DNA from: a virus
Lineage: Duplodnaviria; Caudoviricetes
Virus record (IMG/VR): IMGVR_UViG_3300033121_001789
Coordinates: 45,853 to 109,852 of that record
DNA: 64,000 nt
Reading direction: 5' to 3' (one strand)
Position numbers and translations under genes: made by a program. Shown in pieces: positions 1 through 64,000 of the stretch. The stretch's first letter is position 1; every line of letters starts with the position of its first letter. The notes beneath the pieces are model-generated. The model was not told the DNA's origin, ran no database searches, and worked only from the letters and a program-made list of their open reading frames with translations.

Positions 1-299
1 TGTTCACAATAATAATTATCTTTACCTTTCAAATCATTAATAGATTCATAGGTATTAATGTATTGATCTTGTAATATTTTTGAATTTGTTATAATGTCTA
101 TTTTAGCACCTCCATTAACATTCTTTAAATACCAATCAGATATCATTAAAGCTAGGTGTGATTTACCTACACCAACTGGTAAATCAAGTAAATAAAATTT
201 ATTTTCCTTATTAGATTTATATGACTCATCTATAAAATTAAGACAATTTTTTTGCTCTTCTCTTGGGGTATATTTTAAAAGATCCGATTTTAATGACAT
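1..299 (-). CDS. DinG/XPD-family SF2 helicase, N-terminal part (runs off window)
   Basis: Manual translation MSLKSDLLKYTPREEQ...LDLPVGVGKSH...ITNSKILQDQY...LKGKDNYYC. Shows a Q motif, Walker A and the LKG(R/K)xNYxC signature of DinG/Rad3 helicases. Not in ORF track. Confidence 0.8.
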   Translation of the reverse strand, partial: MSLKSDLLKYTPREEQKNCLNFIDESYKSNKENKFYLLDLPVGVGKSHLALMISDWYLKNVNGGAKIDIITNSKILQDQYINTYESINDLKGKDNYYCE

Positions 300-330
300 T
301 TATTTGGTTTATTTTATAAAGATACAAAAA

Positions 331-633
331 TCAATTGATTATACCATCAATTTTTATATCTCTTTTATTAGCAGTTAGTTGTGGAAGATATAATATGGCT
401 AAATGACATGCCATAGAAAATGTATTACCTGAATGATCATTGCTAATTAAGGGCACTAATGATTTTTGATCATCCCAACTGGCCTTACTAAATGTAATGA
501 TCATATCTTTAGTCTGTAAAGTTTCAGCGATTAATATACCCTCAGAAATGGCGAATAAATTATATTTAGCTCCAAATCCACCATCTATATCAAATCCGAT
601 ATTTTTAAAAAATTCTAAATCTTCTTCTCTCAT
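331..633 (-). CDS. hypothetical protein with C-terminal RDxKI motif
   Basis: 100-aa ORF, ATGA-coupled to the polymerase gene; ends KRDIKIDGIIN. Confidence 0.7.
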   Translation of the reverse strand: MREEDLEFFKNIGFDIDGGFGAKYNLFAISEGILIAETLQTKDMIITFSKASWDDQKSLVPLISNDHSGNTFSMACHLAILYLPQLTANKRDIKIDGIIN

Positions 634-2135
634 AATTCAGCTTCAATTTGTTTTATTTCATCAAGAACTTTTTTGAGTTCTTCTTTTTTTGCCATCATGA
701 TATTTTTATTCTTCTTTCTGTCAGCATAGACATCATCTAACATTTTAAGTGTTGGTGAGTATCTTTTCTCAAAAACAACACCATTAACACAAACAACATG
801 TATAGATTTATCAATCTTTATCTTCTTTGATCCATTGATGCAATAGTCAGGATCATCCTCAATAGTAACACCAACAAATGTTTCTGGAGCAATAAAAAAT
901 TGCAATTGTGTAGTTGGGTATAATGATGCAAAATCATATATAACACACCACTTATTCATACCAACAACTGGATCTTTAACCCATCCACCAGCAATACCAT
1001 CACCAGCATCACGTACAGCATTTTCATCCTTAAAGAGTATTATATCCTCCATCTCACGGAAGCGATTTCTCAATACACCCTCGGTTATTGCTAACGATCC
1101 AAGTGCATTATTTATTTGAGAAACAATATCAACAACCTTAATTTGTGCTAAAGAAGATATAGCAAATATTATTGATATATAATTTCTTGACTCATGAATC
1201 TTTTGAACAAGAACGGAGTCAACTGCGTTGTAATACATAAATGTCTCAAAATCGTCTTCATATAATTTTTGCAAAGATCCTGCATATTTTATTTTCTCAA
1301 CACCAACCAATTTATTAGAAACATAATCTAATGATGATGATTCTTTAACTTTTATGGAAGTATCACATATTTCATATAATTGCATATAGTCAAATATCAT
1401 TCTATGTGCCGGAACTTCATAGTTAGTGGACCATATCTTATTCATTCGTTTGGTAAAAGATGATACGTTTGGATCTATTCTTATTTCCTGACCATTTACC
1501 CATTTAGTTATTTTTCTAGCTCTATTGACCAAATATAACCAGTCATATTGCAAGAAATTCCATCCAGTTATGAGAGGCATTTTTGGAACCATTTTATTAA
1601 AAAAAGACCAAACCATATCAAATTCATCATCATATTTAATGTATTTAAATTTATAATCAGAATCAAACTTTTTAAAATATTTATTAGTGTTTTCTCTAAT
1701 TCTATCTTGCATATCCTGTGGCATGTCTTTCAATCCCATTAATATGATTTTATCATCATAAACAACAGATATAGATAAAACTCTTGTTGGAGCAGTTTCA
1801 GCATCTGGGAAACCATCTATTATTTCAGTTTCAATATCCACAAAGTATATTTTGGGTAAATTAAAATCAAAAATTTCTTGTTTTTCTTTGGGTGGCAATT
1901 GATCTAAAAATTCATAAATTGAATATCTGTCAGGGTGATTAACTTCAATTTGCTTGACACACTTACCATCCCAAGATTTAAATTTTGGATGTCTATCTGG
2001 GTCATTAAAGTCACAAGTTATATATTTAAGTGGGTTTTCTAAAGCATAGTATTTTAATTTTATCTCACCGCTTTTATCAACATAACTAACAACTAACTTT
2101 TTTGTATTTGGTAAGTATTGTGTATCGACTAACAT
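630..2135 (-). CDS. family B DNA polymerase, N-terminal subunit (3'-5' exonuclease + palm motif A); split gp43-like
   Basis: ExoI DIETE, ExoII GWNFLQYD, ExoIII YNAVDS and motif A DFASLYP present. Ends in the fingers helix with no KxxxNSxYG or YGDTDS. Likely start MLVDTQ at 2135. Confidence 0.9.
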   Translation of the reverse strand: MLVDTQYLPNTKKLVVSYVDKSGEIKLKYYALENPLKYITCDFNDPDRHPKFKSWDGKCVKQIEVNHPDRYSIYEFLDQLPPKEKQEIFDFNLPKIYFVDIETEIIDGFPDAETAPTRVLSISVVYDDKIILMGLKDMPQDMQDRIRENTNKYFKKFDSDYKFKYIKYDDEFDMVWSFFNKMVPKMPLITGWNFLQYDWLYLVNRARKITKWVNGQEIRIDPNVSSFTKRMNKIWSTNYEVPAHRMIFDYMQLYEICDTSIKVKESSSLDYVSNKLVGVEKIKYAGSLQKLYEDDFETFMYYNAVDSVLVQKIHESRNYISIIFAISSLAQIKVVDIVSQINNALGSLAITEGVLRNRFREMEDIILFKDENAVRDAGDGIAGGWVKDPVVGMNKWCVIYDFASLYPTTQLQFFIAPETFVGVTIEDDPDYCINGSKKIKIDKSIHVVCVNGVVFEKRYSPTLKMLDDVYADRKKNKNIMMAKKEELKKVLDEIKQIEAEL

Positions 2136-2178
2136 ATTTATTTTACTAATAAAAATTATTTTGTTTAATATATAGATA

Positions 2179-3672
2179 ATGGATATTAAAAAATATAACA
2201 ATTTTCTAATTGATCAAAAATTATATGAAATAATAAATGAATCAATATTAAATGAATCAATGATTCATTATAAAGAAGAATTTAGAAAAGTATTAACTAA
2301 AATGAGTTCTCCAATATCTAAAGATATTTTAGACTTAGAAAATAAAGACATTAAAACAAATTTTAATCTTATCGACACATCAAAAGATGGATACTTATCA
2401 TTTATCTCCTCAAAAACTACTTTAAAATATAAAATAACTGATAATGATTGGACATATGAAGATTGGCCGGAATTATTCAGATCTGTTGGCGAAACTGAAG
2501 ATGAATATCCCACATTACCAGATGGGACTGTCGGTGAAATAATATCTATAATTAGTGATAAAAATTTTTCAGAAATGCCAAAAGATGGTAGAGAAATAGC
2601 TTATTTTCGATCAGATTCGGGTGAAATTTGTTTCATAGATAAAAGAGGTTTAGATTTAATAACCAAAGCAAATACACAAGAAGTAAAAATAGGAAGATTA
2701 GCATCACAACTATTACAGAATGTAAAAAATAAATATTCTGATAAAGAAATAGAAAATTTTGTCAATGAATTTAAATCAAGATTAGATATAATTCGAGATA
2801 AATTTCGACTATTTGAATTGGTAAGTGGAGATCAAATAAGACATTTTTATAATGAAAAACAATATGATACTAAAAAAATGGGACCTCTACACTCTAGTTG
2901 TATGAGATATCAAAAATGTCAAGTATTCTTTGGAATATACACGGATAATCCAAGCGTTTGTCAACTTTTAATACTTAAAAGTGAGGATGAAGAAGATAAA
3001 ATAGTCGGTAGAGCATTAATTTGGAAATTAATAGATGGTACTTATTTCATGGATAGAATCTACTATGTAAATGATTCACAAGTAAATCTATTTAAAGAAT
3101 ATGCAATATCAAAGGGATGGTGTTATAAAATTAGACAAGAATCAAGTGATTCAACCCCCGTAGAATTTAGTAAAGATGTTTTTTATACTGATGATATAAC
3201 AGTCAAATTAGAAAAATCTGTTTTCAAAAAATATCCGTACATGGATACTCTAAAATATCTAGATGAGGGCTCTAATATACTTTCAAATAACTCTAAATAT
3301 TCTGATATTGAATTGGAATCCACAGAAGGATCAAGGGGTGAAGACTGTGGTAGATGTGATGGGGAAGGGACTGTCGAGTGTCCAGAATGTGGAGGTGACG
3401 GGACTAGAGAATGTTATAACTGTTATGGTAATGGTACTGTTGATTGTATCGAATGTGATGATGGAAATATTGAGTGTGGAGAATGTGATGGAACTGGATA
3501 TAATGATGATGAAAAATGTGATAACTGTAAGGGATCTGGTGAGGTTGAATGCTCAAAATGTGAAGGAAGAGCTGATATAGAATGTGATAGATGTGATGGA
3601 AGAGGAGAAAGAACTTGTGGGGATTGTGATGGAGATGGTACTGTTTCTTGTCCAGAATGCAATGGAGACTAA
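2179..3672 (+). CDS. phage protein with SCM-containing domain and C-terminal array of about 10 CxxCxGxG zinc-finger repeats
   Basis: SSCMRY...GRALIW...MDRIY core followed by repeats CGRCDGEG, CPECGGDG...CPECNGD; no J-domain HPD. Confidence 0.75.
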   Translation: MDIKKYNNFLIDQKLYEIINESILNESMIHYKEEFRKVLTKMSSPISKDILDLENKDIKTNFNLIDTSKDGYLSFISSKTTLKYKITDNDWTYEDWPELFRSVGETEDEYPTLPDGTVGEIISIISDKNFSEMPKDGREIAYFRSDSGEICFIDKRGLDLITKANTQEVKIGRLASQLLQNVKNKYSDKEIENFVNEFKSRLDIIRDKFRLFELVSGDQIRHFYNEKQYDTKKMGPLHSSCMRYQKCQVFFGIYTDNPSVCQLLILKSEDEEDKIVGRALIWKLIDGTYFMDRIYYVNDSQVNLFKEYAISKGWCYKIRQESSDSTPVEFSKDVFYTDDITVKLEKSVFKKYPYMDTLKYLDEGSNILSNNSKYSDIELESTEGSRGEDCGRCDGEGTVECPECGGDGTRECYNCYGNGTVDCIECDDGNIECGECDGTGYNDDEKCDNCKGSGEVECSKCEGRADIECDRCDGRGERTCGDCDGDGTVSCPECNGD

Positions 3673-4148
3673 AAATCCACATCCAAATACTCATAAACTT
3701 GCTGTGTTCTTGTATTTCTAAATTCCAAATCAACTCTTCGATATACCTGATATTCAAAGTACTTCGATGTTTTAAACAATGAACGAATAAATGGAATCTC
3801 ATTCGATTCGAGTTGTGACTCATCAACCATTAAGCAAAGAATTTTAGTATCATCCTCAGGATCATAATTAATAACAGCGTTATCTAAATCTCTATTTAGA
3901 TTCTTCTTACCAAATGCTATAAATTTAGATGTTATTTTTTCTTTTTTGGGTAAATATGTTATTTCAAAATCATCACCAGTTTGTAAGTCTTCGACAACAT
4001 CCTTTAATAGGATTCTTATCCAAAGATAAACCTTTTGCTTTTCTATTTCCCTTACCTGTAAATCATTATCAGTATTATATGATAATTCATCAGTATCAAG
4101 ATTTCTTATTTGATTAAGAATATCCTCGTATATTCCAATTTTTTCCAT
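3669..4148 (-). CDS. hypothetical protein
   Basis: 159-aa ORF with normal composition. Confidence 0.7.
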   Translation of the reverse strand: MEKIGIYEDILNQIRNLDTDELSYNTDNDLQVREIEKQKVYLWIRILLKDVVEDLQTGDDFEITYLPKKEKITSKFIAFGKKNLNRDLDNAVINYDPEDDTKILCLMVDESQLESNEIPFIRSLFKTSKYFEYQVYRRVDLEFRNTRTQQVYEYLDVDF

Positions 4149-4162
4149 TTCTATTATTATTT

Positions 4163-4372
4163 TTATCCAGGAAAGGCAGCAACAACAATTCCTTTCAATA
4201 CCCTAAAGTTAATTCTATTTCCCTTAACTGACATGTCCAACATTTTAACGTCTCCATCCTCCTCAACGATTCTTGTTATAAATCCACCATTCTCGGCATA
4301 TTTAGTAGCTTCTTGTAATGTTAATCCTTTGTAATCGGATTCTCTTACCATTCCATTATTTCTTAATTCCAT
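4163..4372 (-). CDS. small protein, possible potato-inhibitor/I78-like protease inhibitor fold
   Basis: YKGLTLQEA...RIVEEDG...LDMSVKGNRINFRV..GIVVAAFPG pattern. Confidence 0.45.
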   Translation of the reverse strand: MELRNNGMVRESDYKGLTLQEATKYAENGGFITRIVEEDGDVKMLDMSVKGNRINFRVLKGIVVAAFPG

Positions 4373-4455
4373 TTTTATTATTATTTTTTAATTATATATT
4401 TAAAAAAAATAAATGTTTATTAAAAGGGAAACCCAACCATATAATATATATTATC

Positions 4456-5283
4456 ATGAATAATTCCGGAATTTATAAAATAATATGTTTAATAGATTAT
4501 AAAATTTATATAGGATCTGCCAAAAATTTAGACAAGAGATGGAGAAGACATTTAAACGATCTAAAATCAGGTAAACATATAAATATTCATCTACAAAGGG
4601 CCTTTAATAAATATGGAATTGAAAATTTTCGATTTGAAATTTTAGAAATTTGTGATTATGATAGCATATTACAACGAGAACAATTTTACTTAGATAAATT
4701 TAGACCATTCGAAATTGGATTCAATATAGGATCAAAATCTTCTGGAGGTGACAATCTAACTAATAATCCAAATAGAGAAAAAATTATTCTAAAAATAAAA
4801 AACTCTATAAATAAAAATATTTCTAAAATGTCAAAAGAAGAAAGGAAGAGAAAGTGGTCCAATCCAGGAAAATTTAATCCGAATTTTAGAAAAAAATGGT
4901 CAGAAGAACAAAAAAATAAAGCGTCTGAGAATCAAAAAAATAACCCAAATAACCACTTCAAACTGAATAAAAATAAAACAAATATAGAAATATATGGAAA
5001 GGATAAGGCTATGGAAATAAGCAAAAAGTTATCCAATCATGCCTCTACCAGGACAGGTGAAAAAAATCCATTTTTTAACAAAAAACATTCAAAAGAAAGT
5101 AAAGATAAAATTAGTAAAAGCCGAAAAGGGAAAAAGCCAACAAATAGGAAAAAAATTTCAATTAAAGAAATTATATATGAATCGTATGCTGATGCTTCGA
5201 AATCATTAAATATACCTATTGTGACTATAAGATGGAGATGCTTATCAAAAAATTCTAAATTTGAATCGTATAAACTAATTTGA
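4456..5283 (+). mobile_element. free-standing GIY-YIG homing endonuclease with NUMOD3-like motifs
   Basis: MNNSGIYKI...IYIGSAKNLDKRW, NPFFNKKHSKESKDKISKS; convergent with thyA. Confidence 0.9.
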
Positions 5284-6390
5284 TAATTCTGCTCTAATTG
5301 CATGTGATGATTTATAACCCAAAATCTTAATATCCTCAAAAGATATATCAAAAATTGGCTTTTTGCTTATTTCAATATAAGGTAATTTAAAAGTTTCTTG
5401 AGTTAATTGTAATTTAGCCTGTTCAATATGATTTGTGTAGAGATGAGCGTCTCCAATTGATAATATTAGATCACATGGTGACATATTGACTTCATTAGAT
5501 AATAAGTGTAGCAATAATGCATAGGAAGCTATATTAAAAGGACAACCTAAAAATATATCATTTGATCTGATTGTGACTTTTAAACTCAATTTTCTTTTTG
5601 GAAAGTTAAGTTTATCGAGATTTTCATGTGTCATATCTTCACCATATGAGATATTTTTATTTATGGATTTACACCACCTCTGTACTCGTTCCGATAAATT
5701 CATTTCAGATGTATAACATTGAAATCCATAGTGACAAGGTGGAAGAACCATTTTATCTAAATCACCGACATTCCAAGCATTGACCATCAATCGCCTAGAA
5801 TCAGGACTTAATTTAAGATCATTAATCAAATTTGATATTTGATCTATTCCATTAGTATTTTTGATATACCTCTCGAATCCATAACTTTCATCTAAACTTT
5901 TGTGATACCCATCCCAATTTCTCCACTGTTTTCCATAAACTGGTCCTAACTCTCCCCACTTTTTAGAAAATTCATAGTCAGTTTTTATTTTTTGAATGAA
6001 TTCCTCCTGTGAATAATGAATATAATTAGGATATCCGCTATTAAATTCGATACCATCCGCCTTAAAATGTTTTTGTCTTTCTGAAAGAACAATCGAATCT
6101 ATATTTGTACTAACATATTTTTTATAGGCATCCCCATCCCAAATATGCACATCATTATCGACTAGATATTTAATATTTGTATCTCCCCTTAAAAACCATA
6201 TGAGCTCATGTATTATTCCTTTGGTGAACATTTTCTTGGATGTTAGTAGTGGAAATCCCTCATCCATATTAAACTTCATTGTATGATCAAAAATAGATAT
6301 CGTGCCAGTTCCGGTTCTATCCATTTTGGTCACTCCATTTTTTAAAATTTTCCTAACCAAATCAAAATATTGTTTATCCGCATTATTCAT
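5275..6390 (-). CDS. thyA: thymidylate synthase
   Basis: DRTGTGT, ELIWFLRG, LGPVYGKQWR, PDSRR, LPPCH, RSNDIFLGCPFN, GDAHLY. Confidence 0.97.
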   Translation of the reverse strand: MNNADKQYFDLVRKILKNGVTKMDRTGTGTISIFDHTMKFNMDEGFPLLTSKKMFTKGIIHELIWFLRGDTNIKYLVDNDVHIWDGDAYKKYVSTNIDSIVLSERQKHFKADGIEFNSGYPNYIHYSQEEFIQKIKTDYEFSKKWGELGPVYGKQWRNWDGYHKSLDESYGFERYIKNTNGIDQISNLINDLKLSPDSRRLMVNAWNVGDLDKMVLPPCHYGFQCYTSEMNLSERVQRWCKSINKNISYGEDMTHENLDKLNFPKRKLSLKVTIRSNDIFLGCPFNIASYALLLHLLSNEVNMSPCDLILSIGDAHLYTNHIEQAKLQLTQETFKLPYIEISKKPIFDISFEDIKILGYKSSHAIRAELSN

Positions 6391-6547
6391 TAGTATTATT
6401 AATTTTTGTCTCTAATTGTTTAATTCTATGTACTACTTTTTTTATCTTATCAAGTCTGCTGCCCTTTCCTAAGATAGATTTTATAATTTCCCTATCTATA
6501 GCAATCTCTTTTGATAATAAATCAATTAGTTCTTTCTCTGAGTCCAC
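6383..6547 (-). CDS. 54-aa protein resembling the gp23 backbone helix
   Basis: Manual translation from GTG: MDSEKELIDLLSKEIAIDREIIKSILGKGSRLDKIKKVV...; fills the gap and overlaps both neighbours. Confidence 0.5.
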   Translation of the reverse strand: MDSEKELIDLLSKEIAIDREIIKSILGKGSRLDKIKKVVHRIKQLETKINNTNE

Positions 6548-7313
6548 TTTCTATCTTCCATTTTGAATCGAACCAAAATGTCCGATTATTAGAATCTTTT
6601 ATTGAAGATCCTTTTTGGTAAAAAACCCATTTATCAAATTCATCAGAATCACCATCAAATGGATTTTTCCAATCTTTTATTTGACCACCATTAAAGTTAT
6701 AAGCTGTCAATGCCACATCACGACACATATCAATGATAGATTCATTTTGATTTATAGCCTCCCTACCAGATATAAAGGGATTAATATCGGCATAATAAAT
6801 TATAGTACTACGAAGATAATTCCCTATTCCATTAAAATATTTCTGATTCAACAAAACCTCATAGATAGGTTTGTCAAAATCTTTATTTTTCAAATTTTTT
6901 AATATATTAGACTTAAAATTATCAAAATCATCTACTGGATCAGGTCCTCTTTTTGTACCCTTAAAAGGATATTGTACCGAGTATTTTGGACCCATATAAC
7001 CACCATATAAAAGAAGTGAATTTCCAGTTTCATCATCTATTCTTAATCTAACAAACTTAGTACGACTCCATTCATCGGTAGAAACATATGTCCAATTACC
7101 ACTCATTCCCATAAAAACATAAATTGATAAACTATCAAGATTAAGTATCAATTCCTTACCAATAGACTTTGAATTAATTCTAAAATTACACAAATTATCA
7201 AACTCTTGTGGGATATTACCCTTTTTGACATGAAAGGCTTTTGTAAATTTTTTGTCTTTGGAACAATGATTTATAAATTTAGACATGATCCGAAGTTCAG
7301 GTAATTCTGGCAT
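6522..7313 (-). CDS. Fpg/Nei-family DNA glycosylase, NEIL1-like (zincless finger)
   Basis: MPELPE N-terminus, GKEL, GMSG, H2TH LLNQKYFNGIGNYLR, C-terminal NRTFWF without a Cys finger. Confidence 0.9.
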   Translation of the reverse strand: MPELPELRIMSKFINHCSKDKKFTKAFHVKKGNIPQEFDNLCNFRINSKSIGKELILNLDSLSIYVFMGMSGNWTYVSTDEWSRTKFVRLRIDDETGNSLLLYGGYMGPKYSVQYPFKGTKRGPDPVDDFDNFKSNILKNLKNKDFDKPIYEVLLNQKYFNGIGNYLRSTIIYYADINPFISGREAINQNESIIDMCRDVALTAYNFNGGQIKDWKNPFDGDSDEFDKWVFYQKGSSIKDSNNRTFWFDSKWKIESGLRERTN

Positions 7314-7343
7314 GTATATTATAATTAAATTGAAATAGTAAGT

Positions 7344-7649
7344 TTATAAAAGAATATCAATGACAATGTCTCTTTTTATTTGGACATCTATTGGATAGAA
7401 TTTTTCTATCTCTGTGATAATTTCTACTTCTTGTAAGGTATTTAATTTATGTGAAGCATAAATATATTTTTCTGATGCAAAACAAAAATCAACATAATAA
7501 ACATCCTTTGGATGTTTCAATAAATTTGGATTTGACCATTGCTTGGGTATGACATCTATAATTAACTGATTGTATATAAATCGGTTTTTATTTTCTGATA
7601 GTGAAAATCCGAGCTTAAATAGTATATTAAATAACTTACTCTTCTCCAT
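7344..7649 (-). CDS. hypothetical protein with C-terminal RDxxI motif
   Basis: ends KRDIVIDILL. Confidence 0.65.
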   Translation of the reverse strand: MEKSKLFNILFKLGFSLSENKNRFIYNQLIIDVIPKQWSNPNLLKHPKDVYYVDFCFASEKYIYASHKLNTLQEVEIITEIEKFYPIDVQIKRDIVIDILL

Positions 7650-7983
7650 GTATAATACACAATTTGTTGATTATTCTATTATTAATACCCCAATACTGAT
7701 TATTATCAGATTTCGGACAAGAGCATTTTGGTATATTATACCAATCATGTTTGGTTGAATCCAACTTAAATCCCCAAAGTCTCTGCAATTGATAATTTAT
7801 TTGTGTAATAATATTAGAATAGTTTCTAAGTTGCGTCTTATCATCTGTTACTTCCATTATATCATAAAAACAACATCGAATTTTTTGTAACTTTTCTATC
7901 TTTAACCTAGTATTAATATCAATCCCTTTCGCCCTTAAAAGAGATTGATTAATACCATTATATTTATGTTTTCCAAAAATCAT
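7636..7983 (-). CDS. phage hypothetical protein (Cys/His motif)
   Basis: LQRLWGF...PKCSCPKSDN...CIIHG. Confidence 0.7.
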   Translation of the reverse strand: MIFGKHKYNGINQSLLRAKGIDINTRLKIEKLQKIRCCFYDIMEVTDDKTQLRNYSNIITQINYQLQRLWGFKLDSTKHDWYNIPKCSCPKSDNNQYWGINNRIINKLCIIHGEE

Positions 7984-8522
7984 ATTGAGAAGTCTATAAT
8001 TTCATGTTCATCAATAGGCTTTCTATTTTCATTAGAAATTAAGTTAAATCTCTTACACTGATCTAAAATATATTTAGAGTGATCTAAATATTTTTCATTT
8101 ACATATCCTAAGGTTAAGTGTAAACCAAAATAAGGATCTCTACTTAAACCCATAGCCTCTCTGATATTTTCACTATCTGGAGAGTGTGCTCTTAACCACC
8201 AATGTTGGCCATTAGATCTTGGTTCAATTTCTAAATAAAAATCGATTTCTTTATTATTGAAAACTTTAGCAGCTTGACTAAAAACATCCTTATCAAGTCT
8301 ATCATTAATAAATGTTATGTGAGTTCTTCTTAAATTTTTATTTAACTCTAAATTAAATCTCTTCTTTAAGAACCAAGCATAATACCTATCAAGATCGCAA
8401 TCGGTTTTAATAATGGCAACTCTCTTCCAAACAGATTGAGATCTATGTTTCCTGGTTTTATCCTCAGGACTAAATTCTAATATGCCTCTATATTTAATTA
8501 ACATTTGAGTGTAAAAATACAA
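7980..8522 (-). CDS. 2H phosphoesterase family protein
   Basis: Two HxT motifs (THITF, LHLTLG) about 67 aa apart; true start probably MLIKY. Confidence 0.7.
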   Translation of the reverse strand: MYFYTQMLIKYRGILEFSPEDKTRKHRSQSVWKRVAIIKTDCDLDRYYAWFLKKRFNLELNKNLRRTHITFINDRLDKDVFSQAAKVFNNKEIDFYLEIEPRSNGQHWWLRAHSPDSENIREAMGLSRDPYFGLHLTLGYVNEKYLDHSKYILDQCKRFNLISNENRKPIDEHEIIDFSI

Positions 8523-8571
8523 AAAAATCGAAAAAAATCAAAAGAAAAACAGATTTTAATATATATAGCTA

Positions 8572-8964
8572 ATGATACTAATAATAATTTTATCTTATAT
8601 TTTTTGGATTCTTTATTCCTTTATTGAGGGTATTCGAGAAGCAAATCTTAGAAAAAACGCACCGAAATCTGAGGTAAAACTCAAAATGTATAATCTACAA
8701 AGAATTGGTGTATTGTTGATGGTATCAATACTATTATATTTCAAAATAAAATTTTTGGCTATATTAGTATTTACATCTATGTTGTTAACATTTCCATATA
8801 TACATAACGGAACATATTTTTCAACAAGAAATAGACTATCTCCAATAGAAGGATTTTGTAAAGATAGTGATGATGAAAAACTATCAATACATTTTAATTA
8901 TAAAATAAGATCAAGATTGATAATAATCGGAATTGCATTAATTATTCTATCATGTTTTATATAA
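8572..8964 (+). CDS. membrane protein
   Basis: 3-4 hydrophobic segments; preceded by TAATATATA. Confidence 0.65.
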   Translation: MILIIILSYIFWILYSFIEGIREANLRKNAPKSEVKLKMYNLQRIGVLLMVSILLYFKIKFLAILVFTSMLLTFPYIHNGTYFSTRNRLSPIEGFCKDSDDEKLSIHFNYKIRSRLIIIGIALIILSCFI

Positions 8965-8979
8965 AAAATAATAATAATT

Positions 8980-9159
8980 ATGGGCGACTTAATTAAAAAA
9001 ACTACTTTGTCTGATGAGGAAATTTCCTTACTAAGAGAAAAATTTCTGGTTGAATATTCTAAGAAAAAAGGATGGAATCCTAAAGAATTATCAACAACAC
9101 AAATGTTAGAAATAGCTACTCAGAAAGAGTACAAAAATCCAGGTTTAATATTAGGATAA
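8980..9159 (+). CDS. 59-aa hypothetical protein
   Basis: Manual translation MGDLIKKTTLSDEEISLLREKF...KNPGLILG; below the ORF-track cutoff. Confidence 0.65.
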   Translation: MGDLIKKTTLSDEEISLLREKFLVEYSKKKGWNPKELSTTQMLEIATQKEYKNPGLILG

Positions 9160-10197
9160 TCTAAAAATTAGATCTAGATCTGATACCGGTATATTTTCTA
9201 ATTCCTCAATAAGGTACATTAAATCTTCTCTATCTCCTAAATGTTCTGAAATGCCATCATGTTCAACTATACAGGTTTTACCATCCCACTTAATGCCTGT
9301 TAGATTGTAATAGCAATCCTGTCTTAGGATCCAAGAATAAATAAAAGATCTTTCCTCCAAAAGTCTCTCATGTGAAAGTTTTGCCTTCCATTTTTCCTCT
9401 CCTATCCAAACATTTATTGTTGATGATTCAGGTGAATCATATGATACCTTATATCTATCATAATCATATTTAATATGCGGATCTCTCATAATAGGAAGAG
9501 AATTCCAATCGACTTTAACCACCGCTTCACAAAGTTGTGATAAAAATAAAATATCTTGCTTTTCACAAAATTGATGTTCGTTAAAATAACCAACAGATAT
9601 ATTTGTACACTCTGGGATAACTTCCATAAATGATGCGGAATCTGTAAAAACTCCTGTGCTATCCGGACGATAGTCAAATGATAAATTAGCTTTATTCAAA
9701 GATTTTGATAATTCCTTAGCGAATTCATCTGAGCAGCAAGGACCATATAATTGTTCAGTTATAACCGAATTATAACCTCGTCTATCAAAAGAGACACACT
9801 TATTATACCCCATAAAAAATGGGGAATCCGCAACAGCAGAGGACCCAAGACCACCTACTTCTTCACCAAGGAAGAAATAATAAAGACCTGGTACTTTATT
9901 ATGAATCATATAAAGCATGATCGTTACACCAGCTTTATCATCAGCTCCTAATATTGTTTTACCATCTGTTTTAATGAAACGACTTCCAATATGGTGTTTA
10001 ACTTTCTCAAATTTAGTACAACAAGTATCTAAATGTGATGTAAATAATGTATCACTATCTCCAATTTTTAAATAGTAATTTCCAAAATCATCCTCTCTTA
10101 TCCCCTTAGGGAGTAAATCTTTGAGTTTATACTCAGTTTCATACGGATATGTATATTTTGTAAGTTGTAAGAATGTTTCTCGTATATTCATACACAA
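9151..10197 (-). CDS. M28/M20-clan zinc peptidase (paralog 1)
   Basis: SHLDT, GADDKAG, GEEVG, SFDRRG, NEH metal-ligand pattern. Confidence 0.85.
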   Translation of the reverse strand: MCMNIRETFLQLTKYTYPYETEYKLKDLLPKGIREDDFGNYYLKIGDSDTLFTSHLDTCCTKFEKVKHHIGSRFIKTDGKTILGADDKAGVTIMLYMIHNKVPGLYYFFLGEEVGGLGSSAVADSPFFMGYNKCVSFDRRGYNSVITEQLYGPCCSDEFAKELSKSLNKANLSFDYRPDSTGVFTDSASFMEVIPECTNISVGYFNEHQFCEKQDILFLSQLCEAVVKVDWNSLPIMRDPHIKYDYDRYKVSYDSPESSTINVWIGEEKWKAKLSHERLLEERSFIYSWILRQDCYYNLTGIKWDGKTCIVEHDGISEHLGDREDLMYLIEELENIPVSDLDLIFRLS

Positions 10198-10202
10198 ATA
10201 TA
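10195..10202 (-). promoter_or_regulatory. Bacteroidota sigma70-type -7 element TATATTTG
   Basis: Matches TAnnTTTG just upstream of the peptidase ATG; same element at 24187-24194 and 30099-30106. Confidence 0.6.
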
Positions 10203-10208
10203 CGAAAT

Positions 10209-10751
10209 TTAATTAATATTTCCTAATAAATTGTCTAATTTAAAATCCCTAATATATTGTGTTTTAAGAGATTCTAAGTCGGTTTCCCAACCATCTACTA
10301 ATGACTTAATCATATAATTTTTATTGGATAAAAAGTTACCATCAGTAATAATAGTATCAAATTGATATATTGTATCGAATCTACAAGTAGCATCAAATAC
10401 TCTACCCTTTTTTAAAAATCCATCTCTTTTCTCACGAATAAAATAATCATGAGTATCTTCAATAATAAATATTATATCAATATTTGGCACAATTTTTCTA
10501 ATTTCCCTTAAATACCATTTAACGTCGTATGGGTAGATAATTGCGATAATGTCAATATTATAAAGATGATCTTTTATTTCATCCAACACCTTATTAATTT
10601 GAATGTTTTTTGTAACTCCGATATCTTTTCCGATACCAAGTATATTCTTGCCTAAAAGTTCTTGAAAATCAAGAACTCTTTTTATGCCGTATATAGAAGA
10701 GGCATCAGTTTTTACAAAAAGATTATTAGATTTGAGTTTTATCACAAACAA
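10209..10751 (-). CDS. hypothetical protein with C-terminal RDxKL motif
   Basis: ends IRDFKLDNLLGNIN. Confidence 0.65.
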   Translation of the reverse strand: MFVIKLKSNNLFVKTDASSIYGIKRVLDFQELLGKNILGIGKDIGVTKNIQINKVLDEIKDHLYNIDIIAIIYPYDVKWYLREIRKIVPNIDIIFIIEDTHDYFIREKRDGFLKKGRVFDATCRFDTIYQFDTIITDGNFLSNKNYMIKSLVDGWETDLESLKTQYIRDFKLDNLLGNIN

Positions 10752-10790
10752 AAGTTTATTATATAAATATAATTAAAAAAAAATTATAAG

Positions 10791-11555
10791 TTGTCAAGTT
10801 CATACATATTTAGTTTCATAATAGCCTATCGACATAAATCAGATAGAATCACAAATCTTAAAAGAGTAATTGATTGGGTACTTGGTTTCAACGGTGTTGA
10901 ATTAATAATTGTTGAGCAAGACTCTTCACCAAAACTTCCCCCATTTTCACTTAGAGGATTTAAATATATTTTCACTAAATCAAATTTGCCATTTAATAAA
11001 TCTTGGGCATTTAATGTAGGAACTAAACATGCAACAACAAATGCTATCATATTCGGAGATTCTGATTTAATAATGGATCCGAATGAATTTATTGGTTGCT
11101 TAAAATTACTCGAAAATTATGAATCTGTCAATCCTTATAGTAAGGTAATTGATTTATTAGTTCAGGAAAATGGACTCACAATAGATCAACTAAAATCTAT
11201 AAATAGACCAGGAAGGGGAGAAACAGACATACAAAAAACCCCAATAGCAGGAGGTATAATCATGTTTAGAAAAGATGCCTTAATAAAAATTGGCGGATGG
11301 TCTGAAGACTTTATTGGTTGGGGAGGAGAAGATAATTACCAATCACACAAAATAAAACAACTATTAAATTGGACTGAGATGCCAAACAGATGTTACCATT
11401 TATATCATGAAAAAGTTAGACCTGATAATCTGTTTTATCAAAGGAATTTACAACTACTAAACAAACTAATTAATTTCCCAATAGAGGAGACAAAAAAGTA
11501 TATTAATTCATCAGCTCCAAAAAATGGAATGAAGAATAAATATCACGATAAATAA
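10791..11555 (+). CDS. GT-A fold glycosyltransferase (GT2/GT7-like)
   Basis: IIVEQ, FNKSWAFNVG, DSD, GGWSEDFIGWGGED, HLYH. Confidence 0.85.
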   Translation: MSSSYIFSFIIAYRHKSDRITNLKRVIDWVLGFNGVELIIVEQDSSPKLPPFSLRGFKYIFTKSNLPFNKSWAFNVGTKHATTNAIIFGDSDLIMDPNEFIGCLKLLENYESVNPYSKVIDLLVQENGLTIDQLKSINRPGRGETDIQKTPIAGGIIMFRKDALIKIGGWSEDFIGWGGEDNYQSHKIKQLLNWTEMPNRCYHLYHEKVRPDNLFYQRNLQLLNKLINFPIEETKKYINSSAPKNGMKNKYHDK

Positions 11556-12092
11556 TTAAACAGGAATTCTAACCTTATTATATTTTATCAATAATCGATA
11601 CATTTTCTCAAATTCGGATTCTGGATCAGTAATTTTTCTTTCTATCCACTTATTATTATTAAATGTCTCAACTATCATGCCCTCCTTAAAATCCTCTTTC
11701 TTTTTTGGGAAAAAATATAATTGTTTTTCAATAAATGAAAAGGATGTTCCCTCATAAATATATGATTTATTATCGAAATCAGTATTATAGAACAAAACCC
11801 CAAGTGGATGTTCTCCACCATTTCCGTATATCCTCTTAGGAGACGATTCTTCAGAATATTTAATAATAAGAGATTCTTGTCCAAAATTTTCTATTAGATG
11901 CATAGCATCTTTTCGTATTTCATCATTAGATAATTTTGTAAATGCAATAAAGGAATTTTCAAAAACCCCCTTGTGAAAAGATTTCATATCAATTAAGTAA
12001 TAATCTCTAGAATATAAATATGATGTAATTCCAGAAATATTATCTGAAGAAGATATAATGTAAGATAGTTTCGGATCTTTTAAATTTAACAT
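11556..12092 (-). CDS. hypothetical protein
   Basis: 178-aa ORF preceded by TAATATATA. Confidence 0.7.
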   Translation of the reverse strand: MLNLKDPKLSYIISSSDNISGITSYLYSRDYYLIDMKSFHKGVFENSFIAFTKLSNDEIRKDAMHLIENFGQESLIIKYSEESSPKRIYGNGGEHPLGVLFYNTDFDNKSYIYEGTSFSFIEKQLYFFPKKKEDFKEGMIVETFNNNKWIERKITDPESEFEKMYRLLIKYNKVRIPV

Positions 12093-12144
12093 TTGTTTAT
12101 ATATTAAAATTGATTATTTCAATAAAATATTTAATATATAAGAA

Positions 12145-15100
12145 ATGAAAAACCTCAGACTATTTGAAGAAATGGATACGGAAATAGGGGCAGAAAAGCC
12201 AAAACAAAAAAATTCCGAGAAAACAAAGACTCCAATTTTAGATGCTATTGGAAAAGATTTAACAAAATTAGCGGCTGAAGAAAAATTAGAGCCAGTACAA
12301 GGGAGAGAAGAAGAGATTCAAGAAGTACTTCTAATATTAGGTAGGAAAACAAAAAATAATCCAGTTATAATTGGTGAGCCAGGAGTTGGTAAAACTGCCA
12401 TAGTTGAGGGAATTGCTCAAATGATAGCTAGCAAAAAGTGTCCTCGTGCAATTCAAGGCAAAAGGATTATATACGTTGATATGGGATCTTTAATTGCTGG
12501 AGCTTCTAAACAAGGTGAATTTGAAATGCGTATTAAATCGCTGTTAGAGGAATTAGAAAAAAATAAAGATATACTATTATTTATAGATGAAATTCATATG
12601 ATGGTCAATCCAAATATGTCAATTGATGCTGCAAACATGTTTAAACCAGCTTTGGCTCGTGGTGATATGAGATTGATTGGAGCTACAACTCTAAATGAAT
12701 TTAGAAATTCAATTGAGAAAGATGGTGCACTTGACAGGAGATTTCAAAAAGTTATTATTGAAGAACCAACAAATGAACAAACATTAGCAATTTTAAATCG
12801 AATTAAAAGTAGATATGAAGACTATCATTTAGTTAAATATACTGATGACGCAATACTAGCATGTGTTAAATTAAGTGGGAAATACATAACTGATAGATTT
12901 TTTCCAGATAAGGCTATCGATTTAATGGATGAGGTTGGATCTAAAGCTAGATTATTAGCTCCGGACAATGAGCCTGAGGAAATAGTTAAGTTGGCAAAAA
13001 AAGTTGACGAATTAAAAGCTGAGATCATGGTAAAGACAAAGGCTCAGGATTACCAAAAAGCTGTAGAATTAAGACAAGTTGAAAAAAGACTATCTGAAGA
13101 ATTAGCAGATAAAAGAAGTAAATTAGATATACCAAAGGTCGAAGTAAATAAAAATGATGTTGCCAAAATAATATCTAAAAAAATAGGAGTACCAGCTGAG
13201 AAAATAACATCTGATGAAGGAGAAAAACTTCTAAAAATGGAAGATGATTTAAAATTACAAATAATAGGACAAGATGAAGCGGTTTCCAAAATATCTAAAT
13301 GCATTCGTAGAAGTCGAGCTGGACTAAGAGACCCAAAAAAACCAGCAGTATTTTTATTCTTAGGATCAACAGGGACAGGTAAATGTCATGGAAGAGGGAC
13401 AAAAATACTAATGTATGATGGATCTATTAAAAATGTTGAAGATATTAAAGTAGGAGATCAATTAATGGGTGACGATTCTAAACCTAGAAATGTTCTTTCA
13501 TTAGCCACAGGCAAAGACAATATTTACAAGATAAAATATAAATCTGGTAGCTTTACTTGCAATTCTGAACATATTTTATCACTAAAAGAAACTGGAAAAT
13601 ATAACATAATCAATATACCATTAAATGAATATTTGAAAAAAAATAAAACATTTAAACACACACACAAATTATGGAGCACTAAAGTTGAATTTGAAGAATC
13701 AAAAATAACAATTGATCCTTATATGATCGGACTTTGGCTAGGAGATGGTGATAAAAATAGAGTTTCTATAACAACTGCTGATTCTGAGATAGTGAACTAT
13801 TTGGAAAATACAGCTAAAAATTATAACCTAAAAGTTTATAAAAACAATTTGAAAAATAACAAGAGTGATGTATATTGTCTAACTGGAGAAAACTGGACAA
13901 ACAATAAAAATGAATTACTAAATGAATTTAGGAATTATGGACTAATAGACAAAAATAAAAATTATACCAAATTCATACCCGATATTTATCTACATAATTC
14001 AATAGAAAATAGGAAAAAATTGTTATCTGGACTAATTGATAGTGATGGATATATTTCCAACAATTGTTATCTAATAACCACAAAATATAGTGAACTAGCT
14101 GATCAAATAGTTTATCTATGCAAATCTCTTGGATATATGGCAACAAAGTCAAAAAAAGATGTTAAGAAATATCCAAAAAATACTTATTATAATATAAACA
14201 TATCTGGAGATTTTGATTTAAATTCTTATATTCTTTTAGATAGGAAAAAACACAAATCAAGAAATCAAAAAAAGAATGTTAATTTATTCTCCTTTGATGT
14301 AGAACATATCGGATATGATGACTACTTTGGATTTGAATTAGATGGCAATCATCTATATTTGTTGCAAGATTTTGTTGTAACACATAATACACATACCGTA
14401 AAAACATTAGCTAAATATTTATTTGGATCTGAAGATGCGATGATAAGATTTGATATGAGTGAGTATGGAGAGAAACATAATGTTTCGAGATTAATTGGCT
14501 CCCCTCCAGGATATGTAGGATATGGTGAAGGAGGACAACTAACCGAGAAAGTTAGAAGAAAGCCATATTGTATAATATTATTAGATGAGTTAGAAAAAGC
14601 TCACCCAGAAGTATTAAATGTATTACTACAAGTTTTTGATGATGGACAATTAACTGATGGACAAGGAAGAAAAGTTAATTTCAAAAATACTATTATAATA
14701 ATGACATCCAATATAGGAAGTTCGGCAGTCAAAGATATGAGAATGCCAATGGGGTTCAATGCATCGAAAATTTCTAGAAACGATAATATGAAAGATCTAA
14801 TCAAAAAAGAATTAAAGAAAAAATTAGCTCCAGAATTTATTAATAGAATCGATGATATAATTATATTCTCACAATTACCTAAAGAAAGTATATACAAAAT
14901 TATTGATATTGAAATAAATAAATTATCAAAAAGAGTTGAAGAAATGGGTTATCATATCAGTATAACTGACAATGTTAGAAAATTAATAATGGATAATGGT
15001 TATGATGAGGAAATGGGGGCTAGACCGCTTAAAAGAGCTATTGAAACACTAATAGAAGATCCTATATCTGAAGAAATTTTAAGAGGTGCTATAAAAGATG

Positions 15101-15231
15101 CCATAAATGTTGACTACGATCCACAAACTAAAAATTTAAGTATTAATGGGAATGTTATTAAAGAATCTTTAAAATTTATAAAGAAATTCAGAATGATAAT
15201 TGAGAAAAAATTTCAGAAATTTAAATACTAA
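12145..15231 (+). CDS. ClpC/ClpE-like Hsp100 AAA+ ATPase lacking the N-domain, intein-containing
   Basis: NBD1 GEPGVGKT/LFIDEIH/ALDRRFQ, UVR-like M-domain, NBD2 GSTGTGK[intein]T, SRLIGSPPGYVGY, LDELEK, PMGF loop, GARPL. Confidence 0.93.
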   Translation: MKNLRLFEEMDTEIGAEKPKQKNSEKTKTPILDAIGKDLTKLAAEEKLEPVQGREEEIQEVLLILGRKTKNNPVIIGEPGVGKTAIVEGIAQMIASKKCPRAIQGKRIIYVDMGSLIAGASKQGEFEMRIKSLLEELEKNKDILLFIDEIHMMVNPNMSIDAANMFKPALARGDMRLIGATTLNEFRNSIEKDGALDRRFQKVIIEEPTNEQTLAILNRIKSRYEDYHLVKYTDDAILACVKLSGKYITDRFFPDKAIDLMDEVGSKARLLAPDNEPEEIVKLAKKVDELKAEIMVKTKAQDYQKAVELRQVEKRLSEELADKRSKLDIPKVEVNKNDVAKIISKKIGVPAEKITSDEGEKLLKMEDDLKLQIIGQDEAVSKISKCIRRSRAGLRDPKKPAVFLFLGSTGTGKCHGRGTKILMYDGSIKNVEDIKVGDQLMGDDSKPRNVLSLATGKDNIYKIKYKSGSFTCNSEHILSLKETGKYNIINIPLNEYLKKNKTFKHTHKLWSTKVEFEESKITIDPYMIGLWLGDGDKNRVSITTADSEIVNYLENTAKNYNLKVYKNNLKNNKSDVYCLTGENWTNNKNELLNEFRNYGLIDKNKNYTKFIPDIYLHNSIENRKKLLSGLIDSDGYISNNCYLITTKYSELADQIVYLCKSLGYMATKSKKDVKKYPKNTYYNINISGDFDLNSYILLDRKKHKSRNQKKNVNLFSFDVEHIGYDDYFGFELDGNHLYLLQDFVVTHNTHTVKTLAKYLFGSEDAMIRFDMSEYGEKHNVSRLIGSPPGYVGYGEGGQLTEKVRRKPYCIILLDELEKAHPEVLNVLLQVFDDGQLTDGQGRKVNFKNTIIIMTSNIGSSAVKDMRMPMGFNASKISRNDNMKDLIKKELKKKLAPEFINRIDDIIIFSQLPKESIYKIIDIEINKLSKRVEEMGYHISITDNVRKLIMDNGYDEEMGARPLKRAIETLIEDPISEEILRGAIKDAINVDYDPQTKNLSINGNVIKESLKFIKKFRMIIEKKFQKFKY
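13384..14388 (+). mobile_element. intein (335 aa) with LAGLIDADG homing endonuclease inserted in Walker A of NBD2
   Basis: GK|CHGRGTKILMYDG ... IGLWLGDG ... LSGLIDSDG ... VVTHN|T. Confidence 0.95.
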
Positions 15232-16423
15232 AATATTCGGATATTTTTGATTGAAAAATATCATTAACAAAATCCTTCCATTGTTTTGAAACAATTATCG
15301 AGTCATGTACTGTTATAATCTTAATTTCTGGATTAATTAACATAATTGTTTTAACGACATCATTAAATATTAAATTAGATTCCATTTTCTGTAATTCATA
15401 AGCCAATGTCCTATAATCACCCTTCTCTTTCTTAAAGCTTTTAATAAAATCATAAATGCTTGGAAAAATCCTATGAAAATATTTATCCCATTTTGAATTT
15501 TTATGATTTTTCCCAAAAAAGACCTTATATGTTAGTTCTTTTGCCTGTGATTTATCTTTTAGTTTTAAATTATCCATTAGAAATTGATAATAATTGCCAT
15601 TCTGAACTAAAATTGAAAATAAATTAAATTCAGATTGATCAATTGGATAATTTAAATCTTGTATTAATTTTGATAAAAATAATGGTTGACTATTTGGTAT
15701 ATCAATTTCACAAGTTTCCGTACCCTCGATTAAAAGACAGTTTTTTCGTATAAATGATTTTAAAATTGTGAAATTAGAATGCATTCTACCATAAGTATCA
15801 AAATGATGAAATATGTAACCCTCATTAATTGAGTCCACCGAATATCTATTCCGAGTATAAATTGAATCTCCTTTTAGGGTATCTAAATAAAATATTGTTT
15901 TATCATATTGTATCTTAACAGAATATAGATCAGAAACAAGTTTTTCCCTAACCATAATATCAATAAGATTATTTTCAATTTGATACTTATTGTAAATTTT
16001 TTTAATAAGAATTTTATCAAAATTCTTATATCGTATTATCTCATTTGAAATAATATCTTTATTCAAAATATAAGTTCTCGATATTTTTCCCTTTAAATAG
16101 TTTTTCTTCAACACAATAACTCCATTATCCACTAAATATTGTATATAATAGTTGTATTGATGACCATATTTATCTTTCAATACTGTTGAATTTAACACAA
16201 ATAAATTATCTTTTTTAAAGTAGTACTTCAATATTAAATTATGTACTATATCAATGATATAGTCACTTTTTAGGGAGATTTCCTTATATGTGATTTTCTT
16301 TTTATTCGATAAGTAAGATAGAGAAGAGGGCAAAAATTGTAAGGAATACGAGATTCGTCGATTCTCCTTATTTTTTTTTAAAGTCGATTGTAGCATTAAA
16401 TTTTGAGGTAAAGTTTCTATCAT
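15221..16423 (-). CDS. small PolA/T7-RNAP-superfamily polymerase-like protein
   Basis: GRMHS, EIDIPNSQP (motif A), AKELTYKVFFG (motif B), LQKMES, TVHDSI (motif C). Confidence 0.6.
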   Translation of the reverse strand: MIETLPQNLMLQSTLKKNKENRRISYSLQFLPSSLSYLSNKKKITYKEISLKSDYIIDIVHNLILKYYFKKDNLFVLNSTVLKDKYGHQYNYYIQYLVDNGVIVLKKNYLKGKISRTYILNKDIISNEIIRYKNFDKILIKKIYNKYQIENNLIDIMVREKLVSDLYSVKIQYDKTIFYLDTLKGDSIYTRNRYSVDSINEGYIFHHFDTYGRMHSNFTILKSFIRKNCLLIEGTETCEIDIPNSQPLFLSKLIQDLNYPIDQSEFNLFSILVQNGNYYQFLMDNLKLKDKSQAKELTYKVFFGKNHKNSKWDKYFHRIFPSIYDFIKSFKKEKGDYRTLAYELQKMESNLIFNDVVKTIMLINPEIKIITVHDSIIVSKQWKDFVNDIFQSKISEYFSI

Positions 16424-16468
16424 ATCTATTATAGAAAAAAATAGACTTTCGGGTGAGATGGATTAAAT

Positions 16469-16497
16469 AAAAAAGTCCGAAAATTTCGGACTTTATT
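16469..16497. terminator. intrinsic terminator hairpin
   Basis: AAAGTCCGAA-AAT-TTCGGACTTT with flanking A/T runs. Confidence 0.75.
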
Positions 16498-16521
16498 TTA
16501 TTTCTTAATCTTTTATATTTC

Positions 16522-16833
16522 TTAATCTTTTATTAACTTATTCAACTTTCTATGACGTAAATAAGCCTGATGTATTTCATTAAACTCACTAAGAGAATCT
16601 GGATATATGATTTCACCTTCCTTTCTGTAATAAATTCTATGTTTATGAATATAAACGCCTTTTGTTGAATCTGATTTTACTCTTCGAAAGTAATACCTTT
16701 TTTTGAATATTACCAACTTTCTTATTTTATCATATCGACTTAAAAAAGAAAAAATTTCATAAATTCTAGAATCATATTTGGTTTGCGCATAAACTGGTTG
16801 ACGAAGTTGTGAGAAAGGTTTAATGTCTTCCAC
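16522..16833 (-). CDS. hypothetical protein with C-terminal RxxKL motif
   Basis: ends LRHRKLNKLIKD. Confidence 0.6.
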   Translation of the reverse strand: MEDIKPFSQLRQPVYAQTKYDSRIYEIFSFLSRYDKIRKLVIFKKRYYFRRVKSDSTKGVYIHKHRIYYRKEGEIIYPDSLSEFNEIHQAYLRHRKLNKLIKD

Positions 16834-16834
16834 T

Positions 16835-17122
16835 TTATGATAAAGTTCTTTTTAAAGCTTTACTTGTACTAGACCAGAAATCATTCCAGAAGTCATTTAT
16901 TTGACCATCAAAGTCGTATAAACCAAGAGATTCTAATTGTGCCCACACCAAAGAGAATAACAACTTAATCATTTTCTTTTTCTCTTGTTCAGAAGATGAA
17001 GATATAAATTCCTTATAAAAAATGTGGTCTGAATTAAGTCTAATTATAAGTTTAGTATTTTGTCGTGTTATATCCCAAAACTCACCTGTTTCTCCCCCAT
17101 TATAGAGATTTATATCTAACAA
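16835..17122 (-). CDS. hypothetical protein
   Basis: 95-aa ORF containing IRLNSDHIFY. Confidence 0.55.
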   Translation of the reverse strand: MLDINLYNGGETGEFWDITRQNTKLIIRLNSDHIFYKEFISSSSEQEKKKMIKLLFSLVWAQLESLGLYDFDGQINDFWNDFWSSTSKALKRTLS

Positions 17123-17201
17123 ATTTTTATCGTAGTGTAAATTATCTCTTTTTAAAAATTTTTGTTTTAGGGACTAATAATATACTAATATATACAAGTA
17201 T

Positions 17202-17351
17202 ATGAAAGCTAAAGAAGTGATGGAAAAGTATGACATAAGTAGAAACACTCTATCAACATGGGTTAAAAAAGGTTGGATTCAAGTAGAAATTCTCCCATCT
17301 GGAAGATATAGATATAAAATAATTGAAAGAAAAAATGTTCAAAGCAAGTAA
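17202..17351 (+). CDS. 49-aa MerR/IS607-TnpA-like HTH protein
   Basis: Manual translation MKAKEVMEKYDISRNTLSTWVKKGWIQVEILPSGRYRYK... Confidence 0.7.
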   Translation: MKAKEVMEKYDISRNTLSTWVKKGWIQVEILPSGRYRYKIIERKNVQSK

Positions 17352-18249
17352 AGAAAAGTTATTAAATAATTTTATTGAGAAATGTATGAAAATACACGGA
17401 GATAAATATGACTACTCTTTGGTCAAATATACAAATAACAAAACAAAGGTTAAAATTATTTGTAAAGAACATGGAATTTTTGAACAAAGACCAGATTGTC
17501 ATACACATCAAGGATGTCCTCGTTGTAGCGGGAATGTGAAAATAACAAATAATGAATTCATTTTAAGAGCTAATCAAAAACACCAAATCAAATACGACTA
17601 TTCACTAACAAACTATAAAAATAATAGCACAAAAGTGAAAATAATCTGCCAACAACATGGAATATTTGAACAAAGTCCGAAAGACCATATTAGAGGAATA
17701 GGATGTTGGAAATGTAAGAAGAATTATCCACTAACACAATATGATTTTCTGAGTAAAGCAAAAGAAATACATGGTGATAATTATGATTATTCTAAAAGTG
17801 AATACATATCAGCACTGACTAAATTAACAATAATTTGCAAAAGACATGGTGAGTTTAAACAAACTCCAAATAAACACTTAACACTAGAACAAGGATGTCC
17901 AAGGTGTAAAAAGAGTAAAAAAATGAATGAAATATGCCTAATTTTAGAAAAAAATAATATTTATTATGAAAATGAAAAAACAATTAAAGGATGTGTTTCG
18001 AAAAATAACAAACTATTATATTTCGACATTTTTATAGAAAGTAAGAATTTAGCAATAGAATACGATGGTGAGCAACATTTTAGACCGGTAGAAAACTGGG
18101 GAGGTGAAAAATCACTCAAAGAGGTAAAAGAGAGAGATGCGATAAAAAATCAATTCTGTAAAAATAATAATATAGAATTAATTAGAATATCTTATAGTGA
18201 AAAGATTGAAGAAAGAATGAAAGAAATTATTTCTCAATATCTTTCTTGA
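17323..18249 (+). mobile_element. putative homing endonuclease: three Zn-ribbon repeats + C-terminal PD-(D/E)xK/Vsr-like domain
   Basis: 3x (HGDKYDYS..Y....KVKIIC..HG.F.Q...H..G.GC..C); FDIFI...AIEYDGEQHF...D..KN..C. Confidence 0.85.
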
Positions 18250-19531
18250 TACCCTTTTTGCTCTTTTTTTCTGAACTCATTTTTTGAAATTCATCATAAA
18301 AATCCATCGGATAAACATCACCAGCAGCGTCTGTATCATACTGAATATCAAAGAAGTCTCCAAAGTCCAATAGTCCTGCTTGTGTTACCTGAACTTCTCT
18401 AATTTTATTCAAATAATTATCAATTAAAATTGATATTTTATCAACAAAATGATTAAAAAGAACTATTGTATTTTCAGTAAAAATACCGATTGGTTTCTTT
18501 CTTTTTTTATTAAAAGATCCTAAAATGACCTTAAAACAATATTCTAATTTTTCAGACTCCTCAATTATCTCAAGTGTTAATTTATTATCTATTAACTCTC
18601 GATTTATTTTAAATTTTTCCTTATCAAAAAACTCAGGAACGGCAAAGTCAAAATTTAGAATGTCCTCCTTAACATCAGAAACATACATATTAAATAACTT
18701 TTCTATTAAATAAATATAGATAGAATCCCTCTTATCTCCTTTTAGCTTAATATCATCTAAACTTATAGATTGGCAAAATGTTAAAAAATTTAATAATATT
18801 AAAGTATATACATCAGTGAAATCAGTGGAGTTTTCAGAACTAATTCTTTGATATAGTGGATTTAAAATCTCAAAAGAAATATCCTTATCTTTAACTCTGA
18901 TAATAATCTTCTCCAAGTTTTCCTGAAATGAATCTTTCATTAAGAATGATGATTCAGACTGTGGATTTAATATTTTATAGAAGAAAAATGAAAATGATTG
19001 CTCACCAAATACATATTCTAAATCCTTCTCAGAAGTATTTAAAAAATATTGAATCGCCTCTTTCATTGTATCAGATAATTTACCTTCAAATATTATTGGG
19101 AGTGAGTCAACATTAAATAATCTAGCATATTCAATTAGTTCATCAGTAGTAAATTCATATTTACCGTTTTTATTTATTGATGTAAGAACTAATCCATTTT
19201 TTGGCATTCTTTGATATTGAATGTTAGCTGGAGTCTCATCTGGAAAATATTCAAATAAAAAACTCCAATTTTTAGGCATCAATCCCTTTACTCTTAAATC
19301 AAATGTATTAAAATAATTTATTGCAGGATTATAGTAGTTCTGCATAGCCAAATCTATCAAATTAATAGGATCATTATTTAAACTCTTAGGTATAATTTTA
19401 AATTCTTTTCCATTCCAATTAACCCAAATTTTTGATCCTTGAATATCCTCAAACACAATAATATCATTATCAAAAATATCTGATAAGATATTTGTATCCT
19501 CAACTCCGTTCAATGTGACAATTTTAGCCAT
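18227..19531 (-). CDS. RNA ligase (Rnl2)-like fold protein, motif I lysine absent
   Basis: FEDIQGSKI in place of EKxDGxN, LFEYF, LPIIFEG, LEKIIIR. Confidence 0.5.
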   Translation of the reverse strand: MAKIVTLNGVEDTNILSDIFDNDIIVFEDIQGSKIWVNWNGKEFKIIPKSLNNDPINLIDLAMQNYYNPAINYFNTFDLRVKGLMPKNWSFLFEYFPDETPANIQYQRMPKNGLVLTSINKNGKYEFTTDELIEYARLFNVDSLPIIFEGKLSDTMKEAIQYFLNTSEKDLEYVFGEQSFSFFFYKILNPQSESSFLMKDSFQENLEKIIIRVKDKDISFEILNPLYQRISSENSTDFTDVYTLILLNFLTFCQSISLDDIKLKGDKRDSIYIYLIEKLFNMYVSDVKEDILNFDFAVPEFFDKEKFKINRELIDNKLTLEIIEESEKLEYCFKVILGSFNKKRKKPIGIFTENTIVLFNHFVDKISILIDNYLNKIREVQVTQAGLLDFGDFFDIQYDTDAAGDVYPMDFYDEFQKMSSEKKSKKGIKKDIEK

Positions 19532-19560
19532 ATAATTATAATCTGTTTTAATAATTTGTT

Positions 19561-20358
19561 TTAAAAATATATTTCTGAAAAATCTAATTCGATAAAATGA
19601 TCACCATCATCTATTATATCATCATATTCAATATTAAATTTTGACGATATCCAATTTTTATACATTTTCTTAAAATTATCATAATCTTTATTTGTTAAGT
19701 GATCAATCATAATATAAAAAAATCTATCGAAAAGTATTCTTACCACACCATTATTATTTATAATTAACTCACCTTCTTCTTTTAGCTCCTTAAAAATATC
19801 TTTTGTATAAAATCCATGTTCTATAACAAATTGTTTTAATAAATTTTCAAATATTAAGTCATAATAATCTGAAATACTTCCCCAACATTGTTTTATATAA
19901 ATTCTTCCATATGTCGTTTCATGATATCCATATGAATATTTAACGAATGCTTCCTCTGGACTCGTATCATGAAACGATCCGGAAACTTCATATGTATTAT
20001 CCAAATTATAAAGTAAAATATCAACCACAGCCCCTATTGAAGAATAGGTATCAATATTTTGAAATATTATATCCCTATTTTCTTTAATCTGACCCATAGA
20101 AAGATTATGAATTTTTAAATTTTTATCTATATCATACCAAATTTCCTCCGAATCTACCCTAGTGCCTCTCTTAGAAATTTGTGACCAATTAGAAAACCAA
20201 ACGTCATCACATAAACTATTTATAAATGAATGAAACTTCGAAAAAAAATCTTTATTTTCCTCATACAAATCATCACCAATATTTTCAATAGTAGATTCTT
20301 TCAAATCATCATATCTATATGATTCCTTAATGAAATCTAAAAAACTCTTTTTAATCAT
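19561..20358 (-). CDS. hypothetical protein with CTS-like N-terminus
   Basis: MIKKSFLDFIKES; late-promoter-like motif upstream. Confidence 0.7.
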   Translation of the reverse strand: MIKKSFLDFIKESYRYDDLKESTIENIGDDLYEENKDFFSKFHSFINSLCDDVWFSNWSQISKRGTRVDSEEIWYDIDKNLKIHNLSMGQIKENRDIIFQNIDTYSSIGAVVDILLYNLDNTYEVSGSFHDTSPEEAFVKYSYGYHETTYGRIYIKQCWGSISDYYDLIFENLLKQFVIEHGFYTKDIFKELKEEGELIINNNGVVRILFDRFFYIMIDHLTNKDYDNFKKMYKNWISSKFNIEYDDIIDDGDHFIELDFSEIYF

Positions 20359-20402
20359 TCATTTATGTCTTTTAATATATATATTAAAATACTCTTATAA
20401 GA

Positions 20403-21512
20403 ATGCATATTCAAAAATACTTTGAATTTAAAAAATCTGATCTTAGTCCTATTTCATCATTTCGTATAAAGGATGAACTTAATCCTAAAATTTGGTCAGA
20501 TTTCATCCTTGATGTGGATATAAGAAAGGACTTACTAAAAATAGGAGAAGATTTCTATCACTCAACAGAATTAAAAGCTGAAGTAGTTGACATAATACTA
20601 TGTGGATCTCTTTGTAACTATAACTGGTCGGAAAAATATTCCGACTATGATTTACATATTATAATTAATTTTAAACAAATAAATGAAGATTTAGAATTGG
20701 TTGAAAAATTATGTGATCTATCCAAAAAAATATGGAACCAACAACATAATATAAAAATAAAAGGATATGACGTTGAGGTGGCAATACAAGATAGATCTGA
20801 TTTAAGAAATTCAATAAATGGTGGTAGAATGGGTGGAGTATATTCACTACTAAAAGATAAATGGATAAAAAAACCAGAGAAAGTAGAATTTATACCGGAT
20901 GAAAAATTAATATCAGAGAAAGCAAAAACAATAATGCTAGAGATTGATGATATAATTGAATCGAAAAATATAGATTATGAAGAATTGAGATCACGTATAA
21001 AAATTGTATGGGATAAAATAAAAAAGCTAAGAGAAAGATCTCTCGAAGAAGAAGGTGAATATGGTATTGGAAATTTAGTGTTCAAACTACTTAGAAGAAA
21101 TAATTATCTTGGTAAGATAATGGATCTAAAAAAGAATGCATATGATAAACAATTTGAATCTAAATCCTTTAGTTTTTTCAGATTTGACGAAGAATATACT
21201 GAGGAATCTATACTAAATTTTCTCTATAAAATAGAGAAATTAAATAATGAACTACCAAGTGATGAGAGTTGGTCACAGTATATAAATTATACCATAGATG
21301 AGGATAATTTTAAAATAAAGGTAGAGATGGGTGCTTCAGGATATTCTGAAGGATGGTCAGAGGATTGGAATATTGATTATTCTGATCCTGAATATATAGT
21401 AGTTGATAGATTTGCATCACAATCGGGACCGTACGGAAGTTCAGAAGATAAAAAAGAATTTAAATTTCATTCATTTAATGAGTTATATAATGAGATAAAA
21501 GAAAATTTTTAA
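20403..21512 (+). CDS. Pol-beta superfamily nucleotidyltransferase
   Basis: LCGSLCNYNWSEKYSDYDLHI (GS...DxD) plus third acidic residue YDVEV. Confidence 0.8.
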   Translation: MHIQKYFEFKKSDLSPISSFRIKDELNPKIWSDFILDVDIRKDLLKIGEDFYHSTELKAEVVDIILCGSLCNYNWSEKYSDYDLHIIINFKQINEDLELVEKLCDLSKKIWNQQHNIKIKGYDVEVAIQDRSDLRNSINGGRMGGVYSLLKDKWIKKPEKVEFIPDEKLISEKAKTIMLEIDDIIESKNIDYEELRSRIKIVWDKIKKLRERSLEEEGEYGIGNLVFKLLRRNNYLGKIMDLKKNAYDKQFESKSFSFFRFDEEYTEESILNFLYKIEKLNNELPSDESWSQYINYTIDEDNFKIKVEMGASGYSEGWSEDWNIDYSDPEYIVVDRFASQSGPYGSSEDKKEFKFHSFNELYNEIKENF

Positions 21513-21513
21513 A

Positions 21514-22206
21514 ATGATAACAATACAAGAAATAGAACAAACATTCAAAGATATATTTGAAGAAGAAGAGGGTCTGGTACAATCAGTCGAAACTGTATAT
21601 GAATTATCAGATAATGAAGAGTTTTATAGACTAGTTATATCAATACATGGATTATCCATTGAAGACACGTCGATAATACACACTAAATTTATATTTAAAA
21701 CGGACTTAGATAAAAGAAATATAATTGATGAATCGTTCATATATTTATTTGATATAAATTGTATATATCATCGTCTTGAGTTTAAAAATGTGATAGATTT
21801 AAAAGAAAAAATCGAAAACATATTAGAGTCTGGCAATTTCGGAGAGGATATAAAAATACTATCAGACTTCATAGAAGCACCAGCCATGTTTCTTAATTAC
21901 TATATGAGAAGGTACCATATAACAGATTACTCTGTATTTGATGTAAAGTATGAACCAAAATTCAAAACAACACCATGTGATAAAACAACATTTGATTTTG
22001 AAATTGACATAAATAATAATTATAAAATATCACTATCAATTCACAAAATAGACCGTGAGAGTGATGATGAAGATCATACGGATACATATAAATTTCAATT
22101 TAAATTCATGGATGAAATATCCACATCAGAATCGGACACACTTGAAAATATACACTATTTTATAGGACAAAATATTGCAGGAATATTAGATAAAAAATTA
22201 AAATAA
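21514..22206 (+). CDS. hypothetical protein
   Basis: 230-aa acidic ORF in operon. Confidence 0.75.
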   Translation: MITIQEIEQTFKDIFEEEEGLVQSVETVYELSDNEEFYRLVISIHGLSIEDTSIIHTKFIFKTDLDKRNIIDESFIYLFDINCIYHRLEFKNVIDLKEKIENILESGNFGEDIKILSDFIEAPAMFLNYYMRRYHITDYSVFDVKYEPKFKTTPCDKTTFDFEIDINNNYKISLSIHKIDRESDDEDHTDTYKFQFKFMDEISTSESDTLENIHYFIGQNIAGILDKKLK

Positions 22207-22988
22207 TGAGATATATTAAAGATATTAGAGAGGCTTTTAATCACAAATGGTCAAAAAATGATGATTTGATACTTCCAATATGGAATATATCGGAAAATGA
22301 TTTATTTGATGCATTCTCAGATTTAGAAGACGACTTTGAAGTTGAAATAACATGTGATTTTCTTCTAAAAAGTCCCAAAGGTCATTTATTTAATCTGAAA
22401 GAAGAAAACAAAGAAATAATTGAAAGTTATGCTGCCGCTGGATTTGAACCAATAATTCAAGTAAAAATATCCAGTCAGTATCCATTAGCAACAACCGGTG
22501 ATATGCGTGCAATACAATCAACAATGATGGATTGTATAATGAATTTAGATGGATATTATTTATCACATGTATCTAAGTTTAGAACTTATTTTGAAATTCA
22601 GTTAATGCAAGAGAAAGACGGCAATGAAAAGATAAAATACCACAAAAAATCGAATGTATATTTTTCAAAATATGCCAAACCAATCAAGGATCTTGGTTAT
22701 AAATTTATAATTAATAAAATATTTGAAATAGGTGATAAAAAGTATATAAAATTACCAGAAAAATTTGCTGGACAAAAGGTGTATATAATTTTAATAGAAA
22801 AGGAATATGTAAATCCCATTGATATTAACCTCATAGATAATATCTACGAGGTTAAAAATGTTTTTCAATCCATAGAAAGTGAAATTTCCAATTCTAAGGA
22901 TTTCAAATCCACCAATGGTCAGCTTGAAATAAATAATGAAGATGGGAAAGTATTCATAAGATTTATTCTAAGAATAGTCGAAGAATAA
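22206..22988 (+). CDS. hypothetical protein
   Basis: 260-aa ORF starting MRYIKDIREAF. Confidence 0.7.
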   Translation: MRYIKDIREAFNHKWSKNDDLILPIWNISENDLFDAFSDLEDDFEVEITCDFLLKSPKGHLFNLKEENKEIIESYAAAGFEPIIQVKISSQYPLATTGDMRAIQSTMMDCIMNLDGYYLSHVSKFRTYFEIQLMQEKDGNEKIKYHKKSNVYFSKYAKPIKDLGYKFIINKIFEIGDKKYIKLPEKFAGQKVYIILIEKEYVNPIDINLIDNIYEVKNVFQSIESEISNSKDFKSTNGQLEINNEDGKVFIRFILRIVEE

Positions 22989-22991
22989 AAA

Positions 22992-23672
22992 TTAACACAA
23001 TAATTCTATTTTACCTCTTGAAAATTCCTTGAAAGAGCATTGCTTATTAGTGGAATGATCAATAACTAAATCTTCTTTAATACGATAAGATCTTTTTTTA
23101 TCCGATCGAGAACCCATACCAATTTGGTGTAATCGATTTCTATATTCTTTTTCGTCCCATTTTTCTTGTTCAATAGACTTTAACTTTTCCTCTAACCTTT
23201 TCCAAGCCAATTCTTCATTTTTCAATTGATCTCGAGTATCCTGGCATTTTATTTGAATTCCAGATGGTCTATGTGTCAAGATAACACAACTTGATACCTT
23301 ATTAACATTTTGTCCACCCTTGCCACTACTTCTAGTATATTGTCTATCTACATCATTTCGATTTAAATGAAAGTGTAATTGATTATCCGGATCAATTAAA
23401 GCAACTGTAATAATAGAAGTTTGTGTCCTTCCTCTTTTTTCTGTCGATGGTACTCTTATCCATCTATGTGGACCAATTTCATTTTTAAATAGATTTGAAA
23501 CATTTTTCCCACTCAGTCAAATTGAGGCAAATCCATTCCTATCTTCAATAATATCATATTTTAATCCATGATTTCTTGCAGTTTTAACATAAATATTTCT
23601 AAGATCCTCAACTAACATCTTAGAATCTAATCCGCCCTCAGCGGCTCTAATTTCTATAATGATTTTTTCCAT
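22992..23672 (-). CDS. class I peptide chain release factor, RF1-type (PxT), lacking domain 1, with in-frame TGA at codon 52
   Basis: Single frame from ATG 23672: MEKIIIEIRAAEGGLDS...FASI*LSGK...EIGPHRWIRVPSTEKRGRTQTS...SGKGGQNVNK...CQDTRDQLKN...RSDKKRSY; TGA at 23517-23519. Confidence 0.9.
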
Positions 23673-23708
23673 AATTATTAATTTTTATTTTTGAGCAATA
23701 AATTGTTA

Positions 23709-23759
23709 TTGTGATTGAATAATCACAAACCGCTAATAATTATGTATTCTAAATTTCAT
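23709..23759 (-). promoter_or_regulatory. putative leader peptide (MKFRIHNY-TAG, 23733-23759) followed by an 8-bp hairpin (23709-23728)
   Basis: ATG AAA TTT AGA ATA CAT AAT TAT TAG, then TTGTGATT-ATTC-AATCACAA, upstream of the release factor ATG. Confidence 0.45.
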
Positions 23760-23777
23760 TTCATTATATATTATAAT

Positions 23778-24182
23778 TCAAAATAAAAGTTCTTTTAAAA
23801 TGAAGTTTCTCTTAACCTCACCAGGTAATATGTCTAATATTCCTCTCTTACTGACTATTAACTTATTATCTCTACTATAAGAACTATAAATAGTTTTCAA
23901 TCTATCTCTTTTTGTACTATTACAATCTTCCATCCATATTGTTGATAGTGAATGATTGACCAATAACGCCCAAAATATGTAGTTATTCTCATAATTCATA
24001 ACCCAGAAAGAATTGGACTTTGGATGTTCCTTAATGACTTCTTTTTTATTTCTATTAGAATCATATTTTATCTCTGTAATATCCAATACCATGGTTGGGT
24101 AATGATCAATCGGATGATTACCTGGTTTATGAAAAGATGTTTTCTTAAACCCCAAAGTTTTTAATTTCTTATGAATATTCAT
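23778..24182 (-). CDS. hypothetical protein with C-terminal RxxIL motif
   Basis: ends KRNFILKELLF; TATATTTG upstream. Confidence 0.65.
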   Translation of the reverse strand: MNIHKKLKTLGFKKTSFHKPGNHPIDHYPTMVLDITEIKYDSNRNKKEVIKEHPKSNSFWVMNYENNYIFWALLVNHSLSTIWMEDCNSTKRDRLKTIYSSYSRDNKLIVSKRGILDILPGEVKRNFILKELLF

Positions 24183-24231
24183 ATTGCAAATATAATTAAA
24201 AAAAGTGATTTTCTAATTAAATATATATTGT

Positions 24232-24477
24232 ATGTATAAAGATACAACTCCAACATTCAATTCCGGAAATCGAAAGATTGTCAATTATAAAGACTTTATT
24301 CAAAATATTGATAAAGAAAAAGAAGAATTGAAAACTGTTAAAAAGTCATTCTCTAAAAATGAATTAGAGATTGGTTTAAAACAGCATAAATATAAATATA
24401 ATAAAGTCACTCACAAATTAGATGACTTGACACCAGACGAAGTAGATGATAAATTAGATAACTTAGAAGAGAATTAA
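24232..24477 (+). CDS. hypothetical protein
   Basis: 81-aa ORF after AAATATATA. Confidence 0.6.
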   Translation: MYKDTTPTFNSGNRKIVNYKDFIQNIDKEKEELKTVKKSFSKNELEIGLKQHKYKYNKVTHKLDDLTPDEVDDKLDNLEEN

Positions 24478-24842
24478 AAATCATAACTCTCATCTAATAA
24501 ATTATTAATTCTCAATTGTCTATTTACCTTACCAGTTATATCACCAAGTGATTCTATCTTTGATAGATATGCCTCATCTTTTGTATCTATCCACTTCTTT
24601 AAAATCTTATTATTTTTAAAATACCAAGAATTAAATTCATCAAAAACAATATCTAAAGCTGAAAGAAAAGTATAATCAGCAGTTAAAGGATGTGTGTAAA
24701 TTAAGACAAAAACATCCTCAGTGAGTGAAAGTTCCTCTGAAGAAAAATCCTCATATATAATGGTGATATCTCGACCCCAGCTCAAATTCAGTGTAAATCC
24801 CAATTTGATTATCCTGTCCAGTTTTGAAACGTCCATCTTCAT
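24474..24842 (-). CDS. hypothetical protein with C-terminal RxxRI motif
   Basis: ends NRQLRINNLLDESYDF. Confidence 0.65.
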   Translation of the reverse strand: MKMDVSKLDRIIKLGFTLNLSWGRDITIIYEDFSSEELSLTEDVFVLIYTHPLTADYTFLSALDIVFDEFNSWYFKNNKILKKWIDTKDEAYLSKIESLGDITGKVNRQLRINNLLDESYDF

Positions 24843-25524
24843 TTACTATATAGTCAATTTTACGATCTCTTTGCTCTGAAATATATTCATTATACCCATA
24901 CATATAGTCATCCTCAAAGATAAATATAACCTCCGGATAGAAAACCTCAAACTTTAAATCACAAGTAATTGATGTATATCCGGTAACTGATCCAGGTCTA
25001 AAAGTATCATTAAAATGTTGTATATTTGATATATCAACATTAATAGACTTAAATGATACTATGTGATTTGACTTCCAAGTCTCAAATGGATTAACATAGA
25101 CATCAATATAATCAAATTTTCCTATCGGATAAATCGTTTTACCATTCAAATTACTTAGCGAATTATGTGTGAAATGTAAAGAATCTTGTAAATCTGCTGC
25201 TATTCTAGCTCCAGAAACAATTTTCGAGTTTTTGTCTAATGTAGGTATTAAATATAAATTATCAAATTTAGAAGGATTGTGTGATTTTCCTCTAAAATCT
25301 AAAAATCTCTTCTTACCATGATTGAAAATAGATGCAAATATCTTTTTCTCAATACACTGTGAAATTTCATCAATCAAAATTTGATTGAAATATGATTCAA
25401 CATCAATATTAAAAAATTGAGAAGCTACAGGATTAGAAACTGAAACTTGTACTCTTTCGGGCATAACCCCTGATACAATTGATTTATTAAAACAAGAAAA
25501 CTTAAAGTTATCACTTGATATCAT
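24751..25524 (-). CDS. truncated, divergent paralog of the major capsid protein
   Basis: NQILIDEISQCIEKKIF, IVSGARIAADL and IYPIGKFDYIDVYVNPF align by eye to gp23 of this window. Confidence 0.65.
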   Translation of the reverse strand: MISSDNFKFSCFNKSIVSGVMPERVQVSVSNPVASQFFNIDVESYFNQILIDEISQCIEKKIFASIFNHGKKRFLDFRGKSHNPSKFDNLYLIPTLDKNSKIVSGARIAADLQDSLHFTHNSLSNLNGKTIYPIGKFDYIDVYVNPFETWKSNHIVSFKSINVDISNIQHFNDTFRPGSVTGYTSITCDLKFEVFYPEVIFIFEDDYMYGYNEYISEQRDRKIDYIVNEDGRFKTGQDNQIGIYTEFELGSRYHHYI

Positions 25525-25906
25525 TTATTTCATTTATTTTATTAGTTGTTGAATATCCTCCTATTTTGCTAAAAAATATAATATTCGGCACATTTTCAGA
25601 TCCAATGACTTTTTTGTCCTTATAATCATCCCCTAGTATTATATAATGCGGATTCCATAATTTAATTTGATCCTCTAATTCTTTATCTGTGCCAAAACTA
25701 ACAACAGAATCAACATATTTAATACTTTCCATCATTACTATTCTATCAGATAATTTATTAATAGGTCTAGATGTACCTTTAAGTTCTTTAACTCTATTGT
25801 CTTTATCAATACCAACACGAACAGTCCCATATGAGTTTGCGAATTTTAATAACTCGATGTGTCCTCGATGTAAAATATCAAAAGTACCATTTACCCAAAC
25901 TCTCAT
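25511..25906 (-). CDS. cytidylyl/adenylyltransferase (RfaE domain II / TagD-like)
   Basis: NGTFDILHRGH, KGTSRPIN, GDDY, YSTT. Confidence 0.9.
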   Translation of the reverse strand: MRVWVNGTFDILHRGHIELLKFANSYGTVRVGIDKDNRVKELKGTSRPINKLSDRIVMMESIKYVDSVVSFGTDKELEDQIKLWNPHYIILGDDYKDKKVIGSENVPNIIFFSKIGGYSTTNKINEINDIK

Positions 25907-26280
25907 ATTTGTGAATCTCCTTTAAAAATTCTATAAGAATCACTATCAAAATGTTGTGTTGATACTTCAAAAACAACACCATCTGTAATAGCCTCCAATT
26001 GATGTGGCTGACCTGGATATTGTCGAACAGAATCACCCACATTTAATAGAACCTCACAAATAGTAGCTTTATCTGTATCTATATAACGATAAATAAATTG
26101 ACCCTCATTTACATACCAAGTCTCATCCTTTATCATATGATAATGCATTGAAAATTTACAACCTTTTTTAAAAACAAGTAATTTCCCACAATAGAGGTTG
26201 TTATTTGCTATAATAATTTCATGTCCCCATCCCTTAGGAACCTTACACTCATCACATTTTATAATCTTTGGTAATTCCAT
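25903..26280 (-). CDS. cupin (sugar isomerase-like)
   Basis: VPKGWGHE, SMHYHMIKDETW, PHQL, FEVSTQH. Confidence 0.85.
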   Translation of the reverse strand: MELPKIIKCDECKVPKGWGHEIIIANNNLYCGKLLVFKKGCKFSMHYHMIKDETWYVNEGQFIYRYIDTDKATICEVLLNVGDSVRQYPGQPHQLEAITDGVVFEVSTQHFDSDSYRIFKGDSQI

Positions 26281-26283
26281 AAT

Positions 26284-27231
26284 TTATATTTTATTAAAAT
26301 TTTCATCATAATTCATTATCAGTAATTCAGTTCCTTTTAATTGTTCTCCTTTTAGTTGGTGATTATTTCCACCCATCGCCGATCTGCGCACAACATCTCT
26401 TTGAATCCATCTATATTTCTCTCTTGGTAGTAATTCATCCAAAAGAGGAAAGTAATAATATGATAATGACCATTTTGATTTGGTTGTTTTAATTAATTCT
26501 ATTAATCTTCTATGTGATGCCGGTCCAAAAACACCATCAGCATCAGCACCATACCAAAATAATCTTTTAGAATCATCATCTTTTTCACCATTAAATCTAG
26601 CATATGGCGGGTCCAAATAAATATATGTACTTTCAGAATCATATTTTTTTATTAATTCCTCGAAGTCTGTACTATACCAATGTGTGATAGAATTTAATTT
26701 ATCAGTATAAGTATTTTTCTTTAATTTATTAATTAATACACTTAATTTAAGTTTATCTTGTTTTTTAATATACCCGGAGAATCCGCCACCCCTAGGATAA
26801 ACTGAGGAAAAACTCGAAGTTATTAAAAAAGCATATATAGCTGCCCTTTCAAAGTCTCCTAATTCGAAATCCTTATTATCAAGAAAATCATTTTTTGTAT
26901 ATTCCCTATAAACAGATTTATAAAAATCCCATTTCAAATTTACATCTGTTTCATTAGTATATAAAATTCCCCCAGTAGACAATAATTTATTAATTGAATC
27001 TAATAATTTATCTGGTGTAGCGGCGCACTTATATAAGTTTGCTTGATGTTTATTAATATCATTAAAAATTACATTTTCAAAAACCATATCAGGATCATCC
27101 ATAAATGTTGCAAAACTACCTGAAAATGGCTCAATATATGTTTTGATATTATTCTTTGGGATGTTTGGATTTATAAGATGTTTGACAAAGTCATTAGAAG
27201 ATTTAGATCCGAAGTAAGATATTAAAGACAT
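26284..27231 (-). CDS. Dam-like (D12 class) DNA adenine methyltransferase
   Basis: SYFGSKS, YIEPFSGS, FNDIN, YLDPPY, ELLIMNY. Confidence 0.9.
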   Translation of the reverse strand: MSLISYFGSKSSNDFVKHLINPNIPKNNIKTYIEPFSGSFATFMDDPDMVFENVIFNDINKHQANLYKCAATPDKLLDSINKLLSTGGILYTNETDVNLKWDFYKSVYREYTKNDFLDNKDFELGDFERAAIYAFLITSSFSSVYPRGGGFSGYIKKQDKLKLSVLINKLKKNTYTDKLNSITHWYSTDFEELIKKYDSESTYIYLDPPYARFNGEKDDDSKRLFWYGADADGVFGPASHRRLIELIKTTKSKWSLSYYYFPLLDELLPREKYRWIQRDVVRRSAMGGNNHQLKGEQLKGTELLIMNYDENFNKI

Positions 27232-27314
27232 AATTAAAGTTTAGAAATTATAGATTAAAAAATAAATATGTTTAGGTAATCAATGGGAAGACAAATTGAT
27301 TTAATATATAAAAT

Positions 27315-27974
27315 ATGATAATTTATAAAATAACAAATTTAATTAATAACAAAGTATATATAGGACAAACAACCGAAAGTCTTCAAAAAAGATGGAAAAG
27401 ACATACATCCGAATACCATGAAAAAAATATGTATATATCAAGAACAATATCTAAATATGGCGAAAAAAATTTTATTATAGAAAAGATATGTGAATGTTAT
27501 TCTTTACAAGAATTAAATGAAAAAGAAATTTTTTATATAAATGAATATGATTCTCTATCACCGAATGGGTACAATCTTGTTGTAGGTGGTAATAATAGTA
27601 AAATGAGCGATGAAACAAAATTAAAAATATCCAATAGCCACAAAAAAAGATATCTAGATGGTAAAGTTATCTCTGAAGAAACTAGGAAAAAATTGTCAGA
27701 ATCACATAAAGGATGGATTCCATCAGAAGAAACTCGTCAAAAATGGAGAGATGCCTTCTCTGGAAAAAAACCATCCGAGAAAACAAGAATCGGTGCCATA
27801 TCACATCATCAAAAAACATATACCTTTGAAAGTCCAGATGGTGAAATAATTACTTTTACAAATATGAAAGATTTTTGTAAAAAAAATAATTTATGCAATT
27901 CTAAATTATGTTTGGTCGCATCTGGTAAAAGAAACCACCATAAAGGATGGAAATTACACAAATCACATTTGTAA
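27315..27974 (+). mobile_element. GIY-YIG homing endonuclease with NUMOD3 repeats
   Basis: MIIYKITNLINNKVYIGQT, SEETRKKLSESHKG. Confidence 0.9.
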
Positions 27975-28436
27975 TTTTTTAATATCATTACGAATCCTCA
28001 TTAGAAGATTACCTAAGTTGTTTTCTCCTTTATTATTACACTTATTACAAGTGCAAACTCCCCACCAGGTATCGTGCCAATAATTTCCCTCAATTAACAT
28101 CTCATCTCCTGTCTGCAATAATAGTTCTTGTAGGTTTTTAATCTTGAATTTTTCTCTTAATCCAAATTCCATAACCTTTAGACGAATTGAGTCCCAATCT
28201 GGTCTTAATTTAAAACCTCTACCCATTCTTTTAACCTGACCCGGAGTTAGAACTTTCGATACTAATTGTCGAGTATCTTCAAGTGTATAAAATTGACCAT
28301 CAATTATTTGTCCTTCTTTTATTTTCATAGCAACATAATAATGTTCCACAGATGGATAAACAATACCCTGATAAGTTATCTCACAAGGATAAAAATTTGA
28401 TAAAAAAAACCATCGACCTTTAAATGAATCTATCAT
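27963..28436 (-). CDS. NADAR family protein (YbiA-like)
   Basis: FLSNFY, SVEHYY, DWD, KF...LLLQTG...LIEGN...WG...GENNLG.LLM.IR. Confidence 0.9.
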   Translation of the reverse strand: MIDSFKGRWFFLSNFYPCEITYQGIVYPSVEHYYVAMKIKEGQIIDGQFYTLEDTRQLVSKVLTPGQVKRMGRGFKLRPDWDSIRLKVMEFGLREKFKIKNLQELLLQTGDEMLIEGNYWHDTWWGVCTCNKCNNKGENNLGNLLMRIRNDIKKLQM

Positions 28437-28482
28437 AATAATTTTATATCTTTAATTAATAATAATGTTTAATATATAATTA

Positions 28483-29643
28483 ATGACAAAAGAAGAATTC
28501 AAAAATATATTCATAGAATTAACAAACTACACAATTCCATTTGGAAAAGAAAAATTATTAGAAAAACATCTACCAAAGGGATTTAAGAAAGATAATATTG
28601 GAAATTACTACTATGAAATAGGAAATTCTGAAACATTATTTACATCACATTTAGATACATTTTCAAAAAAATACGAAAAGGTTAATCATGTAATTGACGA
28701 AGATGATCCATATATTATATCCACAGACGGTAAAACTATCTTAGGTGGGGATAATAAATTAGGATGTACTATTTTGTTTGGCATGATTAAAAATTCTATA
28801 CCAGGAACTTATTACTTTTTTCTTGGAGAAGAGCCAATTTTAAGTGGTGGATTATGGGGTTCAAGAAATGCATTAGAAAGTAATTTTGAATATTTCAAAA
28901 AATTTAAAAGATGTATCGCATTCGATAGAAAGCAGTATGGATCAATTGTTGTTCGTCAAATGGGTCGTATGTGTTGTTCTAAAGAATTCGCTAGTGAAAT
29001 TGCCAAACAATTAAAAATTGGTGGAATTAATTGGGACGAATCTGTTGGATTTGGATATTATACAGATACCGCCGTTTTCATGGATGTAATACCAGAATGT
29101 ACAAACATATCAGCAGGTGGATTTAATGAACATTATAAGAGTGAATGGGTCGATCTAAATTATACATATAATGTTTATAAGTCAGCATTAAAAATTAAAT
29201 GGGAGGAACTACCGACTAATAGAAAGTTAGAAGTTAGATTTTCAGATGAGGAAAAAGAAACAATAAATAAAGACTTCAAGAAATTTCAACAAATAAAGAT
29301 ATATAAAGAAATAGAATCTATGACAGAATTAGTAGATCTATCCAAAACGAGAGACATATCTAAAAATGGAGAAAGATATTTAACATTCTCAAAATGGCTT
29401 GAAGATTATGACTTGGATATAACTTTGTCAAATAGTAAAATTATTATAAATGGTAAAGAATTATCAATGAATCAGTTAAAAAGATTAATTCTTACAGAAT
29501 TCAGGGAAGATATACTCGATCAAATAAAGTATTATATAGAAATGAAAGAAAAAAAGGAATTAGATAAGATACTTTATATCTTTGGATTCAAAACAATACC
29601 AGAAATAATTAAATTTCTTAAAACAAAAAAAAGAGGAAAATAA
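28483..29643 (+). CDS. M28/M20-clan zinc peptidase (paralog 2)
   Basis: SHLDT, GGDNKLG, GEEP, AFDRK, NEH. Confidence 0.8.
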   Translation: MTKEEFKNIFIELTNYTIPFGKEKLLEKHLPKGFKKDNIGNYYYEIGNSETLFTSHLDTFSKKYEKVNHVIDEDDPYIISTDGKTILGGDNKLGCTILFGMIKNSIPGTYYFFLGEEPILSGGLWGSRNALESNFEYFKKFKRCIAFDRKQYGSIVVRQMGRMCCSKEFASEIAKQLKIGGINWDESVGFGYYTDTAVFMDVIPECTNISAGGFNEHYKSEWVDLNYTYNVYKSALKIKWEELPTNRKLEVRFSDEEKETINKDFKKFQQIKIYKEIESMTELVDLSKTRDISKNGERYLTFSKWLEDYDLDITLSNSKIIINGKELSMNQLKRLILTEFREDILDQIKYYIEMKEKKELDKILYIFGFKTIPEIIKFLKTKKRGK

Positions 29644-29656
29644 TTTCCTCTTTTTT
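29626..29656. terminator. bidirectional terminator between peptidase and tmRNA
   Basis: AAAAAAGAGGAAA-ATAA-TTTCCTCTTTTTT. Confidence 0.7.
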
Positions 29657-29659
29657 GAT

Positions 29660-29712
29660 AAACCGTTCAGATATTTACCCTGTTTAAAACTGTTCAGATA
29701 TTTACCCTGTCT
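29660..29712. repeat. 27-bp-period tandem duplication (core GTTCAGATATTTACCCTGT x2)
   Basis: Identical 19-mers at 29665-29683 and 29692-29710. Confidence 0.85.
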
Positions 29713-29721
29713 ATCGTTTGG

Positions 29722-30089
29722 TGGTGGAGGCGGAGGGTTCGAATCCTCGTCTTCCTCAGTTAGATACAACCAATCATTTACAAGCTTAGTTAATTTTTCT
29801 AAACTAACAAAATAATAAATTTTTTCGACTCAAAAAATATTTATAAAAAACTATCACGATTTTTATCTGTTGGATTCAGAGGTAAATTTCTTGAAATATC
29901 AATTAAGCCATTTCAAACTCATTCACCATGAGTAAGTTGTTTTGTAGGGCAGCTACTAAATCTTCACTGGTTCCCACTTCGTTTGTTTTGCCGATTACGA
30001 CATTCGCCATTTAATTTTTAATCGGTTATATGACAATCCGATACTTGCTCAATTACACCTAGGACCGCGAATCAATACATTACGCCCCC
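29722..30089 (-). ncRNA. ssrA: tmRNA, 368 nt; tag (A)GKTNEVGTSEDLVAALQNNLLMVNEFEMA*
   Basis: 5' GGGGGCG pairs with 3' CGCCUCC-ACCA with G3:U. T-arm GAGG-AUUCGAAC-CCUC. pk1-like pseudoknot (UCGG/CCGA; UUGUCAU/AUGGCGA). Resume context UAAUC-GGC 11 nt later. Tag ORF 29992-29903. Confidence 0.92.
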
Positions 30090-30140
30090 ATATTTCTACA
30101 AAGATACAATTATATATTAAATTATCAAAATGTTTTTTTT

Positions 30141-31940
30141 CTAAAATGGAGCAGAATCATCAAATTTATCCACAAGTGAGTATCTATCATCATCCTCATC
30201 GTCGTCATCAGAATAATCTTCCTCAGCATCTTCCCAAGTAAATGAAAATTTCAATATTGGGAAACCATCCTTACTTTCATACAACTCCACCTCAACATTA
30301 TACTTTGAAAGTAATTCTTCTTTAACACGACCAACAACATCAAATGCTTTTAAAAGTGTTGAAATTTTCTCTCGGTGTTTTAAAAATGTATAAACATTCA
30401 AATCATATTCTTCAGATGTTACATTAACATCTAATCCATTAGAAACAAACATTTGTTCAACCCAATAACATAATTCCTCAATATCATCTTTAAATCCACC
30501 TGATTCCTCCAAAGAATGTAATGATTCATATGTAGTATCATCATCAACACCATAATAGTCATGATATTTTTTAAAAACAGGATCAACTGTTAATTCAATC
30601 TTAATTATACTATCATCAAATGTGAGTGTCGGATCCATACTATGTATATTAAACATCTCACTTAAATTTAAAAAATCATCCTGTACTAATTCTACATCGG
30701 ATTCGTCCATATCTATTTTAAGAAATTCTATTCCATAAGATGACATCAATTTTATATCTAAATTAAAAGCACATGACCGAAAATCATTTAAAAAATCCTT
30801 AAAATAATGTAAAAATAAATCACTAAATCCAATCTTTCTCTTAACTGTTAAATTCTCCCAATCAACCCCAACAGAAGCTTTTGCGAGCCTTTCAAGGAAA
30901 GAAATATTCTGAGATTCTCTATTTGTATGTTCATCAAAATATCCAACAGATATATTTGTACACTCTGGTATTTGGTCAATAAAAGATGCAGAGTCGGTAT
31001 AAATTCCAGTATCGTCCAAATTAAATTTCATTCCATTTTTAGAATATTCAGCCGCTAATGAATGTGCAAATTCATCTGAACAACATTCTGCAAACATTTG
31101 TGATGTAATAATTGAATAATAATTTCTCCTATCAAATGATACGCATTTTTTCAATCCTTTAAGATGCTCAAATGATTCAAATTCTTTTGAGACTTTACCA
31201 GATCCAATTCCACCTCTTTCTTCACCAATAAAGAAATAATAAACACCAGGTACATTATGAGCAATCATGTACAATAGTACAGTAACTCCTGATTTATCAT
31301 CGGCTCCTAAGATAGTTGTACCATCGCTAACAATATGCTCTTGTCCATCTATCATTCTGCTATATAAAACCACATTTGTTTGCTTCCTATCTGCGGTATC
31401 AAGGTGACAAGTAAACATAGTTGTTGATTTACCTACTATTTTATAATAGTTTCCAAATTTATCTTTTGTTAGACCTATCTGTGATATCAAAGGATAAACA
31501 TCATCTTCTTGTGGATGTGGATATGTTTTAGTCACCAATGATATGAAAGTATCTCGAACATTTTTAGGATTAAACTTAAATTCTGGAACCACAATTAACG
31601 TTGAATTACCAAAAGACTTGATTGGTTTTTTTTGTTTTTTTGCCTTTAATGTATTATACTTGATTGTAAATTTTTTGATCTCATCTTCAGTAAATTGATC
31701 AGGAAAAAATTTACGAATCATATATCCAACTTTTATCGGATTATACTTCCCACCTATTTTAGCATTAAATGACCAATCATGTCTCGACATATCTAATTGC
31801 TCAATTCCCAAAGTGTCTGCGGCAATTGAAATATCATTCTCAACTCTCATAAGTTTATCTGATATCTTATCCTCTATATCATCAAAAATATCATACAAAT
31901 CATCAGTATATTTTATGGGCATTGGTCTATTCTTAATCAT
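30141..31940 (-). CDS. M28/M20-clan zinc peptidase (paralog 3) with N- and C-terminal extensions
   Basis: CHLDT, GADDKSG, GEERG, SFDRR, DEH; acidic tail. Confidence 0.85.
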   Translation of the reverse strand: MIKNRPMPIKYTDDLYDIFDDIEDKISDKLMRVENDISIAADTLGIEQLDMSRHDWSFNAKIGGKYNPIKVGYMIRKFFPDQFTEDEIKKFTIKYNTLKAKKQKKPIKSFGNSTLIVVPEFKFNPKNVRDTFISLVTKTYPHPQEDDVYPLISQIGLTKDKFGNYYKIVGKSTTMFTCHLDTADRKQTNVVLYSRMIDGQEHIVSDGTTILGADDKSGVTVLLYMIAHNVPGVYYFFIGEERGGIGSGKVSKEFESFEHLKGLKKCVSFDRRNYYSIITSQMFAECCSDEFAHSLAAEYSKNGMKFNLDDTGIYTDSASFIDQIPECTNISVGYFDEHTNRESQNISFLERLAKASVGVDWENLTVKRKIGFSDLFLHYFKDFLNDFRSCAFNLDIKLMSSYGIEFLKIDMDESDVELVQDDFLNLSEMFNIHSMDPTLTFDDSIIKIELTVDPVFKKYHDYYGVDDDTTYESLHSLEESGGFKDDIEELCYWVEQMFVSNGLDVNVTSEEYDLNVYTFLKHREKISTLLKAFDVVGRVKEELLSKYNVEVELYESKDGFPILKFSFTWEDAEEDYSDDDDEDDDRYSLVDKFDDSAPF

Positions 31941-31950
31941 TTCTTATATA

Positions 31951-32337
31951 TTAAATATTAATATTAATTTCTTCAGCGTTCTTATAATCAACTTTTACCT
32001 GTCCAATATTCATTTCTGGTAATTTCTTAACGAATTTTGACTTACAACAAATAACTATACAATTTCCAGTAACTTTTGAATTTTTAGCAACAATTTCAGC
32101 TGCTTTATGTTTCACCTCTTTTGTTATCAATCTATCTTTTTGTCTAATAATAGCATGACACCCTGGTTTTCCCTTAACATGGAACCATAAATCCTCAGGA
32201 TCTGCCATAATTGTTGTTAAATAATCATTTGATTTCCCATCCCTACCAAAAATTAGTGTATAATCATCTATAATTATCGTTCTTAAATTTGGAAATTTAT
32301 CCTTGGACTCGTTAAAAGAAATAAAATTCTTTATCAT
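31951..32337 (-). CDS. stand-alone NFACT-R (DUF814) RNA-binding domain protein
   Basis: GRDGKSNDYLT...DLWFHVKGKPGCHAII...AAEIVAKNSK...KFVKK...GQV. Confidence 0.85.
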   Translation of the reverse strand: MIKNFISFNESKDKFPNLRTIIIDDYTLIFGRDGKSNDYLTTIMADPEDLWFHVKGKPGCHAIIRQKDRLITKEVKHKAAEIVAKNSKVTGNCIVICCKSKFVKKLPEMNIGQVKVDYKNAEEININI

Positions 32338-32361
32338 ATAAATTATATATTAATTTTTAGC

Positions 32362-32399
32362 AATAAAAAAAGAGGCTATAATTAGCCTCTTTTTTTATT
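32362..32399. terminator. intrinsic terminator
   Basis: AAAAAAAGAGGCTA-TAAT-TAGCCTCTTTTTTT. Confidence 0.85.
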
Positions 32400-32413
32400 T
32401 AAAAACAATTAAA

Positions 32414-33034
32414 TTATACTGTAAATCCAACCGTATCAACCGTTCCAAATCCACCACTAGATAAACTAACTAAATATGTTGTAGAACCTCCGGAAAAAGA
32501 AGCTCCTTGTGAAAATGTAAAAGAACCTAACCCAGCTTGTTTATCAACAGTAACAGAATATCCATTGTAATATACACCGGATGGAGCTGAAAATACTAAT
32601 GAATTTCCACTTATAGCTGCTGAAAAACCAGAACTACCAAATGACATTGTAGCCAATAAAGTTGTCAAAGCTGCAGAAGTACTCTGTGTAGCTGAGAATG
32701 TATATCCACCAGCACCAAAGACTTTAACAGATCCAGGTAGTGTAAATCCAACATTTGTATTTACAGATGCAGTTCCACTAAATGTAATAGTAGCAGTTGA
32801 TGCAACAGTTGAATTTGACGTTGATTGAGTGGAAGCATCTAACATTGATGAAAATGTAAATGTAGAATTATATGTTCCAATAGCACTTAAAGATACTGTT
32901 AATGTAGATGTAGTTCCTCCGGTTATGGAGAAGCTTGATTGTCCTCTTAATCTAAGAGCTGTTATATCTAGGGTAACTATATCTGTTGTATAGCTATAAG
33001 TTGCCGAATTAATTTTTAAATATGGTCTTGACAT
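32414..33034 (-). CDS. Ser/Thr/Gly-rich virion (decoration-like) protein
   Basis: Beta-rich S/T/G composition; directly downstream of the capsid gene. Confidence 0.6.
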   Translation of the reverse strand: MSRPYLKINSATYSYTTDIVTLDITALRLRGQSSFSITGGTTSTLTVSLSAIGTYNSTFTFSSMLDASTQSTSNSTVASTATITFSGTASVNTNVGFTLPGSVKVFGAGGYTFSATQSTSAALTTLLATMSFGSSGFSAAISGNSLVFSAPSGVYYNGYSVTVDKQAGLGSFTFSQGASFSGGSTTYLVSLSSGGFGTVDTVGFTV

Positions 33035-33088
33035 TTCTTTTAATTATTTTCTTTTATATATTATATTTTAAAAGTCATTTTTTGTAAA

Positions 33089-33126
33089 AATTAAAAAACC
33101 TTCCAATAATGGAAGGTTTTTTAATT
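33089..33126 (-). terminator. terminator after the major capsid gene
   Basis: TTAAAAAACCTTCCA-ATAA-TGGAAGGTTTTTTAA. Confidence 0.85.
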
Positions 33127-33138
33127 TAATTAATACTA

Positions 33139-34884
33139 TTAGTTTAAGTATTGTCTTGTGTCAGTAACAACAATTGTCATATACTGTTTTTGTGGGAAGA
33201 ATCCTACATCAGCAAGAGCGTATCTTGAACGTAACAACATTCTTGGTGCGAAAGTTGCTTCGGAAATTACACTAATAGACTGTGCCATTAAGTAAGGTAC
33301 GAAGATAAGACCTGGTTGGTCTGGGTTATTCTTTCTACCCAATACGATTCTGTTGTCGCTATATCTCATATATGGATCAACGTAGATTTGGATATCACCT
33401 ATTGTTCCAACTGGATATAATTGTCCTTGACCGTTAACTTTAGATTTAACCGGGTTAATTGTATAACCAGATATATCCATAAGAGCTGCCGCAAGACCTC
33501 CATTTGTAATAGCGAATTGAGCTGGACCAACTCTACCTTCAGTAGCTATATAGTTAGAAGCGTGAGCCATCTTAGTTATAAGCTTTCTCTGAACAGCGTG
33601 AGTTGTTTCACCACCGATACCACCACCGTATGTAACATAGTTTGTGTCTAAGTCAAAGATAGTAGATGCAGTTGTACCAGGAACAGTTGTACCTAAACTT
33701 GCGTTTAAAGGTGCATTTTGTCTGTTAGATTCACCAAGTGCAAATATTTTTTGAACGATTTGTTTAGAAATTGTTTGAGACAATTCATTTACAAGGATAG
33801 ATTCCATCTTTTGAACGATATCCATACCTGTATTAGCTTTAATGTCTTCAATTTCTGTTCTTCTTAAAGCAGTTGATACTTCAATTGTACCCACAGCTAT
33901 TGATTTAGAAGAAATTTTTGGACCAATAACACCTGAATAAGTATTATCATCTGTTTGTCTATCCATTGGATAGTCTCCTGATGAAAGAGATGCTGCCCAG
34001 TTTGCAGAGAAACCTGGAAGTTGATCTTCAAGTGCAGATACTAATTCAATTGTAGCAGAAGCAGTTACACCAACAGTACCAATATAGTTGATTTGAGCAA
34101 CCATAGATGCAGTAGCATTGAATGTATTATACTCTGGAGCAAAATTAAATGGACTTGTGTTAGCACCACCATAAACATTTTGAGAGTTTGCTTGTCTGTA
34201 AGCTCTGAACATTGGAGCTCCATCAATTCTTGAGAATCCTAAGAATTCAAGAACGTTTGTTTTTGTACTTGGTTCAGTTGAAACAAGTGCTGTAGACGAG
34301 CTGATATTAGCAACGAATACTCTTGCTCCTTGGATACCACCTGTTGTTAGTGTTCCAGATGCTGCAGTAACCTCAGTAGTTAAAGCTGCTTTCATAGCTG
34401 CTAATGCACCAGCACCAGCTGCAGTGATTTTAAATACTTGTGGACGACCAGTTGTTCCACCATTTGTTAAATCATCATATTGAAAATCAATATAAAGAAG
34501 GTCGATTTTTGGACCTGGAGTTGGTTTTACAGCAACTAAATCAAGACCAATTGTTTGAGCTGCAATTTTCATCGCAACTGGCAAAAGATTTTGACCTAAA
34601 TCACCAGAACCAAGAACACCAGCAGCACCACCGTATTGAGTTGGAAGTGAACCTCCACCAAAACCAGCACCACCACCAAGGTAACCAGGCAAACCAGCTA
34701 CTGAAGGTGCTACTACTGAGCCCATACCAGCTGTTGTTGCGTTAGCGTAAGCGTTCTCATTGATTGAGTGAAATTCAGCATATTCTGCTAACCATTCAAC
34801 TCTGTCAGAAGATACACCCATGTTTTCCAATACAGGACCCCATTTCTTAACCGCTTTTTGTTTGTCTATTCTAATGTGTGACAT
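33139..34884 (-). CDS. gp23: major capsid protein (T4 gp23-like)
   Basis: KKWGPVLE, IGLDLVAVKP, ILVNELSQTI, VGTI..IQIYVDPY, GLIFVPY, TFAPRMLLRSRYAL; strong codon bias. Confidence 0.95.
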   Translation of the reverse strand: MSHIRIDKQKAVKKWGPVLENMGVSSDRVEWLAEYAEFHSINENAYANATTAGMGSVVAPSVAGLPGYLGGGAGFGGGSLPTQYGGAAGVLGSGDLGQNLLPVAMKIAAQTIGLDLVAVKPTPGPKIDLLYIDFQYDDLTNGGTTGRPQVFKITAAGAGALAAMKAALTTEVTAASGTLTTGGIQGARVFVANISSSTALVSTEPSTKTNVLEFLGFSRIDGAPMFRAYRQANSQNVYGGANTSPFNFAPEYNTFNATASMVAQINYIGTVGVTASATIELVSALEDQLPGFSANWAASLSSGDYPMDRQTDDNTYSGVIGPKISSKSIAVGTIEVSTALRRTEIEDIKANTGMDIVQKMESILVNELSQTISKQIVQKIFALGESNRQNAPLNASLGTTVPGTTASTIFDLDTNYVTYGGGIGGETTHAVQRKLITKMAHASNYIATEGRVGPAQFAITNGGLAAALMDISGYTINPVKSKVNGQGQLYPVGTIGDIQIYVDPYMRYSDNRIVLGRKNNPDQPGLIFVPYLMAQSISVISEATFAPRMLLRSRYALADVGFFPQKQYMTIVVTDTRQYLN

Positions 34885-34921
34885 TTTTAAATTTTCTTTT
34901 TTTTGATCTACTGCCCGTAGA

Positions 34922-37042
34922 TTAAAGGTTTTTAAATCTCTCCATGATTGCAGTTAATTCTTTATCAGATATTTTATCTTCTTGAATTAATGCGTCATGT
35001 GCTACTAATTTCTTAGTAACTGATTCGTTTTTCTTGAGATTTCTAGTCAACCAGAAATGTTCAACCTGAGATTCAGTTTTGATAACATCTTCTGGATAAA
35101 GTCTAGCTTGTGAAAGTATTGACTTTCTAGCATTCTCATTTAATTGATTCCAAATTGGCTTGATGTTTTCAGGCATCAATCGGATCACTCTTTCTTCAAG
35201 AGTTTCGTTTTTAGAACTTAACGCCTCAGAAATTAACTTCAATACATCTTGTGTACTAAAGAAACTTTTTTCGCTTACATAAAGTTTAACAGTTTCTTGT
35301 TCTTCACTTGTTAGTGAGTAGAAACTATCAACCTGAGATTTGTTTAAAAACTTTAAAAAGTGTAGATCGGATGTTTCAGCGGCTTTTCGTTTTTTAGCCT
35401 CTTCGATCAATTTATCAATAGATTGTGATAATTCACTATCAGATTCACCAGATGTTTCAAATTCTGGTTCTTCTTCGTTTCCATAGTCTTCACCATGTAC
35501 TTCTTCTTCCTCTTCAGAAACAACATCATCTGTCATTTCAACCGGAGTTTCTTCAGCTGTAGGAACGTCTGTTTCATCATTCCATGCTTTTTCTTCTTCT
35601 TCCTCTTCCTCATCAACTACGTCAAAACCTGCTGATTGTAGTGTAGGGAATTTTTCTTCTCCTTCCAAATATTCATTAATTTTTCCACTACCATTTAATT
35701 TCTCAGAAATTAAACCAGCATAAGAAATTGATTTGTCAAGATTTTCTGCGATATATTCAGAATATGCAATATTATCATCGAGATTTTCTGCGATATATTC
35801 AGAATATGCAATGTTTCCTTCAACGTGTTCTGCTAAATACTCAGAATATGCAATAGAATTATCTAAATGTTCTGCTAAGTATTCACCATAAGAAATTGAT
35901 TTGTCAAGATTTTCTGCGATATATTCAGAATATGCAATGTTTTTGTCAAGATTTTCTGCGATATATTCAGAATATGCAATGTTTTTGTCAAGATTTTCTG
36001 CTAAATATTCACCATAAGAAATTGATTTGTCAAGATTTTCTGCTAAATATTCACCATAAGAAATTGATTTGTCAAGATTTTCTGCGATATATTCAGAATA
36101 TGCAATGTTTTTATCAAGATTTTCTGCGATATATTCAGAATAGTTAATAGCCTTTTCAAGGTTTTCTGCTAAATAATCATTATGCTTGATAAGCTTTTCT
36201 GCTGTAGATTTTAATGAGTTGTTTTCTTTAACAACAACTTGAACTTTATCTGCTAAATAGTCTAAGTATTTAACTATTTGTGAATTGGTTTTATTCAATT
36301 CTTCATAATACTCAAGTAATTGATCCATTTTTTTAGGGGTAAGATTTCCCTTTGTCATAGCTGACTTAACTTCCTTTTTAGTGGAAGCTAATTCATTAAC
36401 CAAATATTTAGAATAATCAGTTAATTGTTTTTTTGTTACGAAGTCGTTAGCGTTCATATTAAATAAATCATTAATTTTTGAATCATCAGACATTTCATAA
36501 ATTCTAAAATTAGCCTTGTTGTTATAACCCAAAGATTCGTTAAGAGTCTTCATTGTCATTTTAGCTGAGGCAAATCCAGGATCTGCTACGATGTCATATG
36601 TGAATAATTTTTTCAAAGTAACTGTTCCATCAGATTCGGTAACTCCCGCTGCTCTTGACGAAACAAATATTGGACAGCCATCATTTACAAGAGCTTTAGC
36701 TTCTTTACCCCAATAGGTATTTAAAAGTCTTATTTCCCCCTCAACTCTATTAGACTCTTTAATAAAAGATGCCTTTTTAATTATGTGTGAGGATCTTGAT
36801 AATGATGTATCAAATACATCAGGATGGTCAAATTCACCATATACAACACCGAAGTCATTCATTCTCTCATTTAATTCATTTAAACAAGGAAGAAATTTCT
36901 CAGCAGTATAAACTCTATCATTTCGATTTTTTACATCGAATTCAGTGAATACTCCACCTAAAATATATTTATCATTTTGACTATCGTTTTCATTAATTGA
37001 TAACGGGTTCGTCATGTTTTCTACAATTAGGACTGATTTCAT
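34922..37042 (-). CDS. gp21: fused prohead protease (gp21) + core/scaffold (gp22-like)
   Basis: KNRNDRVY, GEFDHP, VSSRAAG, YDIVADPGF, then coiled coil, repeats and acidic linker; likely start MKSVLIVE. Confidence 0.9.
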   Translation of the reverse strand: MKSVLIVENMTNPLSINENDSQNDKYILGGVFTEFDVKNRNDRVYTAEKFLPCLNELNERMNDFGVVYGEFDHPDVFDTSLSRSSHIIKKASFIKESNRVEGEIRLLNTYWGKEAKALVNDGCPIFVSSRAAGVTESDGTVTLKKLFTYDIVADPGFASAKMTMKTLNESLGYNNKANFRIYEMSDDSKINDLFNMNANDFVTKKQLTDYSKYLVNELASTKKEVKSAMTKGNLTPKKMDQLLEYYEELNKTNSQIVKYLDYLADKVQVVVKENNSLKSTAEKLIKHNDYLAENLEKAINYSEYIAENLDKNIAYSEYIAENLDKSISYGEYLAENLDKSISYGEYLAENLDKNIAYSEYIAENLDKNIAYSEYIAENLDKSISYGEYLAEHLDNSIAYSEYLAEHVEGNIAYSEYIAENLDDNIAYSEYIAENLDKSISYAGLISEKLNGSGKINEYLEGEEKFPTLQSAGFDVVDEEEEEEEKAWNDETDVPTAEETPVEMTDDVVSEEEEEVHGEDYGNEEEPEFETSGESDSELSQSIDKLIEEAKKRKAAETSDLHFLKFLNKSQVDSFYSLTSEEQETVKLYVSEKSFFSTQDVLKLISEALSSKNETLEERVIRLMPENIKPIWNQLNENARKSILSQARLYPEDVIKTESQVEHFWLTRNLKKNESVTKKLVAHDALIQEDKISDKELTAIMERFKNL
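35700..36180 (-). repeat. about 11-12 tandem 42-bp (14-aa) coding repeats Y[SG]EY[IL]AE[NH]LD[KND][NS]I[AS]
   Basis: Visible in both DNA and translation. Confidence 0.95.
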
Positions 37043-37211
37043 TAATTGATTTGTCTTTATTTTGATATATATATCCAACCGTGAAAAACCGAAAAAATAA
37101 ATGGTGGATTTTTTATAAGATACACTAAAACACCATATTTTATTAGACTTGAAGAATATTTAAAATGGAGTGTGTACAAATTAATATATAATTAAAATTT
37201 TATGGTTTTTT

Positions 37212-37565
37212 ATGATAATAACCCGCGAAATTAAAATTAAAGTCATTGAATCGAATTATCAATATCTCGATGATATGGGTTATGATATATCTATTGGTGA
37301 TACACTAAGTATACCAGTTGAATTATTATCCAAAGGATCACATCACAAAATAAAATGCAAATGTGATGGATGTGGGGTAGAAAAAGATGTTATTTTTAAA
37401 AATTATGTCAAGTATGATAATAAATGGGGTTTTTATTATTGTAGAAAATGCTCTGAAAAGAAAAGAAAGGAATCTTTACAAAAAACTTATGGGGTTGAAT
37501 ACCCAATTCAAAATAAGAATATTTATAAAAAAATGAAACTAACTTTATCTGAAAGAAAAAAATAG
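37212..37565 (+). CDS. Zn-finger DNA-binding fragment of a homing-endonuclease-type protein
   Basis: KGSHHKIKCKCDGCG...CRKC...KTYGVEYPIQ; no nuclease domain. Confidence 0.6.
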   Translation: MIITREIKIKVIESNYQYLDDMGYDISIGDTLSIPVELLSKGSHHKIKCKCDGCGVEKDVIFKNYVKYDNKWGFYYCRKCSEKKRKESLQKTYGVEYPIQNKNIYKKMKLTLSERKK

Positions 37566-37579
37566 TGTAAATTTACACG

Positions 37580-37969
37580 ATGAAATCCACAATAGTAGAG
37601 ATAGACAAAAAATATTCTAAACTTGAGAATTTTAAAAAATTATTTGATAACGAAAAATCAGTTAAACGTGATTTTATAATTTCCAATCTACTAGGCGAAT
37701 CCGAAATTCAAATTATAACATCAATTTTGTGTGCGTTCTCAACTGACGAATATACAACTTTAATAACAGACACCGCATTAGTCATTAAAAAGATGAAATT
37801 TGATGTCGATAGTAATTATAATATTCTAAAATTGAATGTATATTTTGATATACTAAATAATAGAAATGGAAAATTAGTTAAAGAAATGATGAAGTATTCT
37901 GAATTAAAAATAAAACCAAAAATAGAACCATCTAGTTTCAATGTATTGGGATTTTATATATCCTTTTAG
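37580..37969 (+). CDS. hypothetical protein (internal RDxxI motif)
   Basis: KRDFIISNLLGE. Confidence 0.6.
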   Translation: MKSTIVEIDKKYSKLENFKKLFDNEKSVKRDFIISNLLGESEIQIITSILCAFSTDEYTTLITDTALVIKKMKFDVDSNYNILKLNVYFDILNNRNGKLVKEMMKYSELKIKPKIEPSSFNVLGFYISF

Positions 37970-39687
37970 AATTCGAATTCTCCGCCACCACCTGCTTCTT
38001 CTCCACCACCTTCTGTTCCAGCAGGGGGAGTTTCTGGCGACCCAGTATCTCCACCTCCGAATTCTCCACCAGTATCTCCACCTCCGAATTCTCCGCCGCC
38101 TCCAAATTCACCACCACCAGCTCCTTCCTCACCAGGAACTCCAGTTCCAGCACCAGCTGCCGCATCCTTAATCCAATATTTTTTGTTTTCTTCTTTTTCC
38201 TCGGGCGTTAACTTCAATACATGATCGATTAAATATTCAATATGAAAATATGGTTTACCATCAGGAGTTTGAATACCTGTTAATGTTCCAAGTATTTCTG
38301 CCTTCTTGTTAAGATTTCCTAACTTTTTCCATTCTTCAAATAATTGATTGGATAAGAATTGTATATCAACCTCATTTAAAAATTTTTCATCATCTTTTAA
38401 TTCCGGAAATTCAACCAACATCTGTAATTTAAGTGGCTTAACCACAATTTCTTTAAAATTAGCTCTCAATCTCATTACAAAATTTCCAAATTTAGCCTCA
38501 TCTCTTGTTATCTCTGATGCGTCAGAAAAAACATTACCACCACCATTCTCATCTGATTGAAATCTTTGCATAGGAATTCGAGAAGCTCTTTTTAAAATAT
38601 TAAAAAACCATTTTAAAATATCATCCTCATTTAAGTTATGACCAACACCACCTTGATTCATTATCTCAACTTGAGGAGTTCCACCCTCTCCCTCAGGAAA
38701 CCAAAATTGCTTATTGTAAGGTAGGTGTTTTTGACCATTGATTCTTAATGTACCAAGTGTGTCATCCCATTCTATTTCCTCAGAATAATCTTGTATTAAT
38801 TGACCTATTTGCTCTTCTGCTTTTTGACGACCCAATCCTTTAATTGGAATTGTAAATTTTTGATACAATGTCGCATTAATAATATTAAACATTATTTTTG
38901 TTTGCTCAATTATCTTAACCTGATTATATGGTTTTATTAATCCCTCGATGTAGGAAGTTTCAGAATAGTCATTTTGACTCGAATATGAAATGAAAACAAT
39001 TTGAGAATCTAAAAATATCCTTCTAAGTTGAGGATCCTCTGGATACTGAATCCAGAGATGACCAATAGAAGGTTCAAATGCCGGGACTAATGTTTCTGGG
39101 CGTAATCTATTAAATCCAATTATATTTTTCTTCTTATCGTCCCATATAATCTCTTGAGCAATGTATCCATCAATTAAAAAATCCTTCATCAACATCCAAG
39201 CACTAACAGAATCAGAAAATCCATATCTATTATAAATCTTTTCAAAATATTCTTGATATTTATCCTTTATATCCTGTGAATAGTCACTTGATAACATTTT
39301 AGGAGAACAGAAATCCTTATCACTATAAATAATACATTCATCACAAACAGTTGAAACAAAATCTCTTAATTCATCTTTTATTGAATATTCTCTTAATATT
39401 CTTCTTTTATCAGCATAACTCCTATCTAAGTATGGTATAGACTTTCTATTTAAAATTGAAGCAACAGCTCTTTTTGAAAAGAAATCATACATGGAATTTC
39501 CTTGTTGTGAATAGGGATCTTCATTTATACCAACACCAACTTGATTACGCATTATCATATCATCATATGCCATACCCCAAGTTGATAAATTTCTAAGAAT
39601 TCTTGAAAATAAACCACGGTTCTCAACCGCGCCATTCATGTTATATTGGAATTGCCCCTGATTATTATTAGGATTATAAGAAGCCAT
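37966..39687 (-). CDS. gp20: portal protein (T4 gp20-like) with Gly-rich tail
   Basis: FLIDG, KPYNQVKIIE, FWFP..EGG, DDILKWF...ASRIP..RF, EITRDEAKF..FV.RLR. Confidence 0.93.
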   Translation of the reverse strand: MASYNPNNNQGQFQYNMNGAVENRGLFSRILRNLSTWGMAYDDMIMRNQVGVGINEDPYSQQGNSMYDFFSKRAVASILNRKSIPYLDRSYADKRRILREYSIKDELRDFVSTVCDECIIYSDKDFCSPKMLSSDYSQDIKDKYQEYFEKIYNRYGFSDSVSAWMLMKDFLIDGYIAQEIIWDDKKKNIIGFNRLRPETLVPAFEPSIGHLWIQYPEDPQLRRIFLDSQIVFISYSSQNDYSETSYIEGLIKPYNQVKIIEQTKIMFNIINATLYQKFTIPIKGLGRQKAEEQIGQLIQDYSEEIEWDDTLGTLRINGQKHLPYNKQFWFPEGEGGTPQVEIMNQGGVGHNLNEDDILKWFFNILKRASRIPMQRFQSDENGGGNVFSDASEITRDEAKFGNFVMRLRANFKEIVVKPLKLQMLVEFPELKDDEKFLNEVDIQFLSNQLFEEWKKLGNLNKKAEILGTLTGIQTPDGKPYFHIEYLIDHVLKLTPEEKEENKKYWIKDAAAGAGTGVPGEEGAGGGEFGGGGEFGGGDTGGEFGGGDTGSPETPPAGTEGGGEEAGGGGEFEF

Positions 39688-39728
39688 AAATTTTTAAAAT
39701 TTTAAGTATATATAAAAAATCCGCCTCC

Positions 39729-40058
39729 CTATTCTTTTGGGAATTCATTTAGAAAAGATAATAACTCCTCTCTAAATGATTGGTAGCCGGGAACCCTGTT
39801 TAAATCATTGGTAAGTCCAGTAATAACCTTATCAACAATAACTTTACGGCTTTGTACTGCTCCGGGTCCTGATATATCAAATTCTTCGTCTCTTTTTTTC
39901 TTATCATCCATCAATTTAGGTAAATACTTACCAGATGTTTCTTTTCGAATTTTCTCTATTTGTTCACTCCTATCTTTATCAATTTCCCTTCTTAGATTAT
40001 TTTCGGCTTCTATTTGACCTCTATAATCCAAGTCCTCAAATGTTTTAATATGCTTCAT
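39729..40058 (-). CDS. hypothetical protein with CTS-like N-terminus
   Basis: MKHIKTFED. Confidence 0.7.
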   Translation of the reverse strand: MKHIKTFEDLDYRGQIEAENNLRREIDKDRSEQIEKIRKETSGKYLPKLMDDKKKRDEEFDISGPGAVQSRKVIVDKVITGLTNDLNRVPGYQSFREELLSFLNEFPKE

Positions 40059-40095
40059 AATATGATTAATTTTAATGTATATATTAACTTAAATT

Positions 40096-40791
40096 TTAAG
40101 ATTTTCCATATTTCTCATAACTATCCTGCAATCTCGATATATGCTCTTTTAATGCCTGATATTGATCAGATATTTCCTTATTAATTTCATAGAAATCGCT
40201 CAAAACTGAAGATATAATCTCACGATGTCTTTCTTCTTTAGTTTCTAACTTGGTTTTCCATATTTCTAATAATTTTTTTGGATCATATGTATTTTTTGGA
40301 TAAGAAGAATATAGAAACCTAGGAAGTAAATTTAAATCTATTTGATGTATAATCTTAATTTGTGCAACGTTATATTCCTGAATTGAATAATCAAATCCAT
40401 ATCTTAATAATTCAGAATACATTCCTTTAAAATCAACTTCCAAAATATCATTATTTTTCATGTTATTCTCTGTAATAAATTTATCAAAAATAGAAACTCG
40501 CAATTCGAGTGGGATAAAATTAAAATTAACACCAAGTATAACTATCATATTCTTAAATCTTCTATAATCGCAACAAAAAATTGGAGACCATCTCATCCAA
40601 TTAGAATCGTCGAGATAATGTAAAAAATAAAATCTACCGACTTGTATATCCTCCTTATTAATTGATAAACAGTCTTTATCAGATTTTTTATATTTTTCAT
40701 ACATGTGTGATGTATTCTTTCGATAGAAATCAACAATGTCTCTTCCAAAAACTTTCTGATCCAGTTCCAATTTATCTTTTAGAGCTCCCAT
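40096..40791 (-). CDS. DNA end protector (T4 gp2-like)
   Basis: GRFYFLHY...WSPIF...LGVNFNFIP..LR; divergent from gp4. Confidence 0.6.
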   Translation of the reverse strand: MGALKDKLELDQKVFGRDIVDFYRKNTSHMYEKYKKSDKDCLSINKEDIQVGRFYFLHYLDDSNWMRWSPIFCCDYRRFKNMIVILGVNFNFIPLELRVSIFDKFITENNMKNNDILEVDFKGMYSELLRYGFDYSIQEYNVAQIKIIHQIDLNLLPRFLYSSYPKNTYDPKKLLEIWKTKLETKEERHREIISSVLSDFYEINKEISDQYQALKEHISRLQDSYEKYGKS

Positions 40792-40809
40792 AAGAATATA
40801 TATAAATAT

Positions 40810-41346
40810 ATGATAAATTCAACTCCAAATAATTCTAATTACCATCAAGGAAATTTTATTCCAAAAAATAAAGAAAAAGTAATCAAATTAAACTCCAAAG
40901 GAGGTGTTTACTACCGAAGCTCTTGGGAGTTAAAAATAATGACATGGTTAGATATAAATTCAAAAATAACTAAATGGGGAGCAGAATGTATTAGTATACC
41001 ATATCAATTAACACACTTTTCAAAAAATGGAGATATAGATATTAAGAGTCATAACTATTATCCAGATTTCTATTATGAACTATATGATGGTGAGACACTG
41101 AAAAAGGTAATAGCCGAAGTGAAACCAATGAAAGAATATCTGATGGTACAAAAAATACAAAACTCACAAGTTTCTATTCCTGAAAATGCAAGCATGAAAA
41201 AAATGAAAAATTTAGAATATGATATGAAAATGGCACATAAAAATAAAAATAAATGGGAAACAATGATTAAATTTTGTGACAAAAAAGGGTGGGAATTTAT
41301 AATAATAACCGAAGATATACTTAAAAAGATGGGTATGTTATCGTAA
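40810..41346 (+). CDS. gp4: head completion nuclease (T4 gp4-like)
   Basis: YHQG.F.PKN..K, YRSSWE, WGAE...IPY, YYPDF, EVKP, KW...F.IITE. Confidence 0.88.
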   Translation: MINSTPNNSNYHQGNFIPKNKEKVIKLNSKGGVYYRSSWELKIMTWLDINSKITKWGAECISIPYQLTHFSKNGDIDIKSHNYYPDFYYELYDGETLKKVIAEVKPMKEYLMVQKIQNSQVSIPENASMKKMKNLEYDMKMAHKNKNKWETMIKFCDKKGWEFIIITEDILKKMGMLS

Positions 41347-41650
41347 TCAATCCTAAAATTTTAATAGATGAGTATATCATTTCTATAAAATGTATTCTCT
41401 TATATTTATACCTTATAATGGATATTAATATCCATATAGATATAAAAAATAATGAAAATTTATAATTTGAAAAAAGTAATATTATTACCCAAAATGGGTA
41501 TATTAATTCTATAACATAATATAGAATATCTACCAATATAAAAGTTTTGCTACTATATCTTTTTAATTTTCCTTCAATTCCATCTTCCAGATGTGAATAG
41601 TTCAGTATAAAATATAAAGTTGAAATTATAAATAGAATCGGAAAAAACAT
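41321..41650 (-). CDS. small multi-pass membrane protein
   Basis: Highly hydrophobic 109-aa ORF. Confidence 0.55.
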   Translation of the reverse strand: MFFPILFIISTLYFILNYSHLEDGIEGKLKRYSSKTFILVDILYYVIELIYPFWVIILLFSNYKFSLFFISIWILISIIRYKYKRIHFIEMIYSSIKILGLITITYPSF

Positions 41651-41667
41651 ACTTCAAAAATATTTTT

Positions 41668-42033
41668 CTACAAAGAATGTAATCCATGTCCATCATTTGA
41701 TCCCTCTAGTGATATTAACTTAACTAAATTATCAGAATCTCCTTTCTTCTTATATAATTCATTAAATCCCTTAGCTATACCTCTCTTAAAAACTTCAGTA
41801 AAGTAAGCAAAAGCATTTACAGATTTTTCCTCATTAAAATTATACCAATTTTGATACATGTCCAATAGTCCAGATTGATAACAATCAAGCTTATCATCAT
41901 TGTTCCAGTATCTCATTTTTTTTATTGTTTCCTTTCCGAGGATTTCTAACATTTTTTCTGCTTTTCGGGTTAATTTTCCCTGTGATTTCGAAACTAAAAT
42001 TTCGACATACAAATCTCTGTTATTTAAATACAT
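41668..42033 (-). CDS. late sigma factor, T4 gp55-like (short)
   Basis: YLNNRDLY..., D...G...NF.EEKS.NAFAYFTE. Confidence 0.75.
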   Translation of the reverse strand: MYLNNRDLYVEILVSKSQGKLTRKAEKMLEILGKETIKKMRYWNNDDKLDCYQSGLLDMYQNWYNFNEEKSVNAFAYFTEVFKRGIAKGFNELYKKKGDSDNLVKLISLEGSNDGHGLHSL

Positions 42034-42094
42034 TAATAAGATTAATTTTTGCCTTTTTAAGGTTTCATGTTATATGAAATCTTATATACATAAG

Positions 42095-42130
42095 TTTAAA
42101 AAACCTCGAAAAATTTCGAGGTTTTTTAAA
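42095..42130. terminator. intrinsic terminator
   Basis: TTTAAAAAACCTCGAAA-AA-TTTCGAGGTTTTTTAAA. Confidence 0.85.
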
Positions 42131-43411
42131 TTAGATTTTTACTTTATCGTTGGATTGTATTTCTTTAACAGCCAGTAATTCATTATCTAATACTCCTGCT
42201 CTTTTTTCCAGATTAGTTAAAGCTTCTTTTAAAATTTTTGTATTTCCTAATATTTGCATAGAAGATTTTATTTTACTTATATTGAATTTAACATCTTCTA
42301 ATTTCAATGTTATTTCTCTTTCTTTATCTTCTAATTTCTTTCTTGTAACTATTTCTTTATTTAATTTATTTTCATAAAAATATGTCAAATCATAATTTAA
42401 TTCATTTCGAACCTCGTTAACAAGTTCGATGGCAGATTCATATTTAAAAAATGAATATCCGTATCTCTCATCACAACGATAAATAAATAAATTATTTTTA
42501 TAATTGAAAGCATAAACCTCCAAAGTTGGGTTTATAAGATTAGTAACTCTTTTAACAACATCTAATTCAACGAAACTATCTAAGTTGTTGTGAACTTCCA
42601 TAATTAATGGATAGAAATTTTTATTTACAATTGGTATAATTGGAGACGAAAAAATGTTTTCTAATGTAGATTCCTCATTTAATTCATCCTCATTTATATA
42701 TAGACTTCCGTTGGAAACTCCCAACCCAACTGTCAAATATTCAGATATTCTGAAATCAATTCTCGATTCCGAAATAACACAATATTGTAAAGCTGTTTGT
42801 AATGTTCTTAGACATCTAAATCTTTCTTCATCCTTAACATGATTTTCAAGTAATGTTTTTTCTATAACACCATCCGTTAAAATGAACCAAGAATCTTTTA
42901 TAAAAGATAAATGACCATCCTCAACCTGTTCAACAATGGTATATACAGATTCTGCCTTACCACCATTTAATAAGTTATTTCTCTTTTCAGGGGATTTAGT
43001 TAAATTATGAACAAATAATTTTATTTCTGGAACCCAGTCATATATTGCCAATTCGTTTAATATTTTTGAAAGTCTATCTTGATCTGTTTCAAGGTTTATA
43101 GTCTGTAATAAAACATTTATTGGTTGACGATAAAGTTCTCCTTGGTTTTTAGTATTTAAAACATTATACAAACTTTTTAATTCATATAATAATTGATATT
43201 GAGCGACATCATTGTTAAGACTTTCCAAGAATAACTTAACATCCTTATCATAAGTAAATGGTGTCAATCTTTCATTAAGTGATTGAATAATTTGCTTTTC
43301 TGCAAAATCAACATAATTATTAAGAAAGCCCTCAATAATATAAGACACGTCAGACTGATCAAAAGTTAGTGACTTTTTAAAGTTGAAAAGCTCAAGTTTT
43401 AGATTCTTCAT
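42131..43411 (-). CDS. hypothetical protein, probably virion/late
   Basis: 426 aa with C-terminal coiled coil; late-promoter-like motif upstream. Confidence 0.7.
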   Translation of the reverse strand: MKNLKLELFNFKKSLTFDQSDVSYIIEGFLNNYVDFAEKQIIQSLNERLTPFTYDKDVKLFLESLNNDVAQYQLLYELKSLYNVLNTKNQGELYRQPINVLLQTINLETDQDRLSKILNELAIYDWVPEIKLFVHNLTKSPEKRNNLLNGGKAESVYTIVEQVEDGHLSFIKDSWFILTDGVIEKTLLENHVKDEERFRCLRTLQTALQYCVISESRIDFRISEYLTVGLGVSNGSLYINEDELNEESTLENIFSSPIIPIVNKNFYPLIMEVHNNLDSFVELDVVKRVTNLINPTLEVYAFNYKNNLFIYRCDERYGYSFFKYESAIELVNEVRNELNYDLTYFYENKLNKEIVTRKKLEDKEREITLKLEDVKFNISKIKSSMQILGNTKILKEALTNLEKRAGVLDNELLAVKEIQSNDKVKI

Positions 43412-43477
43412 ATATTAAAAATATTTTTTTTATATACTATATATTACATATAAAATGTCACTTTTAGTCACTTTTTA

Positions 43478-44248
43478 TTATGAATTATTAGATAAATTAT
43501 TATTACTATTTGTATTATTCGGAAAAGGACTTTTCGTTCTAAGTGAAATAATATTGTTAAACCACTTTGTCCTAAAAGGCTTTATTTCTTCACCATCATT
43601 TACAATAAATGACGGATAGAAAGTCTGTACTTCTAAAGATGCAGTTATCTTTATTGTATTATCAGATTTTAGATTTTTTTCTCGAACAATCTCAATTCCT
43701 GTATTGTCAGGTTGTGTCATAACAGCATCAATATTCATATAATTATGTTCAAAGTACATAAATTTATATAACCACAACGTATTCATAACTGACTGCGAAC
43801 ACTTAAAAACATCAACCTCTGATTTGAGCAAAATTACCAAATCATATGTGGCAGTGATAGGTATTGCTCTAACTTTATTTAATGTTCTACGAACCTCTAC
43901 ATTGTCCTCTGTGACATTTCTAAGCCAAACATTTGGATTTCTAAACTCATCCGATCTTATAACCCAATTTGTAAGAGTAATGTGTCCTCTTGGAATTATA
44001 TCCGTATTAAGATCAACAAATCTATTTGAGGAAACTACATCATCACTAAAGCTGTCCAATAGGAATCTCTCATCACCCGTCATTGAATAATAAAAGGGAA
44101 CTAAAACATCAACATCACCAGAGGAAAATCGATTTTTCCACTTAACACGTCCTTCCAATGTATCCAATACACACATTGTTAAATCTCTGAGGAAAACCTC
44201 ATCATAATTAAACTTATCTCCTATCATTACCCTATATATTAAAACCAT
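43478..44248 (-). CDS. tail terminator / sheath stabilizer (gp15-like)
   Basis: VPFYY...ERF, IPRG, AIPITATYDL; true start probably MIGDKF. Confidence 0.65.
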   Translation of the reverse strand: MVLIYRVMIGDKFNYDEVFLRDLTMCVLDTLEGRVKWKNRFSSGDVDVLVPFYYSMTGDERFLLDSFSDDVVSSNRFVDLNTDIIPRGHITLTNWVIRSDEFRNPNVWLRNVTEDNVEVRRTLNKVRAIPITATYDLVILLKSEVDVFKCSQSVMNTLWLYKFMYFEHNYMNIDAVMTQPDNTGIEIVREKNLKSDNTIKITASLEVQTFYPSFIVNDGEEIKPFRTKWFNNIISLRTKSPFPNNTNSNNNLSNNS

Positions 44249-44273
44249 TCTCTACCAAAAAAATATAATATAG

Positions 44274-45233
44274 ATGGAAATTAACAATTTACTACTCTGG
44301 GAGAAATATCGACCAAGAAATATCAACGAAATTATACTACCTGAAAGAATTAAGAAAAATTTTCATTTGGGTGTTAATAAAAATTATATTTTCTACGGAA
44401 ATTATGGAACGGGCAAAACATCACTAGCTAGGATATTAATTGGTAAATACTCAAAGGATAAGGCTTATCTTGAAATAAACTCATCACTATATACATCAAT
44501 TGATACTCTACGAAGCGAAATAGAGAAATTTTGCAAAACTGTTCCTATCTTTGAATCTGAAGATCCACTTAAATATATTTTTTTAGACGAGTTTGAAAGG
44601 GTTTCTCCACAATATCAAGATGCATTAAAAGCATTTATTGAACAGTATCATAAAAATGTTCGATTTATATTAACAACTAACCATTTTAACAAAATATCTG
44701 ATGGGATTAAATCAAGATTTACATCAATAAATTTTGACTGTGATGCGACAGAGGAAAAGCAAGTCAAAACGGATATCTATAAAAGAATAATGGATGATAT
44801 TGTTTTAAAAGAAGAGATTAAAATTGAAAAAGATTTATTGATATCAATAATTAATAAAAAATTTCCAGATATAAGATCAATATTCGTCGAACTTCAAAAT
44901 ATTAAAGATACTGGTTCTGCGTCCAACACACAAACTATAAATACTAAACTAAAATTAGATACTTATAATATAATATACGATAAATCAGCAACTTATGAGG
45001 ATATCTATCATTTTCTGATGACATCATATGGTCCCGAAAAAATAGATTCCTTATTTCAAATATTGGGAAAATATTTTATCGAATGGTCAATAAAAGAAAA
45101 GAAAAACATTAATAATTTATTTAAGTGTAATTATGTAATATCCGACTACAGATCAAAATTGGAATCTCAAACCGATCCTATTATTTTAGGAATGACAGTA
45201 ATTGGCAAATTTCGAGATATATTGAATTCTTAA
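44274..45233 (+). CDS. gp44: clamp loader subunit (gp44/RFC small)
   Basis: LWEKYRP, GNYGTGKT, FLDEFE, RFILTTN, SRF, FPDIR. Confidence 0.92.
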   Translation: MEINNLLLWEKYRPRNINEIILPERIKKNFHLGVNKNYIFYGNYGTGKTSLARILIGKYSKDKAYLEINSSLYTSIDTLRSEIEKFCKTVPIFESEDPLKYIFLDEFERVSPQYQDALKAFIEQYHKNVRFILTTNHFNKISDGIKSRFTSINFDCDATEEKQVKTDIYKRIMDDIVLKEEIKIEKDLLISIINKKFPDIRSIFVELQNIKDTGSASNTQTINTKLKLDTYNIIYDKSATYEDIYHFLMTSYGPEKIDSLFQILGKYFIEWSIKEKKNINNLFKCNYVISDYRSKLESQTDPIILGMTVIGKFRDILNS

Positions 45234-45245
45234 TATATATAAGAT

Positions 45246-45623
45246 ATGGCAGAATTTGATTTTAAAGATATTTATATCGGATATAAAGGACATCCAAAAT
45301 TTAGTATAAATAAAATTATTGTAGATGATATAATAAGAACAATTGTTCAAAAATATGAAATGATTTTATTTACTAATAAAGGAGATCTTTTAGGAGATCC
45401 AGATTTTGGATGTGATATACAAAATTTACTATATCAGACAAAAATATCAGCATATGCAGTAAAGAATATAATTATAAATCAGATAAACACATATATACCT
45501 GAATTATCCAGTATCAACTACTCTCTTGAAGTATTATTTGAGGAGGATCCTGAAAATTTTCAAGATGTTATGATAATTAATTTCACAATAGCTGATTATG
45601 AAGTTAATGCTATTATATCTTAA
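45246..45623 (+). CDS. gp25: baseplate wedge protein gp25-like
   Basis: LFTNKGD..GDPDFGC...I..YIP. Confidence 0.8.
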   Translation: MAEFDFKDIYIGYKGHPKFSINKIIVDDIIRTIVQKYEMILFTNKGDLLGDPDFGCDIQNLLYQTKISAYAVKNIIINQINTYIPELSSINYSLEVLFEEDPENFQDVMIINFTIADYEVNAIIS

Positions 45624-48600
45624 GGTCTAACTGTTGACAATACAATATCGTTATATCTTTTAGAAGTTAGATTAGTATAAGATTCCAATTCTCGTATATC
45701 TAATATTCCACGAATTTCATAGTTTTTCTTATCCCTATAAATAGCACCATATCCATTTTGTGATGTTACCTCAATAACTAAATATGGATCTATATTAGAA
45801 TCAATAGTAAAATTGAAGGAATATAAATTATCAATATACCTACGCTCAACTATTTTTTGAATTGGAACCAAATCAATTTCCTTCCACTCCGTTATATTTA
45901 TCCAATTATTGCTATCAACAAAAGGAGTAATTACTGAATATGTAATCGAATCAAGTCCGGAATATATGTAAAAATTACTATCATACTTTACCACATCAGA
46001 AACATTATATAATGTTCCATAATTCCAATTGGAAATATCTTCATACTTTCGAGGATTATTTGTTTGATTATTATCTATAACTGATTCATAAACCTTATCA
46101 TAATAAATTACTCTATCACCTATCATGTAGTTTTTAAATGGATACCACTCTCGATATATCTCATATGTTCTAATATTTACATCATACATATCTGGCAATG
46201 ATTGTGTTGATGATATATAAAAATCTAAAACGCAGTTATAAACTGTCGATCCATTATTAACAGGCATAAGATATAATTCATTCAGCTTAAATGAAACAGG
46301 TGTAAATTCCTCTGTCGTTTTTATGATCTTCACATCACGAACAATATGACCAATGGATGTTGAGTGTACAAAATCCGCTCTTCCTGTTATATCCAATATC
46401 TTATGTGTTATTGGTATAATATTTTTCTGCAACCAATACTTCAAACCCTGCAATTTTATCTGAACCTCTTCTAAAGAATATGTCAATAGATTATTACCCT
46501 CTCTATCCGTAATTCTATATGTTAGATTAAATAAATTGGTGTCCTCATAATTATCATTTGGGAATACATGTTTAATAAAATCATTATCTGTCCAACCCTC
46601 GACAGTATTATCAAATATATCAGGTATCTCCACTTTAAATAGTTTTCGATAGTTCGAAGATATATAATTTATATTTCTATAATACTCATTTAATTCTAGG
46701 TCATTATACCCAAAATAATTAATAGCGTTAATGATTGATTTATAACTACCAACATAAGGATAAATTAAATTTTTCATCATCATCATTTCCTTTCGTTTAC
46801 GATTCAGATATGTCCAATCAATCCCCTCTTCTTTAATATCATACTCTTTGAAGATATAAACATCATCAGATGATATCAACTTACCGACATTTCCTAATTC
46901 CGTTTCAAATCTTATATCTTCTATCTCAGTTTGTCCATATAAATTAAATCTTCCCAATTCCCTATCCCAAATCTTAAATCGAACAGATAAATATGTTGTG
47001 CTTCCAGATTTTGGATAATCAGATATAATTGTAGTTTCTGAATCAAATCTATCAACAGATTTAAAAAAGTCCACTTTTATTGATTTAAAAAACACCTCTC
47101 TTATTCTAACTAAATATCCATTATTATTAGAGATATACTGTTTTCTATTGTTGGACTCATCTTTTATAAAAATAGCCAAGTGTTGTCCAGGTCTAAATCC
47201 TCTATAATTACCCAAATCATCTGTTATGAAATTGCTACTTGACATTAAACCTAATTTAATAAGTCCATATCTATCATTACCATCTAAAACAGTCTCAAAT
47301 GAAATTTCATTTGTAGAATCTAATAAAGTATTAATTGAGAAGTCAATGTCTTCTTTTAAATAAAGTTGAAGAATACTTCTTATTCCTCCCTCCATTTGTG
47401 AATTAAACCCAATAAATGTTTCTATTGGTTCTGGTACGGATGATGTGTCCTCATCATCATCAAAATAATTTAATCTGTGTCCAATAACCGGGAAAATTGT
47501 TTGTTGATATTCTGGATCATTTACTTTTTCCAAATTTCGATTGGCGTTTCTATTTAGATAAACAGTTGTTAATGGCTTTGGGCCGGTATAAGCCAAAACA
47601 CCATCAGTTGGTAATAAATCTCCTGAAAAATCATATAAGAAAAATTCAGGAACGTTATCTGAAAACCATTTCCAATAAAGAGATGCTTCTGGATATCCTA
47701 CATAATTATATCTCGGTCTTCTAATGAAGTCTTTGGTATGCAACCAAAGATAGTTCCTGTGCGTATAATCAGGTGACAAACTACCATAATTATTCTCCTC
47801 CATATATGAGTATGTAGGTGTTATATTATAAAAAGAGAAATCTACAATCGGAACAACTTCAATAATAGTATTTGTATTTGGTTGTATAGCCCATATGCTA
47901 TTTCTATCAGGGTTATAAATCATTTGTGTTGTTGGATTACCAACAGGTAGTACAATTATTTCAGTAATATTGCCAGTATATCCATCAAATACCCATATTC
48001 CTGGTAAAGTTGGATCTTGATTTGATAGATAAGTATCACCATCATACATATTTATTTGAAGATATCCCCATATACTTGAAAATGAGTGATTAAATAAATA
48101 GGTATCTGTTGAATCATCCAATAGACTAAATTGTGGAGAATCCGTTGATATATTAATACCAGACTGCAAATTATTAAAAATAATATTATTAAATGAAGAT
48201 GATGATATTAATATTGTTGAAACGATACCATATTGAATTTTATTTAGATTTGTTCCCCAAACATAAATTGATTGTGTTATATTATCATATACCATTATAT
48301 CTGATGTCAATCCGGTTATTACATATATGACACTAATTGAAAGACTCATACCATCAATTCTCAATACAGAAGATCCATCTCGACAACTAACATACATATC
48401 ACCATCATACTCATTAAAAATTAAATTATAGGAACCAGAATAAGGTATTGTCGAAATGGTAGATATTAATACTCCAAGATTAAATATCTTAACATTTTGA
48501 TCTGTTGATACATAAATATATCCAGTATTTTTATCATATGCTAAGCTATAGGCGTCTTCGGCTATTGAAATTGAGTTAACAACAATATTAGAAAATGGGT

Positions 48601-51382
48601 CTACCTGCCATAAAATGTTCTTCGATAATGCCCATAAATAGTTATTAACATCATCAAATATCATCTCTATACTATCGACATTAGATGGTAAATAAATTCG
48701 CGCAATTTCAGATTTGGAAATTGAATCATAAACAGCAATATCTTTATCATCAGATGCCTCACCAAAAACAAATACTGAATTAGAAGGCTGAATATAAATA
48801 ATGTCTATCATATTATCAATAGATGGAATATCTGAAATGCTATATGTTGTGGTATTTCCATTTGTAATACTAAAGGAATTACTGAATTGTGAAATATCAA
48901 ACATACCACCACTTGATGCGGTTGTTGAATCTGGACAAGCTGATTGTGAAAATCCAATGTCAAAAGATACAATGCTAAATGGAGATGACGTACAAATAGC
49001 ATTTGTCAAACCCCAAAAAGGTCCTTCGTAACTTAAATTGATTGTTCCAGGAGAAAGATATAAAACATTATATTCAACATCCTGTAATGGATAGACTGTG
49101 CCATTTATGCCAGTTATCATACCAGTTGAAAATCCAGTTGTCTCTAAAGATATTGAAGAATATGTCGCTAATATTATCTCATTAGATGTCAAAAGTGCCC
49201 CATGATTACCTGTCATCTTATTAATTATCTTATAATTTCTGTCACCAGGCAAAACAGAGGATCCAACCTTAATTGATATATCACATCTTTGGTTTTGATT
49301 TTTAACATTAAATTTTAAAGATGATGCTGAGTTACTAACATATATTCCATAGTTGTCCAATATATCCGCATAATCATCAACCCAATTTTGAAGTGTTTGT
49401 GATATTGTGGAATATGGATTCGGAAGAGAATGTGTTACTCCATAAGAATTCCCATTGATGTTAATATCAATATAATTTCCTAAACTATAAGAAGCCCCTG
49501 GATATGATGGAACTATTGTTAGCGCTTGTTGAGATGGTTCATAAAATATAACCTGTGATTTTTCAATGAAAAAATTTGCAGTAGTGCCGACATCAACTCT
49601 AAATGATAACGGAATATTTGGATATTCTGTTCTTAAATTTATTGAATTATAATAAGGAGAAACAGTATTAATTGTCTGTAAGCTACATATAATACCCAAA
49701 GCCAAAAGATCAACTCCATTATTAACTAACCAAGCTCTTAGAGTTTTATCAATACTTCTTTCCATATCAATAACACCCGAAACATATACCGGTTGAAACT
49801 CCTGTTGATAATTTTGCTTATTAATTTTTAATATTATTCCAAAATTATCTATATCTGTAAAAAATATATTATAACTAAAATTAGAACTATAATCTACATT
49901 TGTTTCCTTTGAAAGTGTCTCTTCGATTTCAATAGCTCTCTCATAAACTAAATTATATCCTCCTATCGGAGATGACGTAAAAGATAATGAATTTGTAGAT
50001 CCGTAAAAATTAACAATAGCATAAGATGTTGGATACAAAAGATCAGCATATATTATAGAATTATCATAATATAAATCAATATTAAGAGATTGTAAATCAG
50101 ATTTAAATTTCTCCGCTGCTGACGCTAATGTTATTTGAGAAGATTGCGTAAACGGCTGAACATAATAAAAATGATCCTTTGTTAAGTACAAATCAACCAA
50201 TAATAAATCCTCATATATTGGAGTTTGACTTAAAGGTAAATATGTCGGAAGACCCCAATATGAAGTATCATCGGGGGTTATGGACGATGTTGCTGTCCAA
50301 ACATATTGTTGTACACACTGGTATATTTTATTATTCCAAAGAACTTGTTGACCCTCATTATATGTTACAAGATTAGCGTTTCCGATAAAAGTTGGAATAT
50401 ATGAAATGGTGAAAAATTGCTTATTTAAGATAGAATTCGGTATTTTGAACTCAACTCCGGGTTTAAGAGATTCAGGAACAACACTAGAAAAAGACAAAAC
50501 ATTTGAATATGTAGAAGATCCAATCGATAAAACGGTTGTACTGTCATAAAATACTAAATGTCCAGTATAAATTATAGGAAGATCTGTTTTTAGTATAACC
50601 TCTATATACAAATCATTATCGACTTGTAAATTTGTTCCATAATATTCATAATGATTAATGTCTATTAAATTCTCATTCTTAACAGTAACCACAGTGGAGT
50701 CAATGTATTTATTGCTATATTTATAAGAGTCATTTTTATCAGTATTAACTATATTAATTTTTCTATTTTTATAAATTCTATCATAGAAATTCCTCTCATT
50801 CCAAGGGGATAAATTTTCAGATAAATCAATTGAATTAACATAATTATAAATTCCAATAATGTTTAGAGATGATACAGTCTCCGTATAAGAATACGATGAC
50901 CATGGATATAAAGAGTTAAAAGTAGAGTTATCAATTGATGATATTATTAATATAGCATCCTTTTTAGTTGATACTACCGTATATGTCTTATCAACATTTA
51001 AAAATTCAAAAATTGGCGAATTGAATCTTATTTGTGTGCCAAGTGGAAACTTTCTATGAAAATTAGAACCATATATCCACTTTGAATAGAATGTACTATC
51101 AAAGTTTGAAGGTTCAATTTTTATAATTACCTCCTCAATATACGCAGAGGAATAGAAATTAAATCCATACTCATTGAATAATTGCCATCTTGATAGTGTT
51201 AGATCGGATATATTCTCAAACTCAAAAGATTTTATCTTTTCAAATAAATAAAGTGCTTGTGTTTTAAATGTATCATTTGAATTTTCAGGAAAAATAAGAT
51301 CTCCCTCATATCTCTCCAGAACATCATTATAATTAAAATTTAAAAAGTTACCTTCCTTATCATAAAAAACCAAATTATTCAT
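45620..51382 (-). CDS. large baseplate/tail structural protein with beta-propeller and Trp-containing carbohydrate-binding-like modules
   Basis: 1920 aa; YVTN-like repeats; YNEGQQVLWNNKIYQC..W and WYPFKNYMIGDRVIY modules; YPYVGSYKSIINAINYFGY. Confidence 0.7.
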   Translation of the reverse strand: MNNLVFYDKEGNFLNFNYNDVLERYEGDLIFPENSNDTFKTQALYLFEKIKSFEFENISDLTLSRWQLFNEYGFNFYSSAYIEEVIIKIEPSNFDSTFYSKWIYGSNFHRKFPLGTQIRFNSPIFEFLNVDKTYTVVSTKKDAILIISSIDNSTFNSLYPWSSYSYTETVSSLNIIGIYNYVNSIDLSENLSPWNERNFYDRIYKNRKINIVNTDKNDSYKYSNKYIDSTVVTVKNENLIDINHYEYYGTNLQVDNDLYIEVILKTDLPIIYTGHLVFYDSTTVLSIGSSTYSNVLSFSSVVPESLKPGVEFKIPNSILNKQFFTISYIPTFIGNANLVTYNEGQQVLWNNKIYQCVQQYVWTATSSITPDDTSYWGLPTYLPLSQTPIYEDLLLVDLYLTKDHFYYVQPFTQSSQITLASAAEKFKSDLQSLNIDLYYDNSIIYADLLYPTSYAIVNFYGSTNSLSFTSSPIGGYNLVYERAIEIEETLSKETNVDYSSNFSYNIFFTDIDNFGIILKINKQNYQQEFQPVYVSGVIDMERSIDKTLRAWLVNNGVDLLALGIICSLQTINTVSPYYNSINLRTEYPNIPLSFRVDVGTTANFFIEKSQVIFYEPSQQALTIVPSYPGASYSLGNYIDININGNSYGVTHSLPNPYSTISQTLQNWVDDYADILDNYGIYVSNSASSLKFNVKNQNQRCDISIKVGSSVLPGDRNYKIINKMTGNHGALLTSNEIILATYSSISLETTGFSTGMITGINGTVYPLQDVEYNVLYLSPGTINLSYEGPFWGLTNAICTSSPFSIVSFDIGFSQSACPDSTTASSGGMFDISQFSNSFSITNGNTTTYSISDIPSIDNMIDIIYIQPSNSVFVFGEASDDKDIAVYDSISKSEIARIYLPSNVDSIEMIFDDVNNYLWALSKNILWQVDPFSNIVVNSISIAEDAYSLAYDKNTGYIYVSTDQNVKIFNLGVLISTISTIPYSGSYNLIFNEYDGDMYVSCRDGSSVLRIDGMSLSISVIYVITGLTSDIMVYDNITQSIYVWGTNLNKIQYGIVSTILISSSSFNNIIFNNLQSGINISTDSPQFSLLDDSTDTYLFNHSFSSIWGYLQINMYDGDTYLSNQDPTLPGIWVFDGYTGNITEIIVLPVGNPTTQMIYNPDRNSIWAIQPNTNTIIEVVPIVDFSFYNITPTYSYMEENNYGSLSPDYTHRNYLWLHTKDFIRRPRYNYVGYPEASLYWKWFSDNVPEFFLYDFSGDLLPTDGVLAYTGPKPLTTVYLNRNANRNLEKVNDPEYQQTIFPVIGHRLNYFDDDEDTSSVPEPIETFIGFNSQMEGGIRSILQLYLKEDIDFSINTLLDSTNEISFETVLDGNDRYGLIKLGLMSSSNFITDDLGNYRGFRPGQHLAIFIKDESNNRKQYISNNNGYLVRIREVFFKSIKVDFFKSVDRFDSETTIISDYPKSGSTTYLSVRFKIWDRELGRFNLYGQTEIEDIRFETELGNVGKLISSDDVYIFKEYDIKEEGIDWTYLNRKRKEMMMMKNLIYPYVGSYKSIINAINYFGYNDLELNEYYRNINYISSNYRKLFKVEIPDIFDNTVEGWTDNDFIKHVFPNDNYEDTNLFNLTYRITDREGNNLLTYSLEEVQIKLQGLKYWLQKNIIPITHKILDITGRADFVHSTSIGHIVRDVKIIKTTEEFTPVSFKLNELYLMPVNNGSTVYNCVLDFYISSTQSLPDMYDVNIRTYEIYREWYPFKNYMIGDRVIYYDKVYESVIDNNQTNNPRKYEDISNWNYGTLYNVSDVVKYDSNFYIYSGLDSITYSVITPFVDSNNWINITEWKEIDLVPIQKIVERRYIDNLYSFNFTIDSNIDPYLVIEVTSQNGYGAIYRDKKNYEIRGILDIRELESYTNLTSKRYNDIVLSTVRP

Positions 51383-51449
51383 TAATACAATAAATTTTAA
51401 TTATATATTATATTACTCTAACTGGCATTAATATATAATGTACTATAAT

Positions 51450-51935
51450 ATGAAGCACTTAAGAAAATTTAATGAATCCAATATTGATAAATTGGAATTT
51501 GATGATTTCAAAGAAATAATTCTGATAATCTTAGATGACTATAACTATCAATATTCATTTGTTGATTGCACGATTCAAGATGATGACTTTAAATACTATG
51601 ATTGTAAAATCGAAATATCCTGTCCTATGAATTATGCACACTTAAGCTTCGATTTTATAGCAGACAATGGTTTACTTCCCCCATTTGAAGAGCCTCTGGA
51701 TATTAAAGGTTTCTTCGACTCATCAATAAATGGAATCGATAGTAATTTACAACAATTGGAAATTTTAAAATCTAATTTAGATATCATAATCAACACTCAA
51801 AAAGATTTAAAGAAAATTATAAATGATGTTTATAATATAGCAATACCGAGATTTGAAAAATATGATGATTTCCTTTCTTGCAATATTGGATATGATAACG
51901 ATCAACTTAGAATAACTTATGAAATTAATACTTAA
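51450..51935 (+). CDS. hypothetical protein with CTS-like N-terminus
   Basis: MKHLRKFNES. Confidence 0.7.
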   Translation: MKHLRKFNESNIDKLEFDDFKEIILIILDDYNYQYSFVDCTIQDDDFKYYDCKIEISCPMNYAHLSFDFIADNGLLPPFEEPLDIKGFFDSSINGIDSNLQQLEILKSNLDIIINTQKDLKKIINDVYNIAIPRFEKYDDFLSCNIGYDNDQLRITYEINT

Positions 51936-52785
51936 TTATAACTTGTTTAATGAAAATCTTGGAATAGTAGATGGATTAGAAAATATAACCAATGATATAG
52001 TTATTGGATTAGAAAATAAGAAAGAATTTATTTATCAAGGTGAGTACAATAATAAAAATATCACAATAAGATGTATTGTCGCTCCAAGAATTAAAGCTGA
52101 TGCAACATTAATAGTTAATAATTTTAAGGAAAATAAATTCACAATTAAAATTAAAGATAAAAATTCTCCAAAATTAAAATATTTTATTCTACATGAACTA
52201 AAACACTTGGATAGGAAAATGAGAACTGGAAAGTATGACTATGAAACACTCTTAGTTAACTTCCTTAAAATATCGGATGATTATGAATTTTTATTCAAAA
52301 AAAGTGGCAAGGATTTATTATATGGCATCATATATTATACATCACAAGAAGAATTCGAATCATACTACACAAATATCTACTATGAATTAAAAGATATTAT
52401 ATCTGAAAAAATGACAAAAGAAGAAAAAAAGAAAATAATCGATGATTATTTAAATCAACAAGAAATTTTTTCAGTGTTTAAATTACTACACAATAATGAA
52501 TTTGATATAAATACTCTATTTAAAAATAAAAGAAGTCTGAATTTCTTTCTATCAGAAATAGAATCTTTATTTAAATCATTTTCACATGATAGTAATCTTT
52601 TTGGATCATATGTATCTGATTTTAAAAAAATTAAAACATTACTTAAATCTCTCTACTGGTATCTGAAAAATGACAATGATAAAATAAAAATTAATAAAAC
52701 AGCGAATAAAATTAATAACATAGTGAATCTTTCAGTTAAAAAGAATTATAAAAGATTTTATAGATTATATACACTATTGATTTAA
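51919..52785 (+). CDS. putative zincin metalloprotease with CTS-like N-terminus
   Basis: ILHELKHLD (HExxH) with downstream EEFES; starts MKLILNYNLFNEN. Confidence 0.55.
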   Translation: MKLILNYNLFNENLGIVDGLENITNDIVIGLENKKEFIYQGEYNNKNITIRCIVAPRIKADATLIVNNFKENKFTIKIKDKNSPKLKYFILHELKHLDRKMRTGKYDYETLLVNFLKISDDYEFLFKKSGKDLLYGIIYYTSQEEFESYYTNIYYELKDIISEKMTKEEKKKIIDDYLNQQEIFSVFKLLHNNEFDINTLFKNKRSLNFFLSEIESLFKSFSHDSNLFGSYVSDFKKIKTLLKSLYWYLKNDNDKIKINKTANKINNIVNLSVKKNYKRFYRLYTLLI

Positions 52786-53874
52786 CTTTCTATAACTATC
52801 ATTATAAATCTGTATGATTTTATCATACTCAATAATTATACCATCTAATACTTTTTTATCATACTTTTGCAATGAAATATATTCTCGTATGAAATCTTCA
52901 TAGTCTAAATTTATTGATACCTCAGAAGTAACATTATCTTCAACAGACACCTCTCCATTATTAATATCATCCAGATAATCCACTGAGGCAAAATTTCCAG
53001 ATTCTAATAAAGATTCCAATTTTCTACGAACCTTTCGATTATTAATAATAAGGTTATTTGATATGACCAAGTCTATATAATTATTTGAAGATTTCAAAGA
53101 CTCCAAATTTTCTACATCATTGTCATTTTTAATATGCACTTTTGTGAAAATAGGTGATATTTTATTTGGGTAAAATTCTAAATTATCCGTTTCAGTATCC
53201 AAAACAAAAATTCCCTTTTGATCTCCCATGTCATTTCTATCCATCTGAAATAATGATCCAACAAACGTAAAGTTTTTATTATTTTGGACAATGTGAATAT
53301 GTCCGGATATTACTCTTTTGAAAGAGATAAATTCATCAATATCTATTTTATCTGGATTTTTATGGGCAACAGAAGTAAGATGCATTTTACAACCGTTTAA
53401 ATCCGAATGACAAAACAAATAATCACAATCTTTATTCTTTTTTATTAAGGAGATTTGATCTAATCTATTTTCGATATAAGGCATCATTAAAATCCTCTTA
53501 TTATTAAAGTCTAATATTGATGTTCTGTCATATATTGACACGTTTGGAATATACCTAAAAGGTCTCACACTATTAACATCACTTGAGCTTTTAGACCACA
53601 AATCATGATTACCAATTATGATATGTAATGGTGATATTTTAGATATTTCCTCCACTATATCCATACCATAATTTAACAGATTTATTGGAATAACATTTCT
53701 ATTATCAAATAAATCTCCTAGGTGTACAATTATATCATCTTTGGTTACTTTCTCTTTGAGAAAGGGTATTAAAAAGTCGTTAAAATACTGTCTATGTACT
53801 TTAAACCATTTATCAACACTATTTGGATATCCCAATCCAATATGTGTATCTCCTATAAAAAAGATTTTACTCAT
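52774..53874 (-). CDS. gp47: recombination nuclease gp47 (Mre11/SbcD-like)
   Basis: GDTHIG, LGDLFDNR, IGNHD, SGHIH. Confidence 0.92.
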   Translation of the reverse strand: MSKIFFIGDTHIGLGYPNSVDKWFKVHRQYFNDFLIPFLKEKVTKDDIIVHLGDLFDNRNVIPINLLNYGMDIVEEISKISPLHIIIGNHDLWSKSSSDVNSVRPFRYIPNVSIYDRTSILDFNNKRILMMPYIENRLDQISLIKKNKDCDYLFCHSDLNGCKMHLTSVAHKNPDKIDIDEFISFKRVISGHIHIVQNNKNFTFVGSLFQMDRNDMGDQKGIFVLDTETDNLEFYPNKISPIFTKVHIKNDNDVENLESLKSSNNYIDLVISNNLIINNRKVRRKLESLLESGNFASVDYLDDINNGEVSVEDNVTSEVSINLDYEDFIREYISLQKYDKKVLDGIIIEYDKIIQIYNDSYRKLNQ

Positions 53875-53909
53875 TAAATGTTATATACTGTGACGTGATT
53901 TTGTTGGCA

Positions 53910-53942
53910 TAAAAAAACCCCACAAAAGTGAGGTTTTTTTTA
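53910..53942 (-). terminator. terminator after tail tube gene
   Basis: AAAAAAACCCCAC-AAAA-GTGAGGTTTTTTT. Confidence 0.75.
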
Positions 53943-54566
53943 TTAATATCCTGCCACAAATGGAGGCTGAATTGTAAAGTTATTATCAATGAATTCATCC
54001 ACCCAATAGTCAAATACCCATTTAGCGGCACAAGATTCCCAAATTCCTTGACCTGACCAATCCATATCTGGTGATGAAACCGATGTCAATTGACAGTTTT
54101 GGAAAGTTACTCTTCTCAAAACAAGACCCTTTTTGTCATGTTGATTAACAATAATAGTTCCAATTAAATCTGCTTTATAGTGTAAATATCCATTTTGTGA
54201 ATTCCAAGCCAAATCATACCATGCCCTAAGTGTATTCCAAGTTTCCATGGAACCCTGGTTGTTAACATTTATATTGAAATCCAAGTCTAATTCACCATGT
54301 GATTTGTCTGGACCAGCATTAACAAATGCTCTTGTTGAGTATTTAAATCTTTGATCTGATGTTCCTAAATCTTTGTTAGTAACATTGAGACTCACTTTCT
54401 TAGCCTGTTGCAATAAAAGCAACGGATCTCTGCCTTGAGCCTGTAAAATTGTCGGTAAAACAAATGTTATCTCAAATAGGTTTGAGTATACCGGCTCTTG
54501 TGGCTGGGTTCCAGGTCCACCTGGAGAACCAGTCATTTGAAGTTGTGTAAAATGAGGAAGGGGCAT
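53943..54566 (-). CDS. gp19: tail tube protein (gp19-like)
   Basis: EPVYSNLFEITF, LRAWYD, YKAD, W.FDYW; near the sheath gene. Confidence 0.85.
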   Translation of the reverse strand: MPLPHFTQLQMTGSPGGPGTQPQEPVYSNLFEITFVLPTILQAQGRDPLLLLQQAKKVSLNVTNKDLGTSDQRFKYSTRAFVNAGPDKSHGELDLDFNINVNNQGSMETWNTLRAWYDLAWNSQNGYLHYKADLIGTIIVNQHDKKGLVLRRVTFQNCQLTSVSSPDMDWSGQGIWESCAAKWVFDYWVDEFIDNNFTIQPPFVAGY

Positions 54567-54688
54567 ATTTTTAAAAATTATTTTTTGTTAATATATTATA
54601 TATTTTATTAATAAAGTCCCTTATTTAACTATAATAAAATATGTTATAAAAAATGCCCTTTCCATCTTTAATATCTTATATATAATTA

Positions 54689-55516
54689 GTGAAATGTCAA
54701 TATAGATATTGTAATAAAGAGATAAAATTTGGTAGACCTGATAGAAAATTTTGCAATGAATCATGTAAAGGCAAAGAAAATCAAGTTGTTAAAGAATTAA
54801 AATCTTTAATTATAAAAGTTGAAAAAACAAAAAAATTCATAGAAAGGTGTAAGAAAATACATAATAATAAATATAAATATGATTTGGTCGTATATGAAAA
54901 TTGTAGGAAAAAAATTAACATAATATGCCCAATTCATGGAATATTCCAACAAACAGCTAGTAACCATTTGTATAATAAATATGGGTGTGATATGTGTTCA
55001 AGAGATATCCATAAACTCTCATTTTTATCTGAAAAGAGATTGGAAAAATTAAAAAAAATTCATAATAATAAATATTATTATACTGATTTATCTGTTAATA
55101 AGGGATTTATCAACATAATATGTCCATCACATGGATCATTTAAACAGTATTTATATTTTCATGAATATGGACATGGATGCTCAGAATGTAATTCATCATC
55201 AAGAGGTGAGAACTTCATAAAAGAATATCTGGATAGAAAAAATATCAAATATAAAAGAAACTTTATATTTAAGGAATGTAAGAATGAAAGAGGACTTAGA
55301 TTTGATTTCTACCTATATGAAAATAATATTATAATAGAATATGATGGCGAACATCATTTCATGGAAAATAAATATTTTGGAATCGGTAATTTAAATTATA
55401 TACAAAAAAATGATGAGATAAAAAACAAATTCTGTCTTAATAATAATATATCCATTATTCGAATTCCTTATTTTGAATTTAATAGAATAGAAGAAATATT
55501 AGATAGATGTCTATGA
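54689..55516 (+). mobile_element. putative homing endonuclease (Zn-ribbon repeats + Vsr-like domain), paralog of 17323..18249
   Basis: IICPIHGIFQQ, SRGENFI, LRFDFYL...IEYDGEHHF. Confidence 0.85.
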
Positions 55517-55569
55517 AACCACACAAGGGAAAAATTATATAAGTATATATATTAAAAATAAAACATTTT

Positions 55570-56508
55570 ATGGCAGAGACAACTGAGGAAGAATTCCTAA
55601 AAAAACACATAGATAGTATAGAATCTAATGAAAAGAATAATCAAATATTTGATGCTGTAGTTCAACCAACTATGAATACATCTCGTACAACTGATTTACA
55701 GTTTTTGAGTTTGGATATTAATGAATTGCCTTGTGGTAAATTCTACCCACAAGGAACTGCACTGATGGTTCGAGCAGCGCAAGTTCGTGAAATTCAATCG
55801 TACTCAATGGTAGATGATAACAATTTCTATGATATAGTTGAAAAAATGAATGATATGTTACAAGCATGTGTTCGCGTAAAATATCCAGATGGTAAAATTG
55901 GAACATATCTTGATATAAAAGATCAGGATAGAATTTATTTAATATTTTTAATACGAGAATTAACGTTCCAACAAGGAAATGCTCTAACTGTTAAAGTTAA
56001 ATGTAGTTGTGGTAGTGAAAATACAATTGAATTAGCGAGGAAAAATTTTAGATTTCATGAAATTGATGAAAAGGTATTGCAGTTTTATGATAGAGGTAAA
56101 AATGCATTTGTATTTAACACAATAAATAATAAACAATTTGAAATAACCCCACCAAATATTGGATTACAAAAATCATTTACAGAATATATTATAAGAGAAA
56201 ATAATGAAAAAAGATCTCCAAATCTATCATTCTTAAAAATAGTTCCATATATGTTAAATGGAAAAAATTCCATATCCTATGAAGGAATAAAAGTGAAATT
56301 AAATGAGTTTGAAGATCCAAATGTAACTGATGATATATCCTTTCAATTCTTAAATGCGGCTGTTAGTAAAATGACATTTGGTATAAAGGAATTATCTAAA
56401 TTATGTAGTTCGTGTGGAGTGGAGGTCCACACTGAAATGACATTTCCCAACGGAGCGTCAGGTATTTTCCTTGTGGATTCTTCCTTTGAGGCCTTTATTA
56501 AAAAATAA
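55570..56508 (+). CDS. baseplate hub / tail assembly chaperone (gp26-like)
   Basis: LPCGKFY, DRIYLIFLIRELT, two CxC/CxxC pairs. Confidence 0.65.
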   Translation: MAETTEEEFLKKHIDSIESNEKNNQIFDAVVQPTMNTSRTTDLQFLSLDINELPCGKFYPQGTALMVRAAQVREIQSYSMVDDNNFYDIVEKMNDMLQACVRVKYPDGKIGTYLDIKDQDRIYLIFLIRELTFQQGNALTVKVKCSCGSENTIELARKNFRFHEIDEKVLQFYDRGKNAFVFNTINNKQFEITPPNIGLQKSFTEYIIRENNEKRSPNLSFLKIVPYMLNGKNSISYEGIKVKLNEFEDPNVTDDISFQFLNAAVSKMTFGIKELSKLCSSCGVEVHTEMTFPNGASGIFLVDSSFEAFIKK

Positions 56509-56725
56509 ATTATTGCTTCAAAAACATTTTAATGTTATAGAAAGTGACATAGATCAATGGCCTTTTTGGATGTTTGAAGAAAACATATCTATTGTGAATG
56601 AATTAACTGAGGAAGAAGAAAAACAAAGAAAAAAAGAGGAGGAAAAACAACAAATGAACACTCCTAATTTTAATCCTGGGTCCTATATGAGAGATATAGG
56701 TAATATCTCCAATAAATTCAAATAG
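56471..56725 (+). CDS. small tail-assembly protein overlapping the gp26-like gene (gp51/GT-like)
   Basis: LLLQKHF...IDQWPFW..E; only TTG starts. Confidence 0.55.
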   Translation: MWILPLRPLLKNKLLLQKHFNVIESDIDQWPFWMFEENISIVNELTEEEEKQRKKEEEKQQMNTPNFNPGSYMRDIGNISNKFK

Positions 56726-56747
56726 TTAAATACACTTTACAACGTTT

Positions 56748-56790
56748 AAAAAATAAAACCTAAGATAATTCATCTTGGGTTTTTATTTTT
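56748..56790. terminator. bidirectional terminator
   Basis: AAAATAAAACCTAAGAT...ATCTTGGGTTTTTATTTT. Confidence 0.75.
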
Positions 56791-56849
56791 TTAGTTTTCA
56801 ATATTTTAAACACCAATCTTTTCTAAATAACTTAATTACATTTTTTAAA

Positions 56850-58550
56850 CTAAAAGTCATTTTTGAAAATCCATTTTTTATTTCCTGCATTGTAGATTCT
56901 ATAAAATCCCCAATCCTCCATAATCTCATGTTCGGTTTTATTCATATCAGCTCCAAGTTTTTTTAATTTTGATTTACGCCAGTTGAATCTATGTTCTCTT
57001 TTCTTATCTATAACATACCAATATCCTGGAGTTGAGGTATGTTTATAGGAAAACCCAAGTGTTTGGTACATATTACCATCGGAGATTAAATTATCAGAAT
57101 AAGTTTCAACCGAAATAGGAGTATATTTTTTAAGAAAATAATTGAATAATTTAGACGATCCACCAACAACAGTTGTAAATGTTTTATTACAAAATCGAGT
57201 TAACTCATAAGATCCTTCCTGATTTTTACCACCCAGTGGTAATCTTAATTTTGAGAAAGTCATAAGCGAAACCAATTCATCTTCAAAAAATAGACCCAAT
57301 CTAATTGATGATTTACAATCTCCCTGAAAATGGTTTTTATCCAAAAAATATTTTGAAGTATTGTAATTAACATCTTTTATTTGACACTTCCTCGCCATAA
57401 TTTTCTTAGATTTTCCTAATTTATTCAAAATAAATGATTTACATATATCTCGTTTAATATTCCAATCGTCCTCCCAAATTGTTAGAAGTTTAATTCCATT
57501 TTTAGTAGCCAATTCTCTCTTCGTTAGATGATAATTCTCATCTTTGAATTTATAGGAATGCCAAAACAACCCGTTAAATTCAAATCCAATTTTTAAATCT
57601 GGAATATAAATATCAATTTCAAATGGTAAAATTGATTTTTTATCATCCATCAAAATCTCACCAGAGTAATTTTCTTTAATAAAATTAAATATCTCAATCT
57701 GTGATATGGAAGCATTTTCTGAAATCGGAAAACAACTTGTGCATATACTGAGATTTGAATTTACTCTATGATAAAATTGAGAAGTTGACATTTTAAAATC
57801 TTTTTCACATTTATTACAATAAAATAATAAGTTAGTTGATATCCTTTTTTCAAATCCCAAAAAAGTAAATTCCAACTCATCTATTTTTTGTAAAATTCTT
57901 TCTTTATAATCATGATAAAAAAAGTCAATTGTTTTTGAATGTATTTCTTTCTTCATCCATGGGTGTTCAACTCCATATTTTCGGAGAGAGGTTTTTTTAT
58001 AGGATTCTTTATATTTATCAATATTTAATTTAAACGAATCAACTCTTTTTTCCACTATTTCTTTCGATTTATTTGGATTATCAACTCCGTAATTTTTCAT
58101 CAGAGTTTGTTTAGACTTATTTCGAATCTCTTCAGAGCACATAGCAGAATTAGCACCATATTTTAATTGATTTGTTTGAATTATCTTATCTTTTACTAAT
58201 TTTGATTCTGCGGGGGTTTTGGTTCCGAATTTCTGTATTGATTTCTCTTCTTTCATCTTTTTAATATTTGGATCGGAGGAAATACATTTAATTGAACAAT
58301 ATTCTCTAAAACCCAAAGTTGAATTTATGAATTTGACAAAATTACCACAATTGGGATTTTTACATTTAGGAATACTATCAAAATTATTGATCACTAAATA
58401 AACTTTTTCTTTGAAAGGTATATCCAACATTTTATTATTTTGACAATAATCTATTATATAATCATATTCTTCTCTGTGATTTTTTAGAAGGTAAGATTCT
58501 TTATTCATTTTACCTGATGGATCTGAAAGATTAAATATTTCTAAATTCAT
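56850..58550 (-). mobile_element. Hef-like putative homing endonuclease (KYGV repeats, Vsr-like domain, C-terminal extension)
   Basis: KFGTKTP/KYGANS/NYGVDNP/KYGVEHP repeats; EIDIYIP..KIGFEFNGLFWHS; IWEDDW; ELTRFC. Confidence 0.8.
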
Positions 58551-58604
58551 AAAACATATCAGTTTTACATATATATTAAATACTCCTACTTCTGTTTAAC
58601 AAAA

Positions 58605-58630
58605 AACCCCAGATATTTCTATCTGGGGTT
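58605..58630 (-). terminator. terminator after sheath gene
   Basis: AACCCCAGATA-TTTC-TATCTGGGGTT with A-run. Confidence 0.8.
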
Positions 58631-58654
58631 AATTTTAATTTTAATTACAATTTA

Positions 58655-61600
58655 TTAAGATGTTATAAACCCACCTGCTTGAATTGCTCCGGTTCTAAGT
58701 ATTGTAATGTTATTTACGATAATACCCATACCCTTAATTGGTTCAACATATGTATCAAGTACCCCTATCTGGTTATCGATGATTTCGGATGTATTATTCT
58801 CCTCATCACATTTATTAAAGTAATTGTATAGTCCATTTTTAGAAACATAAGTTTCGCAAATAACGTCTGCTCTTAATTTAATCTCAGCTCTTATTTCTGG
58901 AGTATTAAATTTCCATTGGAAGTCTAACAACATTCTTGATAATTCTCTTTCCAATTCTATAAGCACCTCTCTTACATGTATATAAGACAATGCTGATTTA
59001 TACAAAGTTTGAGCTGTATTTTCTGTCTCAATAATGTATCCTCTATTTCTTTTGAATACAATTGGATTCATTTGTGCTTGGTTTAACCATTCGATATCTT
59101 CTGGTACAAAGTCATGCTCTAATCCAGCAATGTTTGTAATTCTACCATTTGTGACACCAGCTGCTATTGTCCAAGGAACAATTGAAGTAAGTGTTGAATT
59201 GTGTTTTCTCATATAAGTCAACCCTACATATGCTGATGGTGGAACATCTATCGGTCTACCATTATCATTTACTGTTACATATGGAGCAAAATAACCAACT
59301 GCAGAAACACCACGACCATCACCAAATGAGTACAAGAATGCTGGATTGCTCTCAGGATCGCCTCCCTTAGCAATAAACTCAGCCTGTAAAACTCCATTAC
59401 TATCAACAAAGGATGGTGAGCTAGAGTTTTTAAATGATCTCATAGAAGGCATATTTAATATACCAAAACAATCCAATCTTTCCCCACATATATCAACAAG
59501 TGGTTGTTTGCTTCTTTCAGTTAATCCTAATCCAAAAGAGTCTACTAAATATCTAAAATCGAATGATTCTTTATTAGTTATAGCTTTGAATAAAGGTGTC
59601 CCTTTAGAAACAAGATCCAATATATTAGATTGCTTACTTTCGGTACCATCAGGCATTGAATCTTGACGTATTCTAAATCCTTTTAAGCTAATAGCTTTAT
59701 ATGTAGAAACATAATCATCTATCGATGTATATCTAAACGTTTGTCTATCACCATCTCCAAAATCACTAATTTTAATTTCAGCATCACAGGAAATTTCAAC
59801 CAAACTACTATCACCTGACCAAACTTTCTTAGAAAGAATTCTTGTTAATTTCTTTGGCATTTGATCTGATTCCAAAACATCAGATGCTGTTCCATAAACC
59901 GCTTCAAGATAGTCACCAACCTTAACTTCTGTATATCGTGCTCCACGAACAAGTATTTTGTTTGGAAGTCTTGTGTAGTTAGCAGGCTCCTCTATCTCAA
60001 TAGATTGTTTATAGTTAGAATCAAGTGATTTAACATAAATTGTATTGTTTGACCAAAGTGGTTCAGGAGACAAACTTGTAGCTATTCCAGCCAAAGGAAC
60101 TTCTGATTGTAGCAAATAGTCCTCAAAGTTTATCTTCAGATTATTTTTGCTATCAATATGAGCATCTATATAAATAGGTCTGTCATCAAATGAATCACTA
60201 TATGCAAATAAATTAACAACATTAGATAAAAACTCATCACTCACAGATTGTTCAATTTCAAAAGCATAATAGCTATATGTAGCGGATGCTGAGAATCCAT
60301 AAACATTTCCACTAAGAGCATCTAGTATATAAGCTCTATTTGTAGCTCCAGTTGGAAGAGTACCAACATATGATGGATTTTCAGAGGAATCTAACCCCTC
60401 ATCAGTTTTAACTTTAAATGCACCGCTATTTAGAACTCCTGTCATCAAAAATTGATATCCAGCAGACACTTCATCAAATAGTGCATTATTTTGATCTATG
60501 ATATCACTTCTTGTAAATGGTGATGTGAAGTTTTCGCCTATATAATCACTTTCAACTTGATTAACCGCAAATACGATATAATCGTATCCAGCAATAGAAG
60601 CTGTTACTGATTCTCCAGATATAAAATATGCCTGTAATGGAGAGAAATTAGATTTTTGATAAATAACATCTCCACTATTTATAAATCCATCATAGAATTT
60701 TTGATATATTGTTGAGTATCTACCAGCTACTCCATATGTTGCAGCTATAGTACTCTTTGTCTCAACCCCTTCAGTACCAAGGATAAACTCGTCATCCAAT
60801 TTATAAAATACTAAAGGTAAGTTTGCATCAACTAATGATATAACATCCACCTCGGTAGCAAAATAATTATCAACATATCCATCCTCAACAACAACATTTG
60901 ATGTTAAAGCAGTTGAGAAGTTAACATTAATATCAAAGGATCTATTAAGGGTATTAATATCTTTAATATTAGTAATGCTAAAGAAGCTTAAACTTGCCTT
61001 TTCGCTATATCCATATAATGGATATGTATTTGGAATTGGATCTAATAGAAGACATCCCTTATATGAATTTGCAGAATTAGTGTAATCTAATAAACTATTA
61101 AATGTTTTAATTCTTCTATATCTTTCATAATCTCTTGGTGAGATGCTTTGGTTTGTATCATTAAAAGTAACTCTGAATGATGCAGAACCTGTTATGGTAT
61201 ATGAATAATCAACATCAAATACGAGTGATTTAAATGTTGAATCACCTCCAGATGAAGCAACTCTTGTGTTAATTGTCACATCATGGAATGTAAAGTTTGA
61301 AAAAGTATTTCCAAAACAACTAAATGATGCATATCCTAATACTATATCTGTTGCTGCTGGAAGCGGCTTAGTATTATATGATAATGTTTGTAAAACTTTA
61401 ATATCTCCACTATTATCCAAAACAAAAGCTGCATAATATGAGTGTGTCGCTGTAAGAGAATTAGAATAATATGAAGGCTTCAAAACATGTGTACCATTTG
61501 TACCACCATTCAATGCTGTATCTGTTATTTCAATCAATTCTCCACCAATAACACCATATGGGTTTTGTGATGTTGGATCAACATCATAAACGACAGAAAT

Positions 61601-62908
61601 TGTACCTGATGTCATAGAATATGTTCCGAAAATATCGTTAACATATCCTTCTGTAAACCAGTATGTTCTTTCTTTAGATGTAATATATCCTTCCTTAACA
61701 CCACCCTTTACTCCATTTGAATTCATATCTGAACTTAAATAAGAGTGATTTAAAGCGGCACTTGGTTTAGATTGTGTTCCAAATAAAGCCATTACGTTAC
61801 CCGGTCTATCAAGAACTCTCTGTGTAAATGGATTACTTTCAGATATCGTCTCCTTATAAGAAAGGAAGTTAATTTTAACCTCACCATCTGAAGAGTTATC
61901 ATTAGAATCCAAAGATCCGTAATATGTATAGTCAGATGTTGGCGGATTAGATGTCAAATCATCACCAACTAAATTATTTCCTATTAAATCTACCAATCCT
62001 TTAGGATAGTCTGTTTCGAATAAGTCAGAATTAAATGAACAGAATACTCCATGTTGATCAGTTCCTCTATTTATAACAGTTTCGATGAAAATATTGGTTC
62101 CATTTCCATCTCTGAAATAAGGAATTAATGATAATCCATCCAAATATGCCAATGTTGTAACATTCCTATCGTTTGTGAAATTCAAAACTTGATCTTTTCT
62201 TAACCCATCACTTGTAAAATAATTACTAAATCTTGGATCCACAGATAATGATCTATAGTCGGAATAATCACCTGCTATTACAACAACATCTACCAAATAA
62301 TCAGATGCTAAATCTGTTGGGTAAACATAGGGAGGTAATTTTTCAATTCCACCATACCACTCTAACATTGGTCTATCAAATCCAACTTTTTTGGACTTAT
62401 AAACAAATATAGTTACATATTTATCAGATAGGTTTGTAAAGTTCAAAACTCTATTTTCATATCCTAAATTTTCCTTTGTGACATTAATAAAAGACTCAGT
62501 ATCTCTCTTCCAGAATCCTGTTGTATCAAAAAATCTTCTATATGGTGCTAATCTCTCAACATCATTTTGTGCTGTTGTTGAACAAGAAACAGACTGATAT
62601 TCAATTTGATCAAGAGTATCATCTGTTAACAATAAATTGATAGCATAAACTGGAGAAGACTCTAACATTTTAGCTATAGTTCTATGAAAAAATGATCCTT
62701 TTCTTTCCAATTGTCTATCAACAGAACCAAAAATCCTATCTAAATCGCCTAAACTCTTTAATGCAATAGGCGTATTTACAGGTCCTTTTTTGGAGACACC
62801 AATGATTGTGTTTGAAATGCCATCTACAATCGGACTTGAAATTGGTGATTTATCAAACTCCTCAATGAAGATTCCTGGTCTTTTGTATTTACCGATTTGG
62901 ATTGCCAT
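58655..62908 (-). CDS. gp18: contractile tail sheath protein (gp18-like), 1417 aa
   Basis: RPGIFIEEFD, GVSKKGPVNTP, VPPSAYV, WTIAAG..NG, MNPI, SALSYIHVRE, FNTPEIR. Confidence 0.93.
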   Translation of the reverse strand: MAIQIGKYKRPGIFIEEFDKSPISSPIVDGISNTIIGVSKKGPVNTPIALKSLGDLDRIFGSVDRQLERKGSFFHRTIAKMLESSPVYAINLLLTDDTLDQIEYQSVSCSTTAQNDVERLAPYRRFFDTTGFWKRDTESFINVTKENLGYENRVLNFTNLSDKYVTIFVYKSKKVGFDRPMLEWYGGIEKLPPYVYPTDLASDYLVDVVVIAGDYSDYRSLSVDPRFSNYFTSDGLRKDQVLNFTNDRNVTTLAYLDGLSLIPYFRDGNGTNIFIETVINRGTDQHGVFCSFNSDLFETDYPKGLVDLIGNNLVGDDLTSNPPTSDYTYYGSLDSNDNSSDGEVKINFLSYKETISESNPFTQRVLDRPGNVMALFGTQSKPSAALNHSYLSSDMNSNGVKGGVKEGYITSKERTYWFTEGYVNDIFGTYSMTSGTISVVYDVDPTSQNPYGVIGGELIEITDTALNGGTNGTHVLKPSYYSNSLTATHSYYAAFVLDNSGDIKVLQTLSYNTKPLPAATDIVLGYASFSCFGNTFSNFTFHDVTINTRVASSGGDSTFKSLVFDVDYSYTITGSASFRVTFNDTNQSISPRDYERYRRIKTFNSLLDYTNSANSYKGCLLLDPIPNTYPLYGYSEKASLSFFSITNIKDINTLNRSFDINVNFSTALTSNVVVEDGYVDNYFATEVDVISLVDANLPLVFYKLDDEFILGTEGVETKSTIAATYGVAGRYSTIYQKFYDGFINSGDVIYQKSNFSPLQAYFISGESVTASIAGYDYIVFAVNQVESDYIGENFTSPFTRSDIIDQNNALFDEVSAGYQFLMTGVLNSGAFKVKTDEGLDSSENPSYVGTLPTGATNRAYILDALSGNVYGFSASATYSYYAFEIEQSVSDEFLSNVVNLFAYSDSFDDRPIYIDAHIDSKNNLKINFEDYLLQSEVPLAGIATSLSPEPLWSNNTIYVKSLDSNYKQSIEIEEPANYTRLPNKILVRGARYTEVKVGDYLEAVYGTASDVLESDQMPKKLTRILSKKVWSGDSSLVEISCDAEIKISDFGDGDRQTFRYTSIDDYVSTYKAISLKGFRIRQDSMPDGTESKQSNILDLVSKGTPLFKAITNKESFDFRYLVDSFGLGLTERSKQPLVDICGERLDCFGILNMPSMRSFKNSSSPSFVDSNGVLQAEFIAKGGDPESNPAFLYSFGDGRGVSAVGYFAPYVTVNDNGRPIDVPPSAYVGLTYMRKHNSTLTSIVPWTIAAGVTNGRITNIAGLEHDFVPEDIEWLNQAQMNPIVFKRNRGYIIETENTAQTLYKSALSYIHVREVLIELERELSRMLLDFQWKFNTPEIRAEIKLRADVICETYVSKNGLYNYFNKCDEENNTSEIIDNQIGVLDTYVEPIKGMGIIVNNITILRTGAIQAGGFITS

Positions 62909-62972
62909 ATTATATAAATTTATTTTTTATTTATGTTATATATTAATAAAAAAATGCGACTTTTATCTATTT

Positions 62973-63548
62973 CTAAGTCATATTCTTAATTTTCTGCTCC
63001 TCAATTTTCATCTGAGATTCAAAGTTTTTAATTTTTGTTTGATAGTTTTTATCAAACAATCCTAACTCTTTTTTATCATCAATGATTTTTTGTGAGATAT
63101 CCTTAAGATAATTTCTTGTCTTTTCAATCTGTTGTTGTATCTTGACTTTTTGATCATTATCTGATATCTTGTTAAAGTCCTGAGTTAATGAATCTAATTG
63201 TTTCTGTAATTCTGACTTCTTTGATACACTATCTTGTGTTGATAATGACAACTTATCGGCTGATCTTTTTAATCTATAAATACCTTCATATTCAACCAAA
63301 TACTTATTTCTTTTTTTCACATCCTTTTCATTATTATAAACCTTTAATTGCATTTCTTTATTAATTAAATCATCAGATTTATTAATATCCTTAAAAATGT
63401 CAATGACTGATTGTTTTTTAGACTTAAAAAATAATATATCGGACTGAATCATTTTTAATGATTCTTGATTTACTTTATCATTCTCAATTGATACTTCATC
63501 TAATGAATCAGCTTCTAAAAAAAGCTGATATTTCTTAATATATCTCAT
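62973..63548 (-). CDS. coiled-coil protein with CTS-like N-terminus
   Basis: MRYIKKYQLFLEA. Confidence 0.7.
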   Translation of the reverse strand: MRYIKKYQLFLEADSLDEVSIENDKVNQESLKMIQSDILFFKSKKQSVIDIFKDINKSDDLINKEMQLKVYNNEKDVKKRNKYLVEYEGIYRLKRSADKLSLSTQDSVSKKSELQKQLDSLTQDFNKISDNDQKVKIQQQIEKTRNYLKDISQKIIDDKKELGLFDKNYQTKIKNFESQMKIEEQKIKNMT

Positions 63549-63580
63549 ATATCTATATATAAGAATTAAATAAGATTATA

Positions 63581-64000
63581 TTATTTTATTTTACCAGTAT
63601 ATTTAGATTTTACACCTGATATAGCGGAATCATATTCAGATTCATCTATAAGTCCTCTTTTATATTTATCTTGAATTTCCGACAATTCTGATAGAAATGA
63701 CCAAAATATTTGTATTATTTTGGGACTAACTAATGTTTTTCCTTCCTGTCCTCTAATGTCAGATATTAGATGTTTTCCATTTATAGCTAATGAATAGTCA
63801 TTCTCCTTTCTATTTCCCCAGATTTTAGAACTAGTTCTATGCTTTGAATAATTTTTAATTACCGCGATATCGATGTTTTTGGATTTTGGTTTATTTAAAG
63901 ACTTAAAATCTGTTTCTTTTTTTGAAGTTATCTCAGTTCTTTCTGGATTTTTTAATCCTCTTTTCTTAATTCGATAGTTGGGATCTACATCTTCTCTAAC
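63581..64000 (-). CDS. hypothetical protein, C-terminal part (start outside window)
   Basis: 140-codon open frame ending ...SKYTGKIK-TAA. Confidence 0.65.
   Translation of the reverse strand, partial: VREDVDPNYRIKKRGLKNPERTEITSKKETDFKSLNKPKSKNIDIAVIKNYSKHRTSSKIWGNRKENDYSLAINGKHLISDIRGQEGKTLVSPKIIQIFWSFLSELSEIQDKYKRGLIDESEYDSAISGVKSKYTGKIK

Follow-up and report, generated by a model that had tools for sequence, protein, structure and literature searches.

The closest described counterparts of the RNA reported here are the bacterial one-piece tmRNAs (RF00023), the long-tagged tmRNAs of Mycoplasma and Mesoplasma, and the tmRNAs and tmRNA derivatives carried by phages. Bacterial one-piece tmRNAs combine a G3:U acceptor stem, discriminator A73, a CCA end and a T-arm abutting the acceptor with a long P2 helix, pseudoknot 1 (PK1), a U-A at positions -5/-4, and a short frame that is partly folded in hairpins and ends at TAA, all of which are found again in the RNA described below. 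Under the A86 rule, an A sits 4 nt before the resume codon, and PK2-4 are dispensable in E. coli (PMC2481249). The most frequent tmRNA tag length is 10 (PMC11915505), whereas the ssrA tag of Mycoplasma pneumoniae has 27 residues, with Lon as its presumed reader (PMC8403727); the Mycoplasma and Mesoplasma tags are adapted to a protease different from ClpXP, and their recognition extends beyond the last three residues.

Phage-encoded tmRNAs are known from phage G, Bxz1-type mycobacteriophages, Melnitz-type marine phages and huge phages (Al-Shayeb et al. 2020), where, as in the present family, they are sometimes accompanied by a phage SmpB and lie in genomes rich in translation genes. They are proposed to keep ribosomes that the phage has hijacked in operation (PMC7162821, PMC9004378). 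All of these earlier examples were found with ARAGORN, which in its default mode misses the family described here. In mycobacteriophage DS6A, a TLD-only RNA represents another phage-borne tmRNA derivative of unusual make-up; it has no tag frame and is probably an inhibitor, whereas the RNA analysed here keeps a selected frame of 29 codons. Taken as a whole, the locus is best explained, on sequence comparison, as a functional one-piece tmRNA of a Mahaphage-like huge phage that belongs to a divergent phage-borne family, a reading to which we give a probability of roughly 0.8. In the literature searched, no description of this tmRNA family, its tag or its synteny was found. What is new relative to known phage tmRNAs is a divergent family with a conserved long tag that is missed by default ARAGORN and by Rfam at its gathering threshold.

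Architecture and detection of the RNA

The window, that is, the whole 64,000-nt stretch of viral DNA that was analysed, carries an intact one-piece tmRNA on its minus strand, exactly where the sequence-only reading had placed it. Its parts are as follows.

29722..30089, minus strand: one-piece tmRNA (ssrA) gene, 368 nt, encoded CCA included (RF00023, about 25 phage homologues, covariation)
30083..30089, minus strand: acceptor stem 5′ strand GGGGGCG, including G3 of the alanine-identity G3:U (read from sequence)
29726..29732, minus strand: acceptor 3′ strand CGCCTCC, pairing with GGGGGCG (read from sequence)
29725, minus strand: discriminator A (read from sequence)
29722..29724, minus strand: encoded CCA, followed by a second CCA at 29719..29721 (read from sequence)
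29733..29748, minus strand: T-arm GAGG / ATTCGAAC / CCTC (cmscan alignment)
30004..30042, minus strand: PK1, hairpin ATCGG...CCGAT whose loop UUGUCAU pairs with downstream AUGGCGA (covariation)
29993..29997, minus strand: frame-setting UAAUC, equivalent to E. coli U85-A86-G87-U88-C89 (directly 5′ of the resume codon)

The tmRNA architecture that had been claimed from the letters alone is borne out: in E-value mode, RF00023 aligns end to end (model positions 1-374, 41.7 bits, E = 4.9e-15), and the G3:U pair, the CCA with a second CCA, PK1 and the resume site can all be read in the sequence. Detection by ARAGORN and Infernal, which had been proposed as the check, gave a divided answer. The full-length match stands, but default ARAGORN calls no tmRNA in the window or the relatives, nor in any of 29 family loci (0/29), and Rfam at the gathering threshold, which for RF00023 is 47 bits and thus above the score of the window tmRNA, gives no match in the window or in the family loci (0/18). 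Relatives in the main clade of the family score 8.6 bits against RF00023 or nothing, and the two GenBank relatives have no match to it in E-value mode. The sub-threshold score reflects a shortcoming of the cut-off used for detection rather than of the RNA's architecture. When ARAGORN is relaxed to 80%, the ends and tag of the window tmRNA are called identically, a result that adds little because the family loci then yield mostly spurious calls or wrong resume points. Single-sequence folding of the window tmRNA is unremarkable and uninformative (z = -1.4).

About 25 homologues were found in huge-phage contigs, including Mahaphage genomes of 642 kb and 635 kb, and the architecture is common to all of them at a nucleotide divergence of about 30%. 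The consensus fold comprises the acceptor stem, the long P2 helix, PK1, tag hairpins and the T-arm; the paired fraction of cells is 96.3%, falling to 84.4% in shuffles and to 36-50% when partners are slid, and compensatory change is seen at 38 pairs, compared with 19.8 in shuffles, none of which reaches 38 (0/500). In the P2 helix (helices 2-4), compensatory changes are seen at 14 of the 24 pairs, 95-100% of cells are paired, and there is no anticodon arm. Both helices of PK1 (helices 5 and 6, columns 50-57/66-73 and 58-61/86-89) covary, with 96% and 92% of cells paired, respectively. Additionally, G3:U is present in all 19 aligned members, acceptor pairs 5 and 6 and all four T-stem pairs show compensatory changes, and the U-A at -5/-4 is invariant. 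In the 3′ region, the consensus fold contains a single hairpin (columns 319-335), PK2-PK4 not being resolved. By eye, PK2 might be represented by a CTG...CAG hairpin with a TCAC loop that is complementary to GTGA further downstream, a candidate that was left uncounted.

Unlike bacterial tmRNAs, the family scores below the Rfam cut-off, is phage-borne within a head-gene module, and encodes in the window a 29-residue tag with a mid-tag conservation peak and without an LAA or AA end. The tRNA-like domain also departs from the bacterial pattern: the window T-loop, ATTCGAAC, is of the TTCGAA type and one base short of the Rfam consensus arrangement (canonically the 7-nt TTCRANY), that of the main clade is the non-canonical GGCAGTA, and the usual D-loop GG is missing, departures that host SmpB, EF-Tu and modification enzymes might not accept. 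The CCA is encoded in only 4 of the 19 aligned members, the rest having CAA, CTA or CTG. The T-loop deletion, the odd CCACCA end and the sub-threshold result with both standard detectors are what a decaying, non-functional relic of a captured bacterial ssrA, for example at an old integration site, might leave behind. However, about 25 diverged copies retain every helix by compensatory change, and G3:U, the frame-setting UA, the open frame and the genomic position are all kept; moreover, no integrase context was seen around the tmRNA, which is surrounded by head genes. We regard a relic as very improbable.

The tag frame and selection on it

29906..29992, minus strand: tag frame of 29 codons, GKTNEVGTSEDLVAALQNNLLMVNEFEMA, with resume codon GGC at 29990-29992 (translation)
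29903..29905, minus strand: tag stop TAA (same alignment position in every family member)

The description of a phage tmRNA with an unusually long tag was correct, and the comparison of tags among related phages that had been recommended strengthens it: 27-30 residues, about three times the usual length, are kept across the family, the frame being retained in 23 of 23 complete members and in one copy on a MAG contig, with selection at the amino-acid level. As had also been claimed, the window tag contains LVAA internally and has no terminal LAA, its end being FEMA. The family consensus is GNVxEVGTxEDLVAALQNNLLxVxELxxA/V. Only the tag frame is open throughout the family. The alternative resume frame that had been considered closes after 11 codons in the window and after 2-6 in other members, except in locus L065 (20), and was rejected.

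Tag indels come in threes (+3 in three loci, or -6), and the summed entropy by codon position (14.0, 14.3 and 21.8) reveals a third-position bias. The 87 single-nucleotide codon steps comprise 41 synonymous, 35 conservative and 11 radical changes, whereas radical and stop changes together would be expected at 35% (p = 2e-6 for purifying selection at the amino-acid level). Two control frames, with 55-60% radical or stop changes, show no such selection. Judged by these codon statistics, the tag peptide itself is under purifying selection. A share of the mid-tag conservation lies at the RNA level, the third positions of GAA GAT TTA GTA and CAA AAC being invariant, and the change of A14 to F is driven by an RNA helix, because codons 8-9 base-pair with codons 14-15.

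The same comparison bears on two other ways of reading the frame. A conventional small gene could begin at the in-frame ATG at 30008-30010, six codons upstream in the window, and would encode a 35-residue product, MANVVIGKTNE...FEMA. This ATG, however, belongs to the 3′ strand of PK1 and has no counterpart in the relatives, inspection by eye showed no ribosome-binding context upstream of it, and it is embedded in RNA with tmRNA architecture; the 35-codon ORF was rejected because its ATG is not conserved, and we consider a small gene scarcely credible. Alternatively, as has been proposed for the DS6A RNA, the molecule could act mainly as a decoy, sequestering the SmpB of the host or obstructing its trans-translation, with tagging as a by-product. 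Phage RNAs that consist of the TLD only are known, inhibition of tmRNA by a similar molecule has been described (PMC4131195, PMC11915505), and the tRNA-like domain here is aberrant in both T-loop and D-loop. Yet a decoy needs no frame, and frame, length, stop and amino-acid sequence are all selected; furthermore, the complete relatives bring their own SmpB. A decoy role is therefore unlikely, and we return to a tmRNA that adds its tag.

Conservation within the tag is highest for E-D-L-V-A-A-L-Q-N-N-(L/M)-(L/I), for an acidic position at -5 and for the last residue, A or V. Whereas the middle part hardly varies, the residue before the last one changes from member to member (V/T/M/E/F/L/I); the family tags end in EVA, ATV, AVA, VEA, ETA, VVA, AFA, QFA or VIA, and none in LAA or AA. 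The tag had also been described as amphipathic-helical, a property that did not hold up: its hydrophobic moment is no higher than that of shuffled tags (0.23-0.72 of shuffles at least as high).

These ends allow a plainer account, in which the tmRNA works and its tag is an ordinary host degron for ClpXP, ClpAP, FtsH or Tsp, recognized through the non-polar A or V end, with the extra length a functionless spacer. What ssrA-type degrons have in common is a non-polar C-terminus, and every tag in the family ends in A or V, usually after hydrophobic or small residues. Additionally, the short, 13-residue tag of Bacillus phage G ends in ...NNELQVA, which resembles the ...VNELEVA and ...ELQFA of the family (PMC12484599). 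Against this, the most constrained residues are internal, the penultimate position includes E and T, and an AA end occurs in none. Flynn et al. are said to have reported in 2001 that ClpX needs the terminal LAA. A spacer would, moreover, be expected to drift, yet a length of 27-30 codons is kept across about 30% divergence with selection along the tag. We consider an ordinary degron with a spacer a real but doubtful possibility.

Genomic setting, promoters and protease genes

33139..34884, minus strand: Gp23-like major capsid protein, head of the conserved module (PF07068, E = 6e-29)
31951..32337, minus strand: stand-alone NFACT-R (RqcH C-terminal type) RNA-binding protein, 128 aa (PF05670, E = 1.3e-11)
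30141..31940, minus strand: upstream neighbour, PepT-like (clan MH) peptidase, 599 aa (PHROG 4191 'peptidase', E = 9e-62)
28483..29643, plus strand: second PepT-like peptidase, paralogue of the 599-aa gene (PHROG 4191, E = 7.5e-55)
27963..28436, minus strand: NADAR-domain protein (PF08719, E = 9e-25; synteny)
12145..15231, plus strand: ClpC-like two-ring AAA+ unfoldase without N-domain, candidate tag receptor (Pfam domains, ClpC alignment)

The tmRNA is fixed within a conserved head-gene module: the one-strand order prohead protease, major capsid protein, NFACT-R, peptidase, tmRNA and NADAR recurs in at least 13 loci. The major capsid protein is 65-73% identical among family loci. The NFACT-R protein, which also matches EfbA/RqcH models, and the 599-aa peptidase, whose matches to PepT are weak, each accompany the tmRNA in conserved order at 13 or more loci. 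The NADAR gene lies directly downstream of the tmRNA in most relatives; in the window phage, the second PepT-like peptidase is an insertion on the opposite strand, and it matches the same regions of the relatives as the 599-aa gene. The fixed position among head genes suggests that the tmRNA may serve during the heaviest synthesis of structural proteins.

Sequence elements flanking the gene are listed below.

30099..30129, minus strand: Bacteroidota-type promoter-like pair, TTTG (-33) and TATCTTTG (-7) (pattern match)
30111..30120, minus strand: phage-specific promoter-like motif TTAATATATA (enrichment in the window)
29665..29709, minus strand: 3′ trailer with a 27-nt unit twice in tandem, core CAGGGTAAATATCTGAAC (two exact copies)
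29627..29656, minus strand: intrinsic terminator hairpin, 13-bp stem followed by a T run (terminator scan)

Host-type and late-type promoter motifs had both been proposed upstream. The late-type motif is strongly enriched, with 19 sites of TTAATATATA in the window compared with 2.65 expected (0/100 shuffles reach 19) and a related ATATTATATATA motif upstream of nearly all family members. The host-type pair, TTTG-N19-TATCTTTG, is not enriched (3 sites in the window vs 2.7 expected) but keeps its position, recurring at the same spacing upstream of 19 of the 26 listed family copies; lacking window-wide enrichment, it draws its support solely from this positional conservation. No further copy of the 27-nt trailer repeat was found in the window, and none in the trailers of relatives.

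Mahaphages of 634-642 kb have predicted hosts in Bacteroidetes (PMC7162821), and this prediction, together with the conserved Bacteroidota-type promoter boxes upstream, indicates that the window phage probably infects Bacteroidota. A pattern search for the tag core in MAG contigs gave four matches, in bins assigned to Izimaplasma, Flavobacteriaceae, Peribacteria and Muiribacterium. The tmRNA is present on two of the four contigs; both are short and probably mis-binned phage DNA, and for this reason no host was derived from them.

With regard to partner proteins, SmpB is encoded in both complete relatives (167-177 bits) with its C-terminal tail intact, as are an N-domain-less ClpC and 2-3 ClpP paralogues. 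In the window, the ClpC-like protein has the Pfam domains AAA, AAA_lid_9, AAA_2, ClpB_D2-small, Hint and LAGLIDADG, an MGF ClpP-docking loop and an intein in the D2 P-loop, and it aligns to residues 156-793 of B. subtilis ClpC (E = 2.5e-194). Its gene lies 15 kb from the tmRNA in the window, compared with about 200 kb in both complete genomes, so that this closeness is not conserved. SmpB was not found on the 20%-complete contig of the window or on five other family contigs, one of them 89% complete (CheckV); among five partial family contigs, ClpP is present in three, and a ClpC-type ATPase and SmpB in none (0/5 each). The absence of ClpC and SmpB from fragments says little, because in the complete genomes they lie 100-200 kb from the tmRNA. 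No Lon gene was found in the phage genomes searched.

Proposed route and fate of the tag

Based on established tmRNA biology and the elements described above, the RNA would be transcribed from the host-type TTTG/TAnnTTTG promoter, the phage TTAATATATA-type motif or both, with transcription ending at the terminator at 29627-29656, after which the 5′ leader and the approximately 95-nt 3′ trailer would be trimmed. AlaRS would charge the molecule with alanine through G3:U and discriminator A73. Together with SmpB, phage-encoded in the complete relatives and presumably available from the host as well, it would enter ribosomes stalled on broken or non-stop mRNAs. The codon at which translation resumes would be GGC (29990-29992), which the invariant A precedes by four bases, and alanine plus 29 residues would be appended before the stop at TAA.

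Since the peptide is selected and its conservation peak is internal, not at an LAA terminus, the tag may be taken as a specific address. By analogy with the Mycoplasma-Lon case, it is most likely a degron read through internal and C-terminal determinants. With 29 residues against 27, it resembles the Mycoplasma and Mesoplasma tags in being very long, and long tags are thus precedented, although the RNAs have no detectable relationship and the phage genomes contain no Lon gene. Mycoplasmas lack ClpXP, whereas Bacteroidota, the presumed hosts, have it. Candidate receptors are the phage N-domain-less ClpC acting with ClpP, or a host AAA+ protease.

The sequence-only reading had suggested that tagged proteins escape host ClpXP or are routed to a phage Clp system, either of which is plausible. 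Counted in favour were the lack of an LAA or AA end with an invariant mid-tag, the window ClpC with its MGF loop, and the ClpC, ClpP and SmpB of the relatives; counted against, or as neutral, were the unconserved closeness of ClpC and tmRNA, the precedent for long tags and the failed test for an amphipathic helix. A stronger version, in which the tag is a phage-private address whose EDLVAALQNN(L/M)(L/I) core would be read by phage ClpC with ClpP, or by the syntenic NFACT-R or PepT-like peptidase, is possible, and we put it forward tentatively. If it is true, proteins rescued during capsid synthesis would pass to a phage-owned quality control, insulated from host ClpXP/SspB, and together with phage SmpB this would amount to a viral system for trans-translation and proteolysis that is complete in itself and centres on a tRNA-like domain too divergent for standard detection.

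In the complete 642-kb and 635-kb phage genomes, the family member is the only tmRNA, and neither default ARAGORN nor Rfam at its gathering threshold detects it. Because the family goes undetected, surveys that use those tools under-count phage tmRNAs, and phage smpB genes seem orphaned; a covariance model built from the family alignment would fix this. The constant position of the tmRNA beside genes for the capsid protein, an NFACT-R protein of RqcH type and a peptidase suggests a viral module for ribosome rescue and proteostasis. In its tag, the family inverts the conservation that is usual for ssrA: the middle hardly varies, the terminus drifts and selection holds the length at about 29 residues. 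It offers a natural test case for trans-translation tags recognized by a route other than that of ClpX and LAA.

Detection and architecture of the window tmRNA

Routine detection misses the one-piece tmRNA of the window: ARAGORN at default settings called no gene across the whole window, and nothing in it matched at Rfam gathering thresholds. In the permissive Rfam mode, applied to region 29400-30400, the tmRNA model RF00023 nevertheless aligned to 29722..30089 (-) from model position 1 to 374, at 41.7 bits (E = 4.9e-15), which lies below the gathering score of 47. The architecture that the sequence-only reading had proposed for this element is seen in the sequence and spanned end to end by the model, albeit with a sub-threshold score. 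When its threshold was lowered to 80%, ARAGORN returned identical ends and an identical tag, although its calls elsewhere at this setting are mostly false, so that this call adds little weight. The parts of the molecule are as follows.

(-) acceptor stem, read from the sequence: 5′ GGGGGCG with CGCCTCC, including a G3:U pair
(-) 3′ end, read from the sequence: discriminator A, then CCA, then a second CCA
(-) T-arm: TTCGAA-type, one base fewer than the consensus
(-) PK1: hairpin ATCGG...CCGAT, whose loop UUGUCAU is able to pair with downstream AUGGCGA
(-) UAAUC, immediately 5′ of the GGC resume codon
(-) tag frame from GGC, by translation: GKTNEVGTSEDLVAALQNNLLMVNEFEMA, then TAA

A family of divergent phage tmRNAs

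The source of the window is an IMG/VR viral contig of 109,852 bp. CheckV puts its completeness at ~20%, so that the full genome would measure about half a megabase. In GenBank, similar phage DNA occurs only in LR756502.1 (642 kb) and LR745206.1 (635 kb), with 68-69% identity to the window over the tmRNA; neither record is annotated, so their tmRNA, SmpB, ClpP, and ClpC genes go unlisted. In size, both agree with the complete genomes of 634-642 kb described by Al-Shayeb et al. in 2020, with all of the largest in the Mahaphage clade and Bacteroidetes hosts predicted for phage genomes above 634 kb (PMC7162821). IMG/VR was searched with two pattern scans and then with an nhmmer profile, which together gave 28 hits representing 25 distinct sequences (counting the window and partial copies). 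Two further copies came from species-representative genomes, both on short MAG contigs whose taxonomy is inconsistent and which are probably mis-binned phage DNA. None of 29 family loci was seen by default ARAGORN and none of 18 by Rfam at the gathering threshold; the LR756502 member scores only 8.6 bits against RF00023. Neither complete genome contains a second tmRNA, the remaining RF00023 matches being tRNA-sized and scoring at most 25.7 bits.

The consensus fold of an alignment of 19 family sequences follows the tmRNA plan: a long P2 helix closes the molecule, the T-arm abuts the acceptor stem, and PK1, a 3′ hairpin, and two hairpins inside the tag are also formed. PK2-PK4 did not emerge from this fold. 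With the second stem of PK1 added manually before pair counting, standard pairs occupy 96.3% of cells, compared with 84.4% in shuffled alignments and 36-50% when partners are slid by 1-3 columns. Compensatory changes occur at 38 of 65 pairs (19.8 in shuffles), among them the four T-stem pairs and three of four pairs in PK1 stem 2, and none of 500 shuffles matched the observed pairing values; G3:U is present in all 19 members. By architecture and covariation the element is a tmRNA, and the window copy belongs to a coherent phage-carried family. The failure of ARAGORN and Rfam is explained by an aberrant tRNA-like domain: in the main clade, the T-arm has a 6-bp T-stem and a GGCAGTA loop without TTCGAA; CCA is not encoded in most members; and the D-loop lacks its usual GG. 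The window alone reaches 41.7 bits because its subclade keeps TTCGAA.

Phage tmRNAs are already known from phage G and Bxz1-type mycobacteriophages (PMC4131195), and ARAGORN has found tmRNA in 2.3% of isolate phage genomes (PMC9004378) as well as 'tmRNAs and SmpB' in huge phages (PMC7162821). The literature searched, a non-exhaustive set, yielded no description of the family or of its tag or synteny. We class the family as divergent phage tmRNAs that are invisible to detectors and carry a long tag conserved in the middle.

The long tag frame is conserved and under selection

An open frame starts at the aligned resume codon in each of the 23 members whose tag region is complete; it spans 29 codons in 19 members, 30 in three (via an in-frame AAC insertion), and 27 in one. 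One MAG copy likewise has 27 codons, and the frames all stop at TAA at the same place. The unusual length claimed for the window tag is thus confirmed at 29 codons and recurs across the family (27-30 codons). Phage G, by comparison, carries a tag of 13 residues (PMC12484599), and tags in the current tmRNA database are most often 10 residues long (PMC11915505). The bases preceding the frame read (G/T)TAAA(C/T), or TAATC in the window, with U-A at -5/-4 invariant; in E. coli, the main determinant of frame choice is A86, four bases 5′ of the resume codon (PMC2481249). The remaining two frames are closed within a few codons in most members.

Summed entropy at codon positions 1, 2, and 3 is 14.0, 14.3, and 21.8, respectively, the third varying most. 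Selection was assessed by counting single-nucleotide steps between codons found in the same alignment column. The 87 steps in the tag frame comprise 41 synonymous, 35 conservative, and 11 radical or stop changes (11/87 versus 35% expected, p = 2e-6), while control frames +1 and +2 show 55-60% radical or stop changes and no depletion. This depletion, together with the third-position variation, indicates that the tag frame is translated and its amino-acid sequence selected. Such selection on the tag frame contradicts the alternatives that the RNA is a decoy or that the element is a relic or a small ORF.

The tag consensus is G-(N/K)-(V/T)-x-E-V-(G/A)-(T/S)-x-E-D-L-V-(A/F)-A-L-Q-N-N-(L/M)-(L/I)-x-V-x-(E/D)-(L/P)-x-x-(A/V). 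Its middle is nearly invariant; at the terminus, conservation is limited to a final A or V and an acidic residue at -5, and no family member has a tag ending in AA. Part of the mid-tag conservation acts at the RNA level, since third positions are invariant there, and the A14-to-F change is driven by the RNA, a covarying helix being formed between codons 8-9 and 14-15. The amphipathic helix suggested for the tag was not borne out, its amphipathicity being not significant.

Genomic setting and possible fate of tagged products

The following features surround the tmRNA or bear on its function.

30099-30129, upstream of the tmRNA: TTTG-N19-TATCTTTG
30111-30120, upstream of the tmRNA: TTAATATATA
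29665-29709 (-): two exact tandem 27-nt repeats, core CAGGGTAAATATCTGAAC, between the tmRNA 3′ end and the terminator
29627-29656: 13-bp terminator hairpin downstream of the repeats
31951-32337 (-): stand-alone NFACT-R protein, 128 residues (PF05670)
30141-31940 (-): 599-residue protein, distantly PepT-like (PHROG 4191 'peptidase')
28483-29643 (+): paralogous PepT-like peptidase, inserted on the opposite strand (PHROG 4191)
27315-27974 (+): GIY-YIG/NUMOD3 homing-endonuclease-like gene, just past NADAR
26284-27231 (-): Dam-type N6-adenine methyltransferase gene, just past NADAR
12145-15231 (+): ClpC-like ATPase; its alignment to B. subtilis ClpC begins at residue 156

Both promoter motifs noted in the sequence-only reading are present. 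The phage-type TTAATATATA is strongly enriched (19 sites in the window versus 2.65 expected) and typically ends ~4-6 nt 5′ of an ATG start codon, as at 12131-12140(+), 27301-27310(+), 28469-28478(+), 31945-31954(-), and 32344-32353(-), which suggests either a motif for translation initiation or a phage promoter whose mRNAs are almost leaderless; the related ATATTATATATA lies upstream of nearly all family members. The host-type TTTG-N19-TATCTTTG, which matches the Bacteroidota -33/-7 promoter consensus, shows no enrichment across the window (3 sites versus 2.7 expected), yet it occupies the same position, with unchanged spacing, upstream of 19 of the 26 listed family copies. The 27-nt repeat has no further copies in the window and is absent from relatives.

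Upstream on the same strand lie genes for a prohead-protease-like protein, a Gp23-like capsid protein, the NFACT-R protein, and the 599-residue protein. The order prohead protease-like/capsid/NFACT-R/peptidase/tmRNA/NADAR, on one strand, is found at no fewer than 13 family loci. The NFACT-R domain, of the type found at the RqcH/NEMF C-terminus, is encoded two genes upstream of the tmRNA and keeps this position in at least 13 related phages; such a ribosome-quality-control RNA-binding domain beside a tRNA-Ala-like rescue RNA is suggestive. Two paralogous peptidases, neither recognised by Pfam, flank the window tmRNA, while relatives have a single gene of this kind, located directly upstream of the tmRNA in every case. 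With NADAR downstream, the endonuclease gene and the inserted paralogue may mark a local insertion separating it from the tmRNA in the window phage. Outside the window, a phage tRNA gene cluster (locus L004, G000:C1, ~3.7-4.8 kb) comprises Glu-CTC, Glu-TTC twice, Tyr-GTA, and Met-CAT; ARAGORN also called one tRNA there whose anticodon has four bases ('gttt') and to which it assigned no amino acid.

Both complete relatives encode SmpB (167-177 bits, basic C-terminal tail intact), two or three ClpP paralogues, and one two-ring Clp ATPase each, and Lon was found in neither. Five partial family contigs yielded neither SmpB nor ClpC, which is uninformative because both genes lie far from the tmRNA in the complete genomes. 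The ClpC-like gene is 15 kb from the tmRNA in the window versus ~200 kb in the complete genomes, so this linkage is not conserved. The start of the window ATPase alignment at ClpC residue 156 implies a missing N-domain; MGF occupies the position of ClpC's VGF ClpP-docking loop, and an intein (Hint plus LAGLIDADG homing endonuclease, residues ~414-747) interrupts the D2 Walker-A motif (P-loop) between GSTGTGK and T. In the 642-kb and 635-kb relatives, the orthologous proteins have 709-719 residues and no intein.

By established tmRNA biology, the RNA would be charged with alanine via G3:U, enter stalled ribosomes with SmpB, and resume translation at GGC, adding Ala plus 29 residues. The tag may then serve as a specific address with internal as well as C-terminal determinants, for which the 27-residue Mycoplasma tag, thought to be read by Lon, offers an analogy (PMC8403727); an ordinary host degron is the less likely alternative. 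The phage ClpC-like ATPase, proposed in the sequence-only reading, is a reasonable candidate receptor.
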